Origin: Perna viridis
Taxonomy: Eukaryota
NCBI GenBank assembly: GCA_037379345.1
Contig: CM074515.1
Span: 51,093,743-51,157,742 of the forward strand
Direction: 5' to 3'
Length of the DNA stretch: 64,000 nt
The notes beneath the pieces are model-generated. The model ran no database searches, was not told the origin of the DNA, and worked only from the letters and a program-made list of their open reading frames with translations. Position numbers and translations under genes: made by a program. Shown here piece by piece: positions 1-64,000 of this stretch (positions are counted from its first letter, which is position 1; every line of letters begins with the position of its first letter).

Positions 1-3000
1 TACCATTATCTTCTTTTGAGTTCGAGTACGGTAAAGTCCTGATCTTCCTCCCGTAAAGTGAATCTGATGTTGTAAGCGGCTCCTCATCAAGTGGATCGGA
101 TGACAAGTAAGAAAAATACTCGATTTCGGTGACGATTGCTCTTAAATCTTCGTAGCTGATTAATGATCTGCCTTAGACTGTTTGGGTACAATTCTTGGTT
201 AAGCCAATTAAGCGCTTCCACCAGCCGCCAAATAATGGTGCTCTTTTCGGGTTAAATTTTCTCGTAGTGAATCGACAATGATTTAGAGTCTCTTGAACAG
301 CTGGTGCTTTAGATAAGTTCTCGGTAACTTAAGACCCTGCAACATATGTAGTAGCATTATCGGAGATCATAACTTTTGGTAAGGATTACTGACTGGTGAA
401 TCGATGGAATGCTAGTATAAAAAACTTCCTGTAATAGATATTTCACAGGTGAACGGCACAGGTGCTTACGCAGATAAATAGGCAAAGTATGCCTTCACTT
501 CACGAATGTCCCCAGATCTTATGTAAAGAACACCGGTAAAATATACTCCTGTTACGGAAAATGGTGACTCCTGACGAAGTCTTTCGACTTGTAGGGGAGT
601 TGGATCCGGGGAGGGGTACGGTCTATCCATCTGGGGCAAACGGTGCATCGATACAACAATTTGTTGACATTTTGCCTGCTTGAAGGAATCCAGTAAGATT
701 GGCGTAACGTACATGTAGTATCGATACTTCCCACTCCTAAGTGTAGAAGTCTATAATGAATGTCCATGATAATCTGCGTTTGTTTGTCTTTCTACTGAAG
801 TTATACTAGACGCTTTGCTGAAATATTAGTCCTTGTATTGTCAATTCGTCCTCCTCCATTTACCATCGACGTACTGTTTCAGGTGATTGACTAAGTTGCT
901 TGCTGTCGCTTTCTTCTGAGTACATCGTCGAAATGTCTATGTTGTGTATCGAGAATCCGTTCCGTTGACGCATCCTGTATCTTAGAAGCGGCCAATTAAT
1001 CATGGTAGCATTTTCTCTTTCTCTGACATTTGTTCACAATCTCAAAATGTAAGATGTCACGCGCAATAGTTTTCGATATGACGAATATCGGCTTGTGTCT
1101 ATGATGTTGCTTATTCCACGAATATGTTCTGTTTGTGTGTGATGAGTTTTCACCGGTTAATCTTCTTTTTCGGTTTCTGTGGAATTCTCTTGGATTTCCC
1201 ATTCAGGAGTTATTTATTTATAAACAATCTATTCCAAAACTAGCATCCATAGTAATGTGTTTAAATTTGTCGGCGGACATTCCACGGGCAAGTAGGTCGG
1301 CGGTGTTTGATTCTGTCGAACAGTAAGTCCATTCTTGTCCAGTTGAAATGCGGCAAAAAGTTCAAGTTTAGGGATTGTCATTTTCTTTAGTGGTGCTTCT
1401 TTGTTTCTAGCCATTACTAGTGTATTCAGGTTATCGTGTACCAGATGCGCACAAGTTCTGTACGCGTTCATACTTGCTTCCGTGAAGATATGCAGTTTTG
1501 TTCCTTTGTTTTCTGAATTCTTGTCAAAATAGCAAAGCAGAAATTCAAGTTGAATCCATTTACTTGTTATTTTTCTATTTTTGTCCATCCTGTTACGATC
1601 TCTGACGGTAACGGTTCGTCCCAGTTAGTTTTGCTTTCCCATATTTTCTGCATTAAAATCAAATTGTCTAATGATTCCAAAAGTATTTGAGATGATTTGC
1701 GTAACACTTCTCGTTTCGTTAAGTTGTTTAAAACAGCCTATGCATCAAAGAACTTGATAAAATCTTTCTTGTTTTGAAAACTCGAAATTACGTTGTCAAC
1801 ATATGAGTCCTTGTGTAAAGTATCAGTCCACTTGTTTTGATTCTTTTTCAAATTTTTTGCATATGACGGTATTGAGTATAAATGGTGAGCACGTTGCTCC
1901 AGAAAGGACGAGCTTAAATCTGTATGTAGTCAGTTCACTTGTGAGGTCGTTCGGGTCACTCAACAAGTAAGACCTTGTTGTGTCACGATCCTCCTCTTCC
2001 AAACTAACGTTAAGGAACGTTTCTCTTTATCTGTTGAAACGGCGAATGGGTGCGCTCGAAATCGTAGTAAGATTATTGACAGTTCATTTAGATCGGGTGA
2101 TACATTCATTTAGCATTCATTTAGACTCTACAGCTGCAGTCAAGTACGATTCTGATCGGTGTAGTCGGAGAATCTTTCTTCACGTAATGGTGCGGTATAG
2201 AATGAACTTTTGTGTTGTTTTGCGTCTGCTCCTCCACTTTCTTAATGAAGCCTCGTCGTTCTTGATCGGCAATTATTTCTCTGTATTTCTGTAAAATAGT
2301 TACATCTCGACTGTTTCTGTTGACTATATTCTCGGTTTTACGCTTGGTTATCAGTTTATTTTCCGGTAGTTGCGGGTGATCTTCTCTCCAAAGTAACTTT
2401 GCAAAGTAACAGTTGTCATTGTAACTTATGTACGATTCTTCATACTGCTTTGGAATTTTCTCTCTATAGATGAATTGACTTTACTTTAAACATCTGCTGC
2501 TGCTACTCTTCAAAACCTCTCGAGATTAACTTCTGTTTTGTGCATGACTAGAACGTTCATCATTGACATGGTTTGCTCTTCATCACGGACTTCTCAGCTA
2601 ACGGACCTGAGAATAGATAGCCAACCTTTGATTTTAACCTTATAAGACAATCGCCTCTGATTAATCCATTATACAACGGACCAGTAATAATCAGCTCCAA
2701 TTAAGAAGTTAACATTAAATATGTCTTTGTGGGTAAATGGATGCGCTAACTTCCATCCAGTCAAATGTTTTATATTTTTGGCTTTGTGGTTATATGTTTT
2801 CAACGGCACTGCCATTTCCGGGACGATCAATACTTTCAGTTGCAACTTTCCCTCATTCATTATATAGTGAATGATGCCGGTTTTCAGGTGTTATACTTTC
2901 TTGCATTGTTCAGTATCATCAACAAGTTTACTATCTTGGTTCCCTCAAGTCATACGCTCACTTCTCGGTAATAAAGGATTTCTGCGCGCTTTCGTCGAAT

Positions 3001-4370
3001 ATAATATAAGCTTCCATATACGGTGTGTCTAAGCTAACTTGGGTAACGGCGCTTTTGAGTATAACATTCGTATGTGAATAAAGAATGGTGTGCGATTCAC
3101 GCGTACTCGCGTTGTGTTGAATAGTGCTAACGTTCACATGTTTTTACTCGTCATGTTTGGTGTTCTCTTTAGATATATGCAGGCTAGTATGGTGGCGTTT
3201 TTGACATCTCCTACATGTTTGGTTTGATTTTCAGTCTGAAATTCTATGACGACCTAGACAATTGAAGCAAAGAAAATCTTTTCTTACTATTTCCATTATC
3301 TCTTTTGGGTCAATGATCTATTACCACTTAAAAGACAGATGCTTGTCATGACAAAATGCATATGCGGGGACAACATACTTGCATTTGTATCAGGGTTTTT
3401 GTTGTAAATTATTCTGGGTGACGTCTTTGACTTTGCTTTGTGACAGTAGCAAGCGGTCTGTCTTCGTTATCTGACGCAATATTTGTACCAGCTTCCATAC
3501 TGTCTAACTCATGAAATATGCACTCTCTCAGTTCATCGAGTGTCCAATTAGTAGAACGATGTTTTCGTGTAAGGTGGCGACGTACATTTCTAGGTAGTTT
3601 CTCAAGTATTATAGGGACCAATAATGAACTATATGACGCATTTGCCTGTCCTGAAGACTAGGCCTCTGACATAAGTTTCAACATTGTCGTAGAAATTCCG
3701 TTAACTTGTGAGGGTGTTTGAGGAGACGGAATATGAATCAATTCTTTCACGTATTTCTAGAGATCTTATGATCTTTATCATATCTTTGTTGTAGAAAGAA
3801 CACAGCTCTCTCGTAATTTGAATTTGTTAGTGTTAATCCTGTGATTGTCTTTCGGGCCTCACATATTTATGATTTCAGATAGTTAAATCTCTGGACATTG
3901 TGCATTGTAGTATTCACGTGCAACGCGGATTCATGCATGTACCAGAACGACTGTCATTCTTAAATGTAAAATGTCAGCTCCAAAATTGTAAATTGAGCTT
4001 GGGGAGTTTATAGTATTCACTGGTAACGGTTAAAGAGAAACAGAAGTTAGAAATGTGGTTTGCGCTTGGGTCTTCTTCTCTGCAATATTCATGTGTGTTT
4101 GCGTTAGCACATGATTGTGGGACTCGTGGGATATTTGCTTGTCTAGTAATGAAACTTTCAGCGTTGACGCTCAATTCCTTTGTATGGACTGACAAACATT
4201 TACTGATATGGCGTATTTTTGTCTCTAAATTAAATGCATACTCATCTGACTCGATGATCTCTGTTACCATGTCCAGTCCACCCAACACGTCCAATTTACG
4301 CAAGAATTCCTCTTTTCATTTTAAAGTTCCTCAATGTCAATGTTTTTCTGTTCACCGTTTTTAGTATACA
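1..4370 (-). mobile_element. Degenerate BEL/Pao LTR retrotransposon (gag-protease-RT-RNase H-integrase), runs off the left edge
   Basis: Minus-strand fragments in BEL order: gag (VPIILEKLP, CFNCLGRH...CRRCQKRHHTSL), protease (LIGADYYWSVV), RT (GATCSPFIL, SYVDN ~1795), Pao RNase H (LHIFTEASMNAY...LVMARNKEAPLKKMTIPKLEL), integrase (H..H..YWIP..CTVC, PFSVTGVYF, APLFGGWWKRLIG ~200-240). Many stops and frameshifts; no 5' LTR seen. Confidence 0.93.
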
Positions 4371-4379
4371 GCGTTGAAA

Positions 4380-4585
4380 AATCAAAGGTTTTAATATCAA
4401 GTTCTTTGTGGTAGATGCGATGTATCAAATCCCTGAAATTATGATTGTTTAAAGATAATACGTCATCTACATAGCGGAAACTAAGATTAAAGAATCTAGC
4501 TAAAAGGTATTATTTTTTTTCGTATCAGATTAGCTATAAAGTAAGCCTAATATAAGTGTAGTAATAGGTCAGCAAGTAGAGGATA
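4380..4585 (-). mobile_element. Penelope-like RT fragment
   Basis: Minus-strand translation gives PLLADLL and ARFFNLSFRYVDD, the PLE RT catalytic region; similar to the copy at ~30200. Confidence 0.8.
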
Positions 4586-4928
4586 CTATTATTATTTCCT
4601 TTCCTGGTCATCTATTCTCAGAGCAAGAGGTTTAACTTGTTTTTCAACACATGATTTCAATTCTGCTTCAACAGTTTTTGGCAGTGTCTCACAAAGTTTT
4701 TTTCAGTTATTTTAGATATTACTTTGTCTAGACTACTTGCACTTGTGAGGGCATATATTATTTAGGTGTTTTACGAATAGCTGTCGCTTTCTTATCGAGC
4801 ACACCTGTGGTAGGTTCTGGAAAGGATTAATAATTCCAAGACGTGTAAAACTGACTGGGTAAAAGAGAGCTCTCTGAATATACATGTTCAAATATATATA
4901 CTATTCAGTTATATAAGACACATCCATC

Positions 4929-5252
4929 AATCAATGTGAATCTGGACATAAACATCCTATGTGTCCAGTGTACCCGTCCATTTCTTATTTGTGAACAAGT
5001 ATGTTTTGTCCTCCAGGTATTTCTTTTGACTTGCTTATTACTTGTTACTTGTTGTCTTTTATAACATGTTCTTGTACTTCCCCATTTTGTTTGTTTTATA
5101 GCCCTAAGCCTTTTTGGTTGCTTTATACCTGTACATGCATATAATTCAATTTATAGTTAACATGAACAATATTAATTCTTAAAGTAATTACATATTCATC
5201 TCCCTTTCTCAAAAATAACAATGTAATCAATAATGTCTAAGCACTGTCCTAT
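4929..5252. repeat. 324-bp direct repeat, copy 1 (copy 2 at 8196-8519)
   Basis: AATCAATGTGAATCTGGACATAAAC...CTAAGCACTGTCCTAT is present at both places with scattered substitutions. Confidence 0.95.
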
Positions 5253-5880
5253 TGGATCGATTCTTGTGGTAGATAATTGGGAAGGATTACGACAAACTAC
5301 AGAGAGCCTTAATCTTTTTTGTGTGGCTATTACCCAAAGACCTTCCCGAATGTGATCTGCCATAGGGAGAATCGAATTAGGATAAACGAGTATTTGACAA
5401 CGCTTGCTTAAGATATTTCTGTTTTTCATGAAAAGAGTAATAATACGTGTCTTATTTAAGTTTACTGGGTAGACTGGACTTTTAATGTTGCAAACCCCTA
5501 TTAATGGATTGGAACACTGTTTTAATTTATCCGGAGTCAACAACACATACTGCGTTCTAGCCTTATTAACTGCCAATGCATTACTTTCTAATTTATAACT
5601 GAAGTTTCAAATTAACTAAATAAAATAAACTTTTTTCAATCTTGAATTGAAGTTCTTTGACAAACCCCGCAAATGAAAATTAAGTACCATGAAATTTTCT
5701 ACACTTACAATATGTTTCTCTAGAATTTCTGTATTGTTCTGCAGACGACCTATGAGTCCCCTATACTTAGTGACCAATGAATTCAAAAGTTCCCGATTTT
5801 GGAAAACCTCATTTCTCGTCATATTTAAAATAGATATACTTTTTGACACTACATGCGTAATCGTTTTCTGATTACGACCA
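5253..5880 (-). pseudogene. Fragment of retroelement envelope gene, baculovirus-F/errantivirus-env-like
   Basis: NQKTITHVVSKSISILNMTR heptad-like region, then AVNKARTQYVLLTPDKLKQCSNP..GVCNIKSPVYP..LF..C..LP.A..I..GLWVI, a Cys/hydrophobic pattern typical of F-protein-like env of invertebrate Gypsy elements. Truncated at both ends with an internal deletion. Confidence 0.7.
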
Positions 5881-7424
5881 AAGAAACAAAGAGCAGAAGA
5901 CTACCAGATGGAACATTACCATCTCTACAATAAACAAGACCAAAAACTAGTCAAATTATACAACTAAAATGAAACAACTAAATATGCATATGAGATACGA
6001 GACATGCAACTCAACAACTAAGACCACAATAAACGAAGGCGCGCTCATGAAAGAAATTGTGGGGACTAAAACACACATAGTTTACTAACATAAACGCAAT
6101 TAGACACCAAAATGAATGAACAAAAAAAAAAGAACACAATCATATTTATTATGTACATGCTGTATTGTCCCGATAGGGTAATGTCTGGAATAGCGTTCCA
6201 GAAACTGATAATCAAGGCGCCAGCTTTGGCAAAACGGCTCTTCAGTAAACGAATCAGAAATACTGCCAGAAGTGTTAACATGGCTGGTTCATTTTCAGGT
6301 TCTCTAAAGTAAAGTGCCATCTGCATAAAAGAGATACGAACCCAATGTTATAACAACAGATAACTTCTAAAATTTTGGCTAAATACCAACGAGTTCAACA
6401 ACTGACTTCGATCTGAACCACCAGTTTCCAGTTAACTTTAAAAGACCCATAACTAAGATTTCAAAATGAATAAAAAAAAAAACAATGAAAATGAATGATA
6501 TGACTACAATGAAAACTTTTGTGAACATCTGAATTGTTCACAGACCAACAAATAAAAACTTGAATTGTGTACAATAAAATTGACAACAGAACCACAAGAT
6601 CAATCTGACAATGAATTAAACGCACTACAAAGCAATCTTTTGCAAGACATCTAAAGTCAATTTTAACGTCTCATTCCCTTTTGAGGATTTATGAAGACGA
6701 CGTTTCTTACGTGATGGAAGTATATGTTTTGGAGTAACATCATCCACTGACATCTCTTCTCCACTGCTTGAAGGCCTGGTTGATCCCGTTGAACCGACCT
6801 TCGACGAAACGGATTCTGAAATGTACTTATCAGAGTGTGACGAAGAAAAAGGAGAAGAATATTCACCAGAGGAAGTTGTAGTACTTACTTCCGTATCAGT
6901 ATCTATATCAGTCTCAGAAATAGAGTCCTGCTTAATTTTGATACGTTTCAATAATCCGAAAATACGGCTGCCAATAGATAAATAATCCCTGATAATTAAT
7001 AACAAAAATCAATCCACCCAAAAACAATTACCTACGTTAAGGTTTCTAAACAAAAAATCAACTTCAAAGGTACTTTTATACACTATGGAATTCAATATAA
7101 CGAATTCTGTGATCTGTCTTACGTAGAAGGATTATAATGAAATATATGCATTTTAAGAAAAGTATGCTCGGCAAAATTTAAGCATGCTAAGCATGCCTAA
7201 AATAACTAAATGGTAAGAAAGAAACTAACTTAAGCAACCCATACACGTTGACATATTCTTTCTAACACCAAATCAGAATCGTAATAACCAATTTAGAGCA
7301 ACTTAATAACATTTCAATTAACTTCACGATGCACCTCATTACTACATACGCATTTCTGTGTTTTCTTATTGCCTTGGTCAACAATGTTACCTCTTGTAAC
7401 ATAAAAACAACGTTGTCTACGTTA

Positions 7425-7592
7425 AAATGAAATAGTAACGGCCAACTGCCATACAGCCATATATCTAACGGCTTCAACTAAATAAAACAATAACGGCGAA
7501 CTGCCATAGAGCCATATATCTAACGGCTTCAACTAAATGAAACAACAACGCGCGCGAACTGCCATGAAGCCATATATCTAACAGCTTCAACT
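7425..7592. repeat. Three tandem copies of a ~55-58-bp unit
   Basis: AAAT.AAA...AACGGC.AACTGCCAT..AGCCATATATCTAAC.GCTTCAACT x3, head to tail. Confidence 0.9.
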
Positions 7593-7929
7593 AATTAAAT
7601 ACAACCGACCACTTCTCGTATATACGCAACGACAAATGGAGCTGACAATAATAAAAGATAAAATCACGTATGCACTAATTAAAATAAAAGTGAAGTTCCG
7701 TGAATAGTAATTTGCATTTAAGGAATATCAAAGAAAGAATAAGATTTTATAGAAACCATCAGAAGAAAAAAAAATCATCGACCAGAATATATTTGACCTA
7801 TGAACCTATGAACACGCACTACTGCAACTAAATTATTTTTCGCAAAAACGTCCTCTAGTTCCATAACTTCACAACTTATCAGGACATAAAAAATGTAACC
7901 TTACATCATTATTATGCTATCCGCAATAC

Positions 7930-8195
7930 ATTTGGTACCTGATTTGTTTGAAGCATGAATCTTAGTCCATTCTTGGTTTGAGTCAATCATAATTCACTAT
8001 TGAAATTAAAATTCCCCCGGCAGATCACCATATGCTTCCTCAGCCAAATTTAATAACCTTTCAGAAAACAATTGAACATTTTCATCATGTTTTTGCCTAA
8101 TTCTTCTTAGCATTTTCCCGCGAAATGAGCATCAGAAACAATACCAAAACAAGCATTCAATTCTTTCTTTAACCCTTCCCAAGTATCTTCTAGAA
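7930..8195 (-). pseudogene. Gypsy-type gag (capsid) fragment
   Basis: Translation EDTWEGLKKELNACFG...(frameshift)...LRRIRQKHDENVQLFSERLLNLAEEAY matches the retrotransposon gag major-homology pattern Q...E.V..F..R. Confidence 0.75.
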
Positions 8196-8519
8196 AATCA
8201 ATGTGAATCTGGACATAAACATCCTATGTGTCCAGTTTACCTGCCCATTTCTTATTTGTGTACAAGTATGTTTTGTCCTCCTGGTATTTCTTTTGACTTG
8301 CTTATTACTTGTTACTTGTTGTTTTTCATAACATGTTCTTTTACTTCCCCATTTTGTTTGTTTTATACCCGTAAGCCTTTTTGGTTGTTCTATACATGTA
8401 CATGCATATAATTCAATTTATAGTTAACATGAACAATATTAATTCTTAAAGTAATTACATATTCATCTCCCTTTCTCAAAAATAACAATTTAATCAATAA
8501 TGTCTAAGCACTGTCCTAT
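8196..8519. repeat. 324-bp direct repeat, copy 2
   Basis: Near-identical to 4929-5252. Confidence 0.95.
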
Positions 8520-10937
8520 CACACACCACTCAAACCACAAACGGAGTTTCTCTCTCTCATCCGGCGTTCTTGTTGCTTAATAGTAGTCAATGGGACTCTC
8601 GGGAGAAGGTCTTTTTTGTTTATTTGTCTGAGTATTGGAAATTGGTGCAGGAGGTTGCATACTTGTGATTAGGAAAGGATCATTAAGGTCAGTTAGGTCT
8701 ATGTCTAAGTCGTTAAAGAAAAGACAAATAATAAAAATTCTGACTGAATGTATTAGGAAACAAACTTCGGAATTATGTGGCATGGCCTCAGTTGATAATA
8801 AAATGACTCTCAAGTTGCACCTGATAACAAAACCCTTTTCACTTGATTTAAGGCAAGCCTGTGCACCATTGGTACCAATGCATGCTCAATTTCAAGTGAA
8901 AAAAATAGGTGACTAATTCCCCATACTCAGACTCATATCAGTTCACTCTCTGGTATCAAGTTTTTTTTTAAAGGAGTGTATAACTTATCAATATGCTTAC
9001 TGCATATACATGTACATATACATGTATATTCAAAAATTACTGTCATATGAATCTTGATTTCGACAAAAGAAGTATCAAATATATCTCCCTTTAATATACC
9101 CATTTTTAAAAAAATTAAAACAGTTTGTTTCATCTTTGATTGTATAAAAATCAAAAGGGAAAATTTATTTCATTTATAAATGAAATAAACAAAGTTTATA
9201 TCATATTAAATTAGTGTATGTTGAATAGTTAAAAACAATTACACCTTAGAGTTATGTTTTACGCTATCAGCTAGACATATAGAGTGGAAAAAAACTCCGT
9301 CATAGAGACATTCAAGTATGATTGATTAATTTTCTCGTCTGTTTATTGTTAATCTGTTGTGTGTGTGTGTGTTTTTTTTTTATTATTATTTTCAATTGAT
9401 ATGTGAGATGGAGGGACTTCCGATAACAATAATTTACCATATCATACGTGTAATGTTAATATTTTATGGTTACGCATTCTAGAATCGGCCAGAAAAATAT
9501 TAGCGCTTATATCTGCGCATGAATTAAGCATGGAAGCTTTAAATTAAAGAGGCATATATATAAATTTATCTCCAGTGCCTGTGTAATAATTCGTTGGGTA
9601 GTTTCGAATTGGTGCAGTCGCGCACTTAGCGTTGTAAAGAATATCTGCATTCGTACCTTTACTTCTACATTTTATAAAACTTAAAGCAATAAATCATTTG
9701 GTCTCCCGTTCCGTAAAATAGCGTTTTACTTGAAACAAACTTGCATAAAATTCGGTGATATACAAATAATGTGTGGCCGTTTTCCCTTCAACTACATGAT
9801 AATATTGCATGAGTGACTCTATATACCTTCAGAACCAGTTAAAACTCACTAATATTTATCACGCTTAACTACAGACAGACAGACAAACAAACCGACAGAT
9901 CACCGAGCAATGTGTTAAATGTTTTCTGAGTACAATAGCTGAAACATAATAAGCACGTACATGTACAAAATTAATCATTGTTGAAAAATTTACTTTACTT
10001 ATAGTTAAATCAACAATTCCTATAACATTTTTTTATAACAAGTTTCAAAATATATACATGAGAAAAGTAAAAGTGGAACTTTTTCATTAGAATTTATGAT
10101 TACGAATAGTACTAAATTAATATGGGAAAGTTTGAAATAAATGCATCTATGTAGGTATTAACTCTCCCGCTTTCGATTGGAGCCTCCCAACATTTCATCA
10201 TACATTCCGTAATCGCCAACGATCTAGTCCGTCTACCGGTGGGAGCTTAAAACCTGCAGCTTTCGAAAAGTTCACTATTCATCAGTTATAATGATGGGGA
10301 TGAAAAGGGACGTTAAGAAGCCCAAAAGTGACAAATTTTAATTTTGGATCAAAATAGCAAGGGGTTTCCTTTTATAGAGTTTCCGAAAATTAACATAAAT
10401 GCAAATCGTATCTCCGCTAAAATGCATGAAAGCCTGGCATAACTTAAATTCAGGTTCGAAAAATAATTTTAAAAAATGTCACGTGGATATTCATACCATT
10501 ATACTTCAGATGGTTCACGATCAGGCCATGCTTATATAACTTGACAACCTATAAAACATTGCCGCACCCCATCAAATCCACCATCCGGGACGCGCCTGCT
10601 TTTTTTCAAGATGCGGATAACACAATTTTGGAGACATGGATTGAATACAAAAGTAACACAAGACGAAGCTGACTTCTTATATTATAACAACAAAATATAG
10701 ACGCTTAAATTTGCATTAAATATTCGAAAAGACACCAAACAACTTAGCTGCAGACAACAATTAGCACGGCAGGACCGCTTGTCACAAATATTATATTAGG
10801 CCTGTCATAACAAATACTAAAACTACGCGTAGGCTATTCAGCACAGATATTTACACATGAACGTGAAAAAATTAAATGTACATTCATATTCCTCCTGAGG
10901 GGTGCATCAAAGTACTTCATTAGAAAGCAGTTTTGAT

Positions 10938-11114
10938 CAGTGGCGGATCCAGAGTTTTAACGTAAAAAGGGGGAGCAAAAAAAAATCCTTGACAGGATCA
11001 CCGGCGAGGGTCACAAAGTGTGGGTTTTTCATGATTTAACACACACAATTTTTCAACAATTTTTTTTCTCTAAAGGGGGAGGGCAGGGGCCCCTGCCCCC
11101 TGGACCCGCAACTG
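10938..11114. mobile_element. MITE with CAGTGGCGGATCCAG terminal inverted repeats
   Basis: TIRs CAGTGGCGGATCCAG / CTGGACCCGCAACTG; flanks TTGAT / TTAAT (5-bp TSD, one mismatch). Related ends at 51023 and ~12153. Confidence 0.85.
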
Positions 11115-11424
11115 TTAATATGAATACAGATATTTCAATCAAGTGTCTACATGTTTTTTGGCGTATTGTGTAGGTGTACACTAAATAAGAAAGAAATGTT
11201 GGAATATTTACTTTATAAGAAACTTAAGCAACAGGATTTTATACACACAAAATTCGTAAAATTGAACAGGCATTTTGCACGCATTAACTTTACAATATCA
11301 AATACATGTTGGGACATGTTTGATATGTGCACATTGTAAATGTCTATGTATTGAAGATTTTTCCCGGGTAGAGGAGGCAGTCTTGAAAAAACTTTATTAT
11401 ATAGAACTGTGCTTAATCATTTGA

Positions 11425-11949
11425 TTGATTGATTGATTGATTGTTGGGGTTTAACGCCCGAGCAGCACTATTTCAGCTATATTCAGGCGATGAACATGAA
11501 GTTGATGATAAAATGAACATGAAATGATGATGAAATGAAAAATGGAATGGGGCACATGGATAATGTGGTCGACAAATTTTGACTGCCACTGCAAATAGGG
11601 AGAGGTGGTTAGGGTCGGGCAATTTAGCCTCCTGTGGTGGAGTCCTATGGTTCCTACTCCTGGAGAATACCACACTAGGGTTCTTTAACGTGCGAGAAAC
11701 GTGGCATTTTTCCCAACACGGTGCACAACTATGATTTGCGGGCAGGTTTTCCGTATTATAGCCTGATACCCGCAGCATGTAACACGCCAGGGGTACCCCA
11801 TACCACCACCAGGGACACACAACCAAGTTGCTCTGTGGGCAGAACGCCCTAGTCCCCGGTTAGGGTTCTGAGCACTATTTAGTCGCCTTTTACGACAAGC
11901 TTGGCGCTGCTGTAAGCCTATTCTTTTGACACCCGGACCCGCACGGGGC
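11425..11949 (-). mobile_element. Full-length SINE (525 bp), non-tRNA structured head, Meta-like central box, (ATCA)n tail
   Basis: 14-bp TSD GCTTAATCATTTGA (11411-11424 and 11950-11963); second full copy at 22426-22939; GCACGTTAAAGAACCC box resembles the MetaSINE domain; tail TATAGCTGAAATA..GCGTTAAAC plus microsatellite. Confidence 0.92.
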
Positions 11950-12573
11950 GCTTAATCATTTGAATAGATAAATATCCTAAGCCTGGATTTTTTTTACAGG
12001 CAGGAAAACACAGCAGATGGCTTTAAATTTTCCTACTTTTAAAATAAAAGTATGAGCGAGTAAAAAGCTTTAGATAGCGTGCTACAGGTTTCTATATAAA
12101 CACTAAAGCTTATACGAGTTTATTTAAAGCATCTCATTTTTGTACTACATTCCAGGCGCGGATCCAAGGACTGGCGTGCAGGGCGTACGCCCCCCCCCTT
12201 AAATCGGTAAGAAAAAAAATCACCACCTTTTTCAACCGATAACAGTTTTGCCATGCTTTGCATGGTATATTTAACGCAAAAGTAATATCAATCATAATGT
12301 AGAACAATTTTTTATCGAGGAGATTTATACGGATATTAGCGCAAACGAATATTGAAAAATATTACATTCAAATCCACATAATCCCACTTTAAGGACAATG
12401 ACGCGGTTCGAAGTAAGTGTATGTCCATAGCAGTAGCTATATCAGAATCAACATATGATCAAAGATTATTTCAGACTTTATTTCATTCTTTGGCTTAAAA
12501 TTTAGATAGAAGCTCCTTTATTAATATATCTACTCTACTTGCTACGTGTATCATGTGATCTAGCTCACTGTCA

Positions 12574-13474
12574 CATATTGAAGATCTTTTGTATAGTTGT
12601 GGAAACTGAGTAAAAGAGTCTAAAGCCGTTTCATACGATTTCAATGTGTTTTTTTTAACAATGACACGTTATCAACATTTTTCCCCTTTTCTACGTCTTC
12701 CAAGGATGGTCCGGTATAGGTGATTGGTCTGCAACTGCATGAATGCATATCTGCTTTTAGTTTTGAAAATTAAATCTCTAAGCTATCGGTTATCAAGTTC
12801 ATGCGGCCAGAATGTATTCAGATTTGTGAAGTATATTTTATTCTAGGTATTTCTGAATAATTTTTAAAACTAAATTCATAACGCGGTCAAATTTTGCGGA
12901 GTTTTACAACTGCTTGGTTATTTACACAAAAATAAAATCGTTATAGTATAATTAATATTACTGTACTCATTATTACATCTAAAATGGATTCGCAGAAGAC
13001 GTAAGCTTAAGGTAAATTCATGTGTAGAAAGCATCGATATTAATTCATGCATAATACTTGGTAAAATAATCATTAGCGGAGTTAAAACTATGGATTAACA
13101 TTTATGTTCTCATGTTAAACAATGACCGTCTTGAATCAGTAGAAAATGAACTATTGATTTCCTGTGAAGTTAACATACTGAGCAATTTGATCGAGGTTGG
13201 CGAGGGAGGCAAGAGGACGGGGCTGGCCATATTGAAGATCTTTTGTATAGTTGTCGAAACTGAGTAAAAGAGTCTAAAGCCGTTTCAAACGATTTCAATG
13301 TTGTTTTTTTTACAAAGACAATTTATCAACATTTTTTCCCTTTAATTTCTACATCTTCCAAGAATGGTCCGGTATAAGGAAGAATATTTGATTCTAGGTA
13401 TTTTAAAATCATTTTAAAAACTAAATTCAGTCAGATTGTGCGGAGTTTTACAACTGCTTGGTTATTTACACAAA
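12574..13474. repeat. Local direct duplication: 12574-12930 and 13228-13474 (second copy has an internal deletion of ~110 bp)
   Basis: Both start CATATTGAAGATCTTTTGTATAGTTGT and end ACAACTGCTTGGTTATTTACACAAA. Confidence 0.9.
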
Positions 13475-13477
13475 CAA

Positions 13478-14620
13478 CATTTGTTTTAATTCTTGAACTC
13501 AGAGCATCTAATGAATAGAGAAGCAACTACTGGGAAAAGCTCAATAAATGTTATACCAGATAGAACGGATTTATGTTTCCAGTGATCTGACCAGCAGGCT
13601 TAGGTATATTTCCCATTAAAATATATAAAGCAAAGCCTACCCCATCTCCCTGCACTACAAATAAATAGTTCTACATCTGTACTTGAACACCATATCTGAT
13701 CAAGTATTTTAGTAATAGTTTGTAAGGAACCTCATCCAAATTCTCAAGACTTCTTTCATTGTTTTGGCATCCCTAATACACGTAGGATAATAAGATGATA
13801 AGGTCTCCTTAGATTACAGGTTGTATTGATAAGCCGTATGCAAAAGGCACGACCAGGAACAAACGTCGGACAAGCGATATTACATTTCCAAATTAAAGAC
13901 TGCAAGTCTTTCAAGGTAACCATTTTACTTTCAAGAAATAATTCAATCTCATTTTTTGTATCGTTTATGTACTTTATCGTTTTGAGATCTCATAATCTGA
14001 GTGGTGTCAAATTCAATACATAAAAATAACAGATTTTCTGAAGGATGGACTGTTTTGTCTAAGATGTCCGATTTCATTTATAGCAGAATTTGTTTAAAGT
14101 TAGTAGTGTTAAATATCATTGTTTACATCCAGTTCCTGCTTTTCCACCAAATAAAATATCAGCTAAGTAATGTGAAATAAACTTGCTGTTATATCTTTCT
14201 TGTACAAACCATAGCTATAGAAAAAATTAAGGTCTAAAAATATATTTACATCTGATTGATGCACCAAGTGGTGAACAACACTTATCGAAATAGTATTCTT
14301 TTTTAAATTTAACTCCAATTACAGTAAATTCCAATGAGCCTGAATGCTGATTTACTCAGCGCACTTTAATATAAAAAGCATTTGGACTATAGCTTTGAAT
14401 CCGCTTTGTTTGTATTTTCAGCAGTAGAATAATGTACAATGTAAAATGATTATCTTTGTAAATAGTCATTGATAAAATTGTTTGGTAAAGAACAGGTTAT
14501 AAATTAATCTGAATGCATTACATACATGTAATGTCATAGGTATAAGGACAATTGGTGAAGAACCGAAGGTAGGTTACAGAGGGTTAGACCATGTACCAGA
14601 TATTGATTTTACTTTGTTGT
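13478..14620 (-). mobile_element. Degenerate DIRS/Ngaro-like retrotransposon RT-RNase H
   Basis: Minus-strand motifs KSAFRL, EYYFDKC..LGASI, HYLADILFGG (decayed YLDDF), VTLKDLQSLI..VPGRAFCIRLI, GITFIELFPVV (RNase H). Confidence 0.8.
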
Positions 14621-15174
14621 GTGTGTTGAAACTGAAAGTCAAGCCCTCGCTAACACTGGCGGTGCTACTTATTTAAGGCTGTTCCTGTGTCTGGGAGTTT
14701 TTTTATTCTTCTCACAGGAATACAACTTGGACCCTACTGATCAGGTCTATTGCCGCTTAATGTGTTTAAGACTGATCAAAAATGGTTCCACTGGATCGGA
14801 AGAGGGTTTTGGGTCTCTACTGGTAGAGATTGGTTGTTGATCCTTGTGAATGATGGTGATTACAGGCTTATGAGTAGTAATGGCCGTCAATATAGATCAT
14901 TTTAATGACCTTCTCTATGGGGTTTTCTATAGTAAAATGTGCACTCTAGCGTAAGGTATGTAAGGAGCAGTCTTCAACATAGTGGACACCTGGTTGTGCA
15001 ATGTGATGACTAATGGTCTATTATTGACTGTCTGTCATCCATGAACCAGTTTGACCATTTAATGACAGCTTGTATTGATTGATTGATATTGATACCGATA
15101 TAACTTTAAATGTCTATGTGTTATTTCTGATTTGAATGGTATTGTTATATGGACAACCAGGACTGTTTTATAGT

Positions 15175-18100
15175 GTTGCAGGTTAAGTGGATAATCTCCT
15201 GTCTTAAATCATTTGATTGATATTTTCAATCTATAATAGTAATGGTCTCTTCAATGAGAGCTTTTTTAATGGTATTGTTGATATATGTCAATAAGCTCTT
15301 GACCGACTGATGTAATATCGTTGTGTAATACTCAAATTTAAGATAATTATTTGGTTGACTTGATGTACGACTTTGTAAGGGAGCAGGTGTCGTTTGCTCG
15401 TGTACTTCTTTGTCATATTGATTTTCACTATCGTGTAGGTGTATTTAAAAGGTCATGCCACTTGTTTTCATTTATGTTCATTCACTCGAAGGTTTCCAAG
15501 TCGAGTTAATTCTCTTTAAATAACAACGCTTTACAAAATAACGCTATTTATAACGAATTCTTTGATCATGTTTCCAGCAACTTCATTCGTCAGATCTCCT
15601 AAGTAATCTCCAAGAAGTGGTTTTCATTCTCCATCTTTGCTTTTGATAGTATGGTATCACAGTAGAGAGCACGGAGTCCAAGCTGTTCAAAGAAACTGTA
15701 CAGTTTTAGTGGAGCCTGAGCTGTGGTATAGGCAGCGTCTGTTTGGTTTGAGGGGGCTTAACTAAGGGATCCTTTTTTTCACTTTCCGGTCAAAGTCACA
15801 TTCCCATTTGCTAACATATTTGTAACCCTAATCTTCTTTGTAATGTTGTTTTGCAATTGTACGCTGCTGTGTGTCTGGCGTAACACCTAAGGCATCCATG
15901 CCAGAAGCATCCATGGAATTCGTAAACCGTTCTATCTGCATATCCATCCACTCTATATGGTCCGATTTATTGTTCTCCTCAGTGCTGAGGCATTCTTAAA
16001 ATGGATCAACAGGTGTTCCATCAATGGCTTCAGTGGTGTCCATGAATAACTGACTGAAGGTTAAACAGGCCTTTCGTAAGATATATACACCAGTTTTACA
16101 GTACTTCTAAAGCTCGTCTTAAAAGTCGAATGTATCTCGTCTGTGTTCCGTCGTACAATGTCATAAAGTTGTCTCTTTCGGCTGGTTTCATGGCCTCTGG
16201 GTCATAATATCGTATGTCTGGTAAGTGTTGTAGCTTGATATCTTCATGTTCCTTCATATTGTACATGTGAGGAAAGTACACCTTATGAATTTCTGTGAAT
16301 CCAAACATCTTAGGACGCTTAGACGGAGGAGTTGGTGGATAGGTCAGTAAATTAATCATTCGTATCTTACATCCTGGCACGTCTATCGTGATGTCCGTTG
16401 GAGTAATCGTCGGTTTCAAACCATTTTTGTACAAGTATTGTAGTATTGGGACGAAATCATATCCTGTAAAGTTATGACACAGCACGGTAGCTCCTTTGAT
16501 GATACCGGAAAATAACCACAAACAAAATGCTCCGCAGATGTTGCAGGAAATCTCTTGATTGACGTCTTTATCTAAGCAGCTCGTACTAATTCTATCAACG
16601 TTTTGGTCAATGTTCATAAGATCTAAAGGTCGATATCTTGCAAAGTATACAATAACCAGGTCGGAATCTATGTTTGTACCGCATCTATTCGTCTTGTGTA
16701 CATTCAAAGGCAAAAATAATGTAGGTCTGCATTTTGCTGTGTCCTGCGTTATGTCCCTCTAGATGGTCATATCACAAACGGTACAGTAGTAAACTCGTGA
16801 ACGGAACCCTTTCATGGTCGTGATGACGTCTAAATGGTCGTCGTTTTGATATGAGTATAGGTTCTCCTCTGCTTCCGGTCGGGATAATTGATTCTGTTAA
16901 AATGTTGCTTCGAAACCACATAAATCTGGTACTCATTCAAATATTTCTCGAATTATATGAGTTCTTCGATTCCACACTTCTGTAGAGGAACCCTCCACAC
17001 GACCATGTAATTCTAGAGCTAGCTCTTCTTGTATTTGTTTTCCTTTTCAGTCGAATTGAATTCCACAGGGAATGATTTTTAGTCGGGCTCTAGCGGTCGT
17101 GATTGATCGAGCGCAACAGATGTAGAATAGTTTCGACTTTGTATAATGGATCGCGTATCGTTCAAAAATTTATCGGTGTCCATGAAATCAACCCTTTTCC
17201 TTCTTTTTCCGGTTGGCATAGCCACATGAATGATCTCAAACGCCAACGTTTCATCCAGTATAAATTCTTCATATGATTGAAGGACACGTTCAATCTCGCG
17301 TAGCAGGAGTTCAGTTCGCCGGTAGGTTGGTTCACTTGAACACAAGGTAGAGTTATTAAAAAAACCAGGGTTGTTAATGGTCACCTTAATCAGGTCCTTT
17401 CGGTTGACGAACTCTGTAAAATCGAATCGAACGGCTTTCGGAAAAATTATAGTATTGATTCTATATTCCCTTCTTCTACTGCTTTAATTTGTTCTTTATA
17501 TTCTGTAGTCGTCGTGTTGAATCTGGCAATGTGCATTCGCTATTGCATGCTTATAGTATACATGTCTTTGATTTTGTCTGACCTGCAGTACTTCTAATCC
17601 ACCCATTTGATGCTGATGATACTCGTGACGTCTAAGGTTATCTATCATGTCGAAGACCATACGACCCACGGTGCAATGAAATTCAACTTCATCCCGATGT
17701 CGTTTAGGTTTTTACACTCCGTTTTGTAGAAGATGTTATGGTTCTTGAGCAGTCTGAAGTATTGTTTCTTATATGTCTTCGATAGAATCAATGCTGATAC
17801 ATGTACACGAATTCGATAACTAATTTATACATGTAGATTAAGTATAGAATGTACCAACGACGTTGACAGCTTGCAATTTTGTTTAAGACTGATGTTTATA
17901 CTCCTGACTTCTACTATTTATACTCAACGCATCGTCGTGTATAAGCTAAAATAAGGCGTTGACGCCTCGAGGTGTTTTGCAAAACTGAATTTTCACCGTG
18001 CACCCCCTCTTTTTTATACTTATTTACAACAATTCGACACTCTTATTTTAATAGATATTATAACAGGCGTTACAATTGGTCGATAAATACATGTACGAAA

Positions 18101-18240
18101 ATGTTTAACAAGTGTTTCCATTGGCCTTTATGTACATGTATCATAACTGCTAACAAGTGTTTTCAATGATAAGTATATACATGTACCAATATTTGTAAAC
18201 GAGTGATTTTATTGGGAAATATATACATGTACCAATATTT
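15175..18240 (-). mobile_element. Decayed Polinton/Maverick-type protein-primed PolB gene with flanks, copy A
   Basis: N-terminal C2H2-like segment (~17620-17700), exonuclease II CHNFTGYDF, KVYFPHMYN, VSR-like DGYA..VYEFHGCFWHGC (~15890-15950), LYCDT (~15660). Large internal deletions. Inverted homolog of 19484-24290. Confidence 0.88.
17887..17922 (-). promoter_or_regulatory. Putative TATA plus initiator core promoter of PolB copy A
   Basis: TATAAATA (17922-17915) followed ~30 nt later by TCAGTC, upstream of the PolB frame; conserved in copy B. Confidence 0.5.
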
Positions 18241-19783
18241 TACCTACAGGAATCTGATATATTTTCAAAGGAAGGCATCATACATGTACCTACATGTAGG
18301 TTGCAGAACTTCTTTAAACCATGTACCGATAATTGAATGATAACACAAATATCAATCACCAATGCGATAGTTCTAAAAAAAAAAAAGAAAGATAATTTGT
18401 AAAATGCTATAGCACGTTTTTGTCTCCGTACTTTTGACAATAAACATAACTAAAGCGTGATAGCCTAAACGAATAGTGATTCAAATACCTCTATATTGAA
18501 TTCTTACTCGATCCGGGAATAAAGATGTTGTCTGCAAAAATATTATTACGTCAATTGTAATGATTCAACATACAGTATATTGAAAAAATCTTATTATAAA
18601 TGATGTTACCTATTACATTCCTTGTTTACTATAAGTCCAAAAGTCTAACAGTAAATTAGTTAATTCAAGTGATCTTTAAGAGTTAATGATCCGAACAATA
18701 AAAAAATTCTGTTCTATAGAATTCGATAGTCGACTAGCCATTCTATCATAATATAGGTTTATGGTCATATTCACGGGCATTCTCTTTTTGAACACATGAC
18801 TTGATGAATGAGTCATTTTGAATGTCTGATAATCGATGAACAAAAATATTTAAAGATTTCCACAGGTTATACAAGATTGTTGATACTCAAATAGTTGTTT
18901 GACAATTCAAACTTACAACGTTACTCTTTGAAAATCTTTGATGTTTTGTATTGATAATAACAGAAAACCTTACGTTGAAATATGTTTAAGAGAATAAACT
19001 TTGGACAATTTGTTCCATAATATCCCTTAATAGCTCTGAATTGAAACTTGTAAAAAAAACTAAATTTACTAAGGTTAACCAATGCTGTTTTTTCCAAAAG
19101 GTATTGTAATTTTTTATCGTTCTGTTTTCTTTGAGAGCTGATGTGATAATGACGAAATCGTTTCGCAACACATAAATTTACTAGATCTTGATTTGATTTC
19201 GATTGAAAGATAAGCGCACATGACATTAAGTCAAGTCCGGACTTGCAACTTGCATTAGCAGTTTACAATAAAATTTTACTTTTCCTTTTGTTCATTCATT
19301 TCGTAGAACAAAGTGTGTTTTTTCTTTCAAAATGTTGAAACAGCAAGGTTTTGTTTATAATTTGTACCCTTGATCGTTTGCTATTCAATGCGTAACTTTC
19401 CAGTAAACAAAAGTTGAAGCAAAACTGAAATTTTCTTTCAAAAATGACTGTGTAAGAGTAATCAATTCATGGAGAGCTAAATTATTGGTACATGTATTTA
19501 TTCCCAATGAAATCACTCGTTCACAAATATTGGTATATGTCATTTAAAATACTTGTTAAAAATTATGATACATGTATATATAGGCAAATGGAAACACTTG
19601 TTAAAACTCATCGTACATGTATTTATCGACCAATCAGAACGCTCGTTATAATATCTATTAAGTAAAGTATCGAACTATTGTCAATTAGTATAAATAAGAT
19701 GGGTGCCATGGTGAAAATTCAGTTTTGAAAACACCTCGAGGCGTCAACGCCTTATTCCAGCTTATACACGACGATGCGTTGAG

Positions 19784-19818
19784 TATAAATAGTAGAAATC
19801 AGGGGTATAAACTTCAGC
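19784..19818 (+). promoter_or_regulatory. Putative TATA plus initiator core promoter of PolB copy B
   Basis: TATAAATA at 19784-19791 and TCAG ~30 nt downstream; mirror of 17887-17922. Confidence 0.45.
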
Positions 19819-22425
19819 CTTAAACAATATTGCAAGCTGTCAACGTCGTTGGTACGTTCTATACTTAATCTACATGTATAAATTAGTTAATGGATCAATG
19901 GAATTTCCCATAACTCTAACGTTTGTTCAAGTGCCCCAATTTTCCGGCTAAATCCTGTTACACGAGATTTAACGTGTTCTTCAATCCCAGAAGAATGTAC
20001 ATTGGATGAGACGTTGGCGTCTGAGATCATTTATGTGGCTATGCCAACCGAAAAAAGAAGGAAAAGGATTGATTTCATAGACACCGATAATTTTTTGAAA
20101 GATATGCGGTTCATTATACAACTTTGTAACAAAGACAACCTCTATTGCGCTCGAGAAATCGTGACTGTTAAAGTCCGACTAGATAATCATCCCCGGTGGA
20201 ATACAATTCGACTGGGAAGACAAATACAAGAAGAGCTAGCTCTAGAATTACATGCTTGTGTGTGTGTGTGTGTATGGGGGGGGGGGTCCTCTACTGAAGT
20301 GTGGAATCGAAGAAATCAAATAATTCCAGAAATACTTGAATGAGAACCAGATTTATGTGGTTTCAAAGGAACATTTTAACAGAATCAATTATGCCAGACC
20401 GAAAGCAAAGAGGAAACTATATAAATATTCCCACGACGACCATTTTCACGTCATCACGACCATGAAAGGGTTCCGTTCACGAGTACTGTTTGCCAAAAGA
20501 GATATGACCACTTAGAGAAAGATGCTTGTAATGATGCATATCAATGCTGTAATAAAACAAACCAAGTCGACAAAGAAGAGAAACGGATCAACTGTATCAA
20601 TTGCGATCGGTACTTTAAGGTGAAAGAAATGCTACTATCTTTTCAAAAAGCAGACGACCGGAGGATATTCTATTTGCAAAACGTCAAACTCTCAACAATC
20701 TATTGGTCAAACACGTCCACAAATGTGGGGAAAAGTATTGTAAAACATGCAAGCACTACTTGGGTGATAGCCACCATAGTTATATCATACCCTGTGGATA
20801 ATGCAAGATGCACACTTACATTATTTTCGGCTTTGAATGTACACAAGACGAACAGGTGCAGTGCAAAAATGGAATCTGACCTGGACTCAATGTTATTGTA
20901 AACATTGCATGAAATCGACCTCTGGATCTTATGAAATTCGACCAAATCTTTGTGTTGTGCATGAAGTTTGTACGAGATGTTGAGAGAAAGATGTCAACCA
21001 ACCTGTGACAACTGCGGAGCGAACGAACTCATATTTAAAGGGGAAGAAACAACAGAAGCATTTTGTTCGTGGTTAGTTTCTGATATCAACAAAGGAGCTA
21101 CCGTGCTTTAAATGATATGATTCCGTCCCAGTACTGCAATACTTGTACACAAAATGGAGTGAAATCGACGATAATTCCAAATGGTGGAAAAGAACATGGC
21201 AATAGAAGTGCCTAGATGCAACATACGAATGACCGATTCACTGAACTATCTACCATCTACTCTGTCTAAGCTTCATAAAATGTTTTGATTCACAAAACTT
21301 CATAAGGGATACTGTCCTCACATGTACAATATGAAGGAACATGAAGATATTAAGCTACAGCACTTACCAGACAAACGATATTATAACACAGATGCAATGA
21401 AACCAGCCGAGTGAGACAACTCTATGACATGGTACGAGGAACATGGGATACCTTCGACTTTCAAGACGAGCATTTGAAGTACTTTAAAACAGATGTATAC
21501 GTCTTGCGAAAGGCCTGTTTAACCTTCCATCAGTTATTCATGGACATCACTGAAGCCATTGGCAGAACACCTATAGATCCATTCAAAGAATGTATCAATA
21601 TTGCATCGGCCTGCAACCTCGTATTCAGATCTAAATTTCGGTAATCAAGACCATTGGACTCATGCCAGCCATCGGATATCGCCCCGGGTATAAACATTCG
21701 ATTAAAGCCATGCAGTGGCTCAAATACATGTCAAAATCAATAGGCATACATATTCAACATGCACAGCACGGAGGAGAACAATACATCGGACCTTATAGAG
21801 TGGATGGATATGCAGATGGAACGGTTTACGAATTTCATGGATGCTTCTGGCAATGTTTCCTTAGATGTTTCGCCAGAGACACATTTAATCCCGTCAACGA
21901 TATGACTATGAACGATTTACACCAACATACAATTGAAAAACAACGATACACAAAAGATCAGGGATACAAATATGTATCCTCCTCGAACCAACAGACGCAT
22001 TTGCAGGAGGACGTACGGAAATATTTGCGTTATATCATGAAGTGTCAGAAGATCGGATCGACTACTATGACGTCACCTCCTTATACCCCTTCATCAACAA
22101 GACTCTGGAAAAGTACCACTCGGCTATCCTGAAATAATTACGGAGAATTTTAAAGGCATCGAGAACTACGAAAGATTGATCAAATGTAGAATCCTGACAC
22201 CAAGAGGACTTCACATACCAGGTCTTCTTGTCAAAATTAACAACAAACTGATGTTTCCGCTAGGCAGGACATGTGCCGAAAACCATTAAACCGAGTGTTA
22301 CCATACCGACGACGAAAGGACATTAAATGGAACATAGGTAACAGATGAAATAAAGAAAGCTCTGGAGATAATATATGACACTAAAAAGATTTATGAATTC
22401 CGGCATTTTGAAGACACAGATAGAG

Positions 22426-22939
22426 TTTGTTTTGTTTGTTTGTTTGTTGGGGTTTAACGTCCGAGTAGCAATATTTCAGCTATATTCAGACAATGAACAT
22501 GAAATGGATATAATGAACATGAAATGAAAAAAAAAGGATGGGTCACAAGGATAATAGGGTCGATAAATTTTGATTGCCACTGGAAAAAGGGGGGATGGGT
22601 AAGATCGGGCAATTTAGCCTCCTGTGGCGGAGCGCAAAGGTTCCTACTCCTATCGAATACCACAGCAGGGTTCTTTAACGTGCGAGGAACGTGGTATCTT
22701 TCCCAACACGGTGCACCACTATGGTTTGCGGTCAGGTTTTCCGTATTATAGCTTGACAACCCCAGCATGTAACACGCCAGGGGTACCCCATTCCACCACC
22801 TGGGGCACACATCCCAGTTGCTCTGTGGGCAGAGCGCCCTAGCCCCCGACTAAGGTTCTGAGCACTATTTAGTCGCCTTTTACGAGAAGCTTAGCGCTGC
22901 TGCAGGCCTATTCTTTTAACACCCGGACCTGCACGGGGC
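22426..22939 (-). mobile_element. Full-length SINE copy 2 (514 bp), inserted in PolB copy B
   Basis: 11-bp TSD CACAGATAGAG (22415-22425 and 22940-22950); collinear with 11425-11949; same 5' end GCCCCGTGC; (AAAC)n tail. Confidence 0.93.
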
Positions 22940-25829
22940 CACAGATAGAGATACGAACCTAAAACCAAAAGCGGTGGCCTATGTACAGATTCTGTAAATA
23001 CATTTCTACACCTCAAGCAGGAACCGAGTGGCTGGCCAGAATGGTGTCAGACAGAAAAAGAGAAGGCACGAATTTACCACGATTACAATTACGATGACAA
23101 TTACCACGAAAAAGAGGGAATTTTACTAGAGTACAAGAATCTCGGTATGAGAAACTTGGCAAAACTCAAATTGAACAGGTTTTGGGGAAAATTCGGACAG
23201 CCATCGAACATATGTCAACTAAAATACGTAACAGACACGGCTGAGTACTTTGATATGCTACCAAACGATAAGATCGACGTAACTGGGATCAACTGTGTTA
23301 CAGTGGTAACAATGGTGAAATGGTAGAAATGCGATGAAAGTTTGAGGGAGAGTTTGTTGAAACATCAAATCGAACAAATGTAGTCATCGCTGCCTATACC
23401 ACAGCTCAGGCTCGACTGAAACTGTATACCTCCTTGAAACAGTTTGGACCCCGTGCTCTCTACTGTGAAATCGACTCCATAATATTCAAAAACAAAGAAG
23501 GAGAATTGAAACCGACCCTTGGAGATTATTTTGGAGACCTGACGAATGAAGTACTCGAAAACAATATAAAAACTTTCCGTGACAGGCGGCCCGAAAATCT
23601 ATGCATTCAATTCATCCAAACCACAAAATGATGGAACAATGCCCTGCTATAAAGTGCGTGGAATTACGTTAAATTTCAAAAACGCCTTTTAAAGTAACTT
23701 CAAATTACTGAAAAAAAATGATAGTGAACGGATCTGAATGCATCACAGTAGAAGATGACAGAATAATTAGAAGGAATGAACAATTATTGAAAGATTTTCG
23801 AATGGTCTTCGATAAACGCTCTGTTAAGAAGGACTCGTACCAAAGCTATCCGTATGAATATTGGATTGTAAAGACATTGTGGGGTCTCCGACCCTCATTG
23901 TATCATATGACCAGGAAATACACTAACGAATCTGTTATAAACTGTTGTTATTAAAAGAGGGGTAACTCGACTGGGAAACCTGCGGGTGAATGAAATAAAA
24001 TGTTATGACCTTTCAAAAACACTTAACGACACAATGGTGAAAATCAATAAGACAAAGTATACAAGCAATCGACACCTGCCCGCTTACAAAGTTGCATATC
24101 AAGTCAACTAAATAATTAACTTAAATTTGAATATTACACAACGAGATTACATCTGTCGGTCGGGTGTAAATTGACACATACCAGCATTACCATTAAAAAA
24201 AGCTCTCAATAAAAAAACCCATTACTATTGTAGATTGAAAAGATCAATCTATAGTTTTAGATAGGTTATTATCCCTTTAACCCGACAATTGATGACTAGC
24301 AGCATTCTTTGTTGCCAGTCTTCGATTTTTTTTTTAAGTTTCATTCATTCCTATACGTTAAACTATTATTGAGCAAGTCCATGGGCTAGGAGGGTCCACC
24401 ATGCACCCCCATCCCCCACCCCCCACTTATCAACTTCATGGTGATTTGTAGGTACCTTTATACCTCCCATTACCGAATCGATTTGTCGCCAAAGAATAGT
24501 ATGGGATTCTTTTTCAGTATAAGCCTATATGTGTACCCCAATGGGTCAAAAAGCCAAGATTGTTGTGACTCAATTGGTTGAGGGTCTAAGCCTTCCTAAA
24601 CTTAACATATTTAGACACTATCCAAATGTCTCACCTTTACAATGATACCAAGAAAGTTGCGGTAGCACTTAGGGTTTGGTGGTAAAATGATATAAATGTA
24701 CTCCTACCCTGCCAAAAAATTGCTTAAATTTACATATTTTTCAATGTCAAAACCCCCAGAGTATTAATGCTTCTGTAAAAAAAAATGACATATTTGGTAC
24801 TTTCTGTTTAGTACATCACAATTTATACTTCTATGGTTCTATTGACGATTTTTGGCTATTTTCGTAGTCAGAAAAAAGGCGAAAAATGGGAATTTCGATT
24901 TTTTGGTCAACAGTCACATAAATTCGACTCAACAAGTTATGACTCGACTATAACGTCTCAAATTTAGTATCACGCGATAGATAATTTAATTTCCTTAAGA
25001 AAGAAAGCACGAAAGACTACTTTTCAAGAGAGGATTTTCAAAAAATGTAAAAAATATTACCCTACCCCTAGAAAACTGGTCTCAGTATCAAACAAAATTT
25101 TCATTCACAGCTTACTGACATTGTAGAACATATTTTAGGCATTCGTATTTAAGATATTGAAGTTTCGAACATGTCTGCATCAATTCAGGCGCTTAGATTT
25201 TCCTTTTAGGATGACAATTACTATAAAATCGGAAAAAAGGGGATTTTTTTAAGAATTTCAGAATTTAACATATGAATATTAGAAAATTGATTTTATATGG
25301 TTTAAGTTCAAAATAATACTGTCACAATATATTCACATCATTTAAATACGGCATACATCATTAATGTGTTTGCTGTTTAATACATATATAATCAGAAAAT
25401 TGTGCCCACACCCACAGAACGACCAAATATTTTCACGTATGATTAACTGTGTTATGAAGACCGTTTTCGCTGAATATAAAACTGTCATGTGCATGGTAAC
25501 GCTGCCAAACCCGGAAACCATCTGATCATAGAGACATGTCAGGAATAAATTAAAGTATCAATGTAGTTTGTAACCTTGACGTTAATATTGAGACTAGCAA
25601 GAACAGTGACTCCAAAGGTTAACATAAAAATCGATATTTTGTCTGTGGTATATTTATCGTCTACTGAGTTGGGAATGTATCACTTTCTCGACCAGAGAAA
25701 CGTTAAGTAATATAAGGTGACATTTTTACATTTCTCCGAAAATCCTACTTCAAAAACAAGTTTGGCGCAGTTAAATGTCTCATGTGAAAACAGTTAGATT
25801 CTAAACAATCGTATTTTTTTTTTTTTTTT

Positions 25830-28110
25830 TTTTTGGTCAAGAGAAATACAAAGTCATAAATGGATTCCTCGTAGCAAAATCATGCCTTGAAATAGATCAT
25901 AACAACATTCATCTTTGGTTTTTATCTGAACATTGACTTAGATTTTGTAACATTTTTTTTTCAAAAGTCAGATAAATACAAATTATATACCCCATTCGAC
26001 GAATGTCAATCCGTTTTCACAGGAGTGAACAGATTACCGGAAAGGTGTGGCATTACTCGTTATTGAAAAAAATATTTATAGATCAGTCGAACATTTTGTG
26101 ACTGGCGAAATTGAAGTTGACTGCGGCAGAATAATAGGCATTGAAATAAGTCTCCCATGCGGAATTCTCTGTATACAAACCTCCTGCATCTTTACTGATA
26201 TCTCAATTAAAAGAACATGTCAACTTTTTTCATTTGCTGAATACAATATTTATCCAAGAGGGGCAAGTCATGATATTAGGCGACCTAATTTTGAAGATAC
26301 GAGACAAACGATACGACTCTCCGCATGACAACCGTACTAAGTACATTGAAACTAGTGTAAAGGACTTTAACTCTTACTCAGTAAACCGTTATCCTATTTA
26401 CACAACCCCGGGATTTAAAATCCATGGACACGAGAATTGTCCGACTTCTATGATTGACCATATATTACTTTCAACGGACTCAGCAGATAGATTGGTTACT
26501 GCCAAAATCTAAGATAACTTAAATGTGTGGCATCCTGTTATTTGTTCTTTATCAAAACAACTGTTCCTACCCCCAAATATCGAACATAGACCCTGTCCCA
26601 AGAATAGCGTTGAGGAAGGCCTTATAAGTGGAACAATTACTGACTACACGTTTGCATTTTCTCAAAAATTGTGGTCAATAGTAGATGACACTCGCGATAT
26701 CGAATTATACTACAAAAAATAGTCTCTACAATATATTATGCTGCCAAATATACATTGCCTTTTGTCAAAGTTTAGAACCATTTGAAGCCGTGTTGAAATA
26801 CAACATTATCACGACTTCACCAAGAAATGTTAAACATTCGCAACATCTTGATTCAAGTAGATCCTCGTGACTCTCTATATGTTTTACGCCGATTACAAAC
26901 AATTAACAAAATGCTCCGCAATGAATTGAGATATCCTTAAAATGTTTACATGGTGTCAGTATCAATGCAGATCGAGCAATCATTGGAAGTCGATCATTTG
27001 ATTGCATGGTCCATAATTACAGAAATAAAAACAGAGAACTGCATAAATCTGAAATCAGACGATAAAATAATATATGAAGCAAGACGATGTGTGCAATAAA
27101 TTTGCAAAGCATTTCGAAACTTTTTCATCGGTACCAGAAAACAAAATCGATTACCAAGATGTTATGCGGAGACTTATTTTTTTATGCGTTTGAACAACAT
27201 CCACCAAGATTAAGTATATAAGCTGTCTAATATTTTATCAAGCGTACCAAACAAGAAAGCCTGTTGTGTAGATTAATGTACGAGTATATTGAAATTAGTA
27301 TGAATACGCTAGTGAAGTATTTGTGTGCTCTTTTCAAAGATAACAAAAGCATACCACCTGAAGCCTGGAAAGAGAGCGTTATCGAGTCTTGGTATAAAGG
27401 TGGAAACCTTGCCATTAACTCGTACAGAGTTATTTCCTTAATCCCTTGCATATGCAAGGTGTTTGAAAAGCTGCTCGACTGTCGAACAAATGAATTACTA
27501 CCCAACTTCCCGAATCAACACCAAATGGCGTACCAGAAAAAAAACCTGTGCAGTACGTTTGTTTCTTTTAATATATAAGAAACCATGAATTATCATCTTG
27601 AAAGAAATTACGGCGTTATCATGACGTGTAGTGACAGTAAACGTTTTTTCCGAAACTTTTGATCACAATAGGATAAAGGTCAATCTGTTCGATCATGGAA
27701 TCTCTGGAAAATTTAATCGATTACATGTATTTAGGACTAAAATGCCGTATCAAATGAAACAATAAACTTTCGTGTTATACTTAAATATGGAGAGAGGCAT
27801 TCGTCAAGGAAGTTCGTTTTCATTTAAATTGAACATTGTTCATATAAACGAACTCATCGACATCGTTTCATCCTCTGGCCATGGTGCTGTATTAGATGAC
27901 CCTCAGACTGGTCGCCCACTTCAGGCTGATGATATCGCTCTAGTGTCGTGCACTGAAAGAGCAATGTTAAACATGATAAATATTTGTGTAAAATACAGTA
28001 TTAAAAGGAAATATGAATTTTCGCGACCTAAAAGCCATATTGTTTTTAATTTGAAACGACGCAGGACGATTAAGGCCGTTTTAATTGAAATTAAAAAAAA
28101 AATCTTTTGA
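25830..28110 (+). mobile_element. Degenerate LINE (APE endonuclease plus RT), clade uncertain (RTE-X/L2-like)
   Basis: EN motifs GVALL, VMILGDL, MIDHIL, HPV; RT motifs SYRVISLIPCICKVFEKLL, GIRQGSSFS, LQADDIAL. Confidence 0.88.
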
Positions 28111-28161
28111 TTTTTACAAATAAACAAATTTCACTTCACAACATATTTCTAGTACGATTTT

Positions 28162-28528
28162 CTTGGCTAATCTGGCGATTCATTTCTTTTTTCAGCAAAA
28201 TTCAGGACAAGTACATTAATACAAACTATCTTGCCAAATTTTAATAAATTTGGTTGCGATTAACAGGTCGGGCAAAAACATGTTATAGTTGAGTTGAAAG
28301 ATATCAGGAATTGATCACGTGATTCACAAGGGAAAGTCCCAATAAATCAAAAGTAGTACAATCGCGTATTTTAAAACCTATTGTATCAAACAAACCTCAT
28401 AGAAAACGTATAATAGCAAATTTATCCAAGTTTTATTGTAGAATGCGACTTTTATTGCTATTATACGTTTTCTATGAGGTTTGAATGAAATGAGGTTTGA
28501 AAAGAAATAAATCGCCAGATTAGCCAAG
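28162..28528. mobile_element. MITE-like element with 28-bp TIRs and an internal ~30-bp inverted repeat
   Basis: CTTGGCTAATCTGGCGATTCATTTCTTT / AAAGAAATAAATCGCCAGATTAGCCAAG; internal AAACCTCATAGAAAACGTATAATAGCAA and its reverse complement (~28392-28483). No clear TSD. Confidence 0.75.
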
Positions 28529-29044
28529 CTAATTCCCTTATCCATTCTATTATTTAATTATGTAGTAAAACAGAAACAGATAGCTACATTTTTCTCCTGT
28601 GAATATCTAATTTCTTATATTACTTATTGTATACGGTACAGGTTATTTCTTACTTTGTTGTTTTATTATTATTTTTATTTTATCATTATTATTTTTTAAT
28701 TTGATTTTATTTATTCATTTATTTTGTTTACCCTACTTTTGATAATTTCTGATTAACCCACAGTTGTGCTTTGTTTAATTTTTATTTACAAATACTATAT
28801 TTAGATACTTCTTTAAATCAGTATAGATCAGTTGCTCTTGTTTCTTATCAGTCTTGCTAATACTCGCATAATATTCATTTATAATCTAATACACGTTACT
28901 AAGTGACATTTTTTTTATCAAACAATTACCATTGTATTACTCATTTGACTATATTCTTTATTGTACAAATGGTTGTAAATACAAATGTAATTTGTTTACT
29001 CTCCATACAAAGAATAATAAAAAAAAATATGCTGTGAGACATAT

Positions 29045-29265
29045 ATTATACACATACTGCCTGTAGTAGAGGATGTAACGCTCTAGTACCACACGAGCAT
29101 ATTACACAAAATGAAGGCGAGGGTGATATATTTACAGAGTGTGATACGATGCGTAACACCCTCTACTATAGGCAGTATGTGTTATATTTTACTGAATACG
29201 AGTGTGGGATATATCATGACGTCGAGGGTTATATATCGTGACATCGAGGGTGATATATCCTAGAG
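29045..29265. repeat. Palindromic foldback element followed by GAGGGTGATATA short repeats
   Basis: ACACATACTGCCTGTAGTAGAGGATGTAACGC ... GCGTAACACCCTCTACTATAGGCAGTATGTGT; GAGGG(T/G)..ATAT motif recurs 3-4 times. Confidence 0.7.
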
Positions 29266-29569
29266 GAGGGGGATAGTTGTGTAATATATCGTTGCCGTCG
29301 AGGTCCACTTATCATTGTTCTGTTGGGACGAGGCAAGTAAGGATGTGCAGGGAATAGACTAAAATAACTCTTCACCAATTACTTAATCAGAATTCAATAT
29401 TTTTGTATGAAGAATAATATAGATCTCCAAATTCAGGATTAAAACTTTACTGCATTTTTTATTATAAAACCATTAATTTTCAGTTGTATTAATTGGACAA
29501 TAAGAGTCCTTAATGCCTATTCTATTTTCTTATATATTTGACAATAGCAATAGTTCATATAATATAAAT

Positions 29570-30255
29570 TCATATAATAACAAGAATCACATTTGGTTTG
29601 TGTAAATAACAGAAACGCAACACGGACTAAAAACTTGGAGCATAGACCAAGGACACCGGTAGGGTAAGCGTCCTTTGCTTTCCTAGAAACACCCACCGAG
29701 TATTGCTCATAAAAAGTCAAGGCCGGGGTAGAAGTAAGAGGAAGGGAAAACTATGACACGTTGAACAAATCAGTTTTCATGGTGCATATGGACACACCGT
29801 AACGATCCACGAGTTCATGATGACGACCATGAAATTTCTGTAGTGATGATTTCAATCTTGTAGCAACATAGCCCTGTTCCAGAAGCCTAATTGTAAGAAG
29901 TCTAGCGCGATACAGAAAGTCTGCGTAGTTACCCCAAGCTCTGGCATAATGTATCAGTTATGATATGAAAACTCCATAGGCAGATGCTGAAGGGATGTTG
30001 TCATAGATGAAAGGAAAGTTGACAATACTGAGTGAAAAGTCATCACGTTTGTCGTTTAGTTTGGTCAATAGTTTTACTTTACCATCGATCTCTAAGTGTA
30101 GATCAAGATATGAGGCTGACTTCACAGTGTCTGTAGTATCCTTTATTGCAAGTTCTTTGGGGTAGATGGGATGTATCAAATCCACTTAACTTGGATTGTT
30201 TAACAATAACTCGTCATCTATATAGTGGTAATTAAGATTATAAGATCTCGCTAAG
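29570..30255 (-). mobile_element. Penelope-like element 3' part (RT C-terminus plus 3' UTR), probably N-terminal-EN (Naiad-type)
   Basis: YIDD region, SASYLDLHL, KLNDKRDDF...VNFPF..NIP...AYGVFIS, LLEQGY, FHGRHHELVDRY then stop with no GIY-YIG domain following. Confidence 0.88.
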
Positions 30256-30758
30256 CGATGATTAATTGACCATATATTACCAAATCCTTAATATATACGG
30301 GTGTAATGTATTGTCCCAATAAGCTGACCCTAACACTACGGAAACTGGTCTTTTCGTTTAGTTTCTGAGTCGTGTCGCTTTATTGTTTTACTTGAATTCT
30401 ATCCTTTTTGGTTTATTATTGTTTGCGTTTTTGAGTTTTTTGTGTGTGGATGTGTGGGTTAAAGAATATTCACCAGCCGTAGTGAGCATTATTCAAACAA
30501 ATTTCGTGTAATGTAAAAATGTCAATTAACTTGCATTCACTAGTATTACTTAATTCTTATCTAATATTTGCAAAGAAACAACAAAAAATGCTTTTTTAAA
30601 TTATTAAATACTACAACTTGGATTACAAAATTAACATGAATTTCTATTAAGACCAAACTATTTGCATAATTAAATTTCAACAGTTAAAGGAATAACACTA
30701 AACATTAAATGAAAATAAATATATGCATATCAATATTTAAAAAAAAATATATGTTTTG

Positions 30759-30841
30759 TCATTTTTCATTTCCGATGAAGCCAGTAAGTCTCAGGAGAAC
30801 AAATACCACTGTAATCAAAAGTCCACTGCTAGACGGAGTAA
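30759..30841 (-). CDS. ZP gene last exon: (V)TPSSSGLLITVVFVLLRLTGFIGNEK*
   Basis: Polypyrimidine acceptor TTTTTTCTTCTTCAG, phase 1, hydrophobic stretch, TGA at 30761-30759. Confidence 0.78.
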
Positions 30842-33800
30842 CTGAAGAAGAAAAAAAACACATGCAACGTTTATCAGGGTATCATAATGCATAACAATTA
30901 TATGTATAAAGTGCATGTATCAAATACCTTTGTAAAACGATCTTTACACTTTTCAAGAATATTCATTCGGTTTTAGATTGTTCTACACAACTGCTAATTT
31001 GTCCTGCTCTTTTGTGTAAATATCTTATCATGTCACACGCCAAGTGAGTTTTGAATCAAATCACACTTGAAACATTCAGACTTTTTGTACCTGTATAGGT
31101 ATATAGAAATATGAGTTGATATCGTGTCCACTTGGTTTTAATAGCGAAATTTTAAACGCCTTTTTAGGGGCAATTAAAATAAATTCAAATTATATTTGAT
31201 GTTCAAATACATAATCATGAGCGTTCAGTATTTTTAACAAATGCAGAGAAGTAAACGAAAAAGATTGACGCATTCTTGAAGACATCTACACTTAGTTGAA
31301 TAAACTGGACTCGGTCAGGTATTTTTTAATTCATTAATATGTTGAAAAAATTGCCATACTCTTCCTATCCGGCAATCTAAATTCGTTGATGCTATTATTC
31401 TTGTGTCCCATCCCATTTTTCATTTCATTACACGTTCATTTTATCATCCATTTCATGTTAATCGCCAGGATAAAGCTGAAATACTGTTGGTTGGGTGTTG
31501 TGCACCAACAATCAATAAATCAAACAATTAATGTCATATATTTTACTTTCGTCCCAAACTCAGTTCCAAGGACAAACGATAAAGAATGCCAGTTTGTAAG
31601 ATAAAGGATCAGTATGCATTTTAGGTCATTTTTAAAAATTATTTATTTATTTAAATGATAGATTTTCTTATAATTATATTTTTATATATGACCTTAGCTA
31701 AATTCTGTAATCTTTTTTCAAGGAAAAATCATTGAATAACGTTTGATGTCTCTTGCTAAAAAAATTCCAAGGTATTCATTTAATTAAGCGTTTAGAAAAT
31801 ATATGTTTCGATGTATAAAGATAGGTTTGAATCTCTAAATATTATTTGCAAATACTAAGACAGCACTAACACATATGGTGTATGTTTATTACATGATTAA
31901 ATCAAAAGGAAGTGCTTAATGTTAAAACAATCAATGGGTAACGTTTTTATATTACATTGTTCAGTTTTGTTTCAATGTTAGCATACCTACATGAATACTT
32001 ATTAATTTACAGACATAAATTAGCTGTAATGGCCCGAAATCATGATAAAATATATGACCATAAATTGAATTTATTCTCAATTAATATAAACACCGCACCT
32101 TACCTGATGCATTTTCAAAAGGCCTGTTTAACACGCGAATTTTCTTTGTTACTTTGAACTGCTTTTTAAAATTTCTGTTTTCACTCCTTCTCCTCCTTGA
32201 CGACCACGATGTCGAACATGTCTGTATAGATAAAAAAAAGAAAAGTGGCGTAAATACTGTAGTATAATTTTCGAAAAAGAGTGTATATCTTCCCAAATGC
32301 AAAATGCTCATTTCCGGATTCATACTATTTCAGTTTTGATTGATTGCTTCAGTTTGTTCGTCTATCAAAATTTGTACATGCTTAGATTTAGTTAAAGAAT
32401 AAATACATTCAGGAAGAAAATGTCAAATACATTTACGTCTGTTTCAATTTGTATATAGATATTTATATTAGTTAGAGATACAAAACAGTCAGTTCATTAC
32501 AAGAATGATCACAACCTACCAAATCATATCCCTTGTTGGTCACACCAAAGCGGAAATTCGACTTTGAAACAATTTCGTACCAATCATTTTATAAATATTA
32601 TCTTTTTAATTTACAGATAACGTTGTCCAAGTTAAATGCACAAACGTGTACTTGTTTTGTTTTGTTTTGTTTAGGTTTTTTTATCGTGCCCATGTGATGG
32701 ATTTCTTGTGGCACATTTTACATATAATATTCATGTTGTAGAAAATGTTCGTTACCCCGTTACCACAAGCTACACATGTGTGCATTAAAGCTGTCAATTC
32801 ATTAAATTTATGCGAAAACCGGTCATTCATGAAAAAAGTCGGGGAGTCGTCCCACAACTTTAAGAGTCATTTTTTTTATCTATCACTAGCCGAATATTGC
32901 CGTTTTCGCTTTTCGCGGCCAGTAACTCTAACAAGGAGTCATCGGACAACTTCTATCAAAAGAATTTTGTATGCCTTATCATAAAGATCACTCCACCAAT
33001 TGAAAGTTTGTTTTATTATTTATTCATTATATTAACAGAAAACCGCAAACAAAAGCGTAATATTTTGCCTTTGAAGGACAATACATGTAACAAGGTGTCA
33101 TCAGACAATTTTCACGATGGAGAATTTTGTAGACCTTACCACAGAAACGTAATATTTGGCCATTCAATGACAATAATTGTAACAAGTAGCCTCCATCATC
33201 AAAATTGTCTGAAAATCTTTGAACAAGTAGGCATTATTATAAAGATCATTTCATTAACTCAATATTTCTATATATTACAGTTTTTCAAGATATTGGTTGA
33301 AAACTGCAAATACCGTCATATTTCACATTTCAAGGGAAATGATCCTAACAAAGATTCGTCCCAACGAAAACATTTGTAGACCTTATCACAACGATCATTT
33401 CATCAATGGAAAGTTTTTTCCTCTTATATAGTCTTCAAGATATTGACTTAAAACGGCAAAAACCGTCATTTTTCACTTTTATTATTGTAAAGCTTCTTAA
33501 TTTGAAGAGGGAGAGTTAGTTTTTTTGTCCTGTTATAACTCGGCGATAGTTTTATTTATCTTAAATATTCCATAACATTTCTGGCAACCTGAAATGTCAT
33601 GATTCAATGTCGTACTTAAACCATACCGACTAGTGATATTTTATTTTTGTGCGAGTTTAAATGTAAAGTTACTTGCAGATTTGGCAAGATTGCCCATTCT
33701 TACTAATTTGTACCCATTTGAAAAACAACGTCCGGGGAACAACCCAACTTCTAAAAGAAAAGAAAATAGACTCGCTTTGGTCGACGAAACCTTGTTTCAC

Positions 33801-36800
33801 TTGATAATGATTTTAAGCTACGCCCATGTATTCAAATTGAAAAATTAAATATTCTGTGCCATGAGACAGTACGGTGTAACAATAACCTTGCCAGTTTGAG
33901 GACTCTTTGACCCTTTGGAGTTCAGAAAAAAGATACTTTTTTATACTTTCTTCTTTCATAGAATTGTGCTCAGCACATGACTCTATCTAGCATATTACTG
34001 TGTCCATCGTATAACTTTGTCTGTTCACACACAAAATAAATATGTGTGGCCATTATTTTAAATCATTAGTTGCACGATCCTGTGCTTGACAATGCTCTTT
34101 ATTCTAGATAAGTGACCATGACTTTACAATGGGTTAAAACAACATTACACTCAGGTAGAGCAAAATGCTTGCCCCATATAGTCAGCAGCATTAAAATTAA
34201 CTGAAAACAAAACAACACATATGAAGGGGAGAAATTTTTGACTTGGGACAGGCACACAAAATGCGACGGGGTTTAAAAACTTTGGCGTGATCACAACCTT
34301 CCTTCGTATAAATCTGGCCACTGTGGAAAACCATATTACAAAATAAACCACAACTAAAACAGTTCAAAAAGGTCAAAGTCCCTTGGTACAACACGTATAA
34401 GGAAACTGATTGTACGTTATACAAATGCACAAACAAAGGAATACTAGCAGTTAACTGACATACATATATCAGCTCCAGACAGTTAAATCCTACACAAAGT
34501 TATGCCCTCGCCGTATGTAATATATGCTAAATATTTCCATGAGGGGTTGCAAACCAAGGTACATCATAAGTCATACAATAAGGACACAGCCTGCACCGAA
34601 AGTATTGTTCAAACTTTGACTTATAAAAAAAATTTCCAATGCCTATCTCAAGATTATTTAATCATTGGAAAAAAACTACCCAGGGAACTTTGTTTATAGT
34701 TTTGTATATGAACCGTCCATATAATGTCATTTTTGTATGAAAATGTAATAAAAAAAGAATTTGTTATGTAGTTAAACAGCCGCAAATTGCTCTCTTTTGG
34801 TTGTTTTGTGAAATAAAATCCCAGTTACTCTTCTGCAACATGAATAGAAACTTCATGTTAAAACTAATATATCAATACGTTACATTCAGTTAATTGATTA
34901 TTCAAATATTTTGTAAAATAAATGAACTTTTAATACCAGATGTGCAATACAAGGAATGAAGCCTCAGCGTCTACGTATTTTAAAATTTATGTACATTTTG
35001 CGACGTTAAAAATCAGTTGTCTTCTCGTGTTTTTAATTCTTTTTACGCGCAGTTCATTCTTAAAGTGTTTACTTCGAGAAAGCTTTCATTAGTACGTTTC
35101 GTGTTTTGTTAAAATACAATAAATCCGATGCCAAACAAATGGATAGAGGAATATGTTCTTCAAGTCTAATGCAACCTTATGATATTGAACATCGTACCAT
35201 TTTCATATTTCAGAATTGCACCATGTCAACTTACCGCTGGAAGTGTACAATTACTACAAATATTAACTTCACACACGAAGGTGACGTCCCCTTTTCCATT
35301 AAATTGAAAACCAAACATTTCCGCTCGAAAAGCTTTAGTACCGACTTCCTCAAACTTATGCATTATCCTATAGGCTTTTGCGCTTGTAGTGAGACAACTA
35401 GAAACATAGCAAATGGAAACTTTATTTCGCTAATGAATGATAGATAAATATGAACAATTAGTAGACTAACAAACTAAATTATATCTTAGACAAAAGATAC
35501 ATGTGAAATTATTATTTGCGGAACCATGTTCAAATAAATTTTAAAATGTAAATGCATATTTTTACAACAATATAGTGTGGCCACACCATAGCTATCATGC
35601 AATGATTTCGTTATGTTCATCGTAAACATTTTGAAATGATGATTTAGTTGTGGCAATAAACTGTCGCAAGAAATTAGCCAATGTTCTAAAAATCTGTGCG
35701 GTGTAACAACATAGGTCTGAAGTAATATGTCAAAGAAAAATTTTAAGTTGATAGTCTGAAGTTATTGCGTTTATTGTATCTGCAAAATAATATTTTAAAA
35801 ATAAAGGCAGACACATCATCGTCTATATTGCCTCTTGTCTCATATTCTTTACAAATAACAAAATCACTCCCTATTGCATTATTCATTGACAAAAAAAAGT
35901 AAAACGCGTGAGTGAAGCGGACACTGAGCTTAAAGGACATGACAAATTATCAGTTGTTTTTTTAGGGCCAGATTTGCTTTGAAATCTACAACATGAGACC
36001 GAAGAACGAAATTGTCAAGCAGAAAGGCGCAATATGTTCCCATTGATATACGAACTGTAAAAAATCCACTTTTCAAAATGCATTTCAAAAGGTCTTGTGT
36101 GGATATATTTCAATTTTTCGTTTGACAATGTTATAAAAAGGGTAATTCAAGGAATGCGTTATACTTGATAAAGTTGTATTTTGTACGGTGGGTTTGAAAG
36201 TTTTCTTTGAATGTATGTTTTATTGTTAAACTACATGTACTTAATACGAATTTCAATTGGCTGCTTTGAGAATGTACACTATTTGTTACAAACCCTGTGT
36301 TTGTCCAAAGATCCACATGATTTACGGTAGATGAAGGTTCAGACGCCGAAGAATCTTCAAACGCTGAACAATGTGTCGGAATGGCAGAGTAATCTAAAAT
36401 ATGTTAAAAAAAGATTGAACGCGTCTTTGTGCTGCATACATACAAACATGGACAATTCTAATTTATTCATTTTTAAAAATGTGAAGGTAGTTTAATCTAT
36501 TTAGCTGAAATGGTAAATGTTACTTTACTAAACATGAAATTATAAACATAATTTGTCTTATTAGAACCGTAAAATGTGTTTAAAAAAGAAGTGACCAAAA
36601 CCGCATGTAAGAAAGATATAATCATCTCTAATACACTGATATATCTTACATCACTCGAATCCAGAAAACACGTTTACTGGTCGTTAAATTGACAAATGTA
36701 CAGTTTTGTAATAAATTGAAAATGCATGTTTTAATATCTATATAATGTTGTTAAGAAAAAGTTTATTTCTTTAAAAGTACACGCCTGATATCAGTAAAAA

Positions 36801-39800
36801 CTTATTTTGATCTGTGTGTAAGGTAATTATGTGCACACTTTTTCGTGTAAATGCTCTCCGGTCACAGCACATACCAAATATTTAATTAATTTATTTGGTT
36901 TTTGTGGATTAAAAACAAAAACAAACAAAATAATTACGAAGAAGAATCGTTCAGATTTGTCTTTTTAAAATGTACCTATTCCTCATTCACATAATTTATT
37001 TAGCGTTAAGCGCAAAAACAGTAATTCTGAAGGAATCAAATGGGGTTCAAACAATTATTCACATTCTTTTATCTACAAAAAGCATAGCATACCATAAGGA
37101 ATATGATTATTTTGTTATGTACGATGAATTGAAGTAACAATGTTCAAATCAATTCGAAAGTAACAGATATATTCAGCAACTATTTATCCTGTTATAATTC
37201 AAAACAAATATAATGTGATAATTCAAACCAAATATAACTTGAAACTGCACGAATGCAGAATTGATTCAGATTTATTAATAAACGATACGTCTGAGCATCT
37301 GCTCAATGTGCATGCATATTAGTCGATACGAGACTGCTTTTTGCGTTTAACATGATCAGACAGGGCTTGAACTTATCAAGTAAAAACAAATTGAACAACA
37401 TCGGCCTTCTTAACTCTACCAAATACATATAGCTTTCATTTCCAGTTTATTAACGTCGGAAACATTATACAGATACGTTCTAGATCATGTGGGTATTTTG
37501 ACTCTTACCGTAGAATACGCATCACACAATACCAGTTGTATTTGACCGTTTGCGTATGAACTGTGAGAAGTGAAAACAATATCAAATCATTTTAATGCTC
37601 AATAGTATAACACAACCCGTAATTATACCCCACGCAATGACATTGCGGAGGATAAAATGTTTTTGACTGGTCACTCAACACTACTGATCAACTGTCTGTG
37701 CAACTCCTCTAAAACCCTTGGACATCGTTCAATATCCGGTAGGATGTATTGTTACAAGTTGAAAATGTGCATACAATACCCTGTTAAGATTCGACTTATT
37801 TTGTAGGAGTAAAAACTTAAAGTAATTTCAACAGCTCATAATGAGAAAAGACCTTATAAGCGCAACTCTTCGAAACAACTTGTTTGATCCCTTCCCATTT
37901 TAGTGGAGTCCGAGTTACTCATCTACTTTTGTTACTTTGTACGTATAATATAAGTGATTTTACGTTTTTTTTTTTTGTGTGTGTCTGTTTCCTATGTCTT
38001 GTCTTTGTCCCAGGATTACTTTTTTTTATTTCCGCTGGAATCTTGGTTCCCTTGATTACTCTTCCATATAAAGTAAGATAATTTGTCATAAGATACGATA
38101 CCGTCATTTAGGTTCGACTTTATAGCACTATGGTTATTTTCATAATTTTATAATGGAAAAAGACCTTGTCAGCGCAACTAGTCTCAAACAGATTTATCCA
38201 TGCATATTTGCCACTTTGCGTGCGGGTAACAATTTTCCAAAAAACAAAACACACAACAAAAACACAAATAGACTCGGGGGAAGTGTTATTAAATAAGGAG
38301 TTAAAATAAATAGACTACAAGTATCTAAACATATTTTAGATACTTTCTCACGGGCAACAAGTTTGCGTAAAGTATACAGATTTTGCAATCTAGGGTACCA
38401 TATAAATATAAATGATATTTGGTTTTTTTTCTACAGTTTGATAATATGTAGTCATTTCAATAAAAGGCAATCTACTCTTAAACTATTGTTTGTTATAAGA
38501 CAGAACTTTAATACCCACTATCTAAGCTACTAAAGAAAAATAGTTTTATAAGTGAAACAGATAATTACTGTTTTAATAACAGTACCTTTAGATATTTAAC
38601 CAAAATGTAGGACCAGAACAAATAAAGTGAAGGACGAGAATCACTACACCGAAATACCTGATATATGCTCCAACTTTGTATTACACCAGCAAAATAACAT
38701 TGTGCACGTAATGAAACTGTATGTAGTCGAGTTTCATAAAGACATTCCATCCACAAGCATTGCATATGCTAGTACCTTTTGTAAGTTAGTAAAAAAGAGT
38801 CAATGCTAATTATAGTTCATATCTACGAATGTGCCGTATTTCTAACCTTTCAATACTTTTATGTTCTTTATATGTAGGTTGGGGCATCATAATCACAATT
38901 TGCTATGATTCATTTAGTACTACTTCTATCAAGGAAAACCTCTTTTGTCAATGTATAAGTAACTCACTTTGTGTTCCTAAGTAAACTAGGTATAGGTAGA
39001 ATTTGTCGCCAATGTACACTGAAGATATGTCTGGCAAACTCGTAATGTCATTTCTGGCGTCGAAACGATCCGCTTTTAGGTACATTGCAACATCGTTTAC
39101 GGCATCAGGTCGACTAACTGTTGCTGTTTCTCTACAATTTGAAACTTTATACAGTTATGATCCCGACGTCTCTGAATTTACTAAATCATATTATTCATGT
39201 TTACATTTGTATGTATTTTTAAGTGATGAGTATTTTCGCAAAGCCTTGGTTTACTTTAGAAATATTTCATTGAATATTTGCTCTTTTGCTTAACACACAG
39301 CGGTGTCAAGTTGTTGATATAAAGGGCATTATAAAGTTTATAACAAGAGTTCCCTATACATTAAAAAAAGCATTTAAAATAGAAATTACATCATAAGGTA
39401 ATGTATTTATTTATCGACAACTTTTTAAAATACTCCCCAACGCCGGTTGCGACATGGACCAGTAAACTGACATTGCGCTCCGCCTACGGATTGGGTAATA
39501 TCAGTCTTCTTGGTCCATATCACTACCCTTGGGCAGTCCGCATTTTTCGATGTTGCCCATACAATCATATACTTTTCTGTAGTTTTTTAGTTTTTATGTA
39601 CCATTCCTCCTATTAATGGAATTTTGTCTCGATACCCAAGACTTGCCTTTTTAGGTTAAAAAACATGCAATAGGTATATATATTAAAATTATGGCAATAT
39701 GATAATTTTGGTAGTTTCAACAGCTACAATTCATGCATGGCTAGATATTTACCTTGCCATCAAATGTGACAGTTGTTCATCTTATAAACTTCAATTTACC

Positions 39801-42800
39801 GACAATTTAAGTTTGAATAATTCCAATGTGTCAATTTTGGGCCTGACATCAAGTTTTTTATCGTGCAAAATAAAACCTTTTTTTATATATATGTAGATGG
39901 TTCGTTTTATTACTTGTATAGATATAATATGCTTCATTTCAATTGGTATTGCAATTGTTTTTAGAGATCTTTTTTTAATGAATAGGCTTGAATATAATTA
40001 AAAATTTAATTAGGCTTCACAACTGCATATTCTTATTAAATTTCTCCAGAATAAGGGGTATCATTGTGTTTCGTGGCATGTATGTTTACAATAATATCCT
40101 CTGTTAACGGTTAACTAATCACCAATTTACACTGCACATGTTTTGGAGCAACTTTTTTTTCTGAATTTTGAATTGGAAGTCAGTTTTCAGCACACTCTTG
40201 AAAAGGAAAGATTATTCCATGATATAAAAAAATCAAATATTCTTTAAGACAAGTATTATCCTATGTCAATTAAAGCTTTTCTGTAGTATACGTATCTAAG
40301 GTTTTAAAAATAAATGGTCTTTAAGATGTTCAAGATCTTTCAAATAAACAATAACTCACACTTTGATGCCGTGGACGACTTGAACTTTCATACCCTTCGT
40401 TGGTAGGGGTGTACACTTAACTGTTATGATGTGATGATATTGTCCTCCTGTAAGGTTTTTCACGTTTGGAGTTGGTGAAGGCCTCATAGTGCCATCAAAT
40501 TTGGGATCATAAATCTCAACCGTGACGGTTCTTTCACCCTTGATTGAATAGATGCAAATCATAATTTTTACAAGTAGCCAAATATACACTGTAGTATATT
40601 ATTTCATGGCAGAGCAAGTTTTGATTTATCAATTCATACCAAGCATTACCTACCATGCATATAAAACTTTACAGATAAAAGTAGTATTACTTTATTGGCC
40701 ACAATTTTGTCTTTAGTACTGTGCTTGAGAGTACTGAATATTCAAAACAGGTTGTTTGTTTTATGGTGCTACTCTTTCCGCACACTTTAAGAAAAAATGG
40801 AATAAAATGGCTCTCATACATTCTATTTTGTTATGATGACTGCAAATGTTTGGATTTATTACTTACGAATTTCTACTTCAATACAAAAATATTATGTATG
40901 TTTGTACAACCGCCAATATGACGTACACATGTAATACATCTTCTAAATGTTAACAAACATTAATAATTTTTGAAAAAAAAAAACCACAGGTTTCAGGGAT
41001 TTTACACAGTCAAGTAAAATATGGATGAATCGCTTCTCCGTTAAAAGGATAAGGGTTTTATTTATTATCAAAACATTAATGAATTTAATTAAATAGGGAT
41101 TCTAATACAATGGCAGTGTTTTGAATTGCTGAATGTACATACACGTTATGTTGGTTCTGAAACCAAATGATTACTGGCAGTGCATCAGGATATATTTTAT
41201 ACAGCTGCAAACAAGTACTGTAGTATACAGTTTTTGTCCAAGGAAACATTTTTCAAGCTACAAATGTATATACTATTTAGAAGTTGATTAAAATTGTTTG
41301 ATACAAGATATAGTTGAAATATTGAAGTGTGAGCCAGTATCGATGAATATAGCCTTATATATATATATATACCGGTATCGTAAATTTGTTTCATAAGAAT
41401 TTCAAATGTGTTCTGTTGAGTACACGACTGTAAGTGGGAAATTTGTCCATTATGCAGCTTATTCTCTTTTGCTTGATTGTAACTATTTAATTAGGACCAA
41501 TGTAAAAACAAGATCTTATAGATGTTAATTCTCGGCGAATCACCCACTACTAATTTGGTCCTAAGGAAGAGTAATTGACAGGGAGTGGAGAGATCCGTTC
41601 ATACATGCATGAACGACCGAAAATAGCTGTTCAATCCTTATAATTCCACCCGACAGTCAAAGTTACCTTTTGAGAGCCTCAGTCGGTTATATTGATACAC
41701 TGTGTTTATGTTTACGCTTTAATACACACGCATTCTTTTGCACAGAATATTTACACATAATCGTCTGCACAACGACAGTGAAGGCGGCATAGACGAAGTG
41801 ATAGTTAGCATTGAAAAATACGAGGTGTAAACAATTCAACAGGAATATAATTATTAAGGAAACACAACAAGGTTTTTTCAAGGGTTCAGTCAGACCCAGT
41901 TATATGTTTCTTTTCCCGAGCTGAAAATTACTCTCCGTAAACAAACTTGACCGGTACAATCATTGTGCATGTAATTAACAATTCTTACGGTTATATTATG
42001 CCACCCTCTTTCGAACTACACGGCCGCCATATTGGTTTCAAGTTGACTGGCTTTCATGCATGTATGAGCGATCTGGCGAAGTTCATGCATGTATGAACTT
42101 TCTGGCAACGACGTTCTCAACCAATCAAAAATTGCTATAAGCATGAAGAATCTCATGATTAGAATTATTGTAATATGTACATGTTTATGACTTGTCGTAT
42201 GGTTATGGGAAGCCATTCTGGAATTTGTTCCTCATTTTGATGTTTAGTAATACATATTAATGGATATTTATCAACATGTGCATACATGTAATTCATTTAT
42301 TGATATCAATAAATGGAAAAGTTTTCTTGATAATGCAAACACGTTCAAGACAACGTGTGTATGTTCAAATTTTTTCTCCGTGCAATACCAGTCTGCGTCC
42401 ATACATGGCCCTCGTTTTAAAATTAAATAATTTTATTTAATTGATATCAAAGTTCTAAGACAGAATGTAATCGAGTGATTGTGGGATGATGATCACGAGG
42501 AGCTCTCTATATACAACTGAAAATTCAATGTTAATTTTTAAATCAAGATTTGTTTTCCTAATTTACATTAGTCACACAATTTCATTTATTAATTTTTCTA
42601 AATCACGTCACACAGAATAGAAAGATTTAGCTTCAGGAACTGTCCAGGGGTGTGACAGTATAGAACAGCTTTTCGTATTTTCTTCGTCATGACCCAGGAC
42701 AGTGTCAGTCAGAATCTGTCAGGGAATACGGCAAAATGTGTCCTGACCCAGGACATCCTCTATCAGACCCTGTCAGGTTCTGTCAGGATTTCTGTCCTAT

Positions 42801-45800
42801 CTGCTGTCGTAGAACAGTTTTCCTGACAGATTCTAACAGAATTTAAGAGTGGTTAGAAGTGATCGCAACTGTATTAATTATAATGAAGGACAACCCATAA
42901 TATCGTATAATACTCCACAAAGCTATACTATAAACTGCAAGGTTCATTTGGCCAACACAAGAAATTCGAGGTTTAGTACGGAAATGAACTATAGATAAAT
43001 TAACTATCCTCGTCTTAGGCACCAGGAATACTACGCTAGATCGAGGTTTAAAAACACAACTATGGTATTTTTTATTTTGCCCTGGACATTCTTAAATAAA
43101 AATACATATGCTTAATGAAATGCTAACAGATTAACCAAAAAGGGATACGACTCCTTTATTATATAATGGTTTTACGGTTAGAGTATGTGGCGACTAGATA
43201 TCGTATAATGGTAAAAATATGTCTTCCGCTTATCAATTCTGTTCAGAAACCCAAGAAAAATTGAATGCTTAGGTAGAATTAGGTAGAATCTAAGGTCCCT
43301 TTTCAGATATTCCAATTTCAAATTTACAAGTGTTTTCAACTGGCTAATTGTCAAAGTCTGATGTTTGTCGGGGTCTGAATACGCATCTCTCTTATCCAGT
43401 GGGTAACACTGTTAACACTATTATTGACCCCGAACTTGCAAGTGTTTCATACTCATGGTTCGATAATATTCTTGGAAAAATCTATCGGTTGGGTAATATT
43501 GTACTGTAGCATTTTCTGGTCATTTTCAAATTTTATTGAACTGAATGTGTAGCAAAAACACGCTCGCTCTTGAAAAGGGGATCTCTACGCCGGTAATTTC
43601 TTTTATAGATAGTTTGAGCAAATTCTTTTGATATCTATTTGCTGATAATGCTTGGACCGGCAAACTGACTTGCTGCAAGACATTAGGCCAGTTTGCAATA
43701 AGCATGCGCTAATTAGCCGCTTAGATATCCCCTTTTTGGGAGGTCAATGAAATTACGTTTCACAACGACATAGTATGTTCAGAAATATCATAATCAGCCA
43801 AAAAACTCAAGTGTTTCAAATAAAATTTAAAACTTAAAATTGCTTAATTCACTTGTTGAATATGTGCCTTCATTCAAACCAAAGTTTCACTGCTGTTAAT
43901 GCATGTGTTGCAGTAAAATTGTAGATGAAAAGAAAGGAAAATTAGAACATTTAGTCAAATTGTGTTAATATAGCTTATTTCAGGAGACATTTTTATGCAG
44001 AGAATATAGAGCGCATTTGTCGGACTCAAATATTTTTATGAAAATAGCCTTTTGCACCATCACAACTCCTGACAAAAGAATTTGTTGTTCATAGCTTGCA
44101 CTCTATTTTTTGCATTAAAAAACTACACCTTATCATGTCATTTTTGTGAATTTTTTTTAGAAACTGTGTCGAGTTTTGTGTCCTTTTTATGGCTAAAGCA
44201 GGTATTGTTGTCTCTATATTAGTATTTAGAAAGTATTTTCGCTTTAAAATAAGCAAATAGAAAATTTCAAACAGCAAGTTAAAACTTCAGCAAAAAAAGT
44301 AGGCCTGAAACTAGTGTTAGTGAATTAACCCCTTCGACTTGCAACCGTTACTGTGAACAATATTATGTTAACAAATATACGGTACATGTACAACAATATC
44401 ACAAATATCTTAACGTTTATACTGTAATGGTATAATAAATAAATACGGTATGCTTTTCTGATTTTCTGCATTCTTAAATATACATATTTAAATCGTCTGC
44501 TCTCGCGTTGAAGATTTATAATGTACGCAGCTGATGTTAATCCTGTTTGGTAAACTAGTTACTATACATTGCTATTTTAAAATAAACATAGCACATGGAT
44601 GGTATCAAGTTAGGATAACTGATAATGTTTATCTTCCTTTGGACTTCGAACAGTCCTGACTACACAGGAGTGACTTTATTTTCTAGAGAACTTGCAAAAT
44701 TGTAACTCATCATTGTAGAAATTATAAAATCCTTAAAATTATCCTTCATCACTTCATCACGGTTAATATCTAGGCTCTACCTAGCAGGTTCACCTCATAT
44801 AAACCGCGTTGAAGTCACTGTCAAGAACAAAAAGCGTTTATTCCTATAGTATCAAGTCAGTTTGCCGATCCAATCATAATCAGCAAGTACACATCAAAGA
44901 AATTTTGCTGAAAAAACAGATAATGTCTTTCATAATCATTTTCTAGATGATTTTATTAATATGGGTGCTGAGAAGTCATATGAATGTTTAAATTGAATGG
45001 AAAAAAATTCGTAAGTATGTTAAAAAATTGAAGTTTCTATGGCTGATCAAGAATATAACACTTGTCCCAACAACGTTTTAGCCCTTTTTAGGCTTTTTTC
45101 ATTAACACTAAATTGATTATGATACCTCCACACAAAAAAACTGAAAAGTTGAATTTGAATTTATATCTATTACTGACGAAACAAAAATCAGCTCTTATTG
45201 ATAAGGTATTGCAATCTGTAAGTAGTTTTATGGTTTCAGAGGCATTTTCGTCAGCACGAGCATTTATTCGTCCCATCTTTGATTCATTTTCCCCGCTGTC
45301 AAAGCTTTGGCAAAAACAAGACTTACTTAAGAGGCTAATGCCGGCATGAGACTGTGTTTAGAAATTTTAGACAAGCTAAATGGTCACTTTTTCTTCTAAA
45401 AAATGATAGGATTTCAAATGAAACTTTAAAGTTGCTTACAGATAGAAGTGGAAATCCTTAATAAGATTATGGAGCTCATATGAATGGTTCATGGGCACAA
45501 TTTAAATGGCCAAACTCTTGGAGGATATTGCACTTGATGAGATACAAGTCATTTCTAGACATGGTTCCAGTACTTCTGTATGTTTTTATGGGCTCCCCAT
45601 CTTCAGAATGAAAAGATATTATTTATCATCGATAACATTGCTTTGGTGGCTATAGTCAAAAGAAATTTGGATACTGAAATTAATTCGCCCATCCGTTTTA
45701 ATGTCAATGAAGCATGATATTCAGTTCAAAGCTATTCGCATAGAAAGTTCAAGTAAAGGAGTTGCATTGTGTAGTATCACGCTTTCAGGTGGACAGACCC

Positions 45801-47788
45801 AGAGCTTTCGGTCTTCAGCTAACAGAATTCCAGAAGAGATCATCACAATGTTTTTTTTATATAAAATAAACTATTTTTATGAATTTTGTAAGCATAACCC
45901 CGTTTTTGTGAATACATGTATAGGGGACTTCGCGTTCTTCTTAGAGCTCACTGATTTCCCTGCTGTTGTGTTGCAAAGTGGTAAACTTTCTATAATATTT
46001 TCAGACCCATTAGTGTAAGCATGCTGCAGGTCTTCTTCAAATATTAAAGGTAGAAGCTCCATCACATATTTTACCAAGTGAAATTAGCATAATGGCCTAC
46101 CGAAAGTGACATTAGTTGTCTTTTAGCAAACATACATACCTACATTTGCAAGCACAATTATATCAAGATGAAACAAATTTAAACAAATGCATATGTCCAA
46201 TTTTGTGACATTAACATTATTATACATTATTCATTTCCTTGTTTCCTTGTTTGTCTACTCTGTGATTTGTATTGTGGCATTATTAATAAGGATTTTTTTA
46301 TAAATTCATAGTTATGAGAATTCAGATCAACAAAGTAACCACAAACAACCCTTTATATAGACAAATATAATGAACCTGTCCATATGCATGTCAATATAAA
46401 ACCCAGTCTTCCAAACGTTTTTTTTTTCCTGAATAGTAAATAATATGAATTTGTTATTTTTCCACCCTGCCAAAACAACCATTTTCTTTACATTACTAAT
46501 TTTTTACAGTTCATTTTAACTGGTGAAAGCAATGTTCAATTATTGCGTTACTCCAACCCCCTTTTTTGTTGTGCACTCATTTCCGTAACTCAAAAAAAAT
46601 ATGTTAAAAAATTATCAAGAGAAATTTCCACATTGGGTGTAAACACTTTCAATAAGTTTCATTGTAATTGGTGAAAACAATTTCGAGTTATTATGCGAAA
46701 ACTGGAGAGAACCGCGCTTATCTTTGAATAAGCTTAAATAACTCAAAAACGAAAATAAAATGAATTTCTTTAAAAATTAGTGGGAGTTTCCTACTAAAGA
46801 TATATACATGTTCAATGTTTTTTGTTGAAACGTCTTTCAGTAATCGTACAGGACGAATTGCTTTTTATTTTGCAGGGCATAAAAATGCCATAATTTTCTT
46901 TCCGTTAACTAAATTATCAAGACAAAACTGGACGATACAAGAAGAAAAATGCAGTAGCTGAGGTATTTTCCTGACTGGCAAAACACATCTGTAAATGATA
47001 CAATACTATATTTGCAATTTGCGATTGGACTATGCATTTCATTCAACAAGAGTTTATTATTTGATATGTTTTGTGCAATTATCTAAACTTTAAGATACTC
47101 AAAATAAGTTGCCAAACTGGAGGGCTTAACCTACAAATGCTGAAATATACACTTATAAAACACATTTTATTTCATTGGCTACATGTTGCAAAACGTAAAT
47201 GATGATATCTAAGCTGAAACATATGAACATGTCCCATGTCTACCCTTATCACAAACAAATCTTACTCGGCATTTCGTAGGTTGTTGTCGCCAGACCTGCG
47301 CCTCGTGTCTTTGGGTTTTTGCAAAACGTTGTGCTTATTTTATATAGAAGTGAGTCTATAAACATTCAATCCAACTACTTTTTGCAATGCACTTATGTAG
47401 CAATACTTATACAAAAAAAGACGTAATTTGTCGCTTAGTCAAACACTTACATTTACATTGTTTGGTGACGTACAATTACTGAATATTCTATAAGTTGGCT
47501 CTGTTGCCTGTACACAACCAGTTTTCTTTTGTACAACTAGACTTGAATTTGCTGCTAAACCTTTCACTTCAACATCTCCATTCTCTAAGCAATCTGCAAA
47601 TCATTATCAATTTAAATTGTTTTGATTGATGAAACACAAGAACCCATATTAGGAGAATTATAAATTGAGTAAAAGGTATACACACAGAAACTTAACAACG
47701 AAATTAATGAGAAACCCCGATTAAGCTAAATCCCTAAACCCCTTACGTGGTGGTTGGACCTCTTGTATTGGTAGGGTAAACGCCACTA
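30759..47788 (-). CDS. Spliced gene for a single-ZP-module secreted/membrane protein (~330 aa plus signal peptide); exons 47788-47747, 47593-47451, 40538-40360, 39131-38968, 36393-36294, 35397-35235, 32221-32104, 30841-30759
   Basis: All introns GT-AG with matching phases (1,0,2,1,2,0,1) and no stops. ZP-N with 4 Cys, ZP-C with 6 Cys (VYIGDKFYL, IPTHCSA, LW..GC, AEMFGFQF, FVCEVNIC..C), furin site RRRR, hydrophobic patch IRVL, hydrophobic C-tail. Start exon uncertain. Confidence 0.88.
31345..31527 (+). mobile_element. Old 5'-truncated copy of the same SINE (3' part), intronic
   Basis: CCCATTTTTCATTTCAT...ATCGCCAGGATAAAGCTGAAATACTG...CAACAATCAAT aligns to the reverse complement of 11425-11600. 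Confidence 0.75.
32104..32221 (-). CDS. ZP gene exon with furin site: TCSTSWSSRRRRSENRNFKKQFKVTKKIRVLNRPFENAS
   Basis: Acceptor TATACAG, donor GTAAGG, 118 nt, phase 0 to 1. Confidence 0.88.
32740..33480. repeat. Degenerate tandem ~150-bp units, probably a Helentron-associated satellite element
   Basis: Recurrent TAACAAGG.GTCATC.GACAA, TGTAGACCTTA, GAAAAC.GCAAA motifs. Confidence 0.5.
34236..34318 (-). ncRNA. Decayed circularly permuted (P5-type) twister ribozyme-like motif
   Basis: RNA reads GAAG GAAGG ... UAAA CCCC GUC GCAUUUUGUGU GCCUG UCCC AAG UCAAA; compare twister core UAA-NNNN-GCC...GCCGG UCCC AAG CCCGG...NNNN GAGGG. Several pairs are broken. Confidence 0.55.
35235..35397 (-). CDS. 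ZP gene exon: CLTTSAKAYRIMHKFEEVGTKAFRAEMFGFQFNGKGDVTFVCEVNICSNCTLPA
   Basis: Acceptor TTTCTAG, donor GTAAGT, 163 nt, phase 2 to 0; ZP-C terminal F.F..C.V..C pattern. Confidence 0.9.
36294..36393 (-). CDS. ZP gene exon: (N)YSAIPTHCSAFEDSSASEPSSTVNHVDLWTNT(G)
   Basis: Acceptor TTTTAG, donor GTTTGT, 100 nt, phase 1 to 2. Confidence 0.85.
37623..38230 (+). mobile_element. Non-autonomous Helentron-type (pearl/CvA-like) element with ~160-bp core repeats, interrupted by a PLE 3' end
   Basis: Starts TTATACCCCACGCAATG..TTGCG hairpin; repeated GCGCAACTC..C.AAAC cores at ~37700, 37860, 38170. Confidence 0.6.
37892..38063 (+). mobile_element. Short 3' end of the Penelope-like family
   Basis: TTAGTGGAGTCCGAGTTACTCAT...TCTTGGTTCCCTTGATTACTCTT matches 58480-58640 and the reverse complement of 59029-59195. 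Confidence 0.85.
38968..39131 (-). CDS. ZP gene exon: ETATVSRPDAVNDVAMYLKADRFDARNDITSLPDISSVYIGDKFYLYLVYLGTQ
   Basis: Acceptor TTGTAG, donor GTGAGT, 164 nt, phase 2 to 1. Confidence 0.88.
40360..40538 (-). CDS. ZP gene exon: GERTVTVEIYDPKFDGTMRPSPTPNVKNLTGGQYHHIITVKCTPLPTKGMKVQVVHGIK
   Basis: Acceptor TCAAG, donor GTGAGT, 179 nt, phase 0 to 2; overlaps ORF 40356-40589. Confidence 0.85.
42990..45850 (+). mobile_element. Degenerate DIRS/Ngaro-like retrotransposon (RT-RNase H) in a ZP gene intron, split by ~1.4 kb of unrelated DNA (~43500-44890)
   Basis: ELGRI*GPFSDIPISNLQV, THLSYPVGNTVN.IIDPELASVSY; HFLDDF (~44940); ARAFIR; RNase H LKLLTD.SG, WAQFKWP, KILFIIDN.ALV. Confidence 0.82.
47451..47593 (-). 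CDS. ZP gene exon (ZP-N): CLENGDVEVKGLAANSSLVVQKKTGCVQATEPTYRIFSNCTSPNNVN
   Basis: Acceptor TTTGCAG, donor GTAAGT, 143 nt, phase 1 to 0, three Cys. Confidence 0.83.
47747..47788 (-). CDS. Probable ZP gene N-terminal exon (VAFTLPIQEVQPP); may extend to 47804 or to an ATG at 47822
   Basis: Donor GTAAGG in phase 1; acceptor TTTGTCCAG; in-frame extension reads MVVIYQSLLCPVVAF (signal-peptide-like). Confidence 0.55.
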
Positions 47789-48979
47789 CTGGACAAAGCA
47801 ATGACTGATATATGACCACCATCAACCGTTTTATTCATGACCAATACAGTAACAAAATGCTTCAGCAGCTTGATCTGCCTATTTGAAATACATTTAATTT
47901 ACCAAAACCGTTAAAAGTGTTGCATCAGTCATTTGTTGTTTTTTTTTTTAAATAAAATAAAAATGTTAGGTTTGCCTCAAAGGTTTGTTATTTAAAAAGA
48001 TCAGCAGGTAAAGGCGCACAAATGGTGAATATCGGGATGTTTTCTGTCTAATAGAGATTTCCACTAAATTGACGAACGAACGGACGCACCGATAGTGATC
48101 GTCTGTTTTCTGTGGGATTACTACAATTACAGTAGAAAAAATGCTCAAAGTAAGGTTATAATAAGTTCATTTCGATTTCATTGAATTGATGTAATACCTT
48201 TACAAACCGTGCCTTTTATTTATTACACTGAAAAGTTATAATTTCATACGTACATTTCGTTCGGTTACGAAGAAATAAGAATCGCTGGGAAACTTTTAAA
48301 TGTTTTAATTGTCGCCCGTTATTTCTACAGCTTTATTTAGTTTTCTTATAGTTATCATTACATAATCAAAATAAATAAACAGACGTAATGTATTTTGAAT
48401 TTTTAAAATGTGAATTGTATTATTTTGTATAATATTTGCAAAATTAAAGCTACATACATTATATCATTGAAACATTATAAAGGCAATTTAAATGTACTGA
48501 ATAATACTTGCTGTATTAAAGGTTGATGTTTTTCAGCCATTGTCTATCACATACCTGAACCCATGTTATAGTCATTCCCGCTCAGGATGTTTTGGCCACT
48601 TAAAAACGTATAAATCTGGTGCTTTTGACAGGGGTATTTCGTGAAGTTTCGTAGTATGTACATGTATACATATGTAGAGTAGACTCGGCGAAAGACTACT
48701 TTGATATTAAATTATTACAAGAATTACACATTACATATATAGTGTATGTATACCACCTTCAACTGCAATCAAAATGTGTTATATTGTACTGAATATCACT
48801 AAATTCGTAATCGGATAAATTCTCAAGAATTTTCTGAAAATTATATTTTCTCCATCCGTCTTCTCTGTTGTTGTCACCAAGGGGAAAATAGATTTCCATC
48901 TAAATTGTTAAATTTCGAGCGAAAAGTATAAAAGGTCTGCATCTGTAAAGGATTATTTTAGTGGGCCGATAATTTTCAT

Positions 48980-49640
48980 TTATACGCTCCCGAAAGGAGC
49001 GTAAATGGCTGTATTATCAACTTGGACACGTATACTTATGGGCAGAAAAGGCATCAATATGCGGTTTGTGCATGTAAATTCAGGAACTTAAAAACAGTAC
49101 AATGGCAGCTTCATTTTCGTACACTTCGAAACATGTGATTGAGAACAGAACCAGTCTCAGTAGCGTTTTTGGTTAAGTTCAAAACATATTAATTTTTAAT
49201 ATTAAGATATGGATTGTCAAAACAGTCAACAGAAGGCGCTCCAATGTTTACGAAAATACCATTACCTATAATTCCTTACGATTGCCAAAACGACCCAAAG
49301 ACATTTCGGACCACGACAATCGAACCAATAACCGTGACTTGCGCAATTACGTACATCTGTTATGGTTGTATTATCAAATTGCTTCTGTATACTTATGGCA
49401 AGAAAAAAACATCAACATCCGTTTTGTACCTTCATTTTAAGTAGCTAAAAATACGGCAGCTTCATTTGCGTATACTTGTAAGTGTGCGATTGAAAACAAA
49501 ACCAGTCTCGGACAATATTTGCTAGTTTCGATAATTAAATACAAATCGATTCATAGCTTTCCAAGATAGGGTTGGCCTTATAGTCAGCAGTATGGCGCCC
49601 AGATATTTACAAACATAACGTTATCAATATTACCCATTAT
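48980..49640 (+). repeat. Two diverged ~357-bp tandem units following a terminal hairpin (Helentron-like)
   Basis: TACGCTCCCGAAAGGAGCGTA hairpin; ATGG.TGTATTATCAA...GGCAGCTTCATTT...AACCAGTCTC at ~49005 and ~49362. Confidence 0.55.
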
Positions 49641-50767
49641 TCTCGGTTCATAAGAATTGCGAAACGAAAAAGAACTAAAACGAAACGAAAATAATCGATA
49701 TAAGAAAGAATGGAAACGAATCAATTAAATAAAATAAACATTTGTTTCTACATCACTTGACTGATAACCAAAACTGTCCACACTGTAGGGACCACATTGA
49801 AGATAATCATCATTTTTGTTATCTTGCAATTGTTATGCTGAACACAGGAGGTCACTACAGTCTGTCTGCTTAGACATTAACATTATATTGCTGACAGACA
49901 TTTAATGTTTCATAAAATATTGATTTTATAAAAAAAAAAAAAATAATGATGATTTATTGATCTATTAATCAGCATTTATGATTATAAATGATATATTTAT
50001 CATGCACTTTAAATATTGCTGGCTAGATATTAAAAAGCATTTCAAATCACTTCCATCTTCCTTAATGTAGGGATCGGTGCATGATGTTTAGTAAACATGA
50101 AGTATGCAGAAAATACCTCTTTTTGTCAAGATCGAGTTCAATCTTTGAACTTTATCCATTAATGTTTACAAAAAATGTATATTGATAATATTGTGGCAGA
50201 ACTGCTTGATTTATGTCCCTTGATTAACTTCGACTTATTTAGATAATCTAAAGATACTGAAAATGAAAATAAACTTTATCCAGATTGATATATTTTATAA
50301 CAGATTTTCTCAGACATTGAAGTATTATGATTTATTATTCATCTTATCAATGAATATTTATAGATTTGAATAAGATAACTTTGCCAACTTTTCATAATTG
50401 TCTGAGCACTAATTTCTAGTCCAACATTGCGAATAGCCTAGCTGTTCCAACAAGGTTAGTGCAACTGCCACATACCTACCCCACTTGAAATGAGATTGCT
50501 CCATTTTAATGGCTTCTGTATGCAATAAAGTATTTTGTACTTGGGAAATAAAATGTATTGCTAATTGTATTGATTCCTTTACATTCGACCCACATTGCGC
50601 TACAAAGCTTTGCATTCGTCGTCCCTCTTATAGTCAATCTAAAGCTGGTATGAATTGTAATCTGAGTCTGCCGAATCTTAAGCAGTAATTGCACCTGCTA
50701 CTATATTATAAAATAAAAAAAGGGTTTAGTTTGAAGATATTTTAAAAAGTTATGCTTTATAATTTAA

Positions 50768-50988
50768 NNNNNNNNNNNNNNNNNNNNNNNNNNNNNNNNN
50801 NNNNNNNNNNNNNNNNNNNNNNNNNNNNNNNNNNNNNNNNNNNNNNNNNNNNNNNNNNNNNNNNNNNNNNNNNNNNNNNNNNNNNNNNNNNNNNNNNNNN
50901 NNNNNNNNNNNNNNNNNNNNNNNNNNNNNNNNNNNNNNNNNNNNNNNNNNNNNNNNNNNNNNNNNNNNNNNNNNNNNNNNNNNNNNNN
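50768..50988. other. Assembly gap (221 N)
   Basis: Run of N. Confidence 1.
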
Positions 50989-51022
50989 CTTTTATATGCA
51001 TGTTGTACATGTTGCCTTGTAT

Positions 51023-51261
51023 CAGGGGCGGATCCAGGAATTTAGATTGGTGGGGGGGGGGGGCACAGTAAAATTTTTTGGAGATTAATTTGGAGATTAA
51101 ATTTGGAAATAATCTTCTACAGTGGGTGCTATGTGGATATCTTTTGTGGTAAAATCAGGGAGAAATTACTGTAAAAGCGCCAAAATCTATCCCTGACAAC
51201 CCATTTTTGCAAATTTTAAGGGGGCGCATGCCCGCCACGCCCCCGCCTGAATCCGCCCCTG
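51023..51261. mobile_element. MITE with CAGGGGCGGATCCAGG TIRs and 5-bp TSD, inserted into a LINE 3' UTR
   Basis: TIRs CAGGGGCGGATCCAGG / CCTGAATCCGCCCCTG; TGTAT on both sides; the flank ATGGAG...GAATAAAATATGTTTAAA matches the LINE tail at 62610-62720. Confidence 0.9.
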
Positions 51262-53939
51262 TGTATGGAGAGGATATATATAGGCCTTGCCTGCTATCCA
51301 ATCCTATTCAATTTATTTATTGAATAAAATATGTTTAAATCATCAAATCAGAGCTGACAAAAATTATCAAAGTTGTTTTTTATTAATGTATCTTCGGGAG
51401 CGTTAAAAGGTTTCACCTTCATCATATTAAAAAATATCAAATAGTTACCGGAATCATGTTAAGTAAGTTACATTGAAAAAGGTATAAAAATTCAATTTGT
51501 ATCGGTGATGAGCGTGAATTACTTGACCGACAACAAACAAGAATAATTCAACATGAGAAAAGAGTGCATAATTCTTCGGTTTTTTTAACCGAGTACGTAA
51601 CTTTCCGGAACACCGAGGGGTAACAAGAACTTCCGGTTATGGTAAAAGGCGATACAAATTTGGATGTAGAATTCGTGAAAAATCAAGATTTTATGCCAAT
51701 AAAATTATTCTTCCCAATTTTGAGAGAATGGGGCATTCGACCGGTTTAATGTACGCCCGTTTGAAAAATTAATGTATATAAAACGCACTCAAGCCTGACA
51801 GTGTATGCATTCGAACAACATTCGGGTTGATAATTCGACTAATTTTAGACTATAACTAATTAGCTTGAACATAAGATATGCGTTCTATACTTATTATCGC
51901 AGGTGCGGAGCTTTAAAGGGGGATTCAGTGTTTGGAAACCTTTTGTTTATTGGAAAAGTTTGCTAATTTTATGTAAACTTCGGACTTAGGACAAAAACAA
52001 GTCATTATTAACCTTGTATCCCGATTTTTCTCCGGTCAACCCTCCCTTTTTGTAATCGCTTATATGATTTCTTGCACTCGTAATGTCAGTACTTTTTATT
52101 GGCATATTTTTTGCATAACTATATATTTATCATTCACGTTAAGCTGCAGATCGTTTGCATTGTTTACCGCCATATCGTCATAAAGTTCTAACTTCATATG
52201 AGATAAAAATGTACTTCTTACAAATGTTATACACGTGTGATTCTTGCTTGTATGAGAACGGGGAGTTTACGTAAAATGATCGGTTAGCCTTGAACATTTA
52301 ATTTACTCAGTTTCCGATTCAGGCACAGGGACTCGTTACAAGACTGTATAGGTCATATATAGAAGCAGGGCCTAGATATCTATAAATATTCATTTCCAGT
52401 TGTTTAATTTGATTCCTTGTCTGATTCCCTGGTCAATATCTATGGCAGACTTTTTTATTTTTGGTGCTAATACCGCGCCATAAATATCATAAGCAACCCA
52501 AAGATCTCTAAAATATTCCTCTTTTATGTTTGTTTTTGCTTGTATCAGAACGGGAAATTGAAATTAAAAGATGAAATGATTAGTAAAATAGCATTGAATT
52601 AAGGTATTATCCTCCAGTTTCCAGTTCAAACAGTTGACTATACACATACAGTTCATATATATATAATCGGGACCCCAATATCTATATATACCAATTGCCA
52701 GTTGTATATTCTAGTTCCGGGTAACCAGTTGTTTTGATTGAAAATATTCGTTTCATCACGGTTAGAAAGAGCACGCAATCGTATCAAGGGAACCAAGATT
52801 CTAGCGGAAGTCACCTGATTTTAAGGTATGCATATCGCCTTCGTGCCATTTCGGATGTTGAAAGTAAGTCCAAATCAGTGGCAGAGAATATTTGACGATT
52901 AGCGACTTGATGGATTAATATAATACGTACTCTGGTATTACAAAAAATATCAGAGAACTATATTTTTTTAAACAAGAGAATGAATGGCAGGAACTGCCTG
53001 TTAACATGCTTGTTTTCGATTTCCACTTTTTACAAAACTTTGCAAACTATGAGATTCTTAGAGGCTTGTCTGGCACAGGTAAATATCACCTAATTATATA
53101 AAAACGAGTTTACTAGAGCAGTTATTTCGAGTGACGAATTAGTTATTCCTAAAAGACTTATTGTACCTTCTGTCATAATAGAATACATAAAAAGAGCCTC
53201 AAATCTATGAATGGTCTCCATTAAATCAGCGGTGCATGAGTTGGGGATGAACAATGGTATGTAAGGCGAGGAAAATTTATCAGACACATCGCACGTACAG
53301 GAAATAGTTCCCAGAATCATCACTTCCCTCCAGCATTAATTATAAGTAGTCAACATGCACTTGCAAGGTGTGTACATGTAATAGACATTAACCTTATCAC
53401 TCAGGTACAAACTCAGTGTGCCTTTATTGTTCAAGGTCGAAATGGTAAGTATTGTGTCACACAATTGCTTCCATATTCTAACAGCAAAACTCCGCATAGG
53501 GTTTGAACTTGTTGGAACAAGAACTGTTGTCAATCTTCACCTATTAATAAAAAGAGTAGAACAAGGAAATCTACTCCAGTATCAAGAAAAAAGTTACTAA
53601 TTAATCTAGAGACAACCCAGGAAGATGACACTCTCAATAAAACACGTACATGTAAATGTAGATGTTAGTCCTGAATTACCACATGCTTAACTTAACTATG
53701 AAAAAGAGGAAACTCGATTACAACGAAAAACATATCCAGGCAGACATTTTAGCACAAAGTATACCTGATGTAGGAACGTTCGTAAGGTTCTAAATCTACA
53801 AAGAGTAATATTGTTTTGTAATCTAATATTCTGAATTAATTTTCAATCTTCTTTGTACAATCTGTAATTCAGAGATTCTGGTGAGTTTTTCACTTTTGAG
53901 TTCCACGGCTGTGGAAATTGGTTTAAAAGGCTTTGCTAA

Positions 53940-54800
53940 ATTGTCAAAAATATCTAAAATGCATTATGTCTGTGTTGTTCGTTCCAAACAAAAGACAAAC
54001 CACACTCATCCAATATTGATTTAACCTTTTGTACCCAGAATATTCTATCGCCATATTTTTTTAAGAGCAAAGTTAAATAAAATGGCAGGTAACCTTTCAG
54101 ATTTTCCAGTAACTAGTTTAAGCCAAAAGTTACCGACCCTCAGTTTAATTTTTATTTCCAAACGATATCTGCCTAGTTTCCCGTACACCATAAAATCTGG
54201 GATTGAATTTTTTATGTGCATTGGGGTCTTACACAATTTAAGATGCACCCTTTCTATAACAGTATTATTTTCAATGCCCCAAAACTTTGCAACCGTATAA
54301 GAGAATAGGTTGTATAACTTAGTCAAATAAATTTAACTGGCATTCCAGAGATAAGCTGTGTAATCTGCATTTACATAAAACATCGTACATGGCTCGATTT
54401 GCCTATTCTACGTTTGTCTTTTTCGCTTTTGAAAAACTACCTGTTCTTAACAACAATATTTCCAAATAATTGAAACTATCAACCGTATCAAGAGATGCAT
54501 CATTGTACATTGTACTTAAAACTTATTTTTTTAGACATCTTGCCTTTTGAAAGAAACAACTGATAGTAGTAACACCGTGTCGTCAGCATATAATACAGTG
54601 AAAAGATTTGAAAAATGAGGAGTTTCAGTTTCAATTTCTTCTGTTCAAAGATTTAGTCCATGCATGTTTCGATTCTTGAAAAAAGTCTTCTAAATCATTG
54701 ACATATATTGAAGAGTATAGGTGACAAGTTTTCTCCTTGTCCGACACCTACATGTATGTAACAAGGAAAGAAATCGGAATATTCTTTCCCATCAATTAAA
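53940..54800 (-). mobile_element. Degenerate LINE RT C-terminal half
   Basis: VGQGENLSP, LLYADDTV, FNYLE, IERVHLKLCK...MVYGKLGRY. Confidence 0.85.
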
Positions 54801-55029
54801 TACTCTATATTATTGATGCTGCGCCTAAAAAAAACACTGAAGACAGCCCTACTTAAATATACATCAAACAATTACACCAATGAACAGACACTGTTTATAT
54901 TCGGTTAATCTTTTATAACATTGATGTCACTTTGATTAACTGGTAACACAAATTAACTCAATAACAGAAAGGAATGCATGCATGTATACTTATGTTATAG
55001 GTCTAATTATGTCGATAAATGAATATTTT

Positions 55030-55830
55030 GCACCCCAAAACGTTCGTCGTGTCAAGATTTTTGATTTATCTCTAAATTAATTTCAAATATCTATATATCA
55101 AAATGAAGCACAAATTAAAAGCTTAGGAATACGATAAACATTTTTGACATACTTGAGTAAATTCCAAATAGTTTATGTTTTGTTACCATACCCCCGTAAA
55201 AAATGCACAAATCACGTAAGAGAAAGAGTCCGTCCTGTATAGATGTTTCCCTTTTAGCTTTCTCAAAATTAAATATTCTTATATAAAAAAATACCGTTTA
55301 ATACAGACTTTACGAATATGTAAAACGTTTTTGACAGACATTTATCACTTAGAGAAAAAAATACATTGTTTGTTCCCACTTCCAATAACAATTTTGAAAA
55401 TTTCCTGGTAGAAAAAGTTCGTGCTGTGAGATTTTGAATTAATTTTTCAAAGTTTCAAAAACATATACACCGTACATCAAATATACCCAAAAAAGTTTTA
55501 AGAACATGTTACGGATTTGTGACAGACATGAATTAAAATCCAGATATTTGATGTTTTCTTACCGTACCCCCGTAAAAAAAACGACACAAATCACGTATCA
55601 GAACAAGTCCGTCCAGTCAAGATTTTTTTCACTTTGACTTAAAATGAAATAATTATCATATCAAAATATACATATTAGTATAAGCTTTAAGAATAAGTAA
55701 ACATTATTTGACAAACATGACACATTTTTGAAAAATGAAATTTATTCAACAACATGTCACCCTTTCCATCGCAATTTTCTTATCAGCAAAAGTTCGTCCT
55801 GTCAAGATTTTCGCTCTATCATTTTCCAAC
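55030..55830. repeat. Degenerate satellite array, ~187-bp monomers organised as ~375-bp dimers
   Basis: GT(T/C)CGT..TGT.AAGATTTT-like motif at ~55040, 55230, 55415, 55608, 55790; alternate units are more alike (TACCCCCGTAAAAAA..CACAAATCACGTA at 55189 and 55565). Confidence 0.7.
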
Positions 55831-58191
55831 AAACTTTAAATCATTTAAGGGCACTTTTATTCTTCCTTCGAAATCCTTTTAATGTTTCGAATGCCATTAA
55901 ATAAGATAAAAGTTATAGCCAAAAATGTATCGGAAAAAAGAAATGCTCGTCCTGTTCTTAAATCAACCCCTCGATCTTCCGGCGAAAAATCACTCATGAG
56001 TAACATGTTTATTTTTCATTCGTCAAATGTTAGTGCTTTCTTTGTAACCGTGTCGATCGTGTCGATTTTAAAAGAAACGTGTTTTAATTTATACATAACC
56101 TGTATAAATAACTGATTTAAGACTTTCAACAAAGAAAGATGTTGGAAAACTACGACGTTCAGGGTTAGAAGAGATATTTTACAAATTAATAATTTTAGAA
56201 ATGTGAAAGAAATATGTTACAAAAAAAAAAAAAAAAAAAACAGAAACATTATTAAGCAAAAAAAGATACGTACAAACTGCAAGTTACAGTGAAAAAAATG
56301 CATTTCACAAATAAATATTTAAACAATCTTCGATTAACAAAGGAAATACAGAGAACAAATAAGCAAGTAACAGAGTTAAAAGAAACGCATGAACATATTT
56401 ACGGTGGATATCGCCTTCCATAATGAAAAGGAGCGTGTATCGGTTCTCTGTAAAATATCTTTGAATGGAATTTTTTCTTCTTTTCCATTGCTTGTGTACT
56501 ATAATAGTTCAAGGAGTGATGAAGTTGAAATGGTTTATGCTACAATGTAATAAAAGATGTTAATTGTCTTTTGGTTCTCAAGCTTTTTCATAATCATTAT
56601 CTGATTAAGATGTCCACGAGAAAACCATACAAAACCGTCCGAAAATGATATTAGCAATTACGTATAAACTTTAGTGCATCTGGTAGGATCCCATGAGAAA
56701 CTTATAATTGAAAAACAATTTTTAAATGAAAGATGACGGAGATATGACCGTCATTTTGATGTAAGGGTTTTCCCGTAAAAATGGGAATTTTCATGGCTGA
56801 GACATGCAAAAGAAGGTCCCAAATTAGGGATTAAGCCTATAATTGCCCTTATCTAAACCAATACCTTTCAGCGAAGTGTGATAAACTCTAACGAACATGA
56901 CAAATATATTGGTTCTAATAATGACCTTGACAAATTTATTTGACCTTGAACTTTGTCAAAATTTTTAGAAAATTGTTTCTTCTACCACATTTCAATGCTC
57001 TGTTTTTCCTAAAAAGCTGACTTGTTTATAACCAATAAGGTGCACCCTTTTTTCCTATCAAGATAGGCCTTTGATATTTGGCATGTTGGTAGGTACAACT
57101 TCCAGATTATGTATTGACTACAGGGATTGGTGACAACTGACCTTGAACTATGACCTTCAGGAAAAATTTAGGCTTCAACAAACGTGAGGAATCTGACAAT
57201 ACAATTGTAATATAGTAGCCGCATTGATAAAGGATGGACTCAGACACAAACATTCAATTAACAAAGGTTGAAAGGAAACCTAATAAATCAGATAGTAAAC
57301 CAGGCGTTATTAATATATCGCTTAACAGTGCATTGTGTTGAAAACAAAGAGATCATTGAAAGACTCGTCAAAGTCAAAATAAACAATATGATAAACAGAA
57401 TAGACAGTGGCTCTGGAATCCCCTATCCCAGGTCGCGCGGCTAATCATCCCCACTTTCCGGTTTTACTAATTACCGCACAAAAACCGATACAACAGACAA
57501 GAAAGGACACAAATACGAGAAGTACAAATTTCAAAAGTTGGTAATTGGTAATATTTGTAAAATACTACCATGTCTTAGGATTTTTTTTTATAACCAAACT
57601 GTTTTTAACGCTGGGAGTTTTAGATTCTAGTGAAAATTGAAACTTAAACAAACTTTCAAAAATTGTAAAATATTTTTAACTGTAATCATACATTTGTGTT
57701 TCCCAACATGTAAAAACTGAATGTCAATCTTTACTTCTGTTTTCTGGTGTATAAGCTGTTATCATTATTTAAACCGTACCCAACTTCATACACATTTTCA
57801 AATTTTGTTTCATTTAACCTTTTTCCCAAATGTTTAAAGCTGTCCAAAGTTACTTTGCATTAACCATCCAAACGTATTTTAAATGCATTTATCCTACACT
57901 GTTATAATACTGAAATAAAACCATTTTCAGCTTAAGTAGATAATTTTCTTGATAAGATTTTCCAAAACTAAAGCATTTTTATCAATTTGAATTTTTTTGC
58001 AAATTTGTTTTGGTTTAAATTACTCCTCTTCACTTCCTGTTTATCATTACTAAAATATAAATGGATGACGATTTTGACTGATAGTTGTGTTATATGAAAT
58101 ATGCTTAACTCATCTAAGGTTTCTTGACACATCACTGCAAGAACTTAATTCCCTGAATGGCATTTTATTACCAAACATCTTCCCGTAACAA

Positions 58192-58640
58192 CACAGACTT
58201 TCTGTATCGTGCTAGACGTTTTACAATTATGCTTCTGGAACAGGTTATGTTGCTGCAAGATTGAAGACAACACAACTGAAGTAGATGGTTATCATCATGA
58301 ACTCGTGGATCGTTACTGTGTGTCTGTCTGCACCATGAAAACTGATTTGTTTAATGTGGCATAGTTTTCCTCTCCTCTTTCGTTTACCCTGGACTTGAAT
58401 TTTAATGACTAATTCCGCGGTTGCTTTAAGAAAAAAAAGAGGACGCTTACCCTTCCAGTACACCTGGCCAACCCTCAGCTTTTAGTGAAGTCCGAGTTGC
58501 TCATTTACTTTTGTTACTTTGTATTATTTTGGTTATTTTATGATATTTGTTGTGTGGGTCTTTTTTCCATGTCTGGTCCTTGTCTCTGGATAACATTCTT
58601 TTGATTTTCGCTAGAATCTTGGGTCCCTTGATTACTGTTT
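58192..58640 (+). mobile_element. Penelope-like 3' fragment (RT C-terminus plus 3' UTR)
   Basis: CTTCTGGAACAGGTTATGTTGCTGCAAGATTGAAG...CATCATGAACTCGTGGATCG matches the reverse complement of 29800-29930; shared 3' end CCCTTGATTACT. Confidence 0.88.
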
Positions 58641-59028
58641 CAAGTCGAAAAAGGACACTCTCAAATCTCCAGTTGATTTGAAGACTAGATCTTAATTTTA
58701 TCTTGCAGATATTATAGAATATTGTTGAGCTGAACAATTACCAGAAACCTATTTACTGGTTTTAAAGGGATATTGAATGATATAAAAAGAATAACATTTG
58801 GACTATATTTTCGTGTAGAATTCAGAAATAATAGGGAAGTTCCAGACCTGAATCGATTACATAATAATCAAAAACCCTCAAAAACATGTAAATTATCACT
58901 TCTGTTTTATATTTGAAATATTAGATATGAATGAATGTGATTACATAAACTATGTATGTTTTGCCGAGAGATATGTCCCCCACCGTGCCTGCGCTACGTT
59001 ATAAAATCCTGTGAACACATTTTTCTTA

Positions 59029-59470
59029 AAAGAGTAATCAAGGGAACCAAGGTTATATCCGTAATCAAAAGAATGTAATCCAGGGACAAAAGACCAGACA
59101 TGGAAAACAGACATACACAACAAAGAACATAGAGTAACTAAAACCATACATACAAAGTAACAAAAGTAAATGAGCTACTCGGACTCCACTAAAAACTGGG
59201 AGCATGGACCAGGTGCACCGGTAGAATAAGCGTCCTCGGCTTTTCTAGAAACACCCGCCGAGTTGCTCATAAAAAGTCAAGTCCCGGTAGACAAACGAGG
59301 AAAGGAAAACTATGACCCGTTGACTAGATGAGTTTTCATGGTGCATATGGATACACCATAACGATCTACGAGTTCATGATGACAACCATAAAACTTCTGT
59401 AGTGATGACTTCAATCTTGTAGCAACATAACCCTGTTCCAGAAGCCTATTTGTTAGAGTTCTAGCGCAAT
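59029..59470 (-). mobile_element. Penelope-like 3' fragment, best-preserved 3' UTR
   Basis: RLLEQGYVATRLKSSLQKFYGCHHELVDRYGVSICTMKTHLVNGS* (stop 59312-59310), then shared UTR ending GGTTCCCTTGATTACTCTTT. Confidence 0.9.
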
Positions 59471-60039
59471 ATCTGGTCAATCTATATATCCATGTTAAAA
59501 TCAGGCAGATCCTATGATATGGTTTGTACAGGGTAAATTACATGCATATCCCATTGAATTGTTAATTTCAATGTAATGTTTATATCATCTGTATCTCAAA
59601 TAGCAAAAAAATGATTTGTTTAAAACGACAATGAATGGATATACAAACGATTTTAAATTTCCCCGACAAAGCAACAAATTTGTACACAAAAAAAAAATTA
59701 TCCCCCTTTTTCAATGAATTGTAATGTTTTCTATGTTTTTTAATTCTCTTTGACCGTTGCAGTTAAACAAAACCCCAAACTCAACTTTGTGATATGAAAT
59801 AGATGAAACCTTTTTAAAACATAATTTGCATGGACACTCTCTTAAGACATTGTCAATATGGTTGGTGATATAAATGACACAAGAAATTCTCAGAACATTG
59901 ACAAGTACAGAAAAAAATACCAAAGAAATGGTGTAATGAAGAACTGAAATATGCCAGGATAAAATATAATTGCATTCATTAATCTATATCAGATTCTTGC
60001 AGAAAAAGACCAACCACCAGGTACTGTATCATCATAACT

Positions 60040-60270
60040 TTCAGCTAAAGGATCAAGAAGGATTCTGACAAACAGTGATGGTCTGACTTGGATAAAAACA
60101 ATTGTAATGAAAAAAGAAGTGCTTTGAGGGTGCAATATGCAAATCGGACTTGCATGCAGGGCAGAGCGTCGTGAATGTCGTTGTCTGTCATGTCAACACC
60201 TTAAGTGTGTTGGCCTTAATTCTGTTCGAAAGGCCCTGTATTGGATGTGCACACCGTGCAATAGAAATTA
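60040..60270 (+). pseudogene. Possible decayed PHD-finger C-terminus of a DDE transposase
   Basis: ECRCLSCQHLKCVGL...YWMCTPC pattern; no intact frame. Confidence 0.35.
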
Positions 60271-60499
60271 AAGATATTTTATCAATGTGATAGCCTTTTA
60301 AACTGTGTTAATGTAAGAATATAATATAATAATTAAATAAAATAATGATAAACACTTTTTAACTTAATATTTAAATGTTATAATCTTCTTTCTTATCATT
60401 TAAGTAGTATTTTACCGCAGGAAGTTATCTCGCGTTGACTGGGATGTATTTTATCACAATAATGACATCAATAATACAAGGATTGATATAACTGATTAT

Positions 60500-62720
60500 A
60501 TTCTAGAAGCGACTCAGGCAACATAGCCGGATCATAACTGTTCATAAGGACGAACCGCGATGGCTTACTAGTAATATTCGCCGACGCCTGCGACAGAAAA
60601 ATAGGATCCACAAAAAGCGAGACGTACAAACAATCCTGGCGATTAGGAAAAGTTTCGTACAATTCTAAATGAAGTAACAGATCTATTTCGTAAATTCCGG
60701 AGCGATTATCAATATAAATTGACTAATAACTTATCTGAGGTCAAATCTTCGTCTCGTTCTTGGTGGAAGACATACAATCTTATAACGGGCATGAAATCTT
60801 GCCACTCGGGTATTCCTCCTTTAGTGAGAGATGATAACCTTATTTTCAACAAACTCGAAAAATTGAACATGTTCAACGAATATTTTGCTTCACAGTCTGC
60901 ATTAGACGATACTTCGATGCTTTTTTACCAGAATTACCTCTTAACGGACCACAAAAAATTGACAACATCATAATAACCGAGCGTATTACTTAATGATGTA
61001 CTATCTATATTAAACACATCAAAAGCTTCCGGAGCACACTTTTAAGTGAAGCTGCTCGTGAACTTACCTACCCTTTATGTAAACTATTTTACCTATTTTT
61101 GACATAAGAACTTTTCCATATTCTTGGAAAAGAGCAAAAGTGACTCCGGTCGATTAAAAGGGAGCATCAAGTGATGTAAAGAACTATAGATATATTTCTT
61201 TATTGTCACACATGTCAAAATGCATTGAACGTTGTGTTTGTAAATATACGCGCAACTTTTTGTTAGACAATTCTGTCATTACCGTACTAGTCTGGCTTCA
61301 CTCGTGGCAACTCGGCGGTTAACCAATTGGTAAATATCTCAAATGAAATGGGGAGGTGGGGGGGGGGCGAGGGGCACTTGACTGCGGAAAGGAGTTCAGG
61401 GTTGTTTTCTGTGAAAGCATCTCGAAATCATTATATCAAATAACGGGTCGTGGCATGATCACATACATTCGATCGTCGACAAGGCATATCGTCGTTTAAA
61501 CTTCCTTCGAAAATACATATTTTTGCTCGACAGGTTCTCACTAGAAACCACCTATATGTCCTATATACGACCGATACTCGAATAAGGAGACGTTGTGTGG
61601 GATGATGGCAATATAGGACTTATAAATAAAAATAGGTTCAACTGGATTCAGCTAAAATCGTGACGGATGGCACAAAACTAACGTCTCTGCAGAAGCTCTA
61701 CGAAGAGATTGTTTGGGAACGCTTAGCTACCAGACGTGAATGGCATAAATTAGTTCTATTCCATAAAATGGTTAATGGTATTGCAACGTAATATTTACAA
61801 AATATGGTTCCTAATATTGTCGGTGACCGTCAATTTCATAATACTCGTCAGGCTAATCTCATATCCGAACGTCGAGTAAGAACTCAATTCCTCGCCAACT
61901 ATTTGTTTACCTTCTCCTACCAAATCGAGGAGTAATCTTCCTTCTGATATCCGTAACATCGAGTCTCCTCATGTTTTTTTCAAAAAACATGTAATTAAGA
62001 ACACGAAGAAACGTCCGACATATTTTTACGCGGGTGACCACTAAAGACAGGCTACACGCTCGTCTATGTATGAATTGCTCCTCGCTCCGTGAACACCTAT
62101 TCGATCGCAACCTGATCGATTCACCTAATTGCGCATATGGAAATATTGACTCCACTTCCCATTATTTACTCAGATGCAACCGCTATACTCAGCTTAGACA
62201 CGACACGTTTTCGTCTTTTCACTTCCAGATTGATTTCGACGAATACACTCTGCTGATCTCAAATGATCAAAACAAACTATTATTTTTACAAGTCCACAAG
62301 CATATCATTGCAAACGGTTCACTTGAGATGCACTTCAACTTCACACATTTTAAAAAAAAATACTTAATATTATTTAAATATTTAATATCGATTAATTAAA
62401 TTATTCAATTTCTGTATTAATTTTTGTTTTTTCTCCCCATTTTTTCTTCTTTCTATAATTTTATTCATTTCAGTGATGTTAAATTTGGTATTCTCTGTAA
62501 TTCATATTACTTTAACACTATCCATTAACTTTTAGCAATTCATCGTTTCAGTAAATTCGTACACAGAGCATCAAACCATGTTATAAGATATTATATTTGT
62601 CATACCTTATATGGAGGTGGATTAATATAAGGTTTGCTTGTTTCCTGATCCAGTGTGTATTATTGTACTGTGTATAATTCAAACAGAAATGTATTTGACT
62701 GAATAAAATATGTTTAAACT
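60500..62720 (+). mobile_element. Degenerate CR1-group LINE (RT with internal deletion, 3' UTR)
   Basis: WWK..IPPL..KLNMFNEYFASQS, NYRYISLLS...K..ER, SGF..G.S..NQL, IRPILE*GDVVWD, HARL.M.CSSL..HLF.RNL.DSPNC..G..DS..HYLL.C; tail GAATAAAATATGTTTAAAC. Confidence 0.9.
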
Positions 62721-63014
62721 TAGTATTTTGATAACCTGATTCCGTTTTAATTGATGAAAAATCTTAGTTTCATTGTTGATTTTATGTGATGTTTTCAGTT
62801 AAATGTAAATACTCCAATTTACGTTCATTCCGCCTTTAAATATGGTAATAAGGGAAATTGGAACTTAGAGACAGGGGGCCACTGCCAACAAAATACACAA
62901 GATGGGCATCGAGAATACTCGGATGAAATTTGGAAGGTCGGCGTAGTTACGGAGATGGAAGTAGGCGAGGCCCCAGACGAGGTTTCACAACGACGTGGAA
63001 GAAGGTCTTTCCAG

Positions 63015-63340
63015 TTACTTTGCAGGTTTGGAACGTCAATGGTTTGAGTAAAATGAGTGATAAAATAATATTAACAGAATGCATTATCTGTAGTATTCTG
63101 CATATAATAGGATAACCGAAACGCATCTCATTGGTCAGGTGTATATTGACGCGGACGGGTACACGTGTTTGGTTACAAGAGAAAACAAATGCACGTGCGT
63201 GTGTGCTAGATCGTGCTCCGGAAGTGTTGGATTTTTAACAAAAAACAACTTTTTGTCAAATTATACCATCAGAAAAGACGGCATTGTGTGGGCCAAATGT
63301 ACTGAGAAAGACAACCCAGAAAAAATAATGTTATGAGTGA
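63015..63340 (+). mobile_element. LINE endonuclease N-terminal fragment
   Basis: LQVWNVNGL, IIGITETHL, SGSVGFL, DGIVW. Confidence 0.7.
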
Positions 63341-63429
63341 GCGGTATAGGCGAGCGGCGAAGTCACGATAAGGCTTTCAGTTTTCGAGTTTAATGTACCC
63401 ACATACAATACAAGAAAAAAGACGTTTGA

Positions 63430-64000
63430 ATAATTGAAGATGTATTAGATTAAGCAATAAGACATGTGGTCACGGAACCGTACTGTCACATTTCGAGAAA
63501 TTTGTGTTGTTTTTATTTTAAACATAATGTCTATTGCGAAAGGGAATAATCCAATTTCAGAATCGGTGTGGATATTTTTGAGACATGCCCAAAGACACAA
63601 TCTCACTGTCGTTAGATGGGATGGCTTTATTAGAAACCATATGGAGCAGTTCGTTCCTTTTTGGACTGGCTTCAACTCAAAGGTCAGGCAATCGCTTTCT
63701 CGTTGCACTTTAGTTGCCTATGTACCAGTGGTTGATTTAAAACTGAGCGATATGAGTACATGTACCATGTACACTACAATGAAGAAGTGCTCAGAAATGT
63801 CTAACAAAGTTGGACAAAAAAATGCTTTTCAGACATTTGACCAGCAGCAATGTCAGATACCTTTTAGTCACATATTTAAAGACACCTTATCATGTTTTAT
63901 TGAAGCAACTCGTAAATTGTGGGCCGACGGTGGACTGCGGGACCTTTTAGTTGACTCTGACGTTTATGCTGGTTGTACTGTTGACCAAATGCTACCTGGA
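63430..64000 (+). mobile_element. Decayed DNA transposase fragment, Academ-like; runs off the right edge
   Basis: PFWTGFNS, MYTTMKKC, QTFDQQ, KLWADGGLRDLLVDSDVYA..TVDQML; the family assignment is from motif recollection only. Confidence 0.55.

Follow-up and report, generated by a model that had tools for sequence, protein, structure and literature searches.

What occupies the place of the hammerhead ribozyme in those Penelope-like elements (PLEs) that have no hammerhead? The question is raised by a truncated element copy in the window, by which we mean the whole 64,000-nucleotide stretch of Perna viridis DNA analysed here. The initial annotation had recorded a pseudoknotted RNA after the stop codon of this copy and had proposed that it is either a rewired ribozyme or an element that binds the reverse transcriptase (RT). 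Both are kept below as predicted roles, while the HDV-like form given to the ribozyme is abandoned. The location had been correctly recognized: the RNA lies in the pseudo-LTR (pLTR), upstream of the RT start sites, where other PLEs bear their hammerhead.

The host element and its copies

The host of the motif is a Naiad PLE, as had been supposed. Naiads are characterized by an N-terminal endonuclease region, CxC and DKA motifs, partial tandems, a tail and the lack of a canonical hammerhead (PMC8557442). Both motifs are present upstream of the RT in ORFs of the family, in the form of DCSC and PADKA (longer copies, Penelope-type RT), and neither the last 700 nt nor the first 437 nt of the family element contains the hammerhead sequence CUGANGA. 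A GIY-YIG endonuclease N-terminal to the RT is suggested by an upstream frame of locus L286, which resembles the endonuclease region; the L286 copy is broken, and Pfam gave no match to it. The insertion features of Naiads are found as well, with 5' truncation, partial tandems (the pLTR) and a tail of 30-40 bp; L286 is itself a partial tandem, in which a truncated copy is followed by a full body. A first look at the 723-Mb P. viridis genome gave 4247 DNA candidates of the family. Across 1.14 Mb of untargeted sequence, 109 of 181 matches end within 6 nt of a single fixed 3' end situated 139 nt past the motif, besides a scatter of further ends 29-52 nt upstream. The copies in the window are the following.

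59031-59471, minus strand: 5'-truncated Naiad copy of 441 nt (RT C-terminus and 3' UTR), 95% identical to young family members, with the fixed 3' end at 59031
59310-59312, minus strand: RT stop codon of this copy
58405-58508, plus strand: older, decayed motif, carried by the second truncated Naiad copy at 58179-58636
29609-29708, minus strand: decayed motif in a third Naiad copy (aligned over 29626-30254)
37893-38062, plus strand: short Naiad copy cut off inside the motif, with only the P4/P0 3' side retained

In 589 RNA reads, the 3' end of the element shows a back-joint of 38 nt (L286 4224-4261), which represents repeated tails. Near full-length Naiad units form a tandem array with a period of ~5.1 kb at C6:47133000-47152999 of the P. 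viridis genome (L304 and L305). At random P. viridis loci, among 102 copies whose 3' end is intact, 9 have clean internal deletions and 3 have tandem or back jumps, which suggests frequent template switching. The 5' start of the Naiad body, just beyond the end of the pLTR, carries a conserved block with a TATA-like box at its end (L286 4283-4406; L063 1629-1750). This block, also seen in published oyster, ark-clam and hemichordate consensus sequences, is possibly an internal promoter or a second RNA element. One Naiad-like RT ORF (L075 1-3132) continues in frame into a ubiquitin hydrolase domain at its C terminus (Pfam UCH, E 8.7e-31); similar C-terminal extensions occur in L076-L079, and these loci gave no match to the RNA model described below. 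Elsewhere in the window, 15181-24282 holds two degraded inverted repeat copies, one frame of which weakly matches a Polinton-like, protein-primed DNA polymerase B (E 0.009).

Conservation and wiring of the RNA motif

The motif lies on the minus strand, 39 nt after the RT stop (40 nt had been estimated), and the window copy folds with z = -3.2. Comparison across families identifies it as a real, deeply conserved and apparently undescribed RNA family of ~100 nt in the 3' UTR of Naiad PLEs. Its parts, in the order of the RNA, are these.

59258-59270, minus strand: 5' strand of P0, the closing helix of 13 bp; two-sided changes at 13 of 13 pairs
59252-59257, minus strand: 5' strand of P1 (C-GGGUG), invariant in 11 of 11 rows
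59242-59251, minus strand: palindrome 1 (pal1), 10 nt, predicted intermolecular helix
59237-59241, minus strand: J1, (R)RCAG with an invariant C; private A>C at 59238 in the window copy
59232-59236, minus strand: 5' strand of P2 (pseudoknot)
59224-59231, minus strand: J2, conserved unpaired GCUYAC-YC; CC>UU at 59226-59225 in the window copy
59216-59223, minus strand: palindrome 2 (pal2), 6-8 nt, predicted intermolecular helix; last base a purine in all families seen
59210-59215, minus strand: 3' strand of P1 (CACCU-G)
59204-59209, minus strand: 3' strand of P2, immediately after P1; one bulged A in the window copy's family
59183-59203, minus strand: P4 hairpin of 5 bp with a variable U-rich loop
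59170-59182, minus strand: 3' strand of P0; private mismatch at 59176

The alignment has 11 rows: one is the window copy, and the others represent 10 families, of which 8 come from metagenomes and two from P. viridis (the young family and an older one). These families are mutually related (the 10 RT proteins in the tree are 57-82% identical to one another), and L084 and L333 were chosen as representatives for being the best copies. Two near duplicates (L057, L061) were left out, as was L074, which was misaligned in MAFFT and stands outside the pair counts. The metagenome loci, found by RT alignment, are 80 of the 205 confirmed, most of them from one host. Mean identity is 78% in the motif core, against 53% and 60% in the 48-nt flanks, about the level of shuffled flanks (51% and 57%); the core is thus far better conserved than the adjacent UTR, contrary to a doubt raised with the initial annotation. 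Within the young family the motif diverges by 7.4% and the flanks by 8.7-9.6%, a small difference, as expected of neutral copies.

A model built from the 11 rows matched 58 of the 80 metagenome loci; among the 22 without a match, many contigs end early and some families apparently lack the motif (L066, L075-L080, L082, L097). By eye, and in parts of the PMC8557442 consensus file, the motif was recognized in at least 11 of 55 published Naiad consensus sequences: Naiad-1_Chem and Naiad-2_Chem (Clytia), CGi, Sglo, Olur, Tgra, Pmar, 2_Skow, 1_Pfla, 2_Pfla and Cmel (toadfish), where the names CGi, Tgra, Pmar, 2_Skow, 1_Chem and Cmel are taken from file order. The bearers thus span a hydrozoan (Clytia), bivalves, hemichordates and a fish (the toadfish). 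The motif is apparently absent from the Naiad-3_Chem consensus, inspected by eye over its full length. A second conserved structured stretch occurs in the 3' UTRs of Clytia Naiad-1/2/3_Chem, upstream of the motif in two and alone in the third; nematode Naiads have long hammerhead-like cores (PMC8557442 supplement); and two older Naiad families of the P. viridis genome (L457-L495) bear the motif with different palindromes and P2 sequences.

Among the viral contigs scanned, nothing useful was found. A pattern scan of prokaryote genomes returned 120 stretches; among the 80 listed, one likely host contaminant (L170) was used and the rest appear chance-like, as judged from the pattern. Rfam gave 0 matches in the 64-kb window at E<=1 and, in 10 loci at E<=10, 12 weak matches with no ribozyme among them; neither search returned a match to the HDV-type models. 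A description of the motif was not found in the excerpts of literature covered, which included PMC8557442, bioRxiv 10.64898/2026.07.22.740005, PMC10085705 and PMC5408937. The main text of PMC8557442, as excerpted, has 0 matches for HDV; it reports SECIS elements and loose hammerhead cores in Naiads and not this motif, though its consensus file contains it. "New" refers here to the fold, which has no family match; the mode of working has precedents in dimeric hammerheads and in Ty1.

In the revised model, 92.5% of 412 cells are paired over the 11 rows, with 92.7-100% for P1, P2, P4 and the palindromes across families. The covariation score is 0.55, against 0.23 for shuffled alignments (0/500) and 0.08-0.12 for slid controls; this shuffle test does not amount to a probability, as the sequences are related and the structure was derived from them, and parsimony counts are the better measure. 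Two parts of the earlier drawing stand. The outer stem (59270-59258 with 59182-59170) is 13 nt long and 92% paired, and the pairing of GGGUG-U with G-CACCU is present on the minus strand as the invariant P1. The remaining helices had to be rewired. GGAC pairs with the five bases right after CACCUG (95.5% of cells paired, two-sided changes at all 5 pairs, 13 parsimony changes) and not with the distal GUCC (65.9%); in the 11 published consensuses, read by eye, the resulting P2 has 5/5 pairs in 9 and 4/5 in 2. Likewise, the supported hairpin is GCUCC/GGAGU (92.7%), whose loop varies freely in length and sequence, rather than UCCA/UGGA (72.2%). The ACC/GGU stem is 72.7% paired, with its first pair broken in 8 of 11 rows, and where "GG" had been placed directly after GCACCU, 8 of 11 families have GA, the second base of which covaries as part of P2. 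Its conservation over divergent families, together with this covariation, puts the motif far beyond chance.

The core words found again in the remaining window copies had been taken as support, but are uninformative because these copies are 80-86% identical members of one family; the copy at 29.6 kb has no CACCUGG. Similarly, the alternative hairpin CUCGGC/GCCGAG depends on the A>C at 59238, which is private to the window copy (1 of 36 copies) and breaks the invariant CAG. Given this substitution, the two changes in J2 and the one in P0, the window copy is a damaged member of its family. Since the 3' strand of P2 comes directly after P1, P4 is not nested and the HDV order P1/P2/P3/P1.1/P4 fails. 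All pairs of a nested, HDV-like double pseudoknot with a distal P2 can be drawn on the one window family; set against the 92.7-100% of the revised helices, however, the poor pairing of its distal P2, P3 and UCCA/UGGA across families leaves that structure hardly credible.

The invariant unpaired bases are RCAG in J1 and GCUYAC in J2, which, as sequences, would fit a catalytic core or a protein site equally well. The candidate pairings CAG/CUG, GAGCA/UGCUU and J1 GC with J2 GC were each broken in several families (by eye), and a likeness of J2 to the telomerase template was not conserved.

Palindromes and the predicted homodimer

The defining feature of the motif, a pair of palindromes that vary between families, had gone unseen in the initial model, whose "P3" is a palindrome. 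The search pattern placed no constraint on the positions of pal1, which in all 11 aligned rows is self-complementary (5/5 pairs). When mapped on the RT tree, which covers 9 families, it has accumulated 17 parsimony changes, none of which breaks a pair; as background, 45 of 4249 flank 10-mers are self-complementary. At its centre the bases are adjacent, with zero loop, and cannot pair in cis; four pair types are seen. In the 59 that could be parsed among 111 model matches, mostly decayed, pal1 has 5 pairs in 38, 4 in 14 and fewer in 7. The second palindrome, pal2, precedes CACCUG; 8 of the 10 representatives carry it in perfect form, with one compensated change and 2 decayed copies in the count. 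It varies little in the tool-counted rows, and its covariation comes mainly from by-eye reading. Both palindromes were seen by eye in 11 of 11 published motif-bearing Naiad consensuses, where pal2 centres include CCGG, GGCC, GUAC, CUAG, CAUG and UCGA.

The aligned motifs hold 36 G-U cells against 3 A-C cells, and in an older family the centre is U-G in 23 of 26 copies and C-A in 1 of 26. Decay of CpG would give C-A as often as U-G; the excess of G-U therefore places the pairing at the RNA level, on the sense strand, and the same count rules out the antisense strand as the functional RNA. Since the central pairs are impossible in cis and G-U is tolerated, an RNA homodimer is implied, and on these comparisons two motif RNAs very probably pair through their palindromes. 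The pal1 duplex is calculated at -9 to -18 kcal/mol, versus +4.1 to -1.2 for its own 3-bp hairpin. Cofolding placed pal1 in trans in 6 of 8 cases and pal2 in 2 of 8, by a method that cannot model the pseudoknot. In one divergent member known from a single contig (L074 2333-2423), a long cis hairpin stands at the position of pal1 and is possibly a natural half-monomeric form.

Palindromes are typical of sites for dimeric DNA-binding proteins, and the form of pal1 and pal2 would suit such a site, for example one for the element endonuclease. Their sequence nevertheless changes freely while the symmetry is kept, G-U is tolerated where A-C is not, and both lie inside a covarying RNA fold. We regard a role as DNA sites as very unlikely.

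Candidate functions of the predicted dimer

Our best explanation, put forward tentatively, is that the motif is a dimer-dependent self-cleaving ribozyme of undescribed fold that stands in place of the hammerhead. Catalysis is favoured because the motif occupies the PLE hammerhead position and uses the same palindrome trick, PLE hammerheads acting as dimers via a palindromic helix III (PMC4209133). One could envision that pal1 pairs with pal1' (10 bp) and pal2 with pal2' (6-8 bp) in trans. Both palindromes exit from the top of P1, and J1-P2a-J2 of molecule B would land on P1 of molecule A. P2 would most simply form between the partners, giving two domain-swapped cores that a pair of short, parallel duplexes would connect; in the equivalent monomer, two hairpins would stand at the top of P1. 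A tandem transcript could supply the partner from its following pseudo-LTR, or the partner could be another RNA within the RT particle, and cleavage would occur only in multimeric RNA, as in the dimeric PLE hammerheads.

The likeness to these hammerheads comprises the PLE host, the pseudo-LTR, the position upstream of the RT start, and a palindrome that replaces a helix in an RNA working as a dimer (PMC4209133). The motif differs in having no CUGANGA/GAAA core (CUGANGA occurs in 1 of 11 motifs, GAAA in 2 of 11) and in its two palindromes, pseudoknot, closing three-way junction and length of ~100 nt. Dimeric minimal hammerheads of Penelope-like elements were reportedly the subject of work by Lunse et al. 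in 2017. A palindrome in the place of a helix within the pLTR marks a shared way of working, not membership of the hammerhead class.

No known catalytic signature was recognized in the motif, which has no Rfam ribozyme match and no twister, hammerhead or HDV signature. Like the motif, twister has a multiloop whose central part forms pairs with the strand immediately 3' to its inner helix (PMC5408937, 10.1101/2024.07.11.603121); the motif differs by the absence of the N-A-A cleavage loop, P4/L4 CYCAAG, the second pseudoknot and the conserved G-A-G-R-G. A strict L4 CYCAAG occurs in 0 of 11 motifs and G-A-G-R-G in 4 of 11, at non-homologous places; the loose L4 pattern is uninformative, as it matches 8 of 11 motifs and 9 of 11 on the other strand. 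The Rfam twister-P5 model found no match in the P. viridis genome, where the control was silent too, and none in 10 loci. Pistol, twister-sister and hatchet gave no Rfam match (64-kb window, 10 loci), and their helix order, compared by descriptions, is different. As to SECIS elements, the window gave no Rfam match, the AUGA sequence lacks conservation and is wholly base-paired within P0, and the open frames of 712-729 aa have no UGA.

In HDV-like ribozymes, as in the motif, P1 includes a G-U pair and forms a pseudoknot with P2, a strand that leads into P2 holds an invariant C, and the helix orders are related by circular permutation (PMC13635239, PMC8495972). They differ from it in that the motif's P2 3' strand adjoins P1, with no nested P4, P1.1 or conserved L3, and in its extra closing helix and two predicted trans helices. 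The features of membership are thus lacking for nested order and for P1.1/L3 (GA after CACCU in 8 of 11), and a catalytic C before the distal strand is found in 0 of 11. It is nonetheless conceivable that the motif is a circularly permuted, dimer-completed relative of the HDV fold. R-CACCUG would then be the 5' strand of HDV P1, the 3' strand of motif P2 the 5' strand of HDV P2, motif P4 would be HDV P3, and pal1 in trans HDV P4; RCAG would take the place of J4/2, with its invariant C as general acid, and cleavage would take place just before the purine at 59216, on its 5' side. The helix order would map onto HDV if the chain were opened at P3/P1. In 11 of 11 loci a purine precedes CACCUG, and in 6 of 11 rows this base could form a G-U pair with the nucleotide that follows GGGUG; the invariant C sits between a P1-stacked helix and P2, as does C75. 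However, the HDV ribozyme requires P1.1 and L3 (PMC13635239), and the motif has no P1.1 and, with its freely variable P4 loop, no conserved L3. The seventh P1 pair would, moreover, compete with both palindromes and is impossible in several published consensuses (by eye), and 1 genomic 5' end lies at the predicted base. We judge this relationship improbable.

Genomic 5' ends show no pile-up at any single base; 0 of 69 random 5' ends fall on the G of GGGUGU, where the initial annotation had suggested looking for insertion boundaries, and 4 lie within 3 nt of it (1.4 expected). One RNA-seq run contains both strands, with no piled read starts or ends. These negative tests weigh little, yet give no support, because the hammerhead of the anole PLE leaves no RNA-seq ends either and is dispensable for insertion in vitro (PMC11167929). 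In that element the cut is made 85-92 nt upstream of the RT start and needs the protein (PMC11167929).

The same 69 ends bear on the idea that the fold blocks nucleases or controls expression, in that a knot stalling 5'-3' decay or RT would yield short tail RNAs. The stretch 3-13 nt upstream of P0 contains 10 of them, against 3.2 expected (nominal p 0.002), and the 3' arm of P0 contains 11, against 4.0 expected. Both intervals were, however, chosen post hoc and are U-rich (microhomology with AT-rich targets), the upstream one holds 3 of 35 further copies, and the two conserved palindromes would be left unexplained; we consider this function quite improbable. More generally, the 5' truncation points at random P. 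viridis loci show a modest excess just outside the motif ends (element offsets -242 to -252 and -134 to -153), which was not reproduced in flank copies.

The dimer may instead serve a purely non-catalytic purpose, as a signal for dimerisation and RT docking that recruits a dimeric RT-endonuclease and sets an internal RT start 100-140 nt downstream, in the manner of Ty1 PAL1/PAL2. We consider this only slightly less likely than a ribozyme of new fold. The structural support for a dimer is identical, and no cleavage footprint appears in the genomic 5' ends or the RNA-seq run. The fixed 3' end 139 nt downstream of the motif, with the ends 29-52 nt upstream, would fit such a start. For the protein of the anole PLE, dimerisation and nicking of both strands have been predicted (PMC11167929), and Ty1 dimerises via two palindromes near a Gag-bound pseudoknot (PMC6844567). 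Against a docking signal, the anole PLE requires only RNA near the RT start, its hammerhead being dispensable (PMC11167929); head-to-head paired insertions, expected if both RNAs were primed together, number 0 of 102; and some Naiad relatives have no motif near the RT end (the 22 of 80 metagenome loci without a match, many with contigs ending). Palindromes beside a pseudoknot in a retroelement RNA, tied to dimer formation, are what the motif shares with Ty1 PAL1/PAL2 and retroviral dimer-initiation sites (PMC6844567), and by analogy the Ty1 pair is the nearest non-catalytic counterpart. The Ty1 and retroviral sequences serve in packaging and lie in the 5' part of LTR elements that encode Gag, whereas the motif belongs to the 3' UTR of a Gag-less PLE, each of its palindromes is self-complementary and both flank an invariant core. 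Functions other than a ribozyme of new fold, a docking signal or a permuted HDV relative are unlikely.

Returning to the ribozyme, the chance is nearly even, in our estimation, that the motif represents a new class existing only as a domain-swapped homodimer with two intermolecular helices, distributed from cnidarians to chordates and possibly the first natural circular permutation of HDV. If so, it would be a notable addition, as a eukaryotic ribozyme candidate that combines strong covariation with thousands of copies in a single genome, and would answer why Naiads thrive without hammerheads. Should the RNA not cleave, its two covarying trans helices would still belong to a retroelement that has no Gag and whose RT is more closely related than any other to that of telomerase, and the formation of RNA dimers and the docking of RT in PLEs would become directly testable.
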